From assembly GCA_017475605.1 (NCBI GenBank), contig JAFVFD010000002.1, positions 120,001 to 152,000 of the forward strand: 32,000 nucleotides of DNA. The letters run 5' to 3'. The stretch comes from Alphaproteobacteria bacterium (GTDB lineage: Bacteria; Pseudomonadota; Alphaproteobacteria; Rs-D84). Shown here piece by piece: positions 1-32,000 of this stretch. The position numbers and the translations under genes were made by a program. The notes beneath the pieces were generated by a model. The model was not told where the DNA came from, did no database searches, and worked only from the letters and a program-made list of their open reading frames with translations. Numbering within the stretch: the stretch's first letter is position 1; the number at the start of each line of letters is the position of its first letter.

Positions 1-892
1 TTTGCACCGCACAACCTTTACTTAAAACAACACAATCCGTACCATTTGAATTAGGCGAATACCCATCCAAACACAACAAATGTTCTTTACCAACTTTTTT
101 TAAGTGTGGAGCAGAATTATAATATTTATTACAACACGAACACCCAGTTTCTGTACTTGTATATGCCAACTTTGCCCGAACAACAACAGGAGAAACAAAT
201 GCCCCATGTCCACCAGGAGCCCATTTTGTTACTGCCAAAATCATATCGTATTCTTCTTTGTTTTTTTCTTGGTTCATATGAAACATAGGCAACAAATCTT
301 CTATGTTTTGTGCGGCTTTTGTTACCATTTTAAAACCACTGAATTGATTTTTGTTCATAGTTGTTGTGTTACAACTAGATGCTTGTGTACTATTGCGACA
401 CTCTGTCCCAGAAAAGCCATCACGACACAACCAAAAACACTTTGAACCAGAAGCCGATTCAAAATATTCAGTACGGGCTTTTTCATCAACATCCTTATGA
501 CAATTGAACCAAGCCCAATGTTGTTTATAATCATCATTACTGGCCTCTAGTTGTGTTACGCAGAATTCAGCCCCATTCGCATTCACCTTACGAGCCATTA
601 AAACTAAAATTGCACCTGCATCTGTTTTTGTACCATGCTTTTTTGACAAATCACCAATCTTGTTATTTGTCCATACACCACAATCACTGAAACTGTCCCC
701 TATACAAGCCACATCACTATTAGAATGTTCAATAGCAGTAATAGTATAATTCTTAACACCAAAAAAATCGCGAATTTCTTCACTAATTTGATTATTTGTT
801 ATTGCACCGAAAGCGACATTCAATATGAATGTGTACACAAAGGCGAAAGAAAAGCCGCCCCGTATCAATCGGCTTTTTGATTTAAATAACAT
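1..892 (-). CDS. Secreted cysteine-rich protein with EGF-like half-motifs (5' part only; continues past the left edge)
   Basis: Absent from the ORF track because it has no stop in the window. I checked the minus frame (plus-strand triplets starting at 2,5,8...) codon by codon and it is stop-free from 892 to 2. ATG at 892-890 has GGGAG ~8 nt upstream. N-terminus MLFKSKSRLIRGGFSFAFVYTFILNVAFGA/ITNN is a Sec-type signal peptide. There are 14 Cys in the 297 visible residues, including LCRDGFSGTEC and CLDGYSPNSNGTDC (C-x2-G-[FY]-x4-8-C). The start overlaps the 3' end of the upstream gene by 28 nt. Confidence 0.65.
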   Translation of the reverse strand, partial: MLFKSKSRLIRGGFSFAFVYTFILNVAFGAITNNQISEEIRDFFGVKNYTITAIEHSNSDVACIGDSFSDCGVWTNNKIGDLSKKHGTKTDAGAILVLMARKVNANGAEFCVTQLEASNDDYKQHWAWFNCHKDVDEKARTEYFESASGSKCFWLCRDGFSGTECRNSTQASSCNTTTMNKNQFSGFKMVTKAAQNIEDLLPMFHMNQEKNKEEYDMILAVTKWAPGGHGAFVSPVVVRAKLAYTSTETGCSCCNKYYNSAPHLKKVGKEHLLCLDGYSPNSNGTDCVVLSKGCAVQ

Positions 893-3174
893 GTGCCGTT
901 CTCCCAATATCCACCAATGAAGTTACATCTGTTTTCATACCATTCAGTTGTAAAATTACATTTTTCGGTTTTTTCGTCATATTTGGCATAACCTTTACCA
1001 CCAGTTGCAACATCTTGTGCCTGGCATTGCATTTCAACTGTATTTTGAATACAGATTCCCCAATTTTCGGCTTTGTCTGTGTTGCCACCATATACGTTTC
1101 TATAAAAGCTGGATACATATGGAATATTAGTGCTATGGGTAACATCCTGTGCCATAGTTTTTGCCTCGTCAACTTTTTCCAACCACACCCCATCAAGCAA
1201 CTCACACTGTGTTGCAAGTTTTTGCGCCAAATCGATTTGAATATCATCAACCAATCTGTTTATAACTGTTGTTGTTTCTGCACCGGTCATGGTTGAATTA
1301 CAATATGTTTCGGACATCTTGTTAAGATTTGTTCTAAGTTCTGCTTCACTCATCAAACGGCAATTCCATGGATAGCCAATCGTACCTGATGTTGGTGTAC
1401 ATAATTCCTTGGCATAGTTTTCCATGGCAACTTCGCAACCTTCGTTAATACGAACAGTGTCAACACTGTCCACAAACTTGGTCAACGCGGTTAAACCACA
1501 GGCAGTTGCATTTTGCAATTTTCCATCATTACCAAAGTTACAAGATTCGCCATTCCCATATAACGCGGCGCATGCCGAAACCTTGTCCATGCACATTTGC
1601 TTTGCCGCATAGGCGGAAAGGGCACCGGTCATTTGTGCGGTTGTGGTATCAAAATCTTTCAATGCGGACGATTGTGTGTCATAGCATTCAGCCATGGTGC
1701 TTACGCAACTCATTTTGACTTCTTCTATCTTTTCATCTTGTGCCTGGGCAATTTCAATTAACGCTGTGCGTTTGAATTCTTCCCATACTATTTTTTGTAT
1801 ATCACGACAAGTGTCCAACGCGGTTGTTGCGAACATTTTGCGCGATTCCAAGAATCTGTTGAATTCTGGGTTTACGCCCAAAACATCCATACTGGTGTCG
1901 GAACCCGTATAACCCGGTAATGTAATAATATCTGTTAATTGGAATAAACGTGGCGAATAAATTGGTTCGCCGGTCGACTGATTAACATATGCACCCGTAT
2001 AGTCCAGGCAACGTTTATAGTTTGCCCCACACGCTGTGTCGGCGGTAATTGCCGCACGAACCTTGGATATACATTCATTAACATCGGCACTGTTGTGGGA
2101 ACGATATTCGTCCAAACGTGCCTCGCGTAAATACTTTTCCGCAGTACGAACGGTTTGTTTTACAGCCTCGACCTTTTTATCGATATTCTTTTGATATGCG
2201 TTACAATCTTGTGTAATCAGAATACTGTACGAAGAACGCGCCATGTTCGACACAGCGGCACTTTCGCACGAAGAAGAAACAAGATTCATACACTGTTTAT
2301 TCGCGGCATTATATAAATTAACACCTTCTAATTCCGACAGGTTTTGCCCACCACCATTACCACCAAAGATTGAAGAACCACCGTCGGACCAAATGTCGTC
2401 AATGTCCCCAGAAAAATCAAGCGACAGGACACCCAACGATGTCGAACTGGTGTTCGCGGTATATGTCTTCTTTTTACCGGACAACAAATCACCAATTTCA
2501 TCCAGCATCTTGGCCGCGCCACTGGTATCGTTTTTAATTGCCGCTTCGCCAACTGTGGCGGAATACATGGCGTTAACCTCGGCTGCGGTTTTATCAACCG
2601 CATTTAAATTATTATCTTCGAACCGCATTAATAATGTTTTTGCCTGGTCCAAAGCATCTTCTGTATTGCGGAATTCGGCAAAGCGCGAACTGCAATAGCA
2701 ACGACGATATGTATCGTTTGCGTTTGCACAGAATTGATCCATACATGTCGCATATGCTTCGCGGCAATTGGCATAGCCACCACCAATTTTAGAAATATCG
2801 TTAAATACCGCGGTTGCACGCGCAACAGATGCACGCGACACATTTGGTTTTACCGCGGAACGTGCCGTTGCACCACCGGTTGCACTGCGCGCATTGGTTG
2901 CGCGAACGGTGGTCGCACTGCGCCCAACGGTTGCCGCGCCACGCATAGCATTAGACACAACCGCACCACGCGCCGATGCCCGCGCATCAGCCGCACGCGA
3001 AACCGTACGATTTGTTGTCGCACGCGAAACAGTTGCCGAATCGGTACCACGTGTATTGGTCGCCGTCATTGACGAACCACGTGGGTTGGGGGCCTGGACC
3101 GACATCGCATCAAAGCCCACAAATACGGTCGCAGCCGCAATCAAAGAACGTAAAAGATTTATCCGGTTAAACAT
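865..3174 (-). CDS. Secreted 769-aa cysteine-rich protein with a basic R/A/S/T-rich N-terminal region; no recognisable family
   Basis: Long ORF in the track. Signal peptide MFNRINLLRSLIAAATVFVGFDAMSVQA. Residues ~29-125 are low-complexity with Arg every 5-9 residues (TVSRATTNRTVSRAADARASARG...). The remaining ~640 aa are helix-like and carry 28 Cys by my count, none before residue ~137. Confidence 0.8.
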   Translation of the reverse strand: MFNRINLLRSLIAAATVFVGFDAMSVQAPNPRGSSMTATNTRGTDSATVSRATTNRTVSRAADARASARGAVVSNAMRGAATVGRSATTVRATNARSATGGATARSAVKPNVSRASVARATAVFNDISKIGGGYANCREAYATCMDQFCANANDTYRRCYCSSRFAEFRNTEDALDQAKTLLMRFEDNNLNAVDKTAAEVNAMYSATVGEAAIKNDTSGAAKMLDEIGDLLSGKKKTYTANTSSTSLGVLSLDFSGDIDDIWSDGGSSIFGGNGGGQNLSELEGVNLYNAANKQCMNLVSSSCESAAVSNMARSSYSILITQDCNAYQKNIDKKVEAVKQTVRTAEKYLREARLDEYRSHNSADVNECISKVRAAITADTACGANYKRCLDYTGAYVNQSTGEPIYSPRLFQLTDIITLPGYTGSDTSMDVLGVNPEFNRFLESRKMFATTALDTCRDIQKIVWEEFKRTALIEIAQAQDEKIEEVKMSCVSTMAECYDTQSSALKDFDTTTAQMTGALSAYAAKQMCMDKVSACAALYGNGESCNFGNDGKLQNATACGLTALTKFVDSVDTVRINEGCEVAMENYAKELCTPTSGTIGYPWNCRLMSEAELRTNLNKMSETYCNSTMTGAETTTVINRLVDDIQIDLAQKLATQCELLDGVWLEKVDEAKTMAQDVTHSTNIPYVSSFYRNVYGGNTDKAENWGICIQNTVEMQCQAQDVATGGKGYAKYDEKTEKCNFTTEWYENRCNFIGGYWENGTCYLNQKAD

Positions 3175-3199
3175 TAAAATACATCTCTCTGTGTTATGT

Positions 3200-3229
3200 A
3201 TTTTATCATTTTTGGGGTACCCTTATCAA
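3200..3229 (-). promoter_or_regulatory. Candidate sigma70-type promoter for the 865-3174 gene
   Basis: Minus strand reads TTGATA - 18 nt - TAAAAT, ending ~25 nt upstream of the ATG at 3174. Confidence 0.35.
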
Positions 3230-3231
3230 GC

Positions 3232-3747
3232 CTATTTTATAATGAACCAAAAAATCAGTGTAACAATCAACAATGCGCCCAATGGCCAAACAACCTTTTG
3301 AAATGGGAACCATGCGTGGCCGCCGTTTTTTGCCTTGATATTCTGATACCATTTGCCCGCCAACCAGAAAACGATTGAACCAACAATAACCCCCAGCAAG
3401 AAACTGTCCACGCCCCAAAGTGTTGTTGCGTTGAATCGCAGGGTCGGATTACCCACCGGCAAAACATATATCAGTGCCAGCAGACCATAATAAACAACAT
3501 AGTTCAACAAATATAAAAATCTGTTTTTAATTCCATGTGTCGCCATATAATTCGCCGTCCACGCAGAAAGCGACAACATCAAACCACCGGCCCAAAGCCC
3601 GGTTATAACATCGTCAACCCCCAAAACACGTGCACCTTCTAATCCGGCACCAACCGCAACCGTACACACCGGGCAAAACGCATGCGCCGCGCCAGCCATA
3701 AATACGGCTGACAAAAAACCAAACAAGCAAGACAAACCCTTTTTCAT
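3232..3747 (-). CDS. Polytopic membrane protein with a CPVC (CxxC) motif after the first hydrophobic segment
   Basis: 171-aa ORF with RBS AAAGGAAAGGAA upstream. MKKGLSCLFGFLSAVFMAGAAHA/FCPVCTVAVGAG is followed by about four more hydrophobic helices. No family recognised. Confidence 0.7.
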   Translation of the reverse strand: MKKGLSCLFGFLSAVFMAGAAHAFCPVCTVAVGAGLEGARVLGVDDVITGLWAGGLMLSLSAWTANYMATHGIKNRFLYLLNYVVYYGLLALIYVLPVGNPTLRFNATTLWGVDSFLLGVIVGSIVFWLAGKWYQNIKAKNGGHAWFPFQKVVWPLGALLIVTLIFWFIIK

Positions 3748-3799
3748 TGATATTCCTTTCCTTTGATTTCTTTATACTACATTATTTTGGCCTTTTGGG

Positions 3800-4645
3800 T
3801 CAATATGATTTTACGACACCGCGCATATGCGCACTGCGCGCACGTGGATTCGTATTCAATTCCGTCTCGGTTGGTGTTTGCGCCCGTATTAATTCAAATG
3901 GGGCGGGGCGGATTGCCGGCAAACGCGCATCGCCCGGTGCGGTTGTCCATGCCCGAAAAGTGTTTTTTACAATTCTGTCCTCGATTGAATGAAATGTTAC
4001 ACAGATACATTTTCCACCAATATTTAATCGTGCCGGCACGCCCGCCAATGCGCGTTCCAGTTCGCCCATTTCGTCATTAACCGCGATGCGTAATGCCTGA
4101 AATACCGGCGCGATATCATTTGGGTTAAATATCAAATCGCGTAATTCAAATGTGGTTTTTGGGGTGGCATCCTTGAACGCACGCGCCAAAACATTTGCCT
4201 TTTTAACATCGCCATAGTCGCGCAATATTCGTGCCAATTCATCGGGCGACTTTGTTTCAATCAATTCGGCGGCGGTCATACCAGTTTCCGACATGCGCAT
4301 ATCCAATGGCGCATCAAAGCGAAATGAAAACCCACGCGATGCAACATCAATCTGCATTGACGAAATCCCCAGGTCAAACACAATCGCATCAAATGTTTCA
4401 TCTAAATCAATTAAATGCGAAAATGTTTCAGATATAAACCGGAACATATTGCCGTATTCTTTTTTTATGCTTTCGGCATCGGCGGCAACATTAGGGTCGC
4501 GATCAAACGCAACGACATGCGCCCCCGCATCCAAAAAAGCCCGCGTATATCCACCTGCGCCAAATGTGCAATCAACGATGCGCTTTCCACGAATATCGCC
4601 CAGGGCATTTATAACCGCATCTAATAATACAGGTATATGTTTCAT
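3800..4645 (-). CDS. rsmH: 16S rRNA (cytosine1402-N4)-methyltransferase RsmH (MraW)
   Basis: HIPVLL...DCTFGAGGYTR (SAM-binding site), FDLGISSMQID, RGFSFRFDAPLDMRM, FQALRIAVNDE and TFHSIEDRIVK match the RsmH family signature blocks. Confidence 0.9.
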   Translation of the reverse strand: MKHIPVLLDAVINALGDIRGKRIVDCTFGAGGYTRAFLDAGAHVVAFDRDPNVAADAESIKKEYGNMFRFISETFSHLIDLDETFDAIVFDLGISSMQIDVASRGFSFRFDAPLDMRMSETGMTAAELIETKSPDELARILRDYGDVKKANVLARAFKDATPKTTFELRDLIFNPNDIAPVFQALRIAVNDEMGELERALAGVPARLNIGGKCICVTFHSIEDRIVKNTFRAWTTAPGDARLPAIRPAPFELIRAQTPTETELNTNPRARSAHMRGVVKSY

Positions 4646-7600
4646 TATTCTATTTCCACCTTTATTCCCAACGCAACCATATCTGTTGCCGTTGTCGGCC
4701 CCAATTCAACCCCACCATTAAGACGAATCTTGGTTGTCGCACCACCAGAATGCAGATTTAATTCCACGCGTGTCGCACCGCGTTTCAATCCAGACAATGA
4801 TTTTTTCACATCCGCCAAAACCCTGGCATTAGATATATCAAGTGTCATTTTGCGTGCTATTTGTGCGACCCATTGGGTAAGTGGCATAATAGAATCAACA
4901 AAAATCGACACACGATCATCGCGATTTGATGTTTTACCAGATATTAAAACAACACTTTCGCCTTCTAGTATTCGGGCAAATTCAATCGCTGAATCACCAA
5001 ATGCAACCGCATCAATATTACCGGTACTGTCCGATGCGTTTATAGTTATCATTTCTTTGCCGGTCTTGGTACGACGACGCGAAAAAGAACCTACGTTTGC
5101 GGCAATTTGGACCTGTTTTCTGTCGCCCAGTCTGTCTAACGTAGCACTTGTTGCCAATCCGGCGCGCGTTATCAGATGTTTATATTGATCCAACGGATGC
5201 GCCGATATATAGAATCCCAATGCCGCCAATTCATTTTCCAAACGCTGTGAAAAAGTCCATGGTGTCGTTTTAGTAAGATTTTTGTGTAATCTGTCTTCGG
5301 ACACATCGTCTTCAACCGTATTCGCAAAAAGCGATAACGAATTTGCACCTTCCTTGGACTTAGATGCATACAACAAAATCGCATCAGCATTCATAAATAT
5401 CAATGCGCGGTTTGGTTCCAACGAATCTAAAACACCGGTTCGCGCGAATGCTTCCAGTATTCGTTTGTTCATAAATGGGGCACATCGTTTCGCAAAATCA
5501 GTCAAATTCTTAAACTTGCCATGTTCCGCACGTTCGCGCACAATAACATCCGTTGCGGCAACCCCAACCCCCTTAATCGCGGCAAGACCATATATAATCT
5601 TGCCATCTTTGACGGTGAACAAAGATTCACTTGTATTAATATCCGGAGGAACAATCTGGATACCGAAATTAGTTTTCGCATCATCTATTAACAGCACCAG
5701 TTTTTCGGTTGCGTTCAATTCACTGGACATGGCCGCCGCCAAAAATTCAGGTGTATAGTTCGCCTTTAAATACGCACATTGATTCGCAACAATGGAATAG
5801 GCGATTGCATGCGATTTATTAAAAGCATATTCCGCGAATTTTTTAAACTTTTCCCACAAATCTTTGGCTTGTTCATTATTAAGTGTTCCTTTCTTTTCGC
5901 AACCTTTAAGGAACAAAACCTCTAATTCCGCCAATAATTCCAGTTTCTTTTTACCCATGGCCTTACGCACAGTATCCGATTGACCGCGGGTAAAATCCGC
6001 CAACGCACGCGTCAGTAACATAACCTGTTCCTGGTACACGATAATGCCATAGGTTTCCTTTAATATAGGTTCGGCCAGGGGGTGCACATATTCAATTTGT
6101 TCTTCGCCATGCATACGCGCAATAAATTGCGGAATATATTGAATTGGTCCCGGTCGGTTCAACGCGTTTAACGCGGATATTTCCAGGAAATTAGTCGGCC
6201 GCATTTTGCGCAGGGTTTGCTTTACAAACGGGGCATCGAATTGGAATATGCCTTCGGTAAAACCGTTTTGCCATAATTCAATTGTCTTTTTATCATCGGT
6301 CGGTATTGTGTCCAGGTTAACATTGATGCCGCGTGTTTGCTGTATAAGTTTAACGGCATTTTTCAACACAACCAATGTTTCCAAGCCCAAGAAGTCAAAC
6401 TTGATTAAGCCTGTTGCCTCCAAATAATGGCCGTCATATTGGCTGGACGGTAACTGGTTTGATGGGTCGCGATACACCGGTGCGATTTTTGTTGTTGGAC
6501 GATCGCCAATAACAACCCCGCACGCGTGCTGCCCAAGGTTTCTGAAACATCCCTCTAACTGTTCGGCGATTTCCACAACCTTGTTCATGTCGGAATCATT
6601 TGCCAAAACATCTTGAATTTCCTTGGATTCATTAACCGCGCCGGCCAATGTTTTCGCATCGTCCGGTATAAGTTTTGTGAAGCGGTCTGTTTTAGAATAG
6701 GGCAACCCATATACACGACCAACATCGCGGACGGCCCCCTTGGCCTTTAGACCACCAAATGTAATAATACGACAAACAGATTCAGCCCCATACTTATCGC
6801 ACACGTGCTTCAATACGGTTTCTATGCCTTCTGGTTCAAAATCAACGTCAAAATCAGGCATAGAAATACGATCCGGATTCAAGAAACGTTCAAACAGCAA
6901 CCCATATTTTAGTGGGTTAACATGCGTGATACCCAGTGCCCACGCAATAATAGAACCCGCACCCGAGCCACGCCCAGGACCCGTTAGAATATCATTGTTT
7001 CGACACCAATTAATATATTCCGCAACGATAAGGAAATACCCCGGGAATCCCATACCTATCACAACATCAAGTTCAAATTCCGCCTGGTCATAATAGGGCT
7101 TGGTATCCTTAATCTTGTGTTCTTTTAACCGTTTGGCCAAGCCCGCCATTGTATTATCGCGCAACATTTGACATTCGGTTTTAAAGTCGCGCCCAAAACG
7201 TGGCAACAATGGTTTTTCCTTTACATTAACCATAAAGCCACAACGTTCCGCAATCACAACAGTGTTTTCTATTGCTTCTGGCAAATCTGAAAACAATTCA
7301 GTCATTTCGGCGGTTGTTTTAAAATATTGTTCCGAAGATTTGCGTGGCCGGTTTGGATCAATAACCTTGGTTTGTCCCAAAATACAGGACAGGGCATCTG
7401 TGGCCTCGTAATCATCCTTGGTGGCAAAGCAGACATCATTTGTGGCAACAATTGGTATATTTAAATCGCGCGCAACCGACAAAAACAAAGGTTCGGTCTT
7501 GATTTCGCTTTCTAAACCATGCCGTTGAATTTCTATGTAAAAACGGTCGCCAAATATATCAAGGAATCGCGTTGCGTATGTACGAACCAACGAATCTTGC

Positions 7601-8091
7601 TTGTTCAAAATCGCCATACCCAATGGCCCATTGTGTGCGCCCGAAAGACATATAACACCATCACTGTGCGATTGTAATTCATCAAATGTTATATACGGTC
7701 CCAAATGGTGATTTTCGCCACGCATATACATAATTCGCGATAATTCGCACAGGTTCAAATACCCATCATGATTTTGTGCCAATAATACAATTTTACTTAA
7801 ACTTGATTCCCGTAAAATCTTGGGATCTGCGGTATGATGATTAAGCGATATTTCCACACCAATAATAGGCTGAAGATGCTTTGCCGGCAAAACATCAGAA
7901 AATTCGGCACAACCCGACATCAAATTAGTATCCGTCAACGCACATGCGGTCATACCATCCGCTATACACAACGCAGGTATTGTTTTTGCCACAACTTCTG
8001 GTGGTGCCTTTTTCCCGGCATTGATAACCAATGTCGATGCGCCGATTGATAATCGGGTATGTGTGTGAAGATGAACGAACTGTCCTGCCAT
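4645..8091 (-). CDS. dnaE: DNA polymerase III alpha subunit
   Basis: Protein of ~1,150 aa with an N-terminal PHP domain (FVHLHTHTRLS), polymerase core motifs (GRGSGAGS, FLIVAEYINW, PDFDVDF) and a C-terminal OB region. Start chosen at ATG 8091 (MAGQFVHLHTH), which aligns with the DnaE N-terminus. The track ORF extends to 8133. The stop TAA overlaps the rsmH ATG (TAATG). Confidence 0.95.
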   Translation of the reverse strand: MAGQFVHLHTHTRLSIGASTLVINAGKKAPPEVVAKTIPALCIADGMTACALTDTNLMSGCAEFSDVLPAKHLQPIIGVEISLNHHTADPKILRESSLSKIVLLAQNHDGYLNLCELSRIMYMRGENHHLGPYITFDELQSHSDGVICLSGAHNGPLGMAILNKQDSLVRTYATRFLDIFGDRFYIEIQRHGLESEIKTEPLFLSVARDLNIPIVATNDVCFATKDDYEATDALSCILGQTKVIDPNRPRKSSEQYFKTTAEMTELFSDLPEAIENTVVIAERCGFMVNVKEKPLLPRFGRDFKTECQMLRDNTMAGLAKRLKEHKIKDTKPYYDQAEFELDVVIGMGFPGYFLIVAEYINWCRNNDILTGPGRGSGAGSIIAWALGITHVNPLKYGLLFERFLNPDRISMPDFDVDFEPEGIETVLKHVCDKYGAESVCRIITFGGLKAKGAVRDVGRVYGLPYSKTDRFTKLIPDDAKTLAGAVNESKEIQDVLANDSDMNKVVEIAEQLEGCFRNLGQHACGVVIGDRPTTKIAPVYRDPSNQLPSSQYDGHYLEATGLIKFDFLGLETLVVLKNAVKLIQQTRGINVNLDTIPTDDKKTIELWQNGFTEGIFQFDAPFVKQTLRKMRPTNFLEISALNALNRPGPIQYIPQFIARMHGEEQIEYVHPLAEPILKETYGIIVYQEQVMLLTRALADFTRGQSDTVRKAMGKKKLELLAELEVLFLKGCEKKGTLNNEQAKDLWEKFKKFAEYAFNKSHAIAYSIVANQCAYLKANYTPEFLAAAMSSELNATEKLVLLIDDAKTNFGIQIVPPDINTSESLFTVKDGKIIYGLAAIKGVGVAATDVIVRERAEHGKFKNLTDFAKRCAPFMNKRILEAFARTGVLDSLEPNRALIFMNADAILLYASKSKEGANSLSLFANTVEDDVSEDRLHKNLTKTTPWTFSQRLENELAALGFYISAHPLDQYKHLITRAGLATSATLDRLGDRKQVQIAANVGSFSRRRTKTGKEMITINASDSTGNIDAVAFGDSAIEFARILEGESVVLISGKTSNRDDRVSIFVDSIMPLTQWVAQIARKMTLDISNARVLADVKKSLSGLKRGATRVELNLHSGGATTKIRLNGGVELGPTTATDMVALGIKVEIE

Positions 8092-8150
8092 GTGCGATAC
8101 CATACAAAAAATACTGCGGTTGGGCAACCACAATATTCCTAAAAATTAGT

Positions 8151-8873
8151 TTATTTGAATTTCGGCGAATTTTTATACCGATTCCAAAAACGATTGAATA
8201 CGAACATATCGGTTTCAGGGTTCATCGCAACGGAACACATGTCCCAATCAATGATGCCAATTATGTTCATATCATCGTCAAACAAGAAATTTGTTTCATT
8301 CAAATCAAAGTGCGCCAAAACCGGATGTGGTGTATCCGTCTTTGGCTCGGTCGCGCGTTCTGGTTGTAAACTGTGCATATAGTTTTCGTGGTGTGGTATA
8401 GATTCAATTTTTATCGCTTGAATTTCTTTGATAATATTGGCAACTTGTTTTTTGATTTTAGGCTCGTTTTTCAAAATTGTCGCAGCATCAAAATCATTAA
8501 TTCCGCGCCCTGGAATCTTTTCTGTAACATACATCGCCATCTTGTTATCGGCATGAACAACCGGGATGCGAACACTTATGTGCTTGGCCACAAAATCTGT
8601 CAGTTTTTTATAATTTTTAACGCGTTCTGGGGTAATGTTTCTAAACAATTTAACATAATATTTGTCGTTAACAACCAGACACACACGATTAAGGTTGATT
8701 TGACGAACAAATCTAATTGTTTTTACACGTACATGATATGTACGCCGTATAAAGCGTTTTATACGCGGTGTGTATAACACGCGATTTATATTGCCCCGAA
8801 CACGCGCGCGACGCGCGCCATCCGGCACAAACATTGTAACAAAGTTACCTATATAAAATGGTATTTTGCTCAT
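8151..8873 (-). CDS. Small APH/choline-kinase-like phosphotransferase family protein
   Basis: Brenner-type catalytic motif HFDLNETN (HxDxxxxN), followed by IIDWD. Putative ATP-binding Lys lies in YYVKLF. Basic N-terminus. Start taken at ATG 8873 (MSKIPFY); the track uses TTG at 8879. Confidence 0.65.
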   Translation of the reverse strand: MSKIPFYIGNFVTMFVPDGARRARVRGNINRVLYTPRIKRFIRRTYHVRVKTIRFVRQINLNRVCLVVNDKYYVKLFRNITPERVKNYKKLTDFVAKHISVRIPVVHADNKMAMYVTEKIPGRGINDFDAATILKNEPKIKKQVANIIKEIQAIKIESIPHHENYMHSLQPERATEPKTDTPHPVLAHFDLNETNFLFDDDMNIIGIIDWDMCSVAMNPETDMFVFNRFWNRYKNSPKFK

Positions 8874-8946
8874 TACCAATCCTACATTTGCTTACTAAGA
8901 AATAATACCCAAATCTTGATATAAAAACAAGACTTAAATATTTTCA

Positions 8947-11553
8947 CTAGACCAATTTACCATGACAGTGCTTGTATTTAAGGCCCGAACCACATGGGCA
9001 TGGGGCATTACGACGCGCCTCGGTTGATTGGTTCATGTCGGCATCGTGTTTCGCGTGTTCTGCGGCACGCGCATCAACATTTTCGCGTGTCAATTCCATG
9101 CGACAGATATACGACACGGACATTAACTTGAAATTGTTAATAGTGTTTTTGAACAGTCCCAATGCTTCGCGTTTATATTCATACAATGGGTTTTTCTGGG
9201 CATAGCCGCGCAGACCAATTGCCGTCTGTAAATAGTCCATCTGTTGCAAGTGCCGTTTCCAAACACCATCCAACGCGCTTAACATCATTTGACGCGATGC
9301 CATTTGCATCAATTCGGTGCCGTATTTTTCGGTTTGTTGTTCATATCTGCGCAACGCCAGATTGTTAAGGACATCATAGGCCTTGCGTTCTGTGATTTCT
9401 TCGTCCGTTTTCCAGTTTTCAATATCTGTGATATCAAGTGCAAATGTGCGCAACATTGCATCGTGAATACCGGAAATATTCCAATCGGCCGGCATCGTTT
9501 TTTCTGGAATATTGTTTTCACAAATCATTTCAACGACATCGCCAATCATTTCGCGCGCCAAACCACTTAAATCATTTGAAGTCATCAAATCATCGCGTTG
9601 TTTATAGACAACACCGCGTTGTTCATTCATAACATCGTCGTATTTAAGCAATTCTTTACGCATTTCAAAATAGCGCGCCTCGACACGTTTTTGTGCCTTT
9701 TCCAATGCCTTGGTTATCCATGGGTGTGTAATTGCTTCACCTGGTTTAAGACCCAGTGTCGTTAACATTCCGTTAAGGCGTGCCGCACCAAATATACGCA
9801 TCAAATCGTCGTCCAATGCCAAGAAGAACTTGGAATCACCCGGGTCGCCTTGCCGTCCGGAACGACCGCGCAATTGGTTATCAATGCGGCGTGATTCATG
9901 ACGTTCGGTGCCAATAACATACAAACCACCAGCATCCAAAACTAATTTCTTGTTTGCTTCTATGGTGTCGTATATTTCTTTCTTTTTCGCCTCAAAATCA
10001 GGTGCATCTTTGTCCAATGCCGCAATCAATTCTTCGGCATTACCACCCAATTTAATATCGGTTCCACGACCCGCCATGTTTGTCGCAATTGTAACCGCAC
10101 CTGGCGCACCAGCCTGGGCAACAATTTTTGCTTCGGATTCGTGATGTTTTGCGTTCAAAACAGCCGGGTTAATTCCCAATTCAGAACGCACCAATGCCGC
10201 CAATTCTTCGGACTTTTCAATTGAAACGGTGCCCACCAAAACAGGCTGTTTGCGCGACATGCAGTCTTTGATTTGCGCCAAGATGGCCGCATATTTTTCA
10301 TCTTTGTTACGATAGATTTCGTCGTGATGATCCACACGCGCAACTGGGCGATTCGTTGGAATTGATACAACGCGCAACTTATATATTTCTTCAAATTCGG
10401 CCGCTTCGGTCATGGCGGTACCGGTCATACCGGCCAATGTCTTATAAAGACGGAACAGGTTTTGATATGAAATACTGGAAACGGTTTGGTTTTCAGGCTG
10501 AACCGTTACGTGTTCCTTGGCCTCGATTGCCTGGTGCAACCCCTTGCCAAAACGACGACCGGTCATAACACGCCCGGTAAATTCGTCAACAATTAAGATT
10601 TCGCCGTTTCTAACAACATAATTCACATTTTTCTGGTACAAATGGTGCGCCAACAGCGATTGTTGTATATGCATCACCAATGCGGCATTTTCAGACGCAT
10701 ATAAATTATCGCCCACCAACAAGCCGGCTTCCTTTAACAGACGCGTTGCATTATCAACACCTGATTCTGTAAGGGTAACATGACGGTCTTTTTCATCTTT
10801 CTTGAAATCGTCTGGACCCAATTTTACAACAACATCATCAACACTGGCGTAAAGTTGACTAACATCTTCGGCGGGGCCGGAAATAATAAGCGGCGTACGC
10901 GCTTCGTCAATCAAAATACTGTCCACTTCGTCAACGATGCCAAAGAACAAAGGACGCAAAACCTGCTGTTCCTTGGAAAACTTCATATTATCACGCAGGT
11001 AATCGAACCCCAATTCAGAATTAGTAACATATGTAATATCGCAATTATACGCGGCACGACGTTCTTCATCGGTCATATCATGCTGAATCACACCAACGGT
11101 TAACCCCAAGAAACGATATATTTTACCCATCCAATTCGCATCGCGTGATGCCAGGTAATCGTTAACCGTAATCAGATGCGCGCCACGACCATACAGCGCC
11201 TTTAAGAACATGGCCAATGTCGCAACCAATGTTTTACCTTCACCGGTTTTCATTTCGGCAATTTGACCGTCGTTCAAAACCATACCACCAATCAATTGTA
11301 CATTAAAATGGCGCATACCGACACTGCGGATTGCGGCCTCTCGCACCAACGCGAATGCATCTGGCAATATATTTTTTTCTTTTTCACCGTTCTGTAACCG
11401 TTCGCGCAACGCAACCGTTTGTGCGCGTAATTCGTCATCACTCATTGCGTGATATTTAGGTTCCAAATCGTTTATAATAGAAACAGTTTTATCGTATGAT
11501 TTTACCAATCGGTCGTTTGCAGACCCTAATATTTTAGTCAATATGTTTAACAT
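8947..11553 (-). CDS. secA: Preprotein translocase ATPase SecA
   Basis: 868 aa with DEAD-like motor motifs (MKTGEGKT, VDEVDSILIDEARTPLIISG, TNMAGRGTDI) and a C-terminal zinc finger, CPCGSGLKYKHCHG. Confidence 0.97.
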   Translation of the reverse strand: MLNILTKILGSANDRLVKSYDKTVSIINDLEPKYHAMSDDELRAQTVALRERLQNGEKEKNILPDAFALVREAAIRSVGMRHFNVQLIGGMVLNDGQIAEMKTGEGKTLVATLAMFLKALYGRGAHLITVNDYLASRDANWMGKIYRFLGLTVGVIQHDMTDEERRAAYNCDITYVTNSELGFDYLRDNMKFSKEQQVLRPLFFGIVDEVDSILIDEARTPLIISGPAEDVSQLYASVDDVVVKLGPDDFKKDEKDRHVTLTESGVDNATRLLKEAGLLVGDNLYASENAALVMHIQQSLLAHHLYQKNVNYVVRNGEILIVDEFTGRVMTGRRFGKGLHQAIEAKEHVTVQPENQTVSSISYQNLFRLYKTLAGMTGTAMTEAAEFEEIYKLRVVSIPTNRPVARVDHHDEIYRNKDEKYAAILAQIKDCMSRKQPVLVGTVSIEKSEELAALVRSELGINPAVLNAKHHESEAKIVAQAGAPGAVTIATNMAGRGTDIKLGGNAEELIAALDKDAPDFEAKKKEIYDTIEANKKLVLDAGGLYVIGTERHESRRIDNQLRGRSGRQGDPGDSKFFLALDDDLMRIFGAARLNGMLTTLGLKPGEAITHPWITKALEKAQKRVEARYFEMRKELLKYDDVMNEQRGVVYKQRDDLMTSNDLSGLAREMIGDVVEMICENNIPEKTMPADWNISGIHDAMLRTFALDITDIENWKTDEEITERKAYDVLNNLALRRYEQQTEKYGTELMQMASRQMMLSALDGVWKRHLQQMDYLQTAIGLRGYAQKNPLYEYKREALGLFKNTINNFKLMSVSYICRMELTRENVDARAAEHAKHDADMNQSTEARRNAPCPCGSGLKYKHCHGKLV

Positions 11554-11763
11554 TTCGGTTTTCCTTGTCTTTTTATCACAAAATGTATAGCAATTTTGCG
11601 CCTTTCCGTCAAGATACTTTATGCATATAGTTAAAAAATCTTATCTGTGCAAGTGCGTTTTTTGTCAAAAAAACGATAAAAAATAAAAAAATTAAAATAT
11701 TTATATGAAAAACAGGCAAAAATATGATATATTACTTTTGAAAACAAAGCAGGGGGGATATTC

Positions 11764-11976
11764 ATGCGCGCACCAGTACAACAATTAAGTCCATCAAATA
11801 TTACCAGTGAAGTTTACACTATTTCCCCAACACAAATTGAATATATTGCCCGCATTTTTAGTGATGGTGTTGCCGACGCTATGAACATGCGCACATTTGC
11901 ACCACGTATTCGGGAAATTGCGATTCAGTCTTTACACAACGCATTACATGCTGCGCGCCACATGGGCGAAAAATAA
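11764..11976 (+). CDS. Hypothetical small protein (70 aa)
   Basis: ORF with a strong RBS (AGGGGGGAT 5-6 nt before the ATG). No recognisable motifs. Ends ~40 nt before the rnpB 5' end. Confidence 0.45.
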   Translation: MRAPVQQLSPSNITSEVYTISPTQIEYIARIFSDGVADAMNMRTFAPRIREIAIQSLHNALHAARHMGEK

Positions 11977-11981
11977 AACAC

Positions 11982-12009
11982 TTGAAAAACCTTATTTTTC
12001 CACTAAACT
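11982..12009 (+). promoter_or_regulatory. Candidate rnpB promoter
   Basis: TTGAAA - 16 nt - TAAACT. The predicted transcription start, ~7 nt downstream, coincides with the first base of the predicted P1 helix (12016). Confidence 0.4.
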
Positions 12010-12015
12010 TTACGC

Positions 12016-12345
12016 ATCAGATGCACAGGACATAGCCGTCGGGATCCCCGGCGGAGGAAAGTCCGGACTGCGTGGGACAGCATACAGGCTAACGGCCTGG
12101 CGGGGCGACCCGACGATTAGAGGAACAGTAACGTATGCGGTTTTTAACCGTTTGAAACGGCCAATCTCTATGCGCAGCAACTTCAAATAGGCCACCCATT
12201 GACCGGTCCCTGTCAGGTGGCGGGTAGAGGGCTTGATGCCCAGTGGTAACATTGGGTACAGATTGATTATGTCCGCTACCCCGTTGTTGTTGGAAACGAC
12301 TGCGGCGGGGCATGTACAGAATCCGGCTTATCGTGTATCTGATAA
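12016..12345 (+). ncRNA. rnpB: RNase P RNA (bacterial type A)
   Basis: Universally conserved P4 strands GGAGGAAAGTCCGGAC (12052-12067) and ACAGAATCCGGCTTATCG (12316-12333). The terminal P1 helix pairs ATCAGATGCAC (12016-12026) with GTGTATCTGAT (12333-12343), including one G-U pair. The overlapping track ORFs are spurious. Confidence 0.9.
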
Positions 12346-12373
12346 TAAAAATCGCGCCATCGGCGCGTTTTTA
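12346..12373. terminator. Bidirectional rho-independent terminator (rnpB on +, tolA on -)
   Basis: An A-run, the stem CGCGCC/GGCGCG with a 3-nt loop, then TTTTT. It lies between two convergent transcription units. Confidence 0.6.
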
Positions 12374-12375
12374 TT

Positions 12376-13137
12376 TTACATAACTTTACCACTGGTGGGG
12401 TAAAATGTTAATTGTATTTTTTCCCACTTGGAAAACTCATTTTCAGGCAACATTTTCAACGGTTGACAGGTATTTATTGCCGCACGTATTGTATCCAAAA
12501 CATAAGCAAATGCCGCATCAGTTTCCGCGCGCGCCGCCGATTCAAACCACACATCGCGCACCGTTCCATTTTTACGCATAGTAAGGTGTGCCACCGCACG
12601 AATATCCGAAATATCATTTCTGTTTTTATCAATTACCCAACAACGCGTCATCGCCACACGCAACGCATCAACCACCGACACATTAAGTGTGCGATTCAAT
12701 GAAACACTTTCGCGGTTAACACGAATTACCATTTTCTTCTTTGGTGCGGCTGGGACCGGATCAACCTTGATTTCTTCGGGTGTGGGTTCCGGCTTTGCAT
12801 CCGGTTTGGTTTCCGGTTCGGGTTCGGCCAGCGATGGCGATTCTATATTTTTATCGGGCGCATCGGGGGCGGGGGCAGGTTCCGGCGATTCCGTCTTTTC
12901 TGGTTTTACATCCGGTTTTGTATCTTCGATTGGGTTTGTATTATAAAGTTTTGTTTCTTCGCCCGATATCGTAACAGAATCTAAATCAATTTCTGTAATT
13001 TCAATTCTGTCCGGCGCAATTAACAACGCACGATTAACCAACACCGCAAATGACGTTACCATAACAGATATAACAATCAGATGTCCAATCAAAGACATCA
13101 GTATATTTTCCAACGAAAATTGTTTATCTGGGTTCAT
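12376..13137 (-). CDS. tolA: TolA-like cell-envelope integrity protein
   Basis: N-terminal TM anchor, a Pro/Glu/Lys-rich linker (PEPAPAPDAP...EPEPETKPDAKPEPTPEE) and a C-terminal TolA/TonB-like globular domain. Follows tolQ-tolR with a 4-nt ATGA overlap. Confidence 0.75.
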   Translation of the reverse strand: MNPDKQFSLENILMSLIGHLIVISVMVTSFAVLVNRALLIAPDRIEITEIDLDSVTISGEETKLYNTNPIEDTKPDVKPEKTESPEPAPAPDAPDKNIESPSLAEPEPETKPDAKPEPTPEEIKVDPVPAAPKKKMVIRVNRESVSLNRTLNVSVVDALRVAMTRCWVIDKNRNDISDIRAVAHLTMRKNGTVRDVWFESAARAETDAAFAYVLDTIRAAINTCQPLKMLPENEFSKWEKIQLTFYPTSGKVM

Positions 13138-13538
13138 TTTTCTGCTTTTGTGCGCAGGCCAACGCGCTGAAATCCGGAATCTTTCAATTTACCCATAACG
13201 GACATAACCGCACCATAATCGGCATGCCGGTCGCCATTTATAACTATTGATAACTGGGGGTTTTCACCACGCATCGCAATCGCGCGCTTAACAACATCAT
13301 CAACCGCCAATTCCGTCTCGTTCAAATAATAGCGACCATTGGAATCAACGCTTATTTGAATAGCATGATCGTTCCCATTTAATGCGGAATGCCCCGTATT
13401 TGGCAAATCTAAATCGATACCATTTGTCATCATTGGTGTTGTTACCATAAACACCGCCAGCAACACCGTCATAACATCAATCATAGGTGTTAATTGAATA
13501 AGTGCATCGGCATTTTGTCTGCGTCTTAATCTGGACAT
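13134..13538 (-). CDS. tolR: TolR/ExbD-family biopolymer transport protein
   Basis: 134 aa with LTPMIDVMTVLLAVFMV (TM segment with the conserved Asp) and an ExbD-type periplasmic domain. Lies between tolQ and tolA. Confidence 0.88.
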   Translation of the reverse strand: MSRLRRRQNADALIQLTPMIDVMTVLLAVFMVTTPMMTNGIDLDLPNTGHSALNGNDHAIQISVDSNGRYYLNETELAVDDVVKRAIAMRGENPQLSIVINGDRHADYGAVMSVMGKLKDSGFQRVGLRTKAEK

Positions 13539-13540
13539 GA

Positions 13541-13981
13541 TTATTTTCCACCCAATTTTTCGTATAAATCATCTGATTTTTTGGTAAACACTTGATACGC
13601 AATCGCGGCAGGTATTGCGGCAATAAGTCCCAGTGCAGTCGTCCCCAGTGCGGTTGCCAACCCCGGTGCAATAACACCAATACTGACCGATTGATTAAGC
13701 CCGATTGATGCGAAAGAATCCATAACACCCCATACGGTTCCGAACAACCCAATAAATGGCGACACACCCGCAACCATCGCCAAAAACCACAGGTTTTTAT
13801 CAAACGGTGCAATTGCATCGTCCGGTTTACCAGCCGGCTTGTTACGGCGTGCACCGCGGAAAAGACGAATTTTTTCAACAATAACCGCCCACGATAAAAT
13901 ACTGAAAATTACCAATACTATTGACGCAATTGCCGTTACAAAATCACTGGTAAACAATGTCCATAATGAAAAACTGTTCAT
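13541..13981 (-). CDS. tolQ: TolQ/ExbB-family proton-channel protein (compact, 146 aa)
   Basis: MotA/TolQ/ExbB motifs SPFIGLFGTVWGVMDSF and ALGTTALGLIAAIPAAIAYQVF. Start set at ATG 13981 (RBS GGAAGGA, 1 nt after the ybgC stop) rather than the track's 14005. Confidence 0.85.
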   Translation of the reverse strand: MNSFSLWTLFTSDFVTAIASIVLVIFSILSWAVIVEKIRLFRGARRNKPAGKPDDAIAPFDKNLWFLAMVAGVSPFIGLFGTVWGVMDSFASIGLNQSVSIGVIAPGLATALGTTALGLIAAIPAAIAYQVFTKKSDDLYEKLGGK

Positions 13982-13982
13982 T

Positions 13983-14372
13983 TTATCCTTCCTTTGCTGA
14001 ATCAAGGTGTTCTGTTATAGTTGCCGGAATGCGTTTTGCCCGCATATCCGCACCAATATAGACCACTGTAATATTCATTATAGCACAAATTGTGCCATCA
14101 TGCACGAACTTTTGTTGTAAATCCATAGATGCACCGCCTATATTGATAATTTCTGTTTCAACAACTATATCGTCGGCCAAGCGCAACGGGTGCATATATT
14201 TTATTGATATTTCGCGCACGACAAAACCATTGTCATCCGCCGGCAATTCAATTCCGCGCATCATTTCCATGCGGGCACGTTCCGCAATTTCAATATAACG
14301 ACCATGATAAACAATGCCGCCCGCATCCGTATCGGAATACGCGATTGAAAAATTGTATTTATATGTTTTCAT
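13983..14372 (-). CDS. ybgC: Tol-Pal-associated acyl-CoA thioesterase (4HBT/YbgC family)
   Basis: YSDTDAGGIVYHGRYIEIAERARMEMMR is the hot-dog-fold YbgC signature. The gene sits directly upstream of tolQ. Confidence 0.85.
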   Translation of the reverse strand: MKTYKYNFSIAYSDTDAGGIVYHGRYIEIAERARMEMMRGIELPADDNGFVVREISIKYMHPLRLADDIVVETEIINIGGASMDLQQKFVHDGTICAIMNITVVYIGADMRAKRIPATITEHLDSAKEG

Positions 14373-14997
14373 TATATCCTTCCTTTGTAAATTGCGTGGA
14401 ATCCAGGTTAAGTTCCTGTTTTAATCGTTCGGCAACACGCCCACGGATTTCATTGTATATGTCGCGCAACACCGGTTCATAGTCAAACTTTGCTGCAAAC
14501 GATTCCGAGAAAAAAGCCCGCCAATAAAAATTGTCTTTGTATGTTCCGACATACGACAAATCTTGGGCGCACATATGTTGTACCAGTGTGTCCAATATAT
14601 CCAACAATTTAACCAACTTGGATTCGGGCGATTGTCGCAATTCGTATTCATCAAAACCTTTTGCTACCACTTCATTTTGCAACAGGGCGTTTATCGTACC
14701 TATCGCAGATTGTTCCTTGGTGTGTTTTTGTCGTTTAATCTCGTCCGTCTGTTCGTGCAATGGCACATCGTGCGCAATGGCTTCTGGTAAATCATGTAAA
14801 ACACACAATTCCAAAACGCGTTCCAGATTGACCGAATGTATTAAATAGGGGTGAAAAACAATCGCCATCATTGCCATATTCCACGAATGTGATGCAACTG
14901 CCTGTTTTTTGCCGTCGGACATACGGGTTAGGCGATATTCACATTCCAATTTTTCGGCAATGCTAAGAAAATCTGTTAATTTCTTTATGTCGGTCAT
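14359..14997 (-). CDS. HD-domain phosphohydrolase (YfbR-like 5'-nucleotidase family)
   Basis: [11 protein letters not shown] ... [14 protein letters not shown] give the H...HD...D metal-binding pattern of HD_3/YfbR-type proteins. Overlaps ruvB by 4 nt and ybgC by 14 nt. Confidence 0.7.
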
Positions 14998-15989
14998 TTT
15001 TTAAGACCCAAATGTTCATAACCGCTTTCGGTTACAATACGACCACGCGGGGTGCGTTGGATAAAGCCTAATTGCATCAAATAAGGTTCTATCACATCTT
15101 CGATTGTGTCCGCGGGTTCCGACAATGCCGCCGCCAAATTATCAATTCCAACCGGCCCACCGGCATAGTGCCGAACAATCGTTGTCATATATTCGCGGTC
15201 GATTTCATCCAATCCCGATGCGTCAATATGTAACTGGAACAGGGCGGTTTTTACGGTGTCCGCCGTTATTGTTTTGGTGTTTGTTGCCGCCGCAAAATCG
15301 CGTGCACGTTTCAAAAGTCTGTTCGCAATACGCGGCGTGCCACGCGAACTGTACGCCAATGCCAACGCGGCATCATCATCAATATTTGTTCCCAAAATAT
15401 TCGCACTGCGTTTAATAATTTTTGCCAAATCCGCCGGTGAATAAAACGACAGGCGCAAATCAATACCAAATCTGTCCCGTAATGGATTCGACAATAACCC
15501 GGTACGCGTTGTCGCACCAACCAATGTAAACGGCGGCAAATCAATTCGAACACTTTTGGCCGATGGACCTTCGCCCAGCATGATGTCCAACTTGAAATCT
15601 TCCATGGCGGAATAAAGGACTTCTTCTATTGCGGTTGGCAAACGGTGTATTTCATCAATGAAAAGAACATCCATTGGTTCCAATGCGGTCAAAATTGCCG
15701 CCAAATCGCCTTGCTTGGTAAGCATAGGTGCCGCGGTTGTGCGAAAATTCGTTCCTAGTTCATTTGCCACAATGTGTGCCAATGTGGTTTTCCCCAATCC
15801 CGGGGGACCATATAATAAAACATGGTCCATGGCCTCGCCACGCGATTTCGCGCCCGCGATAAACACAGACAGGTTCTGTTTCAAACTTTCGTGCCCGATA
15901 AAGTCCGCCAATGTTTTGGGGCGAATGGTCGCCGCCATTTCATCTGGGATTGTTGGATCTAAAAATCTTTCATTTTGGTTCATTGGCAT
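14994..15989 (-). CDS. ruvB: Holliday junction branch-migration helicase RuvB
   Basis: 331 aa with Walker [10 protein letters not shown], Walker [30 protein letters not shown] and a C-terminal winged helix. Confidence 0.97.
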
Positions 15990-15991
15990 TT

Positions 15992-16651
15992 TTACAACAA
16001 CTTGTCTTCGGCATTTTCACGACCAACATAGGCCTTTAAATCATTATACATCTGGCGCAGGTCGGCCGGTTGTGAATATTCAGAATCAGCATTTTTAATA
16101 CGGATTGTTTCAAGTGAGATTTGCGCCTGTTTTTTCAACAATTGGGTAAGGTGCGTTGAAAAAGCCTTGGCATCCTCTGATTCCGCCGCCCCTTGTAACA
16201 ACAGCCCACGATTTGGACGCGGCGACAAAAACGCATAGTCTGAAATAGATGGGTCAGGGGACACCAACGCAAAACCAGACACTTCCGGTCGGCGCATCAT
16301 GGCCTGTAAAACATACCACGCCCCCAATTCGTGCCCCGCCAGCCATATTTTATCACTGTCTTCGTTTTTATTTTGTATCCAATCAATCACTGTCGCGATA
16401 TCCAGCATGTTTTCCGATGTTGTACCAATTGCGCCCTCGGAATCATTGACACCGCGATAATTAAAGCGCACAACCGAAAAACCAATATCCATAAACGCAC
16501 GAAACATCGCATAGGACACACGATCGTTCATATGATGCTTGTTTCGAGGATTCCCCGACAGTACAACCGCCAACGGTGCCGCCGGTGTTTCAGATTTATG
16601 ATATACGGCATGTAATTTGCCTGCTTCACCTGTGATAATTATGTCTACCAT
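15992..16651 (-). CDS. Alpha/beta-hydrolase-fold protein (COG2945-like) with an atypical G-H-E-L-G nucleophile elbow
   Basis: 219 aa. [13 protein letters not shown]...[10 protein letters not shown]...LVSP follows the layout of the short alpha/beta hydrolases, but Glu occupies the position of the GxSxG serine. RBS AAGGAAGG. Confidence 0.65.
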
Positions 16652-16690
16652 TATTTATACACCTTCCTTGGAATAATCAATCTTGACTAA

Positions 16691-16720
16691 TTTATAGAAC
16701 AAACAGAATACAATTTTCAA
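16691..16720 (-). promoter_or_regulatory. Candidate promoter of the hydrolase-ruvB-...-tolA operon
   Basis: Minus strand reads TTGAAA - 18 nt - TATAAA, ~40 nt upstream of the ATG at 16651. Confidence 0.35.
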
Positions 16721-16736
16721 TAAAAATATTTTTGTT

Positions 16737-16766
16737 TTGACATGAATACCCCATTTGTTTTAAGAT
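16737..16766 (+). promoter_or_regulatory. Candidate promoter of the 16793 secreted-protein gene
   Basis: TTGACA - 18 nt - TAAGAT, lying back-to-back with the divergent minus-strand promoter. Its position favours the ATG at 16793 over the track start at 16742. Confidence 0.35.
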
Positions 16767-16792
16767 TTATTCGAGAGATAAAAGGTTTTGCT

Positions 16793-17713
16793 ATGTCTAA
16801 ACTAGGATTTTTGGCTGTTTTCGCGGTTTTTAGCGCATTTAATGCGTTTGCAGAAGACTTCGTTGAATACGAAAACTTTCAGACTATTTACACCGAAACA
16901 CCGGTACAATCATATTACGCGTACCCAGATGATCCGAATTTCATTCCGGAAACTGAATTTATGCAACGCGCAGACAGTTTGGACTATGACCAAAACATTA
17001 TAAATGCGCGCGAAGCGGAATCTGCGGCACACCCGGGGGTTATGTTTGCCGACCGCCCAATGATAATTTGTCGTAATTTTGGTTGTACAAAGTTAAACGA
17101 CCGTATCACGCGTACATTTTTATTTAACAGTTTGGCAAATATGTTCATGATGAACAGCCATTCCCGCGTATATATTTGTGAAGCGGACCCGTTTTCACGC
17201 GACTGCCTGCAATCTGGCATTTCATTCCCTGTGCGCAGCGGTGTTGCCAATGCCCTGGTCAAGATTCCCAAGGCCACCATATCCCAGGTTACTCTTTCCA
17301 CCGGTCTTTCCAAGGCAACCGTTGGTATGACCTATGAATTGTTGGTTAACGGTGTTTCCCGCGTGTGCGAACCAACCGTTATGGACATTGTTATTCCTGT
17401 TAATTCCCAGGCAACATTATCAAACCGCGAATTTACATGTAACATGACCAGCGACGGTTTAAGCAATGTGTCCTTGTTGGTTAATATTGATTATATCGAT
17501 TTAGACTATGGCATTTTGGGTGGTTATTATTCACTTGGGATGCAGGGTCCAACCACCGGTGGTGGCACAGGATACGCGTTATTCAAAACAGAATTCACGA
17601 CACGTGGTTTACAATTCCGCGCGGCCACTGATGACGATATGATGGGCGCAAATGGCGGTAATATGTTGACTATCCAACCGGGTGAATATGCCGTTGGGCC
17701 GTTGGCAAAATAA
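16793..17713 (+). CDS. Secreted hypothetical protein (306 aa, 6 Cys)
   Basis: From ATG 16793 the protein begins MSKLGFLAVFAVFSAFNAFA/EDF, a canonical Sec signal peptide. An AAAAGG RBS lies upstream. No family recognised. Confidence 0.7.
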   Translation: MSKLGFLAVFAVFSAFNAFAEDFVEYENFQTIYTETPVQSYYAYPDDPNFIPETEFMQRADSLDYDQNIINAREAESAAHPGVMFADRPMIICRNFGCTKLNDRITRTFLFNSLANMFMMNSHSRVYICEADPFSRDCLQSGISFPVRSGVANALVKIPKATISQVTLSTGLSKATVGMTYELLVNGVSRVCEPTVMDIVIPVNSQATLSNREFTCNMTSDGLSNVSLLVNIDYIDLDYGILGGYYSLGMQGPTTGGGTGYALFKTEFTTRGLQFRAATDDDMMGANGGNMLTIQPGEYAVGPLAK

Positions 17714-17791
17714 TCTGTGGTCGTGTCGGGGCAATGGTGGCGATTTTTACGCACACGACGCATTACCACAGCACATTGGACCATATAGAAG

Positions 17792-18427
17792 ATGAACAAA
17801 ACTATTCTTGTTATTGACGATGACGAAGCATTAAACAAAACACTGGCGCGCGGTCTGCGCACCGATGGGTTTGATGTTATTTCGGCATTAAGTGCAGAAG
17901 ATGGCGCATCTGTCCTGGCACGCATTCGGGTTGATGCCATTGTTTTAGACCGTATGATGACTGGAATTGACGGGCTTAGTTTCCTTCAAGATTTGCGCGC
18001 CGGTGGCGATACAACCCCGGTTATAATGCTGACCGCGATGGGTGGGGCAGAAAACGCAATTGCGGGCCTTTCGGGCGGGGCGAACGATTATCTTGCCAAA
18101 CCATTTCAATTACGCGAACTGATATTGCGCCTTAATAATATTATCAAAACAAATGATGCCCCCACGAAAATGCCGGCGGGACTTACATTTGCAGATGATG
18201 AATTTTTTGTTGATACACCAAAGGGCACAAAACTTTTCGCATTATCCGGCGAAGAAAAGAAGTTATTAACCCACCTTGTTACGCCGATGGGGAATATCGC
18301 ACCGGCATCGCCAATGGTCGCAAAACGCTTGCGCGCAAAATTAAATGGTGTATTATCAAACCTGGATATTATAACAATTCGTGGCCAGGGCTATAAAATT
18401 ATAGACCAAACCACAAACAACAACTAA
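17792..18427 (+). CDS. OmpR-family response regulator with a shortened effector domain
   Basis: Receiver domain (ILVIDDDE, AIVLDRMMTGIDG, LTAMG, YLAKPF) and a C-terminal winged-helix remnant (RLRAKL...ITIRGQGYKI). At 211 aa it is about 20-25 aa shorter than typical family members. Confidence 0.85.
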   Translation: MNKTILVIDDDEALNKTLARGLRTDGFDVISALSAEDGASVLARIRVDAIVLDRMMTGIDGLSFLQDLRAGGDTTPVIMLTAMGGAENAIAGLSGGANDYLAKPFQLRELILRLNNIIKTNDAPTKMPAGLTFADDEFFVDTPKGTKLFALSGEEKKLLTHLVTPMGNIAPASPMVAKRLRAKLNGVLSNLDIITIRGQGYKIIDQTTNNN

Positions 18428-18431
18428 CAAA

Positions 18432-19724
18432 ATGGTGAAAAAGATGAGATTAATGCCCAGAAGTTTTCTTGCCCGAACAATATTGATGGTTTTGTTGCCG
18501 TTGATTATCGCACTGGCCATTGTCGCAAATGCGTTTTTTGGAAACCACTGGGAACGCGTCCATGCCACAATGGCAAACACAGTTGCCGGCGAAATATCAA
18601 CCTTGATGAAATTTTTAAACGAAGGCAACACCGATGCCATGAACACAATGGCAAACAATATTGGTATTTCTGTGTCTATAAATGATACTGCAACAAAACG
18701 CAAACACGACGATAATCACGCGATGGAGGCAGGACCATTGTCGCGCCAGTTGAAGCAACGCCTTAACCAACGGGCAAGCATCTATATCAACCGCGGCAAA
18801 CGCCAGGTTCGCATAGAAGTTCCAACAAACGACGGTCGTGTGGCGGCATTTGGTCTGTCTATGTACCGTATTTATTCCACCAGTGCCGAAGTTTTCCTTA
18901 TTTGGTTAATTGGGTCTATTTTGATTGTGGGCGCATTGGTTGCACCGTTCATAATTGCCCATACACGCAGTATCCGCCGCATTGCCAAGGCCGCAAATCG
19001 TTTCGGTCGCGGGCTGGATGCGCCGTGTTTTGAACCATCGGGTTCCCGCGAAATTCGCGAAGCGGCATCAGCCATGATTACAATGAAGGAACGCCTTAAT
19101 AGATATAATCGCACACGAACAGACATGCTTAACGCGGTAAGCCATGATTTAAAATCGCCACTGACCCGCATGCGTTTGGCGGTTGAAACCGATGCCGCAT
19201 CAAAAGAAGATCTTTTGCGCGATATTGACCGCATGGCAGAAATGGTTAACGGCTATCTGGCATTTGCGCGTGGCGAAATGCCGGAAATAGAACAGGCAAC
19301 CGAATTGCCATCTATGTTAATTCGTACCGCACGCGATGCCGCACCCAAAAAGAAAATCATTACCGATTTTCCAGATGCGCCGGCGCAATTCTATGCGCGC
19401 CCGATGGCACTGGCACGCGCGTTCGCCAACATTATTGAAAATGCGGCACGTTATGCTAAAAAGACCATAAAAATAACAGAACGTGATTCCGCGGATATGG
19501 TTGAAATCATTATCGAAGACGATGGTCCAGGCATACCAGATGACAAAAAGGCGGACGCACTGCGCCCATTTGTGCGCCTTGACAATGCCCGCGGTACAAA
19601 AACCGGCGGAACAGGACTGGGGTTGTCTATTGCGCAAACGGCCATTGAAAACCATGGCGGACAAATATTCTTGGAAAACAGTGATTTGGGCGGTCTGCGC
19701 GTACGCGTTGTATTACCAATATAA
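18432..19724 (+). CDS. EnvZ-like sensor histidine kinase
   Basis: Two TM segments flank a periplasmic region. H-box SHDLKSPLTRMRL, N box ENAARYA, G1 DDGPGIP and G2 GGTGLGLSIA. Starts 4 nt after the response-regulator stop. Confidence 0.87.
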   Translation: MVKKMRLMPRSFLARTILMVLLPLIIALAIVANAFFGNHWERVHATMANTVAGEISTLMKFLNEGNTDAMNTMANNIGISVSINDTATKRKHDDNHAMEAGPLSRQLKQRLNQRASIYINRGKRQVRIEVPTNDGRVAAFGLSMYRIYSTSAEVFLIWLIGSILIVGALVAPFIIAHTRSIRRIAKAANRFGRGLDAPCFEPSGSREIREAASAMITMKERLNRYNRTRTDMLNAVSHDLKSPLTRMRLAVETDAASKEDLLRDIDRMAEMVNGYLAFARGEMPEIEQATELPSMLIRTARDAAPKKKIITDFPDAPAQFYARPMALARAFANIIENAARYAKKTIKITERDSADMVEIIIEDDGPGIPDDKKADALRPFVRLDNARGTKTGGTGLGLSIAQTAIENHGGQIFLENSDLGGLRVRVVLPI

Positions 19725-19741
19725 TTTGTGGGGTATCGGAA

Positions 19742-21454
19742 ATGAATCTTTATAAATATGTATCTGATAAAATAAATGAAAAACTGGGGGCGACGGTAAA
19801 CTTGGAAACACCGCGCAACCGCGAATTTGGCGATTTTTCAACCAATGTTGCGATGGTTATGGCGCGTACCGCCGGCAAAAACCCACGTGAATTGGCGGGC
19901 GATTATGTTGCAAAACTGGCGGAATTAGATTTTGTGGAAAACGCATCGATTGCGGGTCCGGGCTTTATTAACATTAAATTACGCGATGATTTTATATGGA
20001 AAAATGTTGCCGCACCGGAACAGATTGCCGCCGCAAAACCAATGGTTATTGATATGGACTATGGCGCATATAATGTCGCAAAGTCATTACATATTGGGCA
20101 TTTGCGTACATCCATCGTTGGCGACACATTAAATCGCATCGCACGTTTCGTTGGGCATAAAACGATTTCATATAATCACTTGGGCGACTGGGGACGTTCA
20201 ATGGGAATGGTTATCGCATGGATAAAACGCATTCACCCAGACTGGCCGTTTTTCCAGGATAATTTCGATGCGTCTGCGGACTATTCTTCGTACGCGATGC
20301 CGGTTGCAGAACTGGACACATATTATCCCGCCGCGGCCGCATTGGCAAAAACAGATCCTGAATTTATGGAATTGGCGCAAAACATAACCGCCGATTTACA
20401 AAAGGGGCATCCTGGATACAATGCCTTGTACAATGTGTTTATACCGGTATCGCTTGCCGCAATGGACAAGATTATTCAACAATTGAATATGTTACCATTT
20501 GACAGAAACCTGGGCGAAAAGAACGCCGCGCTGTACGAAGAACCGGTTGAAAATATTTTACGCGATAAACATTTGTTGGAACAAAGTGATGGTGCCGAAA
20601 TCGTTGTTGTAAAACGCGATACCGATACCGCACCAATGCCACCAATTATGTTCCATAATTCGCGTGGGGCAACGACATATGATGCAACCGACATTATGGC
20701 ATTGTATTATCGCAAAATTACCGACAACCCAGACAAGATTATATATTTAACCGACAGCCGCCAAAAACTGCATTTCGAACAGTTGTTCCGCGTTGCCGAA
20801 TTAACAGGACTGTTTCCGGCGGAAAATCTGGAACATATCGGATATGGAACAATAAACGGCACCGACGGCAAGCCGTTCAAAACCCGCGACGGTAATGCGG
20901 CTGGGCTGTCTGATATTATGCAAATGGTGCGCGATGCGGCGCGTGCGCGCGTTGCGGAATCGGGTAAAAACCTGGACGACGAAACGATTGACCAAATCGC
21001 ATTGGCTGCGTTAAAGTTCAACGATTTGATGCACGATTTGCGTTCGGACTATATTTTTGACCCGTCGGCGGTAACCAGTTTTGAAGGGCGCACTGGACCA
21101 TATATTTTATATACCGCCGTCCGCTTGAACAGCATATTAAACAAAGTGCATGGTGAAAAAGCCGCACCAAAAGATTACAAATTAAACGCGGACGAACGCA
21201 ATTTGTTAATTCAAATTATGGATTTTGAACGCACTGTTTTGGCGGCATTTGATAAACGCGCAACCGATATGATTGCGAACTATACATATGATTTGTGCCA
21301 ACTTATCAACACATTCTATCACAATTGTCCAATTATGCGCGACGATATTGATGACGCAACGCGGGGCGCGCGTATCCACATTGTACAAATTGCCCGCGAC
21401 ACATTGGCAACGGCGATTGATTTAATGGGGTTGCAGATTCCACGCGAAATGTAA
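19742..21454 (+). CDS. argS: Arginine--tRNA ligase
   Basis: 570 aa class-I aaRS with the HIGH motif (SLHIGHLRTSIVGD) and the ArgRS N-terminal and anticodon-binding (DALR-type) architecture. Confidence 0.93.
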   Translation: MNLYKYVSDKINEKLGATVNLETPRNREFGDFSTNVAMVMARTAGKNPRELAGDYVAKLAELDFVENASIAGPGFINIKLRDDFIWKNVAAPEQIAAAKPMVIDMDYGAYNVAKSLHIGHLRTSIVGDTLNRIARFVGHKTISYNHLGDWGRSMGMVIAWIKRIHPDWPFFQDNFDASADYSSYAMPVAELDTYYPAAAALAKTDPEFMELAQNITADLQKGHPGYNALYNVFIPVSLAAMDKIIQQLNMLPFDRNLGEKNAALYEEPVENILRDKHLLEQSDGAEIVVVKRDTDTAPMPPIMFHNSRGATTYDATDIMALYYRKITDNPDKIIYLTDSRQKLHFEQLFRVAELTGLFPAENLEHIGYGTINGTDGKPFKTRDGNAAGLSDIMQMVRDAARARVAESGKNLDDETIDQIALAALKFNDLMHDLRSDYIFDPSAVTSFEGRTGPYILYTAVRLNSILNKVHGEKAAPKDYKLNADERNLLIQIMDFERTVLAAFDKRATDMIANYTYDLCQLINTFYHNCPIMRDDIDDATRGARIHIVQIARDTLATAIDLMGLQIPREM

Positions 21455-21465
21455 TCAGCACAAAG

Positions 21466-21491
21466 ACACCGTCAAACGACGGTGTTTTTGT
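21466..21491 (+). terminator. Rho-independent terminator after argS
   Basis: 8-bp stem ACACCGTC/GACGGTGT with a 4-nt loop, followed by TTTTGTTTG. Confidence 0.65.
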
Positions 21492-21531
21492 TTGCTCGTT
21501 GTATGGTATAATAATACCGTATTGATTTTTC

Positions 21532-21560
21532 TTGACTTTTCTGCGGACTTCATACATAAT
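21532..21560 (+). promoter_or_regulatory. Candidate rplM-rpsI promoter
   Basis: TTGACT - 17 nt - CATAAT, ~38 nt upstream of the rplM ATG. Confidence 0.4.
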
Positions 21561-21598
21561 ATGTCCGCTTTAATTTATAAAACAAAGGTAAAACAACA

Positions 21599-22072
21599 AT
21601 GGCAACGACAAAATCGTTAAAAAAGTGCGAATTAGATGCTAAATGGTATCTGATTGACGCAACTGATTGCACACTGGGTCGTTTGGCGGCATTTACCGCG
21701 AACATCCTGCGTGGCAAGAACAAGCCAACATGGACACCAAATATGGATTGTGGCGACCATGTTATCATCATTAACGCATCCAAGGTTGCGATGTCTGGAC
21801 ACAAGGCTGAAAAGACCAAGTTTTTCTGGCACTCTTTGTGGACCGGTTCGACCAAGGAACGTACATTGGGTCAAATGCGCGATGAAAAGCCTGAAAAATT
21901 AATCACCAACGCGGTAAAGCGTATGATGGGCCGTCGCACAACAGTCGCATTGGCGAACCAACGCTTGACTAAATTGCACGTATATGCGGGTGCAGAACAC
22001 AAACACGCCGCGCAAAATCCAGTTGTTATTGATTTTGCATCACTGAATCGTAAAAACAAAAGGGGTGAATAA
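21599..22072 (+). CDS. rplM: 50S ribosomal protein L13
   Basis: [46 protein letters not shown] matches the L13 signature. The stop overlaps the rpsI ATG (TAATG). Confidence 0.96.
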
Positions 22073-22608
22073 TGGCAGAAGTTAAGAAAACAACGGCCAC
22101 AGCAAAGAAAGCAACCACGACCAAGGCTGCTGCTAAACCGGCCGCAACCAAGACTGTTAAGAAAGAAGCCCCTGCGAAGAAAACCGCCGCAGCCAAGGCA
22201 TCAACAGCCACCGCTAAATTGACGGGCGCAACATACGCAACCGGTAAACGTAAAGATTCCGTTGCACGTGTTTATTTGGTCCCAGGTACCGGCAAAATCA
22301 TCGTTAACGATACACCGGTGGAAAAATACTTCCGTCGTCCTGTGTTGCAGATGATTATTGCGCAACCATTTAACATCACAAAACGCGAAACCGCATACGA
22401 TGCCGTTTGTATGGTTTTGGGTGGTGGTTTATCTGGTCAGGCAGGTGCCGTTAAACATGGTATTTCCAAGGCATTGGAAAAAGCAGAACCAGATTTGCGC
22501 AAGGTTTTGAAAGCTGCAGGCTTTCTTACCCGCGACAGTCGTGTCGTTGAACGTAAACACTATGGTGTTCGCAAGGCACGTCGTTCTACACAGTTCTCGA
22601 AACGTTAA
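22072..22608 (+). CDS. rpsI: 30S ribosomal protein S9 with a ~50-aa Lys/Ala/Thr-rich N-terminal extension
   Basis: The C-terminal ~125 aa ([12 protein letters not shown]...[19 protein letters not shown]...[12 protein letters not shown]) are canonical S9. The N-terminus is [43 protein letters not shown]. Confidence 0.95.
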
Positions 22609-22627
22609 TGCGTTTGGAAACAATCAG

Positions 22628-22651
22628 ACCGCCCATTTGGGCGGTTTTTTA
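22628..22651 (+). terminator. Rho-independent terminator after rpsI
   Basis: Stem ACCGCCC/GGGCGGT with loop ATTT, followed by a T6 run. Confidence 0.7.
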
Positions 22652-22673
22652 TTTAATTTTATTCAAGTTTATG

Positions 22674-22702
22674 TTGAATTTTCTAAAAAACGCGTGTATA
22701 GT
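22674..22702 (+). promoter_or_regulatory. Candidate tig promoter
   Basis: TTGAAT - 17 nt - TATAGT. The -10 element overlaps the track's TTG 'start' at 22702, which argues for the ATG at 22735. Confidence 0.35.
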
Positions 22703-22734
22703 TGCGGGGCAATTGTATAAAAAGGGTACCACAT

Positions 22735-24033
22735 ATGTTTAAAAAAGAAAAAATCAAAGATTTACATTATTCTGTAACGGGTCTGCTTTCCGCTGATGAA
22801 TTACAGGCCGCAGCCGATGAAATCCTGACTGAATATGGCAAAAAGGCCAAAATGCCGGGTTTCCGTCCAGGGCACATTCCATTAAGTGTTTTGCGCCAAA
22901 AATTCAACGCATCTGCATATGGCGAAGCAATCGATAAATTGATGAACCGCGACCTTAATGATTATGTTGCAGATAAGAAATTGCGTCTTGCCGGCGCACC
23001 AAAGGCGGACTTGTCTGGTTGGGAAATCGGCAAAGATGCCGAATATTCGTTGGAATTTGATATTTTGCCAACATTACCGGAAATTGATTTAGAAAAAATC
23101 ACTGTTACCAAGAAAACAACCAAGTTGGACGAAGCCGAGGTTGAAAAATCTATTGAAAACATCCGCAAAAATCGCAGCACCGCTGAAAAACAAGACGAAA
23201 AATATAAAGCCAAAGACGGCGACACCGCTGTTATTGATTTCAAGGGCTTTATCGGCAAAGATGCCTTTGAAGGTGGCGCAGCAGAAAAACATCACTTGGT
23301 TTTGGGTTCTGGCGCGTTTATTCCAGGCTTTGAAGATCAAATCATTGGCCACAAAGCAGGCGACAAATTCGATGTTAATGTAAAGTTCCCAGCCGATTAT
23401 CACGCAGAAAACCTGGCAGGGAAAGATGCGCGTTTTGAAGTTTTGGTTCACGAAGTTCGCAAACACATTTTGCCGGAAATCAATGACGAATTGGCAAAAT
23501 CTGTCGGTCATGAATCGATGGACAAATTACGCGAACATATCCGTAAATTGTTGAATGAACAATATGAAGAGGCCGCACAACGCGAAATGCGCAACGAATT
23601 GTTGGACGTATTGGCAGACAAGGTGAAATTAGATTTGCCAGAAGGCTTGGTTGAACAAGAATTAAACATGGCAAAATCTGAACACGAACACCACAATGCC
23701 GAACATGGCCACGAACACAAATGGGACGAAAAGGCAGAACGCAAGGAAGCCGAACGTCGCGTTAAACTAGGTCTGATTTTGGCGGAATGGGGGACAAATA
23801 ACAAGGTTGATGTTACCCGCGACGATTTACAGCAAGCCGTCTGGGCCGAAGCATCCCGTTATCCAAACCCACAACAAGTGTTCGAATTCTATAACAAGAA
23901 TCAGAACGCATTGGCCATGCTGCGCGGTATGATTTTTGAACGCAAGGCATTGGATGCGATGTTGACACATGTGAAAACAAAAGAAAAGGCCGTAAAGCCA
24001 GAAGAATTGTTTACACCAGTTGACGCACATTAA
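22735..24033 (+). CDS. tig: Trigger factor (ribosome-associated PPIase chaperone)
   Basis: N-terminal ribosome-binding motif GFRPGHIP, a central FKBP-type domain (DFKGFIGKDAFEGGAAEKHHLVLGSGAFIPGFEDQIIG) and a C-terminal arm domain. Confidence 0.9.
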   Translation: MFKKEKIKDLHYSVTGLLSADELQAAADEILTEYGKKAKMPGFRPGHIPLSVLRQKFNASAYGEAIDKLMNRDLNDYVADKKLRLAGAPKADLSGWEIGKDAEYSLEFDILPTLPEIDLEKITVTKKTTKLDEAEVEKSIENIRKNRSTAEKQDEKYKAKDGDTAVIDFKGFIGKDAFEGGAAEKHHLVLGSGAFIPGFEDQIIGHKAGDKFDVNVKFPADYHAENLAGKDARFEVLVHEVRKHILPEINDELAKSVGHESMDKLREHIRKLLNEQYEEAAQREMRNELLDVLADKVKLDLPEGLVEQELNMAKSEHEHHNAEHGHEHKWDEKAERKEAERRVKLGLILAEWGTNNKVDVTRDDLQQAVWAEASRYPNPQQVFEFYNKNQNALAMLRGMIFERKALDAMLTHVKTKEKAVKPEELFTPVDAH

Positions 24034-24034
24034 T

Positions 24035-24061
24035 AAAAACCCGCCATACCGGCGGGTTTTT
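24035..24061 (+). terminator. Rho-independent terminator after tig
   Basis: AAAAA, stem CCCGCC/GGCGGG with a 5-nt loop, then TTTTT. Confidence 0.7.
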
Positions 24062-24064
24062 ATC

Positions 24065-24094
24065 TTGATTTTTTATAAGCCAATATTCTAGAAT
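24065..24094 (+). promoter_or_regulatory. Candidate thyA promoter
   Basis: TTGATT - 18 nt - TAGAAT. An AAAGGAAGG RBS precedes the ATG at 24148. Confidence 0.35.
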
Positions 24095-24147
24095 CAAAAT
24101 TGTAGGCGGGGGCAGGGATAGTTCATAAAAGAAAGGAAGGCACGTCT

Positions 24148-25113
24148 ATGAAACAATATCTTGATATTTTAGATAATGTTATGACAAACGGTACATGGTC
24201 CGACAATCGTACCGGCATAAAGACATTGCGCGTACCATCGGGCGCAACATTTGAACACGATATGGCAACAGGCTTCCCATTGGTTACAACCAAGAAAATG
24301 GGATTAAAAAATATCGCAACCGAACTGGAATTTTTTATTCGGGGAATTACCGACAAAAAATGGTTGACTGACAGGAACTGTCATATTTGGGACGAATGGT
24401 CAAACCCAGAAAAATGGCAACCGTTGTATGAAGAACGGGTCGCCACATATGACCAATATTTGTTCAAACTGACCGATGAAGAAAAAACCAGTATAAAAAA
24501 TCAACTTATGGCGGATGGACGCGATTTAGGTCCCATCTATGGTTGGCAATGGCGGCACTTTGGCGGGAAATATAAATTTGATGAAAAACAAATCGACAAG
24601 GACCCAACAAACAATTTTGACAAGCGCCGCCCCGGAATTGACCAGGTTGCCACCGCAATTTATGAAATCAAGCACAACCCGACAAATCGTCGCATCATTG
24701 TAAACGCATGGAATCCCGTTGATATGGGAAAAATGGCATTGCCCCCATGCCATGTTATGCACCAGGTGCTTGTTCACGACGGCAAATTGAACCTTATATG
24801 GACACAACGTTCATGTGATATGTTCTTGGATATTCCATATAATATCGCATCATATGCGTTGTTATTGTTGCTCTATGCCAAGGAAGCAGGCCTTAAACCC
24901 GGCATATTAAAGGGTGAATTACACGATGTTCATATCTATGAAAATCATATTGACCAGGTCCGCAATCAACTGACCCGCACACCGTACAAATTACCAACGG
25001 TCGAAATACCAGACGAAAATTGGCGGGGGATGTTAAAGTGGTCGGCCGCCAATGGATTTAAGTTAAAAGACTATATCTGCCACGAAAAATTACGTGGCGC
25101 GGTCGCGCGCTAG
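24148..25113 (+). CDS. thyA: Thymidylate synthase (ThyA, long form with small-domain insert)
   Basis: MKQYLDIL...DNRTGIKT...GFPLVTTKK...NAWNP...ALPPCH (catalytic Cys)...QRSCDMFLDIPYNIASYALL. At 321 aa it resembles the long ThyA variants. Confidence 0.95.
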   Translation: MKQYLDILDNVMTNGTWSDNRTGIKTLRVPSGATFEHDMATGFPLVTTKKMGLKNIATELEFFIRGITDKKWLTDRNCHIWDEWSNPEKWQPLYEERVATYDQYLFKLTDEEKTSIKNQLMADGRDLGPIYGWQWRHFGGKYKFDEKQIDKDPTNNFDKRRPGIDQVATAIYEIKHNPTNRRIIVNAWNPVDMGKMALPPCHVMHQVLVHDGKLNLIWTQRSCDMFLDIPYNIASYALLLLLYAKEAGLKPGILKGELHDVHIYENHIDQVRNQLTRTPYKLPTVEIPDENWRGMLKWSAANGFKLKDYICHEKLRGAVAR

Positions 25114-25160
25114 GCCAACACCCCACCCAAACCGGTGGGGCATTATTATGAAAACAAATA

Positions 25161-25191
25161 TTGACAAATATATTATTTTGTGTTATATAAT
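25161..25191 (+). promoter_or_regulatory. Candidate promoter of the 25213 orphan gene
   Basis: Consensus TTGACA - 17 nt - TATATA (or 19 nt - TATAAT). Confidence 0.4.
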
Positions 25192-25212
25192 AATGGAACA
25201 AAAGGTAAAATA

Positions 25213-25704
25213 ATGAAAAAACAAATAAAAGATATGACCAAGGCCGAAAAATTATCACGCATTGAACGTTTGTCTTTAAAATTTCATGATATTGAAACGA
25301 TACCGTCCGTATTGTTATCGGACGAGGCCAAACGCACACAGTCAGATAAAACAATAATTGACGCGATTAACAAATTGGAAACACTGGAAATTCAAAGCCA
25401 CCAACTAGAACAAGCCCATTCGGATGTCATGGCGCGTGATTTACGCCCATTAAAGCGTATTTATGATTACGAAACCGAAAAACTGGCCAAGAAACAAGAA
25501 TCTGAAAACCAAACATATCTTTCGCGCAGAATACCTGTTCCACAACACATTCAACAAAAACACATTAGCGAAAAGAAAGAATTGGAAACCAAACACGCAA
25601 ATCGCAAAAAAGCAGCATTGGCCCCAACAGAAACTAAACTTGCGGAATGTAAACAAAAAATATATTCGGTATTTATGGACGCAGTCCGATATCTGTACAG
25701 GTAA
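25213..25704 (+). CDS. Hypothetical charged, probably coiled-coil protein (163 aa)
   Basis: ORF from ATG 25213 (MKKQIKDMTKAEK). Rich in K/E/Q with heptad-like stretches and no signal peptide. It has its own promoter and terminator. Confidence 0.55.
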   Translation: MKKQIKDMTKAEKLSRIERLSLKFHDIETIPSVLLSDEAKRTQSDKTIIDAINKLETLEIQSHQLEQAHSDVMARDLRPLKRIYDYETEKLAKKQESENQTYLSRRIPVPQHIQQKHISEKKELETKHANRKKAALAPTETKLAECKQKIYSVFMDAVRYLYR

Positions 25705-25705
25705 T

Positions 25706-25733
25706 AAAAAACGCGCATAACGCGCGTTTTTTT
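25706..25733 (+). terminator. Rho-independent terminator
   Basis: AAAAA, stem ACGCGC/GCGCGT with a 5-nt loop, then T7. Confidence 0.7.
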
Positions 25734-25745
25734 GTTGTTATTTTC

Positions 25746-25774
25746 TTGATTTTTCGTTTATTTTCATTTAATAT
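25746..25774 (+). promoter_or_regulatory. Candidate rpsA promoter
   Basis: TTGATT - 17 nt - TAATAT. It lies inside the 5' extension of the track ORF (25746...), which is therefore probably non-coding. Confidence 0.45.
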
Positions 25775-25780
25775 TGTGCT

Positions 25781-25806
25781 GATTTTCGCGGGTGGGCACG
25801 AAAATC
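25781..25806 (+). promoter_or_regulatory. Hairpin in the rpsA 5' leader
   Basis: 8-bp stem GATTTTCG/CGAAAATC with a 10-nt G-rich loop, just downstream of the predicted -10. Neither candidate ATG (25848, 25881) has an SD. Confidence 0.3.
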
Positions 25807-25847
25807 GTCCGATTAACCCCACAAGTCCTTTGCTTTTTTCTAGAAGT

Positions 25848-27569
25848 ATGGCAAACGGCAAACTTTGTTTGAATTTTCATATGAAAGATTTATCCAAAGG
25901 TTTATTTAATCCAGTCGCAGACGAAAATTTCGTCGAACTGTTCGACAAAAATTATGGCACCCAGGAAACCTTACAGGGTTTCGCAACCAAGGGTACTGTT
26001 AAAGATATTCGTGGCGACTTTGTTATGGTTGATGTTGGCCTTAAATCCGAAGGTCGCATTCCATTAAAAGAATTTGGCGCATCGGTTCCATCCGTTGGCG
26101 ATATCATTGACGTTTTCGTTGAACGTTATGAATCACGCGAAGGAACAGCGGTTCTGTCTTATACCAAGGCGCGTGCTGAAAAAGCATGGAAAGATTTGGA
26201 AAAGACTGTTGCCGAAGGTATCGATCCAGAAGGCACCATTATCGATGTCGTTCGCGGTGGTTATACCGTCGATATCAATGGTGTGTTCGCGTTTATGCCA
26301 TCGTCCCAGGTTGATCACAAACCTGTTCGCGATGCAAAATCGCTGATTGGTTTAAAAGACAAATTCCGCGTATTGAAAATGGATGCATTGCGCACAAACG
26401 CAATTGTTTCCCGTCGTGCGATTCAATCTGATGCTATCGCTGAACAACAGAAAGAAGCGATGAAAAACATCGAATTGGGCGCAGTTATCGAAGGTACAGT
26501 CAAAAACATCACAGATTATGGTGTGTTTGTTGATTTGGGCGGAATCGATGGTTTGTTACATGTAACAGACTTGTCCTGGAAACGCGTTAATCATCCACGC
26601 GAATTGGTCCATGTTGGCGAAAAGATTAAGGTTAAAGTTATTCAATTTGATCCTGAATCTCACCGCATTTCGTTGGGTGCAAAACAATTGGAAGAAGACC
26701 CATGGGAAACAGCATCCCGCGCATTCAATGTCGGCGACACAGTATCCGGCAAGGTTTCTTCTATTACCGATTACGGCGCATTCATCGATTTGGGCAACAA
26801 TATCGAAGGTTTGGTCCACATGTCTGAATTGTCATGGACAAACAAAAACATTCACCCGGGCAAAGTTTTACAAGTCGGCCAAGATGTTAATGTTGTCGTC
26901 CTGGGCATTGACCAAGACAAACGCCGTATTTCGTTGGGTTACAAGCAATTACAACCAAATCCATGGAAAGAATTTGCTGAAACACACAATGTTGGCGACG
27001 TTGTAACGGGCCCAATCAAAAACACAACTGAATTCGGTTTATTCGTTGCGTTGACACCTGAACTGGACGGTATGGTTCATATTTCCGACCTGTCTTGGAA
27101 CAAACTGGACGAAGAAGAATTGAAGAAATTCGTTCGCGGCCAGGAAGTTACCGCCAAGATTTTGGATATCAATCCGGAAAAAGAACGCGTTACATTGGGT
27201 ATCAAACAATTGACCGAAAGCGCGGAAAACAATGCTGTTTCTATCAAGAAAGGTGCAGTTGTTTCCGGTACCGTTTCTGAAATCACACCAGACGAATTGA
27301 TTGTTGCGTTGGCTGGCGATGCCAAGGGTATCATCCGCCGCACAGATTTGTCGCGTGAAAAATCAGAACAAGACACATCCAAGTTCAATGTCGGTGATAC
27401 AGTTGAAGCATCTGTTGTTTCCGTTGAAAACAACACAGTTAAACTGTCAATCCGCGCATTACAGGTAACTTTGGAAAAACAGGCAGTCAAAGAATATGCC
27501 AACGAAGCCGATTCCGGTTCCGTTTTGGGCGATATTTTGGGTGCCGCAATCGAAAACAGCAAAAAATAA
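25848..27569 (+). CDS. rpsA: 30S ribosomal protein S1 (six S1/OB domains)
   Basis: Repeated S1 motifs (GTVKDIRGDFVMVDVG, GTVKNITDYGVFVDLGGIDGLLHVTDLSW, GKVSSITDYGAFIDLG..., GPIKNTTEFGLFVAL...). The start is ambiguous between ATG 25848 and ATG 25881. Confidence 0.95.
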   Translation: MANGKLCLNFHMKDLSKGLFNPVADENFVELFDKNYGTQETLQGFATKGTVKDIRGDFVMVDVGLKSEGRIPLKEFGASVPSVGDIIDVFVERYESREGTAVLSYTKARAEKAWKDLEKTVAEGIDPEGTIIDVVRGGYTVDINGVFAFMPSSQVDHKPVRDAKSLIGLKDKFRVLKMDALRTNAIVSRRAIQSDAIAEQQKEAMKNIELGAVIEGTVKNITDYGVFVDLGGIDGLLHVTDLSWKRVNHPRELVHVGEKIKVKVIQFDPESHRISLGAKQLEEDPWETASRAFNVGDTVSGKVSSITDYGAFIDLGNNIEGLVHMSELSWTNKNIHPGKVLQVGQDVNVVVLGIDQDKRRISLGYKQLQPNPWKEFAETHNVGDVVTGPIKNTTEFGLFVALTPELDGMVHISDLSWNKLDEEELKKFVRGQEVTAKILDINPEKERVTLGIKQLTESAENNAVSIKKGAVVSGTVSEITPDELIVALAGDAKGIIRRTDLSREKSEQDTSKFNVGDTVEASVVSVENNTVKLSIRALQVTLEKQAVKEYANEADSGSVLGDILGAAIENSKK

Positions 27570-27595
27570 TTTTTGCTAAAAATCGTACAAACATA

Positions 27596-27630
27596 CCGAG
27601 TCTGTTATTGACAGACTCGGTTGTTTTTTT
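27596..27630 (+). terminator. Rho-independent terminator after rpsA
   Basis: 10-bp perfect stem CCGAGTCTGT/ACAGACTCGG with loop TATTG, followed by TTGTTTTTTT. Confidence 0.8.
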
Positions 27631-27637
27631 CTAACAT
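27608..27637 (+). promoter_or_regulatory. Candidate promoter of the giant gene, embedded in the rpsA terminator
   Basis: TTGACA (terminator loop and 3' arm) - 18 nt - TAACAT. The purine-rich GAGGAAGGG follows at 27647-27655. Confidence 0.3.
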
Positions 27638-27689
27638 TCAAAGAAAGAGGAAGGGTACTATCATTCAACGACACACAATTCTTAAACGA

Positions 27690-30600
27690 ATGTTTGTGGC
27701 GACTTTGTTTGTCGTGGGGGTCTTTATTTGCCCGAATACTCCGGTGTCTGCGATTCAGCGCAATGTTCCGCAACCAACAAATACGCGTACGGTTGTTAAC
27801 AGAACATCCCCTAAAACAGTACCGGCGCGCACAACGGTATCCAGGGCTACAATAAACCAATCAACCTCATCACAGACACCTGTGAAACGCGCTGCGATAT
27901 CAACCAGCCAAAAAGCATCCCGAAATCCGATAAACGCAACAAAAACACAAAAACCAGCTGTCGAATCTGCAACACAAACTCGTACGATTGTACAAAAATC
28001 TTCTAGAAGCACGACCCGCCGTTATCAAGCAAACACTCAATCACGCACACAATCGCGCACAGCCACAATACAAAACAGAACCACACCTCCAACTAATGAC
28101 TCTACGTTGGTAAAAATGCACATTCCTGCCGATTTACGTTCAAGCCCAAACATTCAAGCATATATAACTATGTCGGGTGGGGATGATTATATTGTATTTA
28201 AATTATTCAAAAACAAATTACCCAATTTATCGACACTGTTCCAAAATCTGGGCGGAAACATGGGGGTCTTTGCCGAAAACAATACCACCAGCACCCAGAT
28301 TGTGGCAACAAACGGGACCCCGACAACGACTTCTGATCGCGAAGTTTATTTACTGAAACAACAAACAGGTGGCGGTGGTGGCGCATGTGCAAGTAATTCC
28401 GATTGTGGCGACGGAACATGTAATGCCAGTGGTATCTGCCAGTGCTTTGATAACGCATCCAAGGGGGCCAATGGCAAATGCACATGTAATTCAGGATATT
28501 ACCAGTCTGGTGGCGCATGCGTTGCGGACACATCGGGCACTGATACGAATAATTTAACATTTACAACATGCAACACCAATTCGGAATGTGCCAGTGGCCA
28601 ATGTAATTACGGCGTGTGTGTTAAGGATGACCCCAGCAGCTTTAAGTGTAACGAAGAAACAATCCAACCCGTATTCGCCATCACTGTAAAAGGAACATCG
28701 GTTTTTAATGTAAATATTCGCGCCGCAGGAACATTCTTTCTTTTTGCTCCGCACGGTGGGGTTATATCTAGTAATGGTACTACGACTTGTACGTCTAATA
28801 TTATAAAATTAGAACGCCCAACAACGGCTGGCACAGGAACGTTATCCGCCACCATTACTGATTCAGACGAATACACAACGCTGTATTTTGGTGGCATGGC
28901 GACCGAATATCCGAATAACGATACCCCAGTGATTGAATTTCAAAATACCACAGGGACATATATTGATTACAGACCATATATCTATGAAGTGTCCGGCTCG
29001 ATTGGTGCGATATTCCCCACAATTGGCGATGCGACCAGTGTCGATTACACAAAACAACCACGTTTCAAGGGGTTGTTTTCTAACGCGGTTAATCTGCGTT
29101 CTATACCGTCTGGGTTATTTGACGGCATCCATGGCCAACCGGTTGCGGATATGTTTTCTGGTGTGTTTTCTGGCTGCACCGGTTTAACCGGTTCAATTCC
29201 GGACAGATTATTTGCCGGCCTGACCGGAACGGCAGATAGCTTATTCGCGTCGACATTTTATAATTGCTCTGGGCTAACAGGTTTAATTCCCGCAAACCTG
29301 TTTGACGGTCTGACCGGCCCATACAAGCAACGTATGTTCATTAACACATTTGCTTATTGCAGTGGCCTTACTGGCAATATTCCAGATGGTTTGTTTGGTA
29401 ATTTGACTATCAATGATCCACTCGCCTATACAGCACAAACATTTAGCATGACATTTGACCGCTGCAGCGGCTTAACCGGCTATGTTCCATCCAGCATGTA
29501 TAAAGGGTTGGACGGGAAATCGGTCAATAGCACTTTTGGTACAAATGGCGATACATTTTATGGTTGCACAGGAATGGCAACATCTTGCGAAAATGGTTAT
29601 ATAAAAGATCCCGCCGCCGCAAACTATGAGCAATATTGGAGCAATCATGTCGCCTGTATCCCAGATGGCAGCAGCAGTCCCACACCGCCGGCCGCGCAAC
29701 AAACCATGACAATACCATTTTCAACGGCCGATTATGAACTGGGCAATGACACCACCGCAGATGAAGTATTTACCACAAGTTCACGCACAATTAACTTGGC
29801 ATCCGTACTAAACAATGCAACTGGTACGGTTACTGTTGACTGGGGCGACGGCACCAGTGTTGCTACAATCACCGCAGGTGATGCACTGCCATCACATACG
29901 TATACCGGCAACAGTGTATATAACATCACATTAACGGGCGACATTCCCGAAATGAAATCGACCAGCGACAATGTTGTGGCAACATGTACCGGTAATGCCG
30001 ATGAAATTCGTATCAACGAAACCCAATGCGCACGAACCAAGTTCAGAATTAACACAACGTCTGATGCCGACGAGTTTTTAATCTATATCGGTGCCGCGGG
30101 AACATTCTATATCGATTGGGATGATGGTTCCGCACCAAGTGTAATTACACATGCGACACCAATTGCGGTACCGTATTCCCATAAATATACAACGGTGCAA
30201 TCGCGAACGATTCGCATTGGCGGTTTGGCAACGGAATACCCACCATTGAATATCAACCCCGCCATATCATTTTTCTATAACAACATTTCACACCCCAATT
30301 ACATACACAGTGTTTCCGGTTCGTTGGGCGAATTGTTCCCCAGTTATGGCACTGCCGTTGGGCAAACACCACGATTTCGCAACACATTTCTGTATGCGAC
30401 TAATATGTACACAATTCCGAACACTTTATTCAGCGGGATAAGCAACGGTTCGGGAACCGTTGCGCCGATATCAAGTATGTTCGAAGGAACGTTTAAACAC
30501 TCCGGTCTGACCGAAATACCGACGGGTCTGTTTGCCGAAATTGGGGGCGCACCGGCCAACAGTATGTTTGAAGAAACGTTTTATATGGCGGAAAATCTGG

Positions 30601-32000
30601 CTGGCGAGATTCCATCGGATTTATTCGCCGGCATTCGCGGCGCACCGGCGGAACAAATGTACGAACGCACATTTGGTAGCACAAAATTAAGTGGCGAATT
30701 GCCTGATTATCTGTTTGGCAATTTGAATGGTGCGCCACAATATGCGATGTTCATGCAAACATTTGTCAACGACACGGGGCTAACGGGACAAATTCCGGAT
30801 CATTTGTTTGGCGATTTGACTGGTTCAATTGATGTTCGCTGGGCGTTTTATGAAACATTCAAGGGGTGTTCTAAACTAACCGGATATATACCATCAACAT
30901 TATTTGGCACCGTCACGGGCAATGCCGGCGATGGAACATTTAGCGACACATTCACTGGAACTGGCTTGTTGGAAAATATATGCCCCAGTAATTTTCATCC
31001 ATATCCCACCTATAACAACCGATTTGCAACATATTGGGATGGCCATATTGCATGCGAAGCCGATGATGCGATTCCTGCTGACCCGGCGCTGGGCACGTGC
31101 ACCGACGCAGAAAATGAAATTGTCGTTGGCGATGGCAAATGTGTTACATCAAAATTCATTGTCGAAACAAAATCTGTAAGTAAAGTGGTATTTTCAATCA
31201 GTGCCGCCGGTATATTCTATTACGATTGTGGCGATGGCAAAGGGGGGCATGTAATCAACCGTACCGATGACACAACACCGCGTACATATTATTGCAACTA
31301 TGACACCACCGGCAAATACACTGTCCGATTTGCCGGCACTGCAACTGGTTATTCAACCGACGAACAGACCGCCGCAATAAGCTTCAATTATAACGAATCA
31401 GATTCGTCAAAGTGCGACATCACATCAATCACAGGCTCGTTGGGTTCCGTATTTCCAAGCATTGATTCCACTGGCACTAATGGCAAGACTCCGCGTTTCA
31501 CTAACACATTCAAGTATTGTGGGCTTGACTCCATTCCCGAAAACCTGTTCAGTGGCGTAAATGGACAACCAGTATCATATATGTTCATGGGAACATTTAG
31601 CGGCGCAAAGGCAACGTCTATTCCAGCCGGATTATTCAGTGGTATAAACGGCACGCCCACACCCCACCTGTTTGAAGGCACATTCAGTGGCATGACACTG
31701 TTAAGTGGCACCATAAGCTCTGATTTATTCGCGGGAATCCGTGGCGAACCAGCACCGTATATGTTCAAATCCACGTTCCAAAATTGTTATGATAATTTTT
31801 ATAAACGGTCTTTTTCAATTGATGACGATTTATTCAGCGGAATATCTGGCGCACCCGCGACAAGCATGTTTGAAAGCACATTTGAACACACAACATTGAA
31901 CAAATTACCACCGCGCTTGTTCCGCCGTATATCCGGCGCACCGGCGACAAAAATGTTCGCACATACGTTTGATGGAACATCGCCATATGAGGGTGGTACA
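27690..32000 (+). CDS. Giant secreted modular repeat protein (at least 1,437 aa; 3' end beyond the window): signal peptide, basic leader, EGF-like Cys knots, and at least 3 super-modules of PKD-like domain + ~30-aa repeat array + Cys cap
   Basis: Absent from the ORF track because there is no stop in the window. The frame of ATG 27690 is open to 32000 (4,311 nt = 1,437 codons); I translated it fully and checked coordinates at several landmarks. MFVATLFVVGVFICPNTPVSA is a signal peptide. The true start may be non-canonical at 27663 (see findings). Confidence 0.85.
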   Translation, partial: MFVATLFVVGVFICPNTPVSAIQRNVPQPTNTRTVVNRTSPKTVPARTTVSRATINQSTSSQTPVKRAAISTSQKASRNPINATKTQKPAVESATQTRTIVQKSSRSTTRRYQANTQSRTQSRTATIQNRTTPPTNDSTLVKMHIPADLRSSPNIQAYITMSGGDDYIVFKLFKNKLPNLSTLFQNLGGNMGVFAENNTTSTQIVATNGTPTTTSDREVYLLKQQTGGGGGACASNSDCGDGTCNASGICQCFDNASKGANGKCTCNSGYYQSGGACVADTSGTDTNNLTFTTCNTNSECASGQCNYGVCVKDDPSSFKCNEETIQPVFAITVKGTSVFNVNIRAAGTFFLFAPHGGVISSNGTTTCTSNIIKLERPTTAGTGTLSATITDSDEYTTLYFGGMATEYPNNDTPVIEFQNTTGTYIDYRPYIYEVSGSIGAIFPTIGDATSVDYTKQPRFKGLFSNAVNLRSIPSGLFDGIHGQPVADMFSGVFSGCTGLTGSIPDRLFAGLTGTADSLFASTFYNCSGLTGLIPANLFDGLTGPYKQRMFINTFAYCSGLTGNIPDGLFGNLTINDPLAYTAQTFSMTFDRCSGLTGYVPSSMYKGLDGKSVNSTFGTNGDTFYGCTGMATSCENGYIKDPAAANYEQYWSNHVACIPDGSSSPTPPAAQQTMTIPFSTADYELGNDTTADEVFTTSSRTINLASVLNNATGTVTVDWGDGTSVATITAGDALPSHTYTGNSVYNITLTGDIPEMKSTSDNVVATCTGNADEIRINETQCARTKFRINTTSDADEFLIYIGAAGTFYIDWDDGSAPSVITHATPIAVPYSHKYTTVQSRTIRIGGLATEYPPLNINPAISFFYNNISHPNYIHSVSGSLGELFPSYGTAVGQTPRFRNTFLYATNMYTIPNTLFSGISNGSGTVAPISSMFEGTFKHSGLTEIPTGLFAEIGGAPANSMFEETFYMAENLAGEIPSDLFAGIRGAPAEQMYERTFGSTKLSGELPDYLFGNLNGAPQYAMFMQTFVNDTGLTGQIPDHLFGDLTGSIDVRWAFYETFKGCSKLTGYIPSTLFGTVTGNAGDGTFSDTFTGTGLLENICPSNFHPYPTYNNRFATYWDGHIACEADDAIPADPALGTCTDAENEIVVGDGKCVTSKFIVETKSVSKVVFSISAAGIFYYDCGDGKGGHVINRTDDTTPRTYYCNYDTTGKYTVRFAGTATGYSTDEQTAAISFNYNESDSSKCDITSITGSLGSVFPSIDSTGTNGKTPRFTNTFKYCGLDSIPENLFSGVNGQPVSYMFMGTFSGAKATSIPAGLFSGINGTPTPHLFEGTFSGMTLLSGTISSDLFAGIRGEPAPYMFKSTFQNCYDNFYKRSFSIDDDLFSGISGAPATSMFESTFEHTTLNKLPPRLFRRISGAPATKMFAHTFDGTSPYEGGT
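29055..29534 (+). repeat. Array 1 of ~30-aa coding repeats (5 units) inside the giant gene
   Basis: QPRFKGLFSNAVNLRSIPSGLFDGIHGQPVAD / MFSGVFSGCTGLTGSIPDRLFAGLTGTADS / LFASTFYNCSGLTGLIPANLFDGLTGPYKQR / MFINTFAYCSGLTGNIPDGLFGNL... / FSMTFDRCSGLTGYVPSSMYKGLDG... Confidence 0.8.
30366..30938 (+). repeat. Array 2 of ~30-aa coding repeats (6 units)
   Basis: TPRFRNTFLYATNMYTIPNTLFSGISNG... / MFEGTFKHSGLTEIPTGLFAEIGGAPANS / MFEETFYMAENLAGEIPSDLFAGIRGAPAEQ / MYERTFGSTKLSGELPDYLFGNLNGAPQYA / MFMQTFVNDTGLTGQIPDHLFGDLTG... / FYETFKGCSKLTGYIPSTLFGTVTG... Confidence 0.8.
31488..32000 (+). repeat. Array 3 of ~30-aa coding repeats (at least 6 units, truncated by the window edge)
   Basis: TPRFTNTFKYCGLDSIPENLFSGVNGQPVSY / MFMGTFSGAKATSIPAGLFSGINGTPTPH / LFEGTFSGMTLLSGTISSDLFAGIRGEPAPY / MFKSTFQNC...DDDLFSGISGAPATS / MFESTFEHTTLNKLPPRLFRRISGAPATK / MFAHTFDG... 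Confidence 0.8.

What the first reader, a model, noticed from the sequence alone, without database searches (positions are those of the whole stretch)
1..3174. Two overlapping genes for secreted cysteine-rich orphans; the second is invisible in the ORF track
The 769-aa gene ends at 865. A second minus-strand ORF starts at ATG 892 (SD GGGAG), 28 nt inside it, and runs off the left edge. It begins with a good signal peptide and has 14 Cys in 297 visible residues. The 28-nt overlap implies co-transcription and possibly translational coupling. The pair has its own candidate promoter (3200-3229). The 769-aa protein has 28 Cys, enough for 14 disulfides if all are paired, in an otherwise alpha-helical-looking, Asn/Thr/Ala-rich sequence with no motif I recognise. 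Together with the giant protein and the 16793 gene, four of the 26 proteins in this window are Sec-dependent Cys-containing orphans.
Basis: partly seen in the sequence, partly recalled or inferred. Interest (0 to 1): 0.65.

Follow-up and report, generated by a model that had tools for sequence, protein, structure and literature searches.

The report
Conserved cysteine-rich exported protein pair
Two adjacent genes for exported, cysteine-rich proteins are real and are not orphans: they are conserved across an uncultured order of tiny-genome gut bacteria, match no known family or fold, behave as a conserved scaffold plus a swappable partner, and sit beside a membrane protein that looks like a disulfide-bond enzyme.

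Summary
Gene A (865-3174, minus strand, 769 aa, 28 Cys) is overlapped by 28 nt by gene B. B starts at ATG 892, has an SD GGGAG, and has 14 Cys in its 297 visible codons. The source contig completes B at 432 aa and 24 Cys, followed by a terminator.

"Orphans" is wrong.
- A has more than 1000 homologues and occurs in 241 GTDB species genomes of the reduced-genome gut Alphaproteobacteria ("Ca. Enterousia", order Rs-D84).
- A B relative lies directly downstream of A in 67 of 80 loci.
- Neither protein matches Pfam, NCBIfam, PDB sequences or PDB folds.

New findings:
- A's core (residues 116-600) is as conserved as RsmH. Its last ~70 residues and B evolve fast and together (Mantel r 0.59-0.73, plus a clear mosaic example). 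This points to an A-tail/B cassette and a physical A-B contact.
- The upstream 171-aa membrane protein carries an invariant, outward-facing CPxC motif. In other bacteria this domain is fused to exported glutaredoxin-like domains, so it is a candidate disulfide oxidoreductase.
- The proposed promoter is invariant in six relatives.

The function is inferred: a disulfide-stabilised envelope complex. I rate this moderately interesting, as new families of a broadly known kind.

The parts
865..3174 (-). Gene A: a 769-aa exported protein with 28 Cys. Layout: signal peptide (residues 1-28), basic disordered tail (29-115), conserved helical core (116-600), variable region (601-700) and cassette tail (701-769).
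   Evidence: ORF. 28 Cys. At least 1089 homologues, 53-75% identical over the full length. 27 of 28 Cys invariant in 35 sequences. Mostly helical model, pLDDT 59.9. No Pfam, NCBIfam, PDB or Foldseek match.
2830..3090 (-). A residues 29-115: a low-complexity A/T/R/S-rich basic tail just after the signal peptide, beginning with the near-invariant motif QAPNPR. It has 14 R+K against 2 D+E; the rest of A has 62 R+K against 88 D+E.
   Evidence: Composition. Variable in length and sequence, but Arg-rich in all homologues. pLDDT below 50. The giant protein at 27690 onward has a similar basic T/S/R-rich N-terminal stretch that includes 'TTVSRAT'.
1375..2829 (-). A residues 116-600: the conserved helical, Cys-containing core.
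   Evidence: Median 69.6% identity to 79 species loci, the same as RsmH at 70.1%. It holds most of the invariant columns.
868..1074 (-). A residues 701-769: the fast-evolving C-terminal tail, which travels with the downstream partner gene as a cassette.
   Evidence: Mosaic: the tail is 78% identical to P0024 (core 73%) but only 35% to P0001 (core 88%). P0024's genome carries a B-type partner, while P0001's carries a different 274-aa partner. The Mantel test used A residues after 600: A C-terminus against B gives r=0.59, and against B's C-terminal module r=0.73, p=0.001.
1..892 (-). Gene B: the first 297 of 432 codons. An exported protein with 24 Cys in total (14 in the window), beta-rich, with EGF/TNFR-like Cys spacing motifs.
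   Evidence: Open frame. Full gene at L001 12283-13581. Family of 66 members aligned, with about 17 conserved Cys. Model of homologue P0121: pLDDT 71.9, mostly strands. No Pfam, PDB or Foldseek match.
865..892 (-). The 28-nt A/B overlap. B's ATG (892-890) lies inside the Thr-Cys codons of A's conserved C-terminal motif GYWENGTCY. The SD GGGAG (905-901) lies in A's Trp-Glu codons.
   Evidence: Sequence. The same overlap is present in L086. The junction DNA is nearly identical there across the SD and ATG.
3200..3229 (-). Candidate sigma-70 promoter for A-B in the M-A intergenic spacer: -35 TTGATA at 3229-3224 and extended -10 TGaTAAAAT at 3208-3200. The RBS AGAGAGA is at 3190-3184.
   Evidence: Pattern scores 10 of 12. 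TTGAT and TG.TAAAAT are invariant in 6 of 6 relatives while the neighbouring bases diverge.
3232..3747 (-). Gene M: a 171-aa multi-pass membrane protein with an invariant CPVC motif (residues 25-28, nt 3675-3664) just after the first hydrophobic segment. It is a candidate membrane thiol-disulfide oxidoreductase.
   Evidence: ORF. Found between rsmH and A in 49 of 80 loci, with an invariant CPVCT.A.GA motif. The family has 418 clusters, and only C25, P26, C28 and G123 are invariant. There are 320-370-aa fusions to exported CxxC glutaredoxin-like domains.
3800..4645 (-). rsmH (16S rRNA m4C methyltransferase). It is the conserved upstream neighbour and serves as the synteny anchor.
   Evidence: Pfam Methyltransf_5 on the source contig. 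Present upstream of A in 78 of 80 loci.

Best explanation
A and B are the two subunits of a disulfide-stabilised complex that is exported by Sec into the cell envelope. The complex is specific to the reduced-genome gut Alphaproteobacteria of order Rs-D84 ('Ca. Enterousia' and relatives).

A is the conserved scaffold. It has a basic, disordered N-terminal tail that probably holds it to an anionic envelope layer, and an all-helical core braced by about 14 disulfides.

A's last ~70 residues form a docking surface for the C-terminal Cys-rich module of B. B's N-terminal, beta-rich part is the variable working end. It is exchanged between lineages together with A's tail, as a cassette. That is what one expects of a part exposed to partners, hosts, phages or immunity.

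The two genes are transcribed together from a promoter just upstream of A and end at a terminator after B. In this lineage B's start codon and SD are embedded in A's last codons.

The neighbouring membrane protein M presents a CPxC motif on the outer face of the inner membrane and most likely makes or shuffles the disulfides of such exported proteins.

Shown: the genes, their conservation, synteny, Cys invariance, mosaic inheritance and co-variation, and the M fusions.

Inferred: export, disulfides, the A-B contact, surface exposure, and M acting on A and B.
For: Genes and completion of B.

Distribution and synteny:
- A has at least 1089 homologues and occurs in 241 GTDB species genomes. All named ones are Enterousia or uncultured Alphaproteobacteria.
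- Rs-D84 genomes are under 1 Mb and host-dependent (PMC12306168).
- The synteny rsmH-M-(N)-A-B holds across 80 loci.

Cysteines: 27 of 28 Cys in A are invariant. About 17 Cys are conserved in B despite roughly 35% identity. There is no CxxCH in either protein and no CxxC in A. B has EGF-like spacings such as C.WLC..G[YF].G..C.

Rates of change: A core 69.6% median identity against RsmH 70.1%. A residues 601-769 are at 37.6% and B at 35.0%.

Co-variation: A C-terminus against B gives r=0.59. Against B's C-terminal module it gives r=0.73, but only 0.37 against B's N-terminal part, which is the part adjacent on the DNA. RsmH against B gives r=0.00.

Mosaic: the window's A tail is 78% identical to P0024 and 35% to P0001, while the cores are 73% and 88%. 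The partner gene type follows the tail.

Modularity: the 274-281-aa partners keep only B's C-terminal module.

Transcription unit: conserved promoter, conserved overlap, terminator.

M: invariant CPxC. Fusions to signal-peptide-led CxxC glutaredoxin-like domains score Pfam Glutaredoxin E=1.4e-4, GRX_euk E=4e-8 and GlrX_YruB E=4.5e-5.

Genomic setting: core housekeeping DNA that includes ybgC-tolQ-tolR, so this is a diderm and not a mobile island.
Against: - No experiment or homology ties A or B to any function. Neither model matches a known fold, and A's model is poor (pLDDT 59.9, pTM 0.33).
- Ten loci with enough flanking sequence have A but no partner gene downstream, so B is not obligatory.
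- M is missing from the locus in about 30 of 80 species. A has its own conserved promoter. The M-A link therefore rests only on neighbourhood.
- M has one Cys pair, whereas DsbB and VKOR have two.
- These organisms are strict fermenters without respiratory chains, so the electron sink for disulfide formation is unknown.
- The glutaredoxin-like hits fall below Pfam and NCBIfam cut-offs.
- The Mantel correlations could partly reflect shared recombination tracts or rate heterogeneity. A star comparison against the window alone shows no tail-B correlation at this divergence.
- In a diderm, Sec export alone gives a periplasmic location. Surface exposure is unproven.
Confidence: 0.45

Rival explanations
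1. A is a strictly periplasmic housekeeping scaffold of this order, for example part of envelope or division architecture. B is a dispensable periplasmic accessory. The variability of A's tail and of B reflects relaxed constraint and local recombination, not exposure to the outside or a specific interaction.
For: A's core is as conserved as RsmH and sits among core genes just after rsmH. There is no secretion-system signal beyond Sec, and no barrel or autotransporter domain. B is absent in ten loci. B has lower GC, 36.5% against about 44%.
Against: About 17 Cys and the C-terminal module of B stay conserved despite roughly 35% identity, so B is under selection. A's tail correlates better with B's distal module (r=0.73) than with the DNA-adjacent part (r=0.37). 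This is hard to explain by recombination tracts alone. The mosaic cassette pattern resembles diversifying exchange.
Confidence: 0.25
2. M is merely a neighbour. It is a general or unrelated CPxC membrane protein (metal handling or reductant transfer), and A and B are oxidised by other means or spontaneously.
For: M is absent from the locus in about 30 of 80 species. A has its own conserved promoter. The M family is widespread (418 clusters), far beyond A's range. One fusion is to a Nitro_FeMo-Co domain rather than to a thioredoxin fold. M has a single Cys pair only.
Against: M is syntenic with A in 49 of 80 species. There are repeated independent fusions to exported CxxC glutaredoxin-like domains, with a topology that puts both CxxC motifs outside. 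The two adjacent genes encode 52 Cys between them.
Confidence: 0.3
3. The cysteines bind metals or clusters (Zn, Fe-S) or carry out redox chemistry themselves. On this view A and B are extracytoplasmic redox or metal-storage proteins rather than disulfide-braced structural proteins.
For: Cys content is very high and the habitat is anaerobic, with no respiratory chain to drive DsbB-type oxidation. B has three CxxC-type motifs.
Against: A has no CxxC or CxxCH motif, and its Cys are spread over about 630 residues, often as C-x6-8-C on predicted helices. B's motifs match disulfide-type EGF/TNFR-like spacing. No metal-binding family is hit.
Confidence: 0.08
4. A-B is a polymorphic toxin or effector locus. 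A delivers a variable toxic partner, or B is a secreted effector against host or competitor cells.
For: Cassette-like exchange of a C-terminal tail plus the downstream gene. Rapid evolution of B. A partner-dependent lifestyle has been proposed for the order.
Against: No toxin, peptidase, nuclease or immunity domain was found. There is no small immunity-like gene after B: the next gene is a convergent HTH_3 regulator, then gpmI. No dedicated secretion genes are in the locus. Both proteins have ordinary Sec signals.
Confidence: 0.07

Closest known systems
Dedicated oxidoreductase-plus-client operons: DsbL/DsbI with AssT in uropathogenic E. coli, and MauD/MauE with the disulfide-rich small subunit of methylamine dehydrogenase (from my own knowledge, not tested here)
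   Same: A membrane redox component is encoded next to exported, Cys-rich client proteins. The logic is 'a specialised oxidative-folding helper beside its substrate'.
   Different: M has no detectable similarity to DsbB, DsbI, VKOR or MauE and has only one invariant Cys pair. No soluble thioredoxin-fold partner is encoded in this locus. The clients are new families. M is absent from the locus in about 30 of 80 species.
VKOR-thioredoxin/DsbA fusion proteins (for example Synechococcus and Clostridium sp.; PMC12453122)
   Same: In other bacteria the M domain is fused to an exported CxxC thioredoxin-fold domain, with both CxxC motifs predicted on the outer face. This is the same Rosetta-stone architecture that links VKOR to its DsbA-like partner.
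   Different: There is no sequence relation to VKOR. The domain order is reversed (Trx-like domain at the N-terminus, then an extra TM, then M). There is no loop Cys pair, and no evidence of quinone use. The hosts lack respiratory chains.
Helicobacter cysteine-rich proteins (Hcp, Sel1-like repeat proteins with one disulfide per helix pair) (from my own knowledge)
   Same: Exported, all-alpha proteins in which closely spaced Cys pairs brace helices. A has repeated C-x6-8-C pairs, at residues 137/144, 295/303, 382/389, 490/497, 528/535 and 708/717.
   Different: There is no Sel1 or TPR Pfam hit at E up to 1, no 36-residue periodicity, no Foldseek match, and A is far larger.
EGF-like and TNF-receptor-type cysteine-rich modules
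   Same: B has repeated spacings of the form C-x2-4-C-x2-G-[FY]-x4-8-C and CxxC...GxCxxC. The only faintly suggestive fold matches are TNFR-like: DR5 at E=1.6, CD40 at E=2.0, and a poxvirus TNFR-like protein at E=0.014.
   Different: No Pfam EGF, TNFR or furin-like hit even at E=10. All fold matches are non-significant. The N-terminal and middle beta-rich domains have no counterpart.
Variable cassette loci in which a conserved protein's C-terminal end is exchanged together with the downstream gene (for example CdiA-CT/CdiI) (from my own knowledge)
   Same: A's last ~70 residues and the downstream gene are inherited together and are incongruent with the rest of A.
   Different: The downstream gene is a large exported Cys-rich protein, not a small cytoplasmic immunity protein. 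There are no toxin domains and no CDI, T5SS or T6SS context.

Membership tests
DsbB (PF02600) / VKOR (PF07884) membrane disulfide oxidoreductases (for M) | Sequence match to the family model | tested here: not met
   Pfam and NCBIfam scans of M at E up to 1 gave only DUF7299 at E=0.35. A profile of 38 M-family members against PDB sequences gave no DsbB or VKOR hit at E up to 10.
DsbB (PF02600) / VKOR (PF07884) membrane disulfide oxidoreductases (for M) | An extracytoplasmic CxxC next to a transmembrane helix | tested here: met
   CPxC is invariant across 38 diverse members and all 50 Rs-D84 copies, directly after the first hydrophobic segment. The outward orientation is inferred from the fusion topology: signal peptide, Grx-like domain, TM, Lys-rich loop, TM, CPxC.
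DsbB (PF02600) / VKOR (PF07884) membrane disulfide oxidoreductases (for M) | A second, shuttle Cys pair in an extracytoplasmic loop | tested here: not met
   Only C25 and C28 are invariant. No other conserved Cys exists in the family.
DsbB (PF02600) / VKOR (PF07884) membrane disulfide oxidoreductases (for M) | Quinone-dependent reoxidation | not testable with these tools
   This needs biochemistry. The literature reports that Rs-D84 lacks respiratory chains (PMC12306168).
Thioredoxin/glutaredoxin fold (N-terminal domain of the fused M homologues) | Family model match and a CxxC active site | tested here: inconclusive
   CxxC is present in all six fusions read. Hits are consistent but below the cut-offs: Pfam Glutaredoxin at 22.4 bits against a cut-off of 22.9, plus Glrx-like and Thioredoxin_2; GRX_euk at E=4e-8 and GlrX_YruB at E=4.5e-5.
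EGF-like / TNFR / furin-like Cys-rich repeats (for B) | Family model match | tested here: not met
   No Pfam family at E up to 10 for B, and none at E up to 0.1 for three homologues. There is a pattern resemblance only.
EGF-like / TNFR / furin-like Cys-rich repeats (for B) | Fold match to solved or predicted structures | tested here: not met
   Foldseek of the P0121 model (pLDDT 71.9) gave no hit with E up to 0.001 in PDB or BFVD. TNFR-like hits were at E=0.014-2 with probability at most 0.14.
Sel1-like repeat / Helicobacter cysteine-rich proteins (for A) | Sel1/TPR repeat model match | tested here: not met
   No Pfam family at E up to 1. No PDB sequence or profile hit. No Foldseek hit with E below 1.
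Polymorphic toxin / immunity cassette | A toxin domain at the variable C-terminus and a small cognate immunity gene downstream | tested here: not met
   No toxin domains. The downstream gene is a 274-460-aa exported Cys-rich protein, followed by a convergent HTH_3 gene.
   A has at least 1089 relatives and 241 GTDB genomes. B has a family member downstream of A in 67 of 80 loci.

The most novel reading that the evidence does not exclude
The locus reveals two linked novelties.

(1) M may found a new class of membrane thiol-disulfide oxidoreductase. It would be defined by a single outward-facing CPxC motif, be fused in other phyla to exported glutaredoxin-like domains, and drive oxidative folding in strict fermenters that lack quinones and respiratory chains.

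(2) A-B may be the order-defining surface attachment organelle of Rs-D84. A would be a conserved disulfide-braced stalk. Its tail and the B adaptor would be swapped as matched cassettes to change partner or host specificity.
Probability: 0.2. Interest if true: 0.8.

Novelty: new variant of a known kind. Interest (0 to 1): 0.55.

Why it matters
Rs-D84 / "Ca. Enterousia" are widespread gut bacteria of humans and livestock. They have never been cultured, their genomes are under 1 Mb, and they are thought to depend on a partner cell (PMC12306168). How they contact other cells is unknown.

Gene A is as conserved as a ribosome-modifying enzyme, is restricted to this order, and is paired with a fast-swapping partner. 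That makes it a concrete candidate for the contact machinery, and also a lineage marker.

Separately, the CPxC membrane family offers a testable answer to an open question: how anaerobes without quinones or DsbB/VKOR form disulfides in exported proteins. It has 418 clusters at 50% identity, has no Pfam model, and shows Rosetta-stone fusions to exported glutaredoxin-like domains.

Tried and rejected
Searches that found nothing:
- Pfam and NCBIfam gave no hits for A, B, M, N, the B homologues, the giant protein or the gene at 16742.
- PDB sequence searches with the single sequence and with profiles A1, A2 and A4 found nothing. There were only chance-level hits to MORC2 and cytochrome oxidase subunit 2.
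- Foldseek of the A model against PDB, and of the B-homologue model against PDB and BFVD, gave nothing with E up to 0.001.

Ideas tested and dropped:
- A and B are not paralogues: hhalign probability 1.7%.
- A and B have no paralogues among the other window ORFs.
- The cytochrome c idea fails: no CxxCH motif.
- A mobile-element or phage origin fails: the neighbours are secA, dnaE, rsmH, tolQR, ruvB, argS, rplM/rpsI, tig, thyA and rpsA.
- A dcw-cluster role was prompted by rsmH. Here rsmH follows dnaE and no fts or mur genes are nearby, so the idea has no support.

Technical dead ends:
- The profile search for more B homologues in the 5.8-billion-protein set returned only 8 proteins because of the candidate cap.
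B was therefore modelled through its homologue P0121 with only 9 sequences.
- A star comparison of A-tail identity against B identity, both relative to the window, showed no correlation (-0.25) because all GTDB representatives are too diverged from the window.
- Gene N of the relatives was sought in the window and in L001 and was not found.
- The literature searches turned up no description of these families.

Full report
**1. The observation**

The minus strand carries a 769-aa ORF at 865..3174 with 28 Cys. A second minus-strand frame starts at ATG 892-890. It is preceded by GGGAG at 905-901 and stays open for 297 codons to the window edge. It contains 14 Cys. A's stop is at 867-865, so the two genes overlap by 28 nt. 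The ORF lister omits the second gene because it runs off the window.

An exact-sequence look-up of the 769-aa protein found the source contig, a 217-kb metagenome scaffold held as L001. It completes the second gene at 432 aa and 24 Cys. A GC-rich hairpin with a T-run follows the stop, and the next gene is convergent. Below, the 769-aa gene is A, the 432-aa gene is B, and the 171-aa membrane protein gene upstream (3232..3747) is M.

**2. Not orphans, but no known family**

A has at least 1089 relatives at E up to 1e-3. The top 120 are full length and 53-75% identical. Every named one is a hypothetical protein of an uncultured Alphaproteobacterium.

A pattern scan of one genome per GTDB species found A in 241 genomes. 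The 80 best are 'Candidatus Enterousia' or unnamed gut and rumen Alphaproteobacteria MAGs. This is order Rs-D84. Its members have genomes under 1 Mb, no respiration, incomplete glycolysis and a presumed partner-dependent lifestyle (PMC12306168).

B gave only 6-8 hits in the word-indexed search. In the fetched loci, however, a B relative lies immediately downstream of A in 67 of 80 species. It is 380-550 aa long with 18-27 Cys.

Neither protein matches anything known:
- No Pfam or NCBIfam hit.
- No PDB hit with single sequences or profiles.
- The two are not related to each other (hhalign probability 1.7%).
- The AlphaFold model of A is almost all helix but weak (pLDDT 59.9, pTM 0.33). It has no Foldseek match with E below 1.
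- The model of B's homologue P0121 is better (pLDDT 71.9, pTM 0.54) and mostly beta. It has no significant match in PDB or BFVD. Only faint TNF-receptor-like hits appear.

**3. Anatomy of A**

After a signal-peptide-like N-terminus (..SVQA|PNPR) comes a disordered A/T/R/S-rich stretch, residues 29-115. It has 14 basic residues and 2 acidic ones. The rest of the protein has 62 basic and 88 acidic residues. This stretch varies in length and sequence but always starts near QAPNPR and stays Arg-rich.

Residues 116-600 are highly conserved. 27 of the 28 Cys are invariant in 35 sequences. Many Cys occur as C-x6-8-C pairs on predicted helices. A has no CxxC or CxxCH motif, which argues for disulfides rather than haem or typical metal sites.

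Median identity to the window protein over about 79 species is 69.6% for the core, the same as RsmH at 70.1%. It is only 41.8% for residues 1-115 and 37.6% for residues 601-769.

**4. Anatomy of B**

Sixty-six family members can be aligned. About 17 Cys columns are conserved despite a median identity of about 35%.

Recurrent motifs have EGF-like or TNFR-like spacing but fail the family models:
- C.WLC..G[YF].G..C
- LLC..GY.PN...TDC
- C..C....G.C..C..G..F
- QCWT...EY..CV

B is modular. In the closest GTDB relative (L004) and in the closest metagenomic relative (L084), the gene after A is a different 274-281-aa protein with 20-21 Cys. It keeps only B's C-terminal module (hmm positions 310-397, E=1e-8). 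In ten loci with enough flank there is no partner gene at all.

**5. A's tail and B form a cassette**

Over 64 species, pairwise distances were compared.

| Comparison | r | p |
|---|---|---|
| A residues after 600 vs B | 0.59 | 0.001 (Mantel) |
| Same, partial, controlling for RsmH and the A core | 0.54 | not computed |
| A residues after 600 vs B's C-terminal module | 0.73 | 0.001 |
| A residues after 600 vs B's N-terminal part (adjacent on the DNA) | 0.37 | 0.001 |
| RsmH vs B | 0.00 | 0.5 |

A concrete mosaic example supports this.

| Relative | A core identity | A tail (701-769) identity | Downstream gene |
|---|---|---|---|
| P0001 | 88% | 35% | type-2 partner, 274 aa |
| P0024 | 73% | 78% | B-type partner P0121, 47% identical to B |

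The P0024 genome has the same 28-nt overlap. The junction DNA there is nearly identical across the SD and ATG.

So A's last ~70 residues and the partner gene are inherited together and are incongruent with the rest of A. The stronger correlation with the distal module than with the adjacent one favours a protein-protein fit over a mere recombination tract.

One caveat applies. Comparing every species only to the window shows no such correlation, because all are too diverged from it.

**6. Transcription**

By pattern count alone it is unremarkable (12 sites found against 11.3 expected). But the -35 TTGAT and TG.TAAAAT are invariant in six related M-A spacers whose flanks diverge, as is the AGAGAGAT ribosome-binding region.

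Together with the tight A-B spacing and the terminator after B, this makes an A-B bicistron the likely unit. The overlap itself is lineage-specific: gaps range from -149 to +107 nt, though my longest-ORF starts bias these toward overlap. In this lineage B's SD and ATG are written inside A's conserved C-terminal motif GYWENGTCY.

**7. The neighbour M**

M lies between rsmH and A in 49 of 80 species. It carries an invariant CPVCT.A.GA motif straight after its first hydrophobic segment.

An exhaustive search found 418 clusters at 50% identity with E up to 1e-3. Across 38 diverse members, only C25, P26, C28 and G123 are invariant. The family has no Pfam or NCBIfam model and no PDB relative.

About a dozen of the top 150 hits are 320-370-aa fusions. 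Their layout is signal peptide, a roughly 100-aa CxxC domain, a TM, a Lys-rich loop, and then the M domain. The added domain hits glutaredoxin and thioredoxin models repeatedly, just under the cut-offs:
- Pfam Glutaredoxin at 22.4 bits against a cut-off of 22.9
- GRX_euk at E=4e-8
- GlrX_YruB at E=4.5e-5

This topology puts both CxxC motifs outside the membrane, the same logic as VKOR-DsbA fusions (PMC12453122). I therefore read M as a candidate membrane thiol-disulfide oxidoreductase.

Its link to A and B is by neighbourhood only:
- M is missing from the locus in about 30 of 80 species.
- A has its own promoter.
- One fusion is to a Nitro_FeMo-Co domain.
- M has only one conserved Cys pair, unlike DsbB or VKOR.

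**8. Context**

The window is core chromosome: secA, an APH-like kinase, dnaE, rsmH, RNase P RNA, ybgC-tolQ-tolR, ruvB, a two-component system, argS, rplM-rpsI, tig, thyA and rpsA. The Tol genes imply a diderm envelope, so Sec export alone places A and B in the periplasm unless another route exists.

A giant protein of more than 1436 aa starts near 27690. It has a comparable basic T/S/R-rich stretch after its signal peptide, including 'TTVSRAT' against A's 'TVSRATTNRTVSRAA'. This hints at a shared N-terminal anchoring or sorting module.

Many relatives carry an extra cytoplasmic-looking gene N between M and A. It is about 200 aa, or about 126 aa in the shorter form found in loci that lack M, and has the motif KKVNPLDLSSDQDL. 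It is absent here.

**9. Interpretation**

The best-supported reading is as follows. A and B are subunits of a disulfide-braced, exported envelope complex specific to Rs-D84. A is a conserved scaffold with a basic tether. B is a variable partner that docks through its C-terminal module on A's tail, and the tail plus partner are exchanged as a cassette. M is probably a disulfide-forming or disulfide-shuffling helper.

- Shown: the genes, their conservation, Cys invariance, synteny, the mosaic and co-variation, the promoter footprint, and the M fusions.
- Inferred: export, disulfides, the A-B contact, surface exposure, and M acting on A and B.

The rivals cannot be excluded. They are a purely periplasmic housekeeping scaffold, M as an unrelated neighbour, metal binding, and a toxin cassette. 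Each is weighed in its own entry of this report.

**10. Novelty and score**

A, B and M are undescribed families. There is no model, no solved or predicted fold match, and no paper found that describes them. The kind of thing, Cys-rich exported proteins beside a putative oxidoreductase, has precedents such as DsbL/DsbI-AssT and MauD/MauE (from my own knowledge). I therefore rate it a new variant of a known kind.

Interest is 0.55. The gene pair alone is an uncharacterised lineage-specific envelope locus. What makes it worth following up is the matched-cassette behaviour and the CPxC family as a possible answer to disulfide formation in quinone-less anaerobes.

Noticed in passing
window 3232-3747 (-), and proteins P0129-P0278: The 171-aa membrane protein belongs to a widespread family with no Pfam or NCBIfam model (418 clusters at 50% identity). 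Its only invariant residues are CPxC plus one Gly. About a dozen members are fused to exported CxxC glutaredoxin-like domains, and one (P0253) is fused to a Nitro_FeMo-Co domain.
   Followed up: partly
window 27690-32000 (+), runs off the right edge: A giant exported protein of more than 1436 aa with 34 Cys. After its signal peptide it has a basic T/S/R/Q-rich low-complexity stretch resembling A's N-terminal tail ('TTVSRAT'). This is followed by repeated F.GC.GLTG.IP..LF.G leucine-rich-like units. Its only Pfam hit is a weak PKD match (E=0.01).
   Followed up: partly
L008 5303-5920 and the equivalent position in about 42 of 80 loci; a shorter 120-156-aa form in 22 loci that lack M (e.g. L042 3301-3681): An extra conserved gene N lies between M (or rsmH) and A in most relatives. 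It has no signal peptide, the motif KKVNPLDLSSDQDLSIALMNL, and in the long form 4 Cys and a C-terminal NCCIE. It has no Pfam hit and is absent from this window and from L001.
   Followed up: partly
window 12017-12346 (+): Bacterial RNase P RNA class A (195 bits, E=5e-62). It lies in the gap between secA and the tol genes.
   Followed up: no
window 12376-14372 (-): A ybgC-like thioesterase, tolQ and tolR, followed by a 253-aa ORF with no Pfam hit in the position where tolA would be expected. This implies a diderm envelope with a Tol system in this reduced genome.
   Followed up: no
window 16742-17713 (+) and 25180-25704 (+): Two more ORFs without any Pfam family. The other is a 174-aa ORF.
   Followed up: no
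L017 (CAZJGX010000017.1) and L070 (OZ246409.1): Two public assemblies that carry the full rsmH-M-N-A-B locus are labelled 'uncultured Muribaculaceae bacterium'. One is a closed 716-kb chromosome.
   Followed up: no
window 1-3000: There is a GC gradient along the operon: 48.4% at 2001-3000 (A's 5' half), 42.0% at 1001-2000, and 36.5% at 1-1000 (A's tail plus B). The rest of the window is at about 38-48%. The fast-evolving cassette is the most AT-rich part.
   Followed up: no
L073 10003-10374 (-) and L068 9798-10136 (-): Short A-like (123 aa, E=3e-16) and B-like (112 aa, E=3.5e-28 to the family profile) ORFs lie on the opposite strand about 1.5 kb downstream of the main pair in two species. They may be remnants of, or spare, cassette fragments.
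   Followed up: no
L001 13674-14087 (-), just beyond the window's left edge: A convergent 137-aa HTH_3 (XRE-type) regulator gene follows B here, and also in L084 and L086. Whether it regulates the A-B pair is unknown.
   Followed up: no

Follow-up and report, generated by a model that had tools for sequence, protein, structure and literature searches.

Among bacterial proteins built of leucine-rich repeats (LRRs), the BspA type is exemplified by Tannerella forsythia BspA and Treponema denticola LrrA, and the proteins in PDB entries 4fs7 and 4gt6 are presumably members of the same BspA-type or TpLRR class. The internalins of Listeria combine a secreted LRR solenoid with an Ig-like domain and bind host cells; in these proteins the Ig-like domain follows the LRRs, there is a single tract per protein, repeating every 22 residues, and LPXTG or GW provides the anchor. 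The RTX adhesins LapA, SiiE and MpIBP are modular surface proteins of several thousand residues, in which an N-terminal part serves for retention and distal modules bind ligands; they have BIg repeats and a C-terminal RTX/T1SS signal and no Sec signal peptide. A further group, the surface (lipo)proteins with 26-residue repeats known as PARCEL, DUF285 or TIGR02167, is found in Mollicutes and other organisms, and its motif, WDxSxVTxMxxMFxxAxxFNQDIS, has a period of 25-26 residues (Roske et al. 2010, PMC2996958).

Genomes of the alphaproteobacterial lineage Rs-D84 are under or about 1 Mb in size, Rs-D84 / Ca. Enterousia have no respiration and lack most transporters, and a dependence on partner cells has been proposed (PMC12306168). 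Here we analyse a stretch of 32,000 nucleotides, referred to below as the window, from an uncultured ruminant-gut alphaproteobacterium with the GTDB lineage label Rs-D84. An earlier note on this DNA, made from the letters of the window, had described at its edge an open-ended giant open reading frame (ORF) next to rpsA that would encode a secreted modular protein.

Results

A gene of 8.5 kb between rpsA and adk encodes 2,825 residues

The plus-strand frame containing ATG 27690 is open for 1,437 codons, up to base 32000 at the window edge (4,311 nt). Given the base composition, the chance of such an open stretch is about 4e-36 for the part inside the window alone. We read the full length of the gene on scaffold_93 of ENA ERZ28654170, a 217-kb ruminant-gut metagenome scaffold that is identical to the window where the two overlap. 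There the complete gene, of about 8.5 kb (L004 11915-20392), encodes 2,825 aa; its stop codon, the true 3' end that the note had proposed to find by extending the contig, lies 15 nt before adk, the next gene downstream. The protein ends in ...VVCEPN, directly behind a module cap (see below). The 2,825-aa product is recorded on two contigs, the longest of 696 kb. Its sequence is identical, the called start aside, to that of GenBank MBR2285973.1, a hypothetical protein from a MAG, and to that of P0041, the representative of a 90%-identity cluster. A search of the window for paralogues of the gene found none.

Each of the other five frames contains 81-181 stops across the full gene. The repeat that characterises the product is encoded in frame +0 only (hmmsearch E = 1.5e-211, vs E >= 0.15 in all other frames), and the codon usage of frame +0 correlates best with that of the housekeeping genes of the window (0.62). 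Because the evidence for coding is restricted to this frame, the short minus-strand ORFs called in the same region are antisense artefacts, as had been suspected. The repeats have diverged at the DNA level, one 96-nt array excepted, and the GC content of the gene equals that of its flanks. We conclude that the giant ORF is a genuine gene, the full length and architecture of which are presented here.

Table 1. Features of the giant gene and its upstream region in the window (aa numbered from ATG 27690)
Feature	Window position	aa	Strand	Remarks
rpsA intrinsic terminator	27595..27631		+	12-bp stem, loop TTATTGACA, then T-run
Putative sigma-70-like promoter of the giant gene	27608..27637		+	TTGACA -35, 18-nt spacer, -10 TAACAT
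Shine-Dalgarno-like AAGAGGAAGGG	27644..27654		+	read from sequence
In-frame leader ATC ATT CAA CGA CAC ACA ATT CTT AAA CGA (I-I-Q-R-H-T-I-L-K-R)	27660..27689		+	conserved
Called start ATG and signal-peptide h- and c-regions MFVATLFVVGVFICPNTPVSA	27690..27752		+	predicted cleavage after VSA; no lipobox
Basic T/R/S/Q-rich low-complexity linker	27753..28094	22-135	+	net charge +19
Small conserved N-terminal domain	28095..28370	136-227	+	syntenic orthologues only
Gly5 stretch and Cys-rich EGF-like block	28368..28649	227-231 (Gly5), 233-320 (block)	+	repeated CxxxSDCGxGTC
Super-module M1	28617..29669	310-660	+	degenerate PKD-like head 313-444, ~6 LRR-type units, Cys cap ...YWSNHVAC
Orphan PKD-like head, WGDG, no LRR tract	29721..29984	678-765	+	head HMM E = 9e-13
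Super-module M2	29985..31067	766-1126	+	Cys-Cys N-cap and PKD-like head 766-885
Super-module M3, start	31098..32000		+	head aa 1137-1257, then first repeats

Conserved putative expression signals and a probable start upstream of ATG 27690

A promoter-like element with 10 of 12 consensus matches precedes the gene (Table 1). Its -35 hexamer, a perfect TTGACA, sits inside the loop and the descending stem of the rpsA terminator, the hairpin of which is kept in L005 and L006. TTGACA is invariant in all four orthologous loci, with a TAnnnT 17-18 nt downstream in each, and the pair is kept in L062 although an inserted gene separates rpsA there. Judging from the sequence, the TTGACA-TAACAT element may well act as the promoter of the giant gene.

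The GAAGG core of the Shine-Dalgarno-like (SD) sequence is likewise invariant in the four loci, 4-8 nt before conserved AT(C/A)-ATT codons. The leader peptide, II-Q-[RK]-[HR]-[TM]-IL-[KR]-[RL], is kept in four genomes via third-position and K/R changes. L006 has an in-frame TGA immediately upstream and no ATG, GTG or TTG ahead of the conserved leader peptide, and L005 has no ATG at the position matching 27690. The leader is probably translated, and ATT 27663 or ATC 27660, not ATG 27690, is then the likely start codon. Of the product of at least 1,437 aa from ATG 27690 that had been described before, the open frame stands, and the start is probably an upstream non-ATG codon. If real, the conserved SD-ATT arrangement would be a natural example of translation starting at a non-AUG codon, in a gene that takes a very high investment.

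The N-terminal region

The segments listed in the earlier note are all present: a hydrophobic N-terminus up to VSA, a basic linker of 114 aa, a segment of about 92 aa, GGGGG and a Cys block. The signal peptide was assessed manually. It has an h-region and the VSA site, and in the orthologues an h-region of 13-15 residues is followed by an AxA-like site, with no conserved Cys. A basic n-region would be gained only if the upstream IIQRHTILKR is translated. The lipoprotein lipobox, [LVI][ASTVI][GAS]C, was not found in the signal peptide: the sole Cys occurs in VFIC, with I at -1, and is absent from the signal peptides of the orthologues. Cleavage of the signal peptide and export by Sec are predicted.

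The linker (T25 R14 S14 Q12, with one acidic residue) is conserved across orthologues in composition but not in sequence. Among 179 related proteins, the small domain that follows occurs only in the giant protein/P0041, P0001, P0002, P0004 and P0109. Homology searches with it in Pfam, PDB sequences and a word index all came back empty, and its AF2 model, built on a 4-sequence alignment, was unreliable (pLDDT 56.5) and too poor for a fold search. As for the block previously called EGF-like, its Cys-rich CxxxSDCGxGTC character is clear, but EGF_2 (PF07974) matched aa 227-320 only weakly (E = 0.0036; 18.1 bits, under the gathering cutoff of 22.1). A second copy of the block lies at aa 1883-1927, and orthologues have it too.

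Five super-modules with PKD-like heads, repeat tracts and two-Cys caps

The protein consists of five super-modules, one orphan PKD-like domain and one unique region of 280 aa. Each super-module has a PKD-like beta-sandwich head with WGDG, then 3 to ~20 repeats and then a two-Cys cap. The repeat consensus is IPxxLFxGIxGxPxxxMFxxTFxGCxGLTG, with a period of 29-32 aa; the conserved positions are hydrophobic (I1, P2, L5, F6, I9, M17, F18, T21, F22, C25 and L28) and the variable positions are 3, 4, 7, 12, 14-16, 19, 20 and 23. Profile mapping placed at least three super-modules in the window, with the orphan PKD-like domain between the first two (Table 1), in agreement with the first description. 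The orphan is closest to the head of M2, at 45% identity. In M2, 7 LRR-type units (aa 891-1075) are followed by a Cys-Cys C-cap (aa 1076-1126). M3 runs past the window to aa 1885 with ~17-20 units, and P0002, P0004 and P0001 contain orthologues of its head (42-54% identity). The five modules are mutually divergent, and modules are more alike between genomes than within one genome.

The AF2 model of M2 (pLDDT 92.6, pTM 0.91) shows a beta-sandwich head and then a repeat region in which short beta bridges recur at regular intervals. A Foldseek search of the module against the PDB gave no significant match (best E-value 0.1). Outside its own cluster, the representative of which (P0041) is identical, the unique region, aa 2146-2428, has no homologues among the 179 related proteins, and searches with it in Pfam and the PDB were empty. 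At the true 3' end, where the earlier note had suggested looking for a C-terminal sorting signal, there is none: Pfam and NCBIfam searches of the full length detected no autotransporter barrel, RTX/T1SS signal, T9SS CTD or LPXTG, nor any other device for anchoring the protein or moving it across the outer membrane, and it is a module cap that ends the protein.

Profile matches place the repeat tract in the LRR superfamily

When the module profile, A1, was compared with the PDB, it matched the LRRTM consensus design 5a5c (E = 9.9e-11), the designed OR464 (4psj, E = 1.1e-9, with a repeating LxxLPxGLF in the alignment), VLRs (E from 3e-8 for 2o6s downwards), the 'Cell surface protein' 4gt6 (3.8e-6) and the 'Uncharacterized protein' 4fs7 (1.4e-4). 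The LRR matches always lay over A1 positions ~131-289, that is, over the repeat tract, which on this profile evidence belongs to the LRR superfamily. Pfam LRR_5 (PF13306, cutoff 27.7 bits) found no match on the 1,437-aa, 2,825-aa or M2 sequence, even at E <= 10. The homologue P0007, however, passes LRR_5 at aa 942-1074 (42.2 bits, E = 9.4e-11), and the same repeats align with those of the giant protein. Both the solved LRR proteins and this relative bear out the LRR-like parts described in the earlier note.

The PKD-like label holds for the heads in part. The P0007 head passes Pfam PKD (31.4 bits vs 23.5), several homologues have precomputed PKD and PKD_4 matches, and the head profile matches the PKD structure 4xed at E = 0.012. 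The PKD_4 matches of the giant protein itself (E = 0.01-0.04) are under the cutoff; at aa 710-749 the score is 16.3 bits (E = 0.01), vs a cutoff of 27 (PF00801 / PF18911). With Pfam and NCBIfam, applied to the whole protein and to separate segments, nothing rose above cutoff, so that no family in these libraries covers the architecture, for which the earlier note could not name one either.

The module is, nonetheless, widespread. At E <= 1e-3 we counted at least 15,579 cluster representatives that carry it, of which 2,253 remain at E <= 1e-30. The longest of these proteins has 7,626 aa, and the module profile matches as many as 25 stretches in a single protein. Proteins of 6,000-7,600 aa are among the members of the family. 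The closest module relatives are from MAGs of gut Alphaproteobacteria, including Ca. Enterousia. A scan with the head motif (alignment A3) gave 55 loci, 54 of them in uncultured proteobacterial MAGs; these loci are mostly from animal gut and mostly labelled Alphaproteobacteria, Ca. Enterousia again included. One relative is named 'BspA family leucine-rich repeat surface protein' in GenBank, and some family members also carry InlB B-repeat / Flg_new domains. The novelty seen in the protein is thus genuine in that no curated family covers it but was overstated, given the identical MBR2285973.1, the size of the module family and the BspA-named relatives.

A fixed locus with a fast-evolving gene

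The order rpsA-X-adk is conserved in four genomes, and the neighbourhood contains dnaE, secA, argS, rplM, rpsI, tig and thyA. This upholds a core-genome locus without mobile elements, as first proposed, but the term core gene needs qualifying: orthologues of the giant protein are only ~41% identical and 925-2,825 aa long. For the neighbours rpsA, adk, tig, rplM and rpsI the identities are 91-97% (RpsA 96-97%, Adk 91%, Tig 91%). No other large gene of the neighbourhood evolves as fast as the giant gene. The orthologues lack the unique 280-aa region altogether but have retained both the locus and the N-terminal part. Many genomes encode a SecA that is 87-98% identical to the SecA of this neighbourhood.

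A small neighbour, orf163, has diverged even further (30% identity).

Discussion

The most likely reading, to which we assign a probability of roughly 0.6, is that the gene encodes a Sec-exported giant multi-module LRR protein that serves as a variable, fast-evolving binding protein or adhesin of the cell surface; its surface location, disulphides and binding function are what we infer from the sequence. An own sigma-70-type promoter, overlapping the rpsA terminator, would drive the 8.5-kb gene. The conserved N-terminal part, with its signal peptide, cationic disordered linker, small domain, Gly5 and disulphide-rich block, would form a stalk or tether, and the stalk would carry five divergent binding modules, each with a PKD-like Ig-fold head and a solenoid of 29-32-aa LRR-type repeats. 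In the solenoid, the usual LRR Asn ladder would be replaced by Cys (FxGCxGL), and the two-Cys cap would close the module. The conserved hydrophobic positions of the repeat would build the core and the variable positions the ligand-binding surfaces. On the cell surface, or released from it, the protein may bind ligands on partner cells, host or particles. Possibly, the gain, loss and rapid divergence of modules at a fixed locus diversify its specificity.

Could the LRR modules be rigid building blocks only, in a structural protein of the envelope or coat, for example a scaffold or spacer that resembles an S-layer or capsule? Such a role would agree with the very large size, the housekeeping locus and own strong promoter-like element, the conserved N-terminal stalk and the many paralogues in the encoding genomes. 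We nevertheless think it unlikely, since coat proteins of this kind usually differ little in length between members of a lineage, whereas here the length ranges from 925 to 2,825 aa and the identity is ~41% vs >90% for the neighbours. Moreover, the variable residues fall at fixed repeat positions, as is typical of binding surfaces, and Pfam and NCBIfam revealed no S-layer or SLH signatures.

More doubtful still is the delivery of a secreted effector or toxin, with the LRR modules targeting a recipient and aa 2146-2428 or the Cys-rich blocks as the cargo. The unique region is internal, with a further module behind it, and not C-terminal; orthologues without it still keep the locus and the N-terminal part; and signatures of toxins, peptidases, nucleases or immunity genes were not detected, adk being the next gene. 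That the region lacks homologues among the 179 related proteins and matches nothing in Pfam or the PDB, which is often the case with polymorphic cargo, and that the organism may depend on partner cells, are the points in favour of such delivery.

It seems very improbable that the repeats are a PARCEL-type palindromic amphipathic repeat-coding element, spread horizontally and shuffled intragenomically instead of being vertically inherited. Although the relatives P0007 (111 bits), P0003 and P0176 are above the cutoff of NCBIfam TIGR02167 (30 bits), and the family is patchy and massively expanded, this model is silent on the giant protein even at E <= 10. The period is 29-32 aa and not 25-26 (PMC2996958), 4 genomes have the gene at the same place between rpsA and adk with no mobile-element genes nearby, and the GC content matches the flanks. 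A PARCEL-type coding dyad symmetry was rejected, because none of the reverse-strand frames codes for the repeat, which was found in frame +0 only. By these comparisons, such an origin appears already largely refuted for the giant gene. Finally, the view that the gene is an artefact of assembly or annotation, or a pseudogene in decay and no longer expressed, can practically be dismissed: although the sequence comes from a metagenome assembly and mis-assembly is a risk for repeat-rich genes, the same 2,825-aa product is on two contigs and in MBR2285973.1, 8.5 kb are free of any stop, all repeats outside one 96-nt array have diverged in their DNA, and promoter, SD and leader are all conserved.

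In a genome of ~1 Mb, the 8.5 kb of such a gene would take up nearly 1%. This size, and a divergence far faster than that of the housekeeping neighbours, make the gene a leading candidate for the determinant of attachment and specificity. Tentatively, and as a possibility more than an expectation, we suggest that the composite module (PKD-like head, 31-residue Cys-ladder LRR and disulphide cap) is an undescribed domain family that constitutes the main apparatus of cell-to-cell attachment and recognition in genome-reduced, partner-dependent gut Alphaproteobacteria (Rs-D84 / Enterousia-like). The gene described here would be its hypervariable flagship at a conserved locus, with export without a known C-terminal sorting signal and an AUU/AUC start. 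With at least 15,000 clusters, the module represents a very large unmodelled family, and with a dedicated Pfam/NCBIfam model, thousands of "hypothetical proteins" would be recognised as LRR surface proteins.

How does the giant protein compare with known systems? With LapA, SiiE and MpIBP it would share the plan of a modular surface protein of several thousand residues, with an N-terminal part and distal modules; unlike in those adhesins, RTX repeats and a T1SS signal were not found. The combination of LRRs with an Ig-like domain recalls the internalins, as do the InlB B-repeat / Flg_new domains of some family members, but the order of Ig-like domain after LRRs, the single tract, the 22-residue period and LPXTG/GW anchoring of the internalins are all absent here. 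Lamprey VLRs, LRRTM and repebodies gave the top matches among solved structures (E to 1e-10), with LxxIPxxLFxxI aligned to their LxSLPxGVFDxLxxL; in these, too, Cys-containing caps bracket the LRR tract and the diversity lies on surface positions. They are, however, receptors of eukaryotes, with one tract each, an Asn ladder and repeats of 24 residues, and the likeness is at the level of the superfamily only.

With the PARCEL proteins the family has in common variable numbers of tandem repeats, conserved hydrophobic and variable polar positions, membrane targeting, an occurrence in host-associated microbes with reduced genomes, the half-motif xMFxxxxxF and relatives above the TIGR02167 cutoff. 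It differs in period and motif, in the fixed locus without mobile-element association, in the absence of coding dyad symmetry and in that the giant protein has no TIGR02167 match. The BspA-type/TpLRR (LRR_5) proteins are likewise signal-peptide-bearing bacterial proteins of tandem LRR-type units. They also have Cys in place of the ladder Asn (AFxxCxxL there, TFxGCxGL here), with I-P a few residues later; relatives of the giant protein pass LRR_5 and one is BspA-named, and the module profile matches 4gt6 and 4fs7. The giant protein itself is below the LRR_5 threshold, and its period is 29-32 aa, vs about 23-25 in the BspA type, because of an inserted GIxGxPxxx segment. Also unlike the BspA type, a PKD-like head is fused in front of each tract and a two-Cys cap follows it, and it is this composite that is repeated five times in the protein described here.

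The open frame is part of a 2,825-codon gene

The frame containing ATG 27690 runs to the window edge at 32000 as 1,437 codons without a stop, an open length with a chance probability of about 4e-36 given the base composition of the window. The full-length gene was read on ENA ERZ28654170 (XIEF21-1_SAMN15829995 scaffold_93, 217 kb), which was reached through exact matches to the neighbouring ThyA and RpsA proteins; where its locus (L004; L004 coordinate = window coordinate - 15775) and the window overlap, the two sequences are identical. There the gene spans 2,825 codons (L004 11915-20392) and stops 15 nt before adk, with corA next on the opposite strand; this is the true 3' end that the earlier note had proposed to seek. 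Across the whole gene, frame +0 has a single, terminal stop, as against 81-181 stops in the other frames; it alone encodes the repeat (E = 1.5e-211 vs at least 0.15), and among the frames its codon usage best matches that of the window's housekeeping genes. The short minus-strand ORFs are therefore antisense artefacts, as first proposed. That the gene itself is an artefact or a pseudogene is hardly credible, since two recorded contigs encode the same giant product and its sequence recurs in GenBank MAG entry MBR2285973.1. This entry lies in the giant protein's own 90% cluster and differs only in its called start, GTG 27696; the sequence has thus already been deposited, as a hypothetical protein.

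Modular organization of the giant protein

The layout of the protein was obtained with HMMs built in this analysis. At least three tandem super-modules had been claimed from the open-ended frame; the full-length protein has five (M1-M5), and the standalone PKD-like domain described between the first two corresponds to the orphan head domain.

Features of the giant gene, its product and its surroundings (window nucleotides, unless marked aa or with a locus name)
Feature	Position	Remarks
ORF (-), 769 aa	865-3174	no Pfam match (E <= 1e-3)
ORF (-), 171 aa	3232-3747	no Pfam match (E <= 1e-3)
ORF (-), 253 aa	12376-13137	no Pfam match (E <= 1e-3)
ORF (+), 323 aa	16742-17713	no Pfam match (E <= 1e-3)
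ORF (+), 163 aa, thyA-rpsA interval	25213-25704	no Pfam match; synteny kept
rpsA terminator hairpin	27595-27621	followed by T-run
Putative -35, TTGACA	27608-27613	perfect; in loop and descending stem of terminator
Putative -10, TAACAT	ends by 27637	18 nt past TTGACA
SD-like element	27644-27654	AAGAGGAAGGG
Signal-peptide core, hydrophobic	aa 1-21	ends VSA
T/R/S/Q-rich low-complexity segment	aa 22-135	net charge +19
Small conserved domain	aa 136-227	
GGGGG	aa 227-231	
Cys-rich block	aa 233-320	CxxxSDCGxGTC motifs
M1	aa 310-660	~6 repeats
Orphan head domain	aa 678-765	after M1, before M2
M2	aa 766-1126	7 repeats
M3	aa 1137-1885	~17-20 repeats
Second, short Cys-rich block	aa 1883-1927	
M4	aa 1909-2145	3 repeats
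Unique region	aa 2146-2428	L004 18350-19198; between M4 and M5
M5	aa 2426-2825	8 repeats; ends ...VVCEPN-stop
M5 tandem array	L004 19631-20059	window-equivalent 35406-35834, outside window
Inserted gene (-), 129 aa	L062 1927-2316	between rpsA and giant gene; no Pfam match
Extra gene (-), 135 aa	L005 15087-15494	between giant gene and adk; no Pfam match
Two extra genes (+)	L005 16275-18331	between adk and corA; no Pfam match

A module opens with a two-Cys N-cap and a head of ~115 aa (GTFY(V/I)DWGDG...HxY...IRFGG.ATGY), continues with 29-32-aa repeats of consensus I-P-x-x-L-F-x-G-I-x-G-x-P-x-x-x-M-F-x-x-T-F-x-G-C-x-G-L-T-G-x, and closes with a C(P)...YW.GH(V/I).C cap. Repeat positions 1, 2, 5, 6, 9, 17, 18, 21, 22, 25 and 28 are almost invariant, and positions 3, 4, 7, 12, 14-16, 19, 20 and 23 are free to vary. 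At the DNA level a tandem array was found in M5 only; its 96-nt (32-aa) unit, present in ~3-4 copies with 67-83% match, encodes ITSIPxxLFSTIxTSSATNTSxMFxxTFNNTN. Repeat number might vary at this array. The unique region, ~280 aa and rich in Cys and Tyr, has no homologue among 179 related proteins, and neither Pfam nor the PDB gave a match; one stretch of it (YLFKIKFQDQNG...GYTHRWRY) has the look of a degenerate Flg_new / InlB B-repeat. The C-terminal sorting signal for which the earlier note had suggested a search did not appear: no such domain occurs in the 2,825 aa, and the final residues are a module cap.

A fast-diverging gene at a fixed locus

The window genes are all of housekeeping type (rsmH, dnaE, secA, ruvB, a two-component pair, argS, rplM, rpsI, tig, thyA and rpsA), GC content is flat, and no second member of the module family was found within the window. 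Three further genomes show the gene order rpsA - giant gene - adk, at loci L005 (P0001, 2,349 aa), L006 (P0004, 1,264 aa) and L062 (P0109, 925 aa). The proposed core-genome setting is thus upheld in four genomes. Identity to the window's copy is 96-97% for RpsA, 94% for RplM, 92% for RpsI and 91% for both Adk and Tig; for the giant protein it is ~41% over alignable columns, with 2 to 5 modules. ThyA (66%) and ArgS (70%) have clearly diverged more than the ribosomal proteins and Tig. The locus has a second fast-evolving gene, the 163-aa ORF between thyA and rpsA, which is 30% identical to its L005 counterpart vs 91-97% for neighbours.

All orthologues share the signal peptide, the small N-terminal domain, the first Cys block and a basic linker, the last in composition only. 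Orthologues of the long and of the terminal module are clearly recognizable (50-58% identity). Head domains resemble those of other genomes more than others of the same genome; therefore the modules are old and have been gained and lost, not recently amplified. Variable distal modules that diverge fast on a conserved stalk, with the locus fixed, would be expected if diversifying selection acted on an exposed interaction protein.

Expression signals and a candidate non-AUG start

TTGACA with TAnnnT 17-18 nt downstream is invariant at all four loci. It is still present at L062, where an extra gene follows rpsA; this locus keeps the descending half of the hairpin, although rpsA there has a separate terminator. 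A strong SD-like element precedes AT(C/A)-ATT-CAA by 4-8 nt at the four loci; in the window, the distance to ATC ATT CAA is 5-8 nt. When the leader regions were compared (window 27644-27696, L005 8030-8085, L006 1150-1207, L062 2470-2503), an in-frame peptide, II-Q-[RK]-[HR]-[TM]-IL-[KR]-[RL], was found in all four genomes, upstream of every called start; its differences are third-position (CGA/CGG, ACA/ACG, ATC/ATA) or K/R changes. The called starts themselves differ (ATG 27690 in ENA vs GTG 27696 in GenBank). L005 lacks an ATG at the counterpart of 27690, and its annotated ATG falls within the rpsA terminator. At L006 an in-frame TGA lies directly upstream of the conserved peptide, ahead of which there is no ATG, GTG or TTG. 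This arrangement is most simply read as initiation at ATT 27663 or ATC 27660, which is thus the probable start. Alternatively, the conserved leader may be untranslated. A start at ATT or ATC would supply the signal peptide with a normal basic n-region, (M)IQRHTILKR.

A very large module family and its hosts

A word-index search returned only 24 homologues, the best being hypothetical proteins of rumen Alphaproteobacteria MAGs. An exhaustive search with the module profile retrieved 15,579 cluster representatives at E <= 1e-3 (2,253 at E <= 1e-30); the longest of these proteins has 7,626 aa, and as many as 25 stretches of a single protein match the profile. Relatives of 6,326 and 3,954 aa are named "InlB B-repeat-containing protein" and "BspA family leucine-rich repeat surface protein", respectively. 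The family is thus very large, and has no curated model. Several members (P0003, P0005, P0006, P0010, P0011 and P0013) share a conserved, helical-looking N-terminal domain (PAVNVKYIHGAI...NMRYLL..D.AN); others (P0008, P0009, P0015-P0017, P0019 and P0020) have a C-terminal domain of ~60-90 aa, roughly C(Y/L)...(Y/F)(Y/H)(L/A)..., with no single consensus. Such end domains could be alternative anchoring or export domains.

When the species genomes of GTDB were scanned for the head motif G[TI]FYVDWG, 55 loci emerged. With one exception they belong to MAGs of uncultured proteobacteria, most of which bear the label Alphaproteobacteria or Ca. Enterousia and most of which come from animal guts (rumen, colon and faeces of ruminants and horses); several genomes have more than one locus. 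The window SecA is 87-100% identical to relatives named only "Alphaproteobacteria bacterium", some of them encoded on contigs of 0.86-1.06 Mb. The genomes of Ca. Enterousia and of the order Rs-D84 are below 1 Mb and lack respiration and standard transporters; an obligately symbiotic or parasitic life on other cells has been proposed for these bacteria (PMC12306168).

Fold of the modules

No Pfam or NCBIfam model scored above cutoff on the giant protein, in agreement with the view that no family covers the whole architecture. With an 18-sequence module alignment (A1), AlphaFold2 modelled M2 at pLDDT 92.6 and pTM 0.91, predicting a beta-sandwich head, repeats with short periodic beta bridges and a cap with one helix. 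Over the repeat tract, the A1 profile matched 5a5c (LRRTM consensus design; 1e-10) and lamprey VLRs (from 3e-8 downwards); it also matched 4psj (designed protein OR464; 1e-9), with a repeating LxxLPxGLF motif in the alignment, as well as 4gt6 ("cell surface protein") and 4fs7 ("uncharacterized protein"), both of which we take to be BspA-like. The repeats of homologue P0007 passed Pfam LRR_5, of BspA type (42 bits, E = 9e-11). The repeats are therefore placed, from these profile matches, in the LRR superfamily, nearest the BspA/TpLRR class, and the LRR-like parts first described are supported. The PKD-like part finds weak support in relatives, whose heads pass Pfam PKD, the giant protein itself staying below cutoff (PKD_4 at aa 710-749, E = 0.01); the head profile matched PKD domain 4xed at E = 0.012. 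A faint similarity of the giant protein to the Ig-like part of PamR was also below threshold. As to the EGF-like part, the Cys block is present but scores 18 bits with EGF_2, below the cutoff of 22.

Possible function

We favour, at a probability of roughly 0.6, a Sec-exported multi-LRR binding protein that would be surface-exposed or released. Its role would resemble that of an adhesin or recognition protein: the cationic N-terminal stalk would tether it, and each of the five modules would bind independently. The chief weakness of this view is that the protein shows neither an outer-membrane export device nor an anchoring one. A structural coat protein is unlikely, as the variation in length and sequence among orthologues fits it poorly. 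Less likely still is an effector or toxin carrier with the unique region as cargo: this region is internal and absent from the orthologues, and a toxin or immunity signature is lacking.

Relation to known repeat proteins

The finding first reported is real and aptly described, yet less exceptional than thought, the protein being of a known LRR surface-protein kind and its sequence already deposited. Its interest lies in the biology of a probably partner-dependent host lineage, in hypervariability at a core locus and in a likely non-AUG start. P0007, P0003 and P0176 passed NCBIfam TIGR02167, presently titled "PARCEL repeat-containing surface protein". PARCEL elements are marked by a 25-26 aa period and coding dyad symmetry (Roske et al. 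2010, PMC2996958). That the giant gene is such a mobile repeat element is very improbable and was largely rejected: its repeat period is 29-32 aa, and the dyad symmetry is absent. As in the BspA/TpLRR class, the ladder Asn is replaced by Cys; the repeats differ from that class as a distinct long-period variant with an extra GIxGxPxxx segment. The giant protein is thus a PKD-headed, long-period variant among bacterial LRR (BspA-like) surface proteins.

What the first reader, a model, noticed from the sequence alone, without database searches (positions are those of the whole stretch)
29055..29534. Unassigned ~29-33-aa repeat 'MF-x2-TF-x2-C-x-GLTG-x-IP-x2-LF-x-G-[LI]-x-G-x-P' (at least 17 copies in three arrays)
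Arrays lie at 29055-29534, 30366-30938 and 31488-32000+. The 'LTGxIPxxLF' core resembles the plant-type LRR 'LxGxIPxxL'. The 'MFxxCxxLT' part resembles BspA/DUF285-type surface-protein repeats. However, the period (~30 aa rather than ~23-25) and the Phe-dominated core fit neither as I remember them. In modules 2 and 3 the inter-repeat turn becomes G-[IL]-x-G-A-P-A, visible in DNA as the recurring GGCGCACCGGC. The conserved Cys is present in array 1 and largely lost in arrays 2 and 3, which suggests sub-functionalisation of the arrays.
Basis: partly seen in the sequence, partly recalled or inferred. Interest (0 to 1): 0.7.

Follow-up and report, generated by a model that had tools for sequence, protein, structure and literature searches.

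The report
Long-period LRR repeats in surface protein
The repeat is real: it is a 29-31-residue leucine-rich-repeat-type coil, a distant unmodelled cousin of the BspA/DUF285 surface-protein repeats, and it builds the binding modules of a very large secreted protein in a tiny-genome gut alphaproteobacterium (Candidatus Enterousia lineage).

Summary
Observation confirmed. One + strand ORF (start 27690 or 27621, running off the window at 32000; at least 1436 aa) carries 16 full and 2 partial copies of MFxxTFxxCxGLTGxIPxxLFxG[IL]xGxPAxx in three arrays (29058-29600, 30369-30995, 31491-31997).

- An HMM built from array 1 alone finds arrays 2 and 3 at 148 bits; 200 shuffles reach at most 4 bits.
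- No Pfam or NCBIfam model reaches the window protein.
- A profile of the module matches solved LRRs (E 7e-13 to 1e-6), needing about 6 deleted residues per repeat.
- AlphaFold2 models are confident (pLDDT 94 and 88) and show a solenoid, not disorder.
- Some family members pass Pfam's own DUF285 or LRR_5 thresholds.

Each array sits in a roughly 350-aa module: a PKD-like beta-sandwich, the solenoid, then a Cys-containing cap. The family is large (2186 clusters at E<=1e-30; proteins up to about 7600 aa). In species-representative genomes it was found only in rumen and gut Rs-D84 / Ca. Enterousia MAGs, using one motif.

Most likely role (inferred): ligand-binding modules of a giant secreted adhesin. 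Verdict: a new long-period variant of a known kind. The 'sub-functionalisation' reading of the Cys loss is not supported.

The parts
27690..32000 (+). Giant repeat-protein gene, 3' end beyond the window (at least 1436 aa). The start is ATG 27690, or possibly TTG 27621.
   Evidence: A single open frame runs from 27612 to the window end. The basic stretch IIQRHTILKR upstream of ATG 27690 is conserved in P0001's annotated N-terminus, which hints at the upstream start. The codons were read.
27595..27630 (+). Hairpin plus T-run after rpsA. Likely the rpsA terminator, so the repeat gene probably has its own transcription start.
   Evidence: Read directly in the sequence: ccgagtctgt-tatt-gacagactcgg followed by ttgttttttt. 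Inference only.
27690..27752 (+). Sec-type signal peptide-like N-terminus MFVATLFVVGVFICPNTPVSA.
   Evidence: Hydrophobic core followed by VSA. Judged by eye; no predictor was available.
27753..28106 (+). Low-complexity T/S/R/Q-rich linker (118 aa).
   Evidence: Composition T26 S15 R14 Q12.
28107..28364 (+). Conserved N-terminal domain of unknown function (LVKMHIPADL...VYLLKQQ).
   Evidence: Shared with P0001 and P0002. No Pfam hit.
28368..28622 (+). Two small Cys-rich (EGF-like) segments.
   Evidence: Cys pattern. Relatives carry Ephrin_rec_like and EGF_3 hits.
28647..29021 (+). Module 1 N-terminal beta-sandwich (degenerate 'AAGTFF' version of the GTFYVDWGDG domain), ending in the VSGSIGAIFPT linker.
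   Evidence: Aligns with the module 2 sandwich. Module 2 was modelled as a beta-sandwich.
29058..29600 (+). Array 1: 5 full repeats plus a degenerate cap unit. This is the finding's own coordinates.
   Evidence: Units. HMM domains score 37-46 bits each. AF2 model pLDDT 87.8.
29553..29669 (+). C-terminal cap of module 1 (TFYGCTGMATSC...YWSNHVAC).
   Evidence: Cap with Cys residues conserved in the family alignment. Modelled with helices and a strand.
29709..29954 (+). Stand-alone PKD-like domain between modules 1 and 2 (..VTVDWGDGTS..HTYTG..).
   Evidence: PKD_4 E=0.01, below Pfam's cut-off. Relatives have significant PKD hits.
30027..30344 (+). Module 2 N-terminal beta-sandwich (AAGTFYIDWDDG).
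   Evidence: AF2 model, residues 1-98 all beta, pLDDT above 90.
30369..30995 (+). Array 2: 6 full repeats plus a cap unit.
   Evidence: AF2 pLDDT 94.2.
30939..31067 (+). C-terminal cap of module 2 (..ENICPSNF..YWDGHIACE).
   Evidence: Helix 327-336 and a terminal strand in the model.
31140..31460 (+). Module 3 N-terminal beta-sandwich (SAAGIFYYDCGDG).
   Evidence: Alignment to the other modules.
31491..31997 (+). Array 3: 5 full repeats plus one cut by the window end.

Best explanation
The repeat is a leucine-rich-repeat-superfamily solenoid unit of unusual length (29-31 aa). It is a divergent, unmodelled branch of the BspA (LRR_5/TpLRR) and DUF285 ('26-residue repeat', PARCEL) surface-protein repeats.

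Four to fifteen units stack into one coil-per-repeat solenoid. The invariant Phe/Leu/Ile residues (MF, TF, L, I, LF, I) would fill the core, and the x positions would form a variable surface.

Each solenoid is fused N-terminally to a PKD-like beta-sandwich carrying the GTFYVDWGDG motif. It is closed by a Cys-containing C-terminal cap. Together these make a module of about 350 aa.

The window gene strings at least three such modules behind a signal peptide, a low-complexity linker and small Cys-rich domains.

The organism belongs to the Rs-D84 / Candidatus Enterousia lineage: gut alphaproteobacteria with genomes under 1 Mbp and no TCA cycle or respiration. The protein most likely acts as a secreted, surface-exposed multivalent binding protein (adhesin), attaching the cell to a host or partner-cell surface. 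Diversified modules would offer different binding faces.

Shown: the repeat itself, its statistics, LRR-superfamily homology, the confident solenoid fold, the module architecture, the lineage and the family size.

Inferred: secretion, surface exposure, the core and variable-surface assignment, adhesion, and the ligand.
For: Repeat reality and period.

LRR homology:
- Profile A2 against PDB sequences: designed LRR 4psj 7e-13, LRRTM 5a5c 7e-11, VLR/repebody 1e-7 to 1e-5, BspA-like 4gt6 1.3e-6 and 4fs7 1.8e-4. The alignments pair 'LTsIPxgLFxxI' with 'LqSLPnGvFdkL' and delete 5-6 residues per unit.

Bridge to BspA/DUF285:
- P0007 array, LRR_5 42.2 bits (cut-off 27.7).
- P0289, LRR_5 71.6 bits.
- P0237 (same unit, period 32, linker DTSNATNTSYMF), DUF285 29.2 bits (cut-off 25).
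- P0274, DUF285 56.5 bits.
- These proteins match the module profile at E 1e-28 to 1e-111 over 76-94% of it.
- PHROG 9915 matches array 1 at 2e-19, with 172 residues aligned to 146 profile positions.

Fold:
- AF2 pLDDT 94.2 / pTM 0.92 for module 2, and 87.8 / 0.87 for array 1.
- One pair of short strands per unit, at 'LTG' and '[IL]xG', in both models.
- All top-50 PDB Foldseek hits of the array-only model are LRR proteins, though none is significant.

Lineage and lifestyle:
- The window's RpsA is 87-92% identical to RpsA in Ca. Enterousia / Alphaproteobacteria MAG loci.
- All 43 genome loci found with the module motif are rumen or gut Alphaproteobacteria / Ca. Enterousia MAGs.
- Reduced genomes without TCA cycle or respiration: PMC12306168.

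Family size: 2186 clusters at E<=1e-30, and proteins with up to 25 matched stretches.

Extracytoplasmic cues: signal-peptide-like N-terminus, Cys at module borders, and PKD, EGF-like and Flg_new partner domains in relatives.
Against: - No experimental or expression evidence exists. The function is by analogy to BspA-type and other LRR surface proteins.
- Foldseek finds no solved structure with significant similarity (best E 0.018, TM<=0.31).
- DSSP places the strands at 'LTG' and '[IL]xG', not at the MFxxTF segment that HMMER aligns to the canonical LxL strand. The register of the concave face is therefore unresolved.
- Model coordinates could not be inspected, so horseshoe versus straight rod, handedness and curvature are unknown.
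- The C-terminus lies outside the window. No anchor or outer-membrane export signal was seen, so surface exposure in a diderm is unexplained.
- Signal-peptide cleavage was not predicted with a dedicated tool.
- The genome scan used a single peptide pattern, so 'only Alphaproteobacteria' is biased. Divergent members (P0022 with Fib_succ_major; P0274 and P0289 with pilin-like N_methyl leaders) probably come from other phyla.
Confidence: 0.8

Rival explanations
1. The repeat is a plant-specific-type LRR (LxGxIPxxLxxL) acquired from, or sharing ancestry with, plant and eukaryotic receptor-kinase ectodomains.
For: The core LTGxIPxxLF looks like the plant-specific motif. The top non-significant Foldseek PDB hits of the array model are plant LRR receptor-kinase ectodomains (RGFR1, BRL3, ERL2, PEPR1).
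Against: Those hits have E 0.018-0.1, TM<=0.24 and rmsd 11-17 A. In the sequence-profile search FLS2 scores only E 0.1-0.14, while typical and VLR-type LRRs score 1e-13 to 1e-5 and BspA-like 4gt6 scores 1e-6. The period is 30 aa, not 24. Family members pass the DUF285 and LRR_5 thresholds, not plant LRR models.
Confidence: 0.05
2. It is simply a member of DUF285 or LRR_5 that the Pfam HMMs miss through lack of sensitivity. In other words, it is nothing distinct.
For: Bridging members pass DUF285 or LRR_5. The module architecture (PKD-like sandwich plus repeats) is shared with '26-residue repeat' phage proteins.
Against: No DUF285 or LRR_5 hit on the window protein even at E<10. Only 9 of about 145 relatives were flagged. 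The period is sharply 29-31 aa in 75% of 4019 spacings, against 25-26 (DUF285) and about 23 (LRR_5) (PMC2996958). The WDxSNVTxM signature of DUF285 is replaced by G[IL]xGxPAxxM. No solved or BFVD structure superposes well on the array (TM<=0.6).
Confidence: 0.1
3. The arrays are structural rather than adhesive. They would be spacer or stalk elements, or an S-layer-like envelope component of a reduced-genome cell, with binding done by other domains.
For: Very long, modular proteins (up to 25 modules). A rigid solenoid plus Ig-like domains is a common stalk design in giant adhesins (own knowledge). The repeat DNA is old and diverged, with no sign of rapid turnover.
Against: The x positions of the units are highly variable while the core is invariant. 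That is the pattern of diversifying binding surfaces in LRRs. There is no evidence either way from expression or localisation.
Confidence: 0.05

Closest known systems
[quoted passage not shown]
   Same: - Tandem, sequence-variable repeats with a periodic hydrophobic core containing ..MFxx[AC]xx[FL]..
- Surface or secreted proteins of host-associated microbes and phages.
- The same module design: a PKD-like GxYxVDWGDG beta-sandwich followed by the repeats. This gives the best significant fold matches.
- Bridging members P0237 and P0274 pass Pfam's DUF285 threshold.
   Different: - Unit of 29-31 aa against the canonical 25 (PMC2996958).
- The WDxSNVTxM signature is replaced by G[IL]xGxPAxxM.
- An added TFxxC and an IPxxLF segment.
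- The DUF285 HMM does not hit the window protein or most relatives.
BspA-type / TpLRR leucine-rich repeats (Pfam LRR_5 PF13306; structures 4fs7, 4gt6, 4h09, 6mlx)
   Same: - The FxxCxxLxxIxIPxxLxxI core is recognisable as TFxxCxxLTxIPxxLFxxI.
- 4gt6 and 4fs7 are hit by the module profile (1.3e-6 and 1.8e-4).
- P0007 and P0289 pass LRR_5.
- TpLRR 6mlx gives the highest TM among the PDB hits, though only about 0.3.
   Different: - Period about 23 against 30.
- Two residues fewer in the L..I.IP strand and about 8 more before it (GxPAxxMFxx).
- Superposition is poor (TM about 0.3, E above 0.2).
Typical (VLR / LRRTM / repebody) 24-residue LRRs
   Same: Best sequence-profile matches (7e-13 to 1e-5). 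'NxLxSLPxGvFdxLxxL' pairs with 'CxGLTSIPxGLFxGIxG'.
   Different: Eukaryotic proteins with a 24-aa unit. Every alignment needs a 5-6-residue deletion per repeat. No structural match is significant.
Giant multi-domain bacterial adhesins (e.g. SiiE, the Mobiluncus 7651-aa adhesin; PMC6272769, PMC10619420)
   Same: Very large, modular, repeat-built secreted proteins that are the largest genes in their genomes. They are presumed to mediate attachment.
   Different: Those are chains of Ig-like or BIg domains with known secretion routes (T1SS or sortase). Here the repeating module is a sandwich plus an LRR solenoid, and the export and anchoring route is unknown.

Membership tests
Leucine-rich repeat superfamily (Pfam clan CL0022) | Tandem units of 20-30 aa, each forming one coil of a solenoid. 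| tested here: met
   Units of 29-31 aa. Confident AF2 models show a periodic pattern of one strand pair per unit and no long helices. Coordinates were not inspected.
Leucine-rich repeat superfamily (Pfam clan CL0022) | Significant sequence similarity to established LRR proteins. | tested here: met
   Profile against PDB sequences: 27 distinct LRR chains at E<1e-3, best 7e-13.
Leucine-rich repeat superfamily (Pfam clan CL0022) | Canonical conserved segment LxxLxLxx(N/C)xL, with its beta-strand on the concave face. | tested here: inconclusive
   MFxxTFxxCxxL approximates it, and HMMER aligns the F of TF to L6 and places the Cys next to N9. DSSP on both models instead puts the strands at 'LTG' and '[IL]xG'.
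Leucine-rich repeat superfamily (Pfam clan CL0022) | Structural superposition on a solved LRR. | tested here: not met
DUF285 (PF03382) / TIGR02167 | Match to the family HMM above its gathering score. | tested here: not met
   No hit for the window protein at E<10 and none among the 25 closest relatives. Two of 120 wider relatives pass.
DUF285 (PF03382) / TIGR02167 | Canonical 25-26-residue unit with the WDxSNVTxMxxMF signature (PMC2996958). | tested here: not met
   The period is 29-31 aa and the signature is absent from the window units. It is present only in the bridging member P0237.
DUF285 (PF03382) / TIGR02167 | Architecture and fold shared with annotated members. | tested here: met
   BFVD hits to '26-residue repeat' proteins at E 6e-7 and 3e-5 with probability 1.0, and a whole-module match at TM 0.52.
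LRR_5, BspA type (PF13306) | Match to the family HMM above its gathering score. | tested here: not met
   No hit for the window protein. Three of the 25 proteins in A1 (the window protein plus its 24 closest relatives) match LRR_5 at E<=0.01, and of those only P0007 was re-scanned and shown above the cut-off: 42.2 bits inside its 29-aa-period array. Four of 120 wider relatives are flagged, but on re-scan only P0289 passes (71.6 bits); P0181, P0208 and P0239 fall below the 27.7 cut-off.
LRR_5, BspA type (PF13306) | Unit of about 23 residues: LxxIxIPxxVxxIxxxAFxxCxx. | tested here: not met
   The unit is 29-31 aa. The core motif is recognisable but has a 2-residue deletion and an insertion of about 8 residues (the comparison with the TpLRR consensus rests on own knowledge).
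Plant-specific LRR (LxGxIPxxLxxL, 24 aa) | Significant similarity to plant LRR ectodomains, and a 24-aa unit. | tested here: not met
   FLS2 E 0.1-0.14. Foldseek E>=0.018 with TM<=0.24. The period is 30 aa.

The most novel reading that the evidence does not exclude
The 29-31-aa unit would define a new structural class of LRR. It would be a helix-free coil with two short strand ladders per turn (at 'LTG' and '[IL]xG') and a Phe-packed core, with geometry matched by no solved structure.

The giant proteins built from it, with up to about 25 modules, would be the attachment apparatus that lets the sub-megabase, non-respiring Rs-D84 / Enterousia bacteria live on a specific host or partner cell in the gut.
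Probability: 0.3. Interest if true: 0.65.

Novelty: new variant of a known kind. Interest (0 to 1): 0.5.

Why it matters
Curated domain libraries miss a very abundant repeat. There are 2186 protein clusters at 50% identity with E<=1e-30, 6729 with E<=1e-10, and proteins of up to about 7600 aa. As a result, the largest genes of an uncultured, genome-reduced gut lineage (Rs-D84 / Ca. Enterousia) are annotated 'hypothetical', or named only after their minor domains.

A dedicated model would do three things:
- annotate thousands of metagenomic proteins;
- extend the known length range and geometry of non-helical LRRs;
- single out the most plausible host- or partner-attachment factors of bacteria whose lifestyle (free-living or epibiotic/parasitic) is unknown.

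A bacterium with under 1 Mbp of DNA spending many kilobases on such genes argues that they are central to its biology.

Tried and rejected
- Pfam and NCBIfam scans of the window protein at E<10: only sub-threshold PKD_4 and chance hits. Pfam on the N-terminal 403 aa: nothing.
- Foldseek of the whole-module model against PDB: only insignificant beta-sandwich overlaps.
- tblastn of module 2 against 50,697 phage records: no match, even though BFVD and PHROG 9915 do show relatives.
- Genome scan with the full alignment A2 failed for lack of a conserved stretch. The scan with the whole window protein found no relative, so the window's own genome is apparently not among the species representatives. 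The third attempt, with the smaller alignment A3, worked.
- No exact or near-exact copy of the window protein is in the 5.8-billion-protein database; the best hit has 32% identity.
- DNA-level repeat searches: only 18-49-nt matches at 60-89% identity, and no roughly 90-nt tandem array by TRF. Recent duplication or slippage-driven phase variation is therefore rejected.
- The PARCEL-type 'amphipathic helix' reading of such repeats (PMC2996958) is rejected for this family, because both AF2 models lack helices within the units.
- Compositional artefact is rejected by the shuffle control.
Full report
**1. What is in the sequence**

The finding lies in one long + strand reading frame. It opens at 27612, after the rpsA stop, and runs off the window end at 32000.

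The first ATG is at 27690 and gives MFVATLFVVGVFICPNTPVSA, which looks like a signal peptide. An in-frame TTG at 27621 is a possible earlier start. The basic stretch IIQRHTILKR upstream of the ATG is conserved in the annotated N-terminus of the best homologue, P0001. A hairpin plus T-run at 27595-27630 looks like the rpsA terminator.

The at least 1436-aa product contains, in order (coordinates):
- a T/S/R/Q-rich low-complexity linker;
- a conserved domain of unknown function;
- two small Cys-rich segments;
- three modules of about 350 aa each.

Each module has three parts. First comes a beta-rich domain with the motif (A/K)GTFY(V/I)DWGDG...H.Y...G.YTI.. and a linker (V/I)SGSLGxxFP. Then comes an array of the roughly 30-aa repeat. 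Last is a cap ending ..C.....YWDGH(V/I)xCE. A separate PKD-like domain sits between modules 1 and 2 (PKD_4 E=0.01).

**2.

Put in register, the units are:
- 29058-29552 plus a cap unit to 29600;
- 30369-30938 plus a cap unit to 30995;
- 31491-31952 plus a cut unit.

That is 16 full and 2 partial copies.

An HMM built from array 1 alone scores the remainder of the protein at 148 bits (E 4e-46). The best of 200 shuffles scores 4 bits. No copy occurs elsewhere in the six frames of the window.

Otherwise the repeats are only 60-89% alike over at most 49 nt. TRF sees no array with a period near 90 nt. These are old, diverged repeats kept by selection on the protein.

**3. It is a family, and a big one**

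The word-indexed search found 24 relatives, the best being two Alphaproteobacteria MAG proteins. All have the same unit at a period of 29-31 aa.

An exhaustive profile search with a module alignment (A2) found, among 1.84 billion cluster representatives:
- 19,700 proteins at E<=1e-3;
- 6,729 at E<=1e-10;
- 2,186 at E<=1e-30.

Individual proteins reach about 7,600 aa, with up to 25 matched stretches.

Across 287 proteins and 4,019 repeats, 75% of spacings are 29-31 aa. The consensus of 4,424 instances is M-F-x-x-T-F-x-[GN]-C-[TS]-x-L-T-[GT]-x-I-P-x-x-L-F-x-G-[IVL]-x-G-A-P-A-x-x. Phe, Thr, Pro and Leu are 90-100% conserved, and the Cys 79%.

**4. What kind of repeat**

Curated libraries do not cover it. 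Pfam and NCBIfam give nothing on the window protein even at E<10. Most relatives have no Pfam domain on the arrays.

It is nonetheless demonstrably an LRR-superfamily repeat. The module profile hits 27 solved LRR chains at E<1e-3: designed LRR 4psj 7e-13, LRRTM 5a5c 7e-11, VLR and repebodies, and BspA-like 4gt6 1.3e-6 and 4fs7 1.8e-4. The alignments pair CxGLTSIPxGLFxGI with NxLxSLPxGvFdkL and delete 5-6 residues in every unit.

Bridging members tie it specifically to the BspA/DUF285 branch:
- P0007's 29-aa-period array passes LRR_5 (42.2 bits against 27.7).
- P0289 passes LRR_5 (71.6 bits).
- P0237 has the same MFxxTFxxCSGLTxIPxGLFDSI unit with a DTSNATNTSYMF linker, and passes DUF285 (29.2 bits against 25).
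- P0274, with a period of about 27, passes DUF285 at 56.5 bits.

The canonical DUF285/PARCEL unit is 25 residues, WDxSNVTxMxxMFxxAxxFNxDIsx (PMC2996958). PHROG 9915 (unknown function) also matches array 1 at 2e-19, with 172 residues aligned to 146 profile positions. That again indicates a shorter period in the known relatives.

**5. Structure**

AlphaFold2 with family alignments gives confident models. Module 2 scores pLDDT 94.2 and pTM 0.92. Array 1, at the finding's own coordinates, scores pLDDT 87.8 and pTM 0.87. Only the two long inter-unit insertions fall below 70. The 'disordered' refutation therefore fails.

Residues 1-98 of the module form a beta-sandwich. Each repeat contributes two short strands or bridges, at 'LTG' and at '[IL]xG', and no helix. 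A short helix and strand form the cap.

Foldseek against BFVD gives the only significant structural neighbours:
- a whole-module match to a Synechococcus phage 'PKD domain-containing protein' (E 7e-8, TM 0.52 in both directions, 338 columns);
- a 'BspA family leucine-rich repeat surface protein' (1.5e-5, TMt 0.59).

Against PDB nothing is significant. With the array-only model every one of the top 50 hits is an LRR protein, but the best is E 0.018 with TM<=0.31 (TpLRR 6mlx about 0.3). The topology class is LRR, but no solved structure has this geometry.

My reading is inference. Compared with the TpLRR/BspA unit LxxIxIPxxLxxIxxxAFxxCxx, this unit shortens the first strand (LTxIP). It also inserts about 8 residues (GxPAxxMFxx) that add a second ladder and a second Phe layer.

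**6. The Cys**

However, the position is C 79%, otherwise T/A/S, across the family. HMMER places it beside position 9 (N/C) of the canonical LRR. Replacement by small polar residues is ordinary at that position (own knowledge). I see no evidence for sub-functionalisation.

The Cys residues at module borders (for example C766/C780 and C1098/C1122) are better candidates for disulfides. This was not tested.

**7. Organism and context**

The window is chromosomal housekeeping DNA: dnaE, secA, ruvB, a two-component pair, argS, rplM, tig, thyA and rpsA.

Its RpsA is 87-92% identical to RpsA in loci from Ca. Enterousia and related Alphaproteobacteria MAGs. A scan of 185,579 species-representative genomes with the motif [KAE]GTFY[IV]DW returned 43 confirmed loci. 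All come from uncultured Alphaproteobacteria or Ca. Enterousia MAGs of goat, sheep, buffalo, yak, deer, cattle and human gut. Several MAGs contributed two loci.

This lineage (order Rs-D84) has genomes under 1 Mbp and lacks the TCA cycle, respiratory chains and standard nutrient transporters (PMC12306168). One relative, MBO4480294.1, is 6,326 aa long.

The lineage restriction is biased by the single pattern used. Divergent members with Fib_succ_major or pilin-like N_methyl leaders probably come from other phyla.

**8. Mechanism (inferred)**

The likely sequence is Sec export, then folding in an oxidising compartment, then display of a chain of sandwich-plus-solenoid modules. Invariant aromatic and aliphatic residues would build the core, and the variable x positions would form ligand-binding faces, as in BspA-type and other LRR surface proteins.

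For a genome-reduced, metabolically dependent gut bacterium, the most plausible role is multivalent attachment to a host or partner-cell surface. Export across an outer membrane, anchoring and the ligand are all unknown. The C-terminus lies outside the window.

**9. Verdict**

The feature is real and of a known kind: the LRR superfamily, BspA/DUF285 branch. It is a distinct long-period variant that curated models and solved structures do not cover, and it is very abundant in metagenomes.

It is moderately interesting. It offers an annotation gap worth closing and a handle on the biology of Rs-D84 bacteria. It is not a new principle.

Noticed in passing
window 865-3174 (-): A 769-aa ORF with no NCBIfam hit (E<=1e-10) and no Pfam hit (E<=1e-3). 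It is a large protein of unknown function in a reduced genome.
   Followed up: partly
window 25180-25704 (+), 16742-17713 (+), 12376-13137 (-): Three ORFs (174, 323 and 253 aa) without any Pfam hit; the 174- and 323-aa ORFs also had no NCBIfam hit (the 253-aa ORF was not scanned against NCBIfam). The 174-aa ORF sits between thyA and rpsA, where folA might be expected. It is absent from the related locus L043, where thyA and rpsA are adjacent.
   Followed up: partly
window 28107-28364 (+): A conserved domain of about 86 aa (LVKMHIPADL...YIVFKLFKNKLP...VYLLKQQ) near the N-terminus of the giant protein. It is shared with P0001 and P0002 but has no Pfam model. It could be an envelope-anchoring or export-related domain.
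   Followed up: no
window 27612-27689 (+): The translated region upstream of the first ATG (..RKRKGTIIQRHTILKR) is conserved with P0001's annotated N-terminus. The true start may therefore be the TTG at 27621, which overlaps the rpsA terminator-like hairpin, or a non-canonical codon.
   Followed up: partly
L024, L025, L043, L027, L032: In related MAGs a module-bearing gene also lies near rpsA and thyA, but on the opposite strand and on the other side. The neighbourhood seems to be a recurrent, rearranged site for these genes.
   Followed up: partly
P0274, P0289 (relatives, not in the window): Shorter-period relatives carry an N-terminal type IV pilin-like N_methyl leader instead of a Sec signal (N_methyl E 0.002 for P0289; judged by eye for P0274). 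This suggests that in other phyla the same solenoid is displayed as a pilin or pseudopilin fusion.
   Followed up: no
P0025/P0167 (MBO4480294.1), contig JAFZZS010000003.1 (L002): A 6,295-6,326-aa relative with 25 matched stretches of the module profile, from a buffalo-rumen Alphaproteobacteria MAG. NCBI names it only 'InlB B-repeat-containing protein'.
   Followed up: partly
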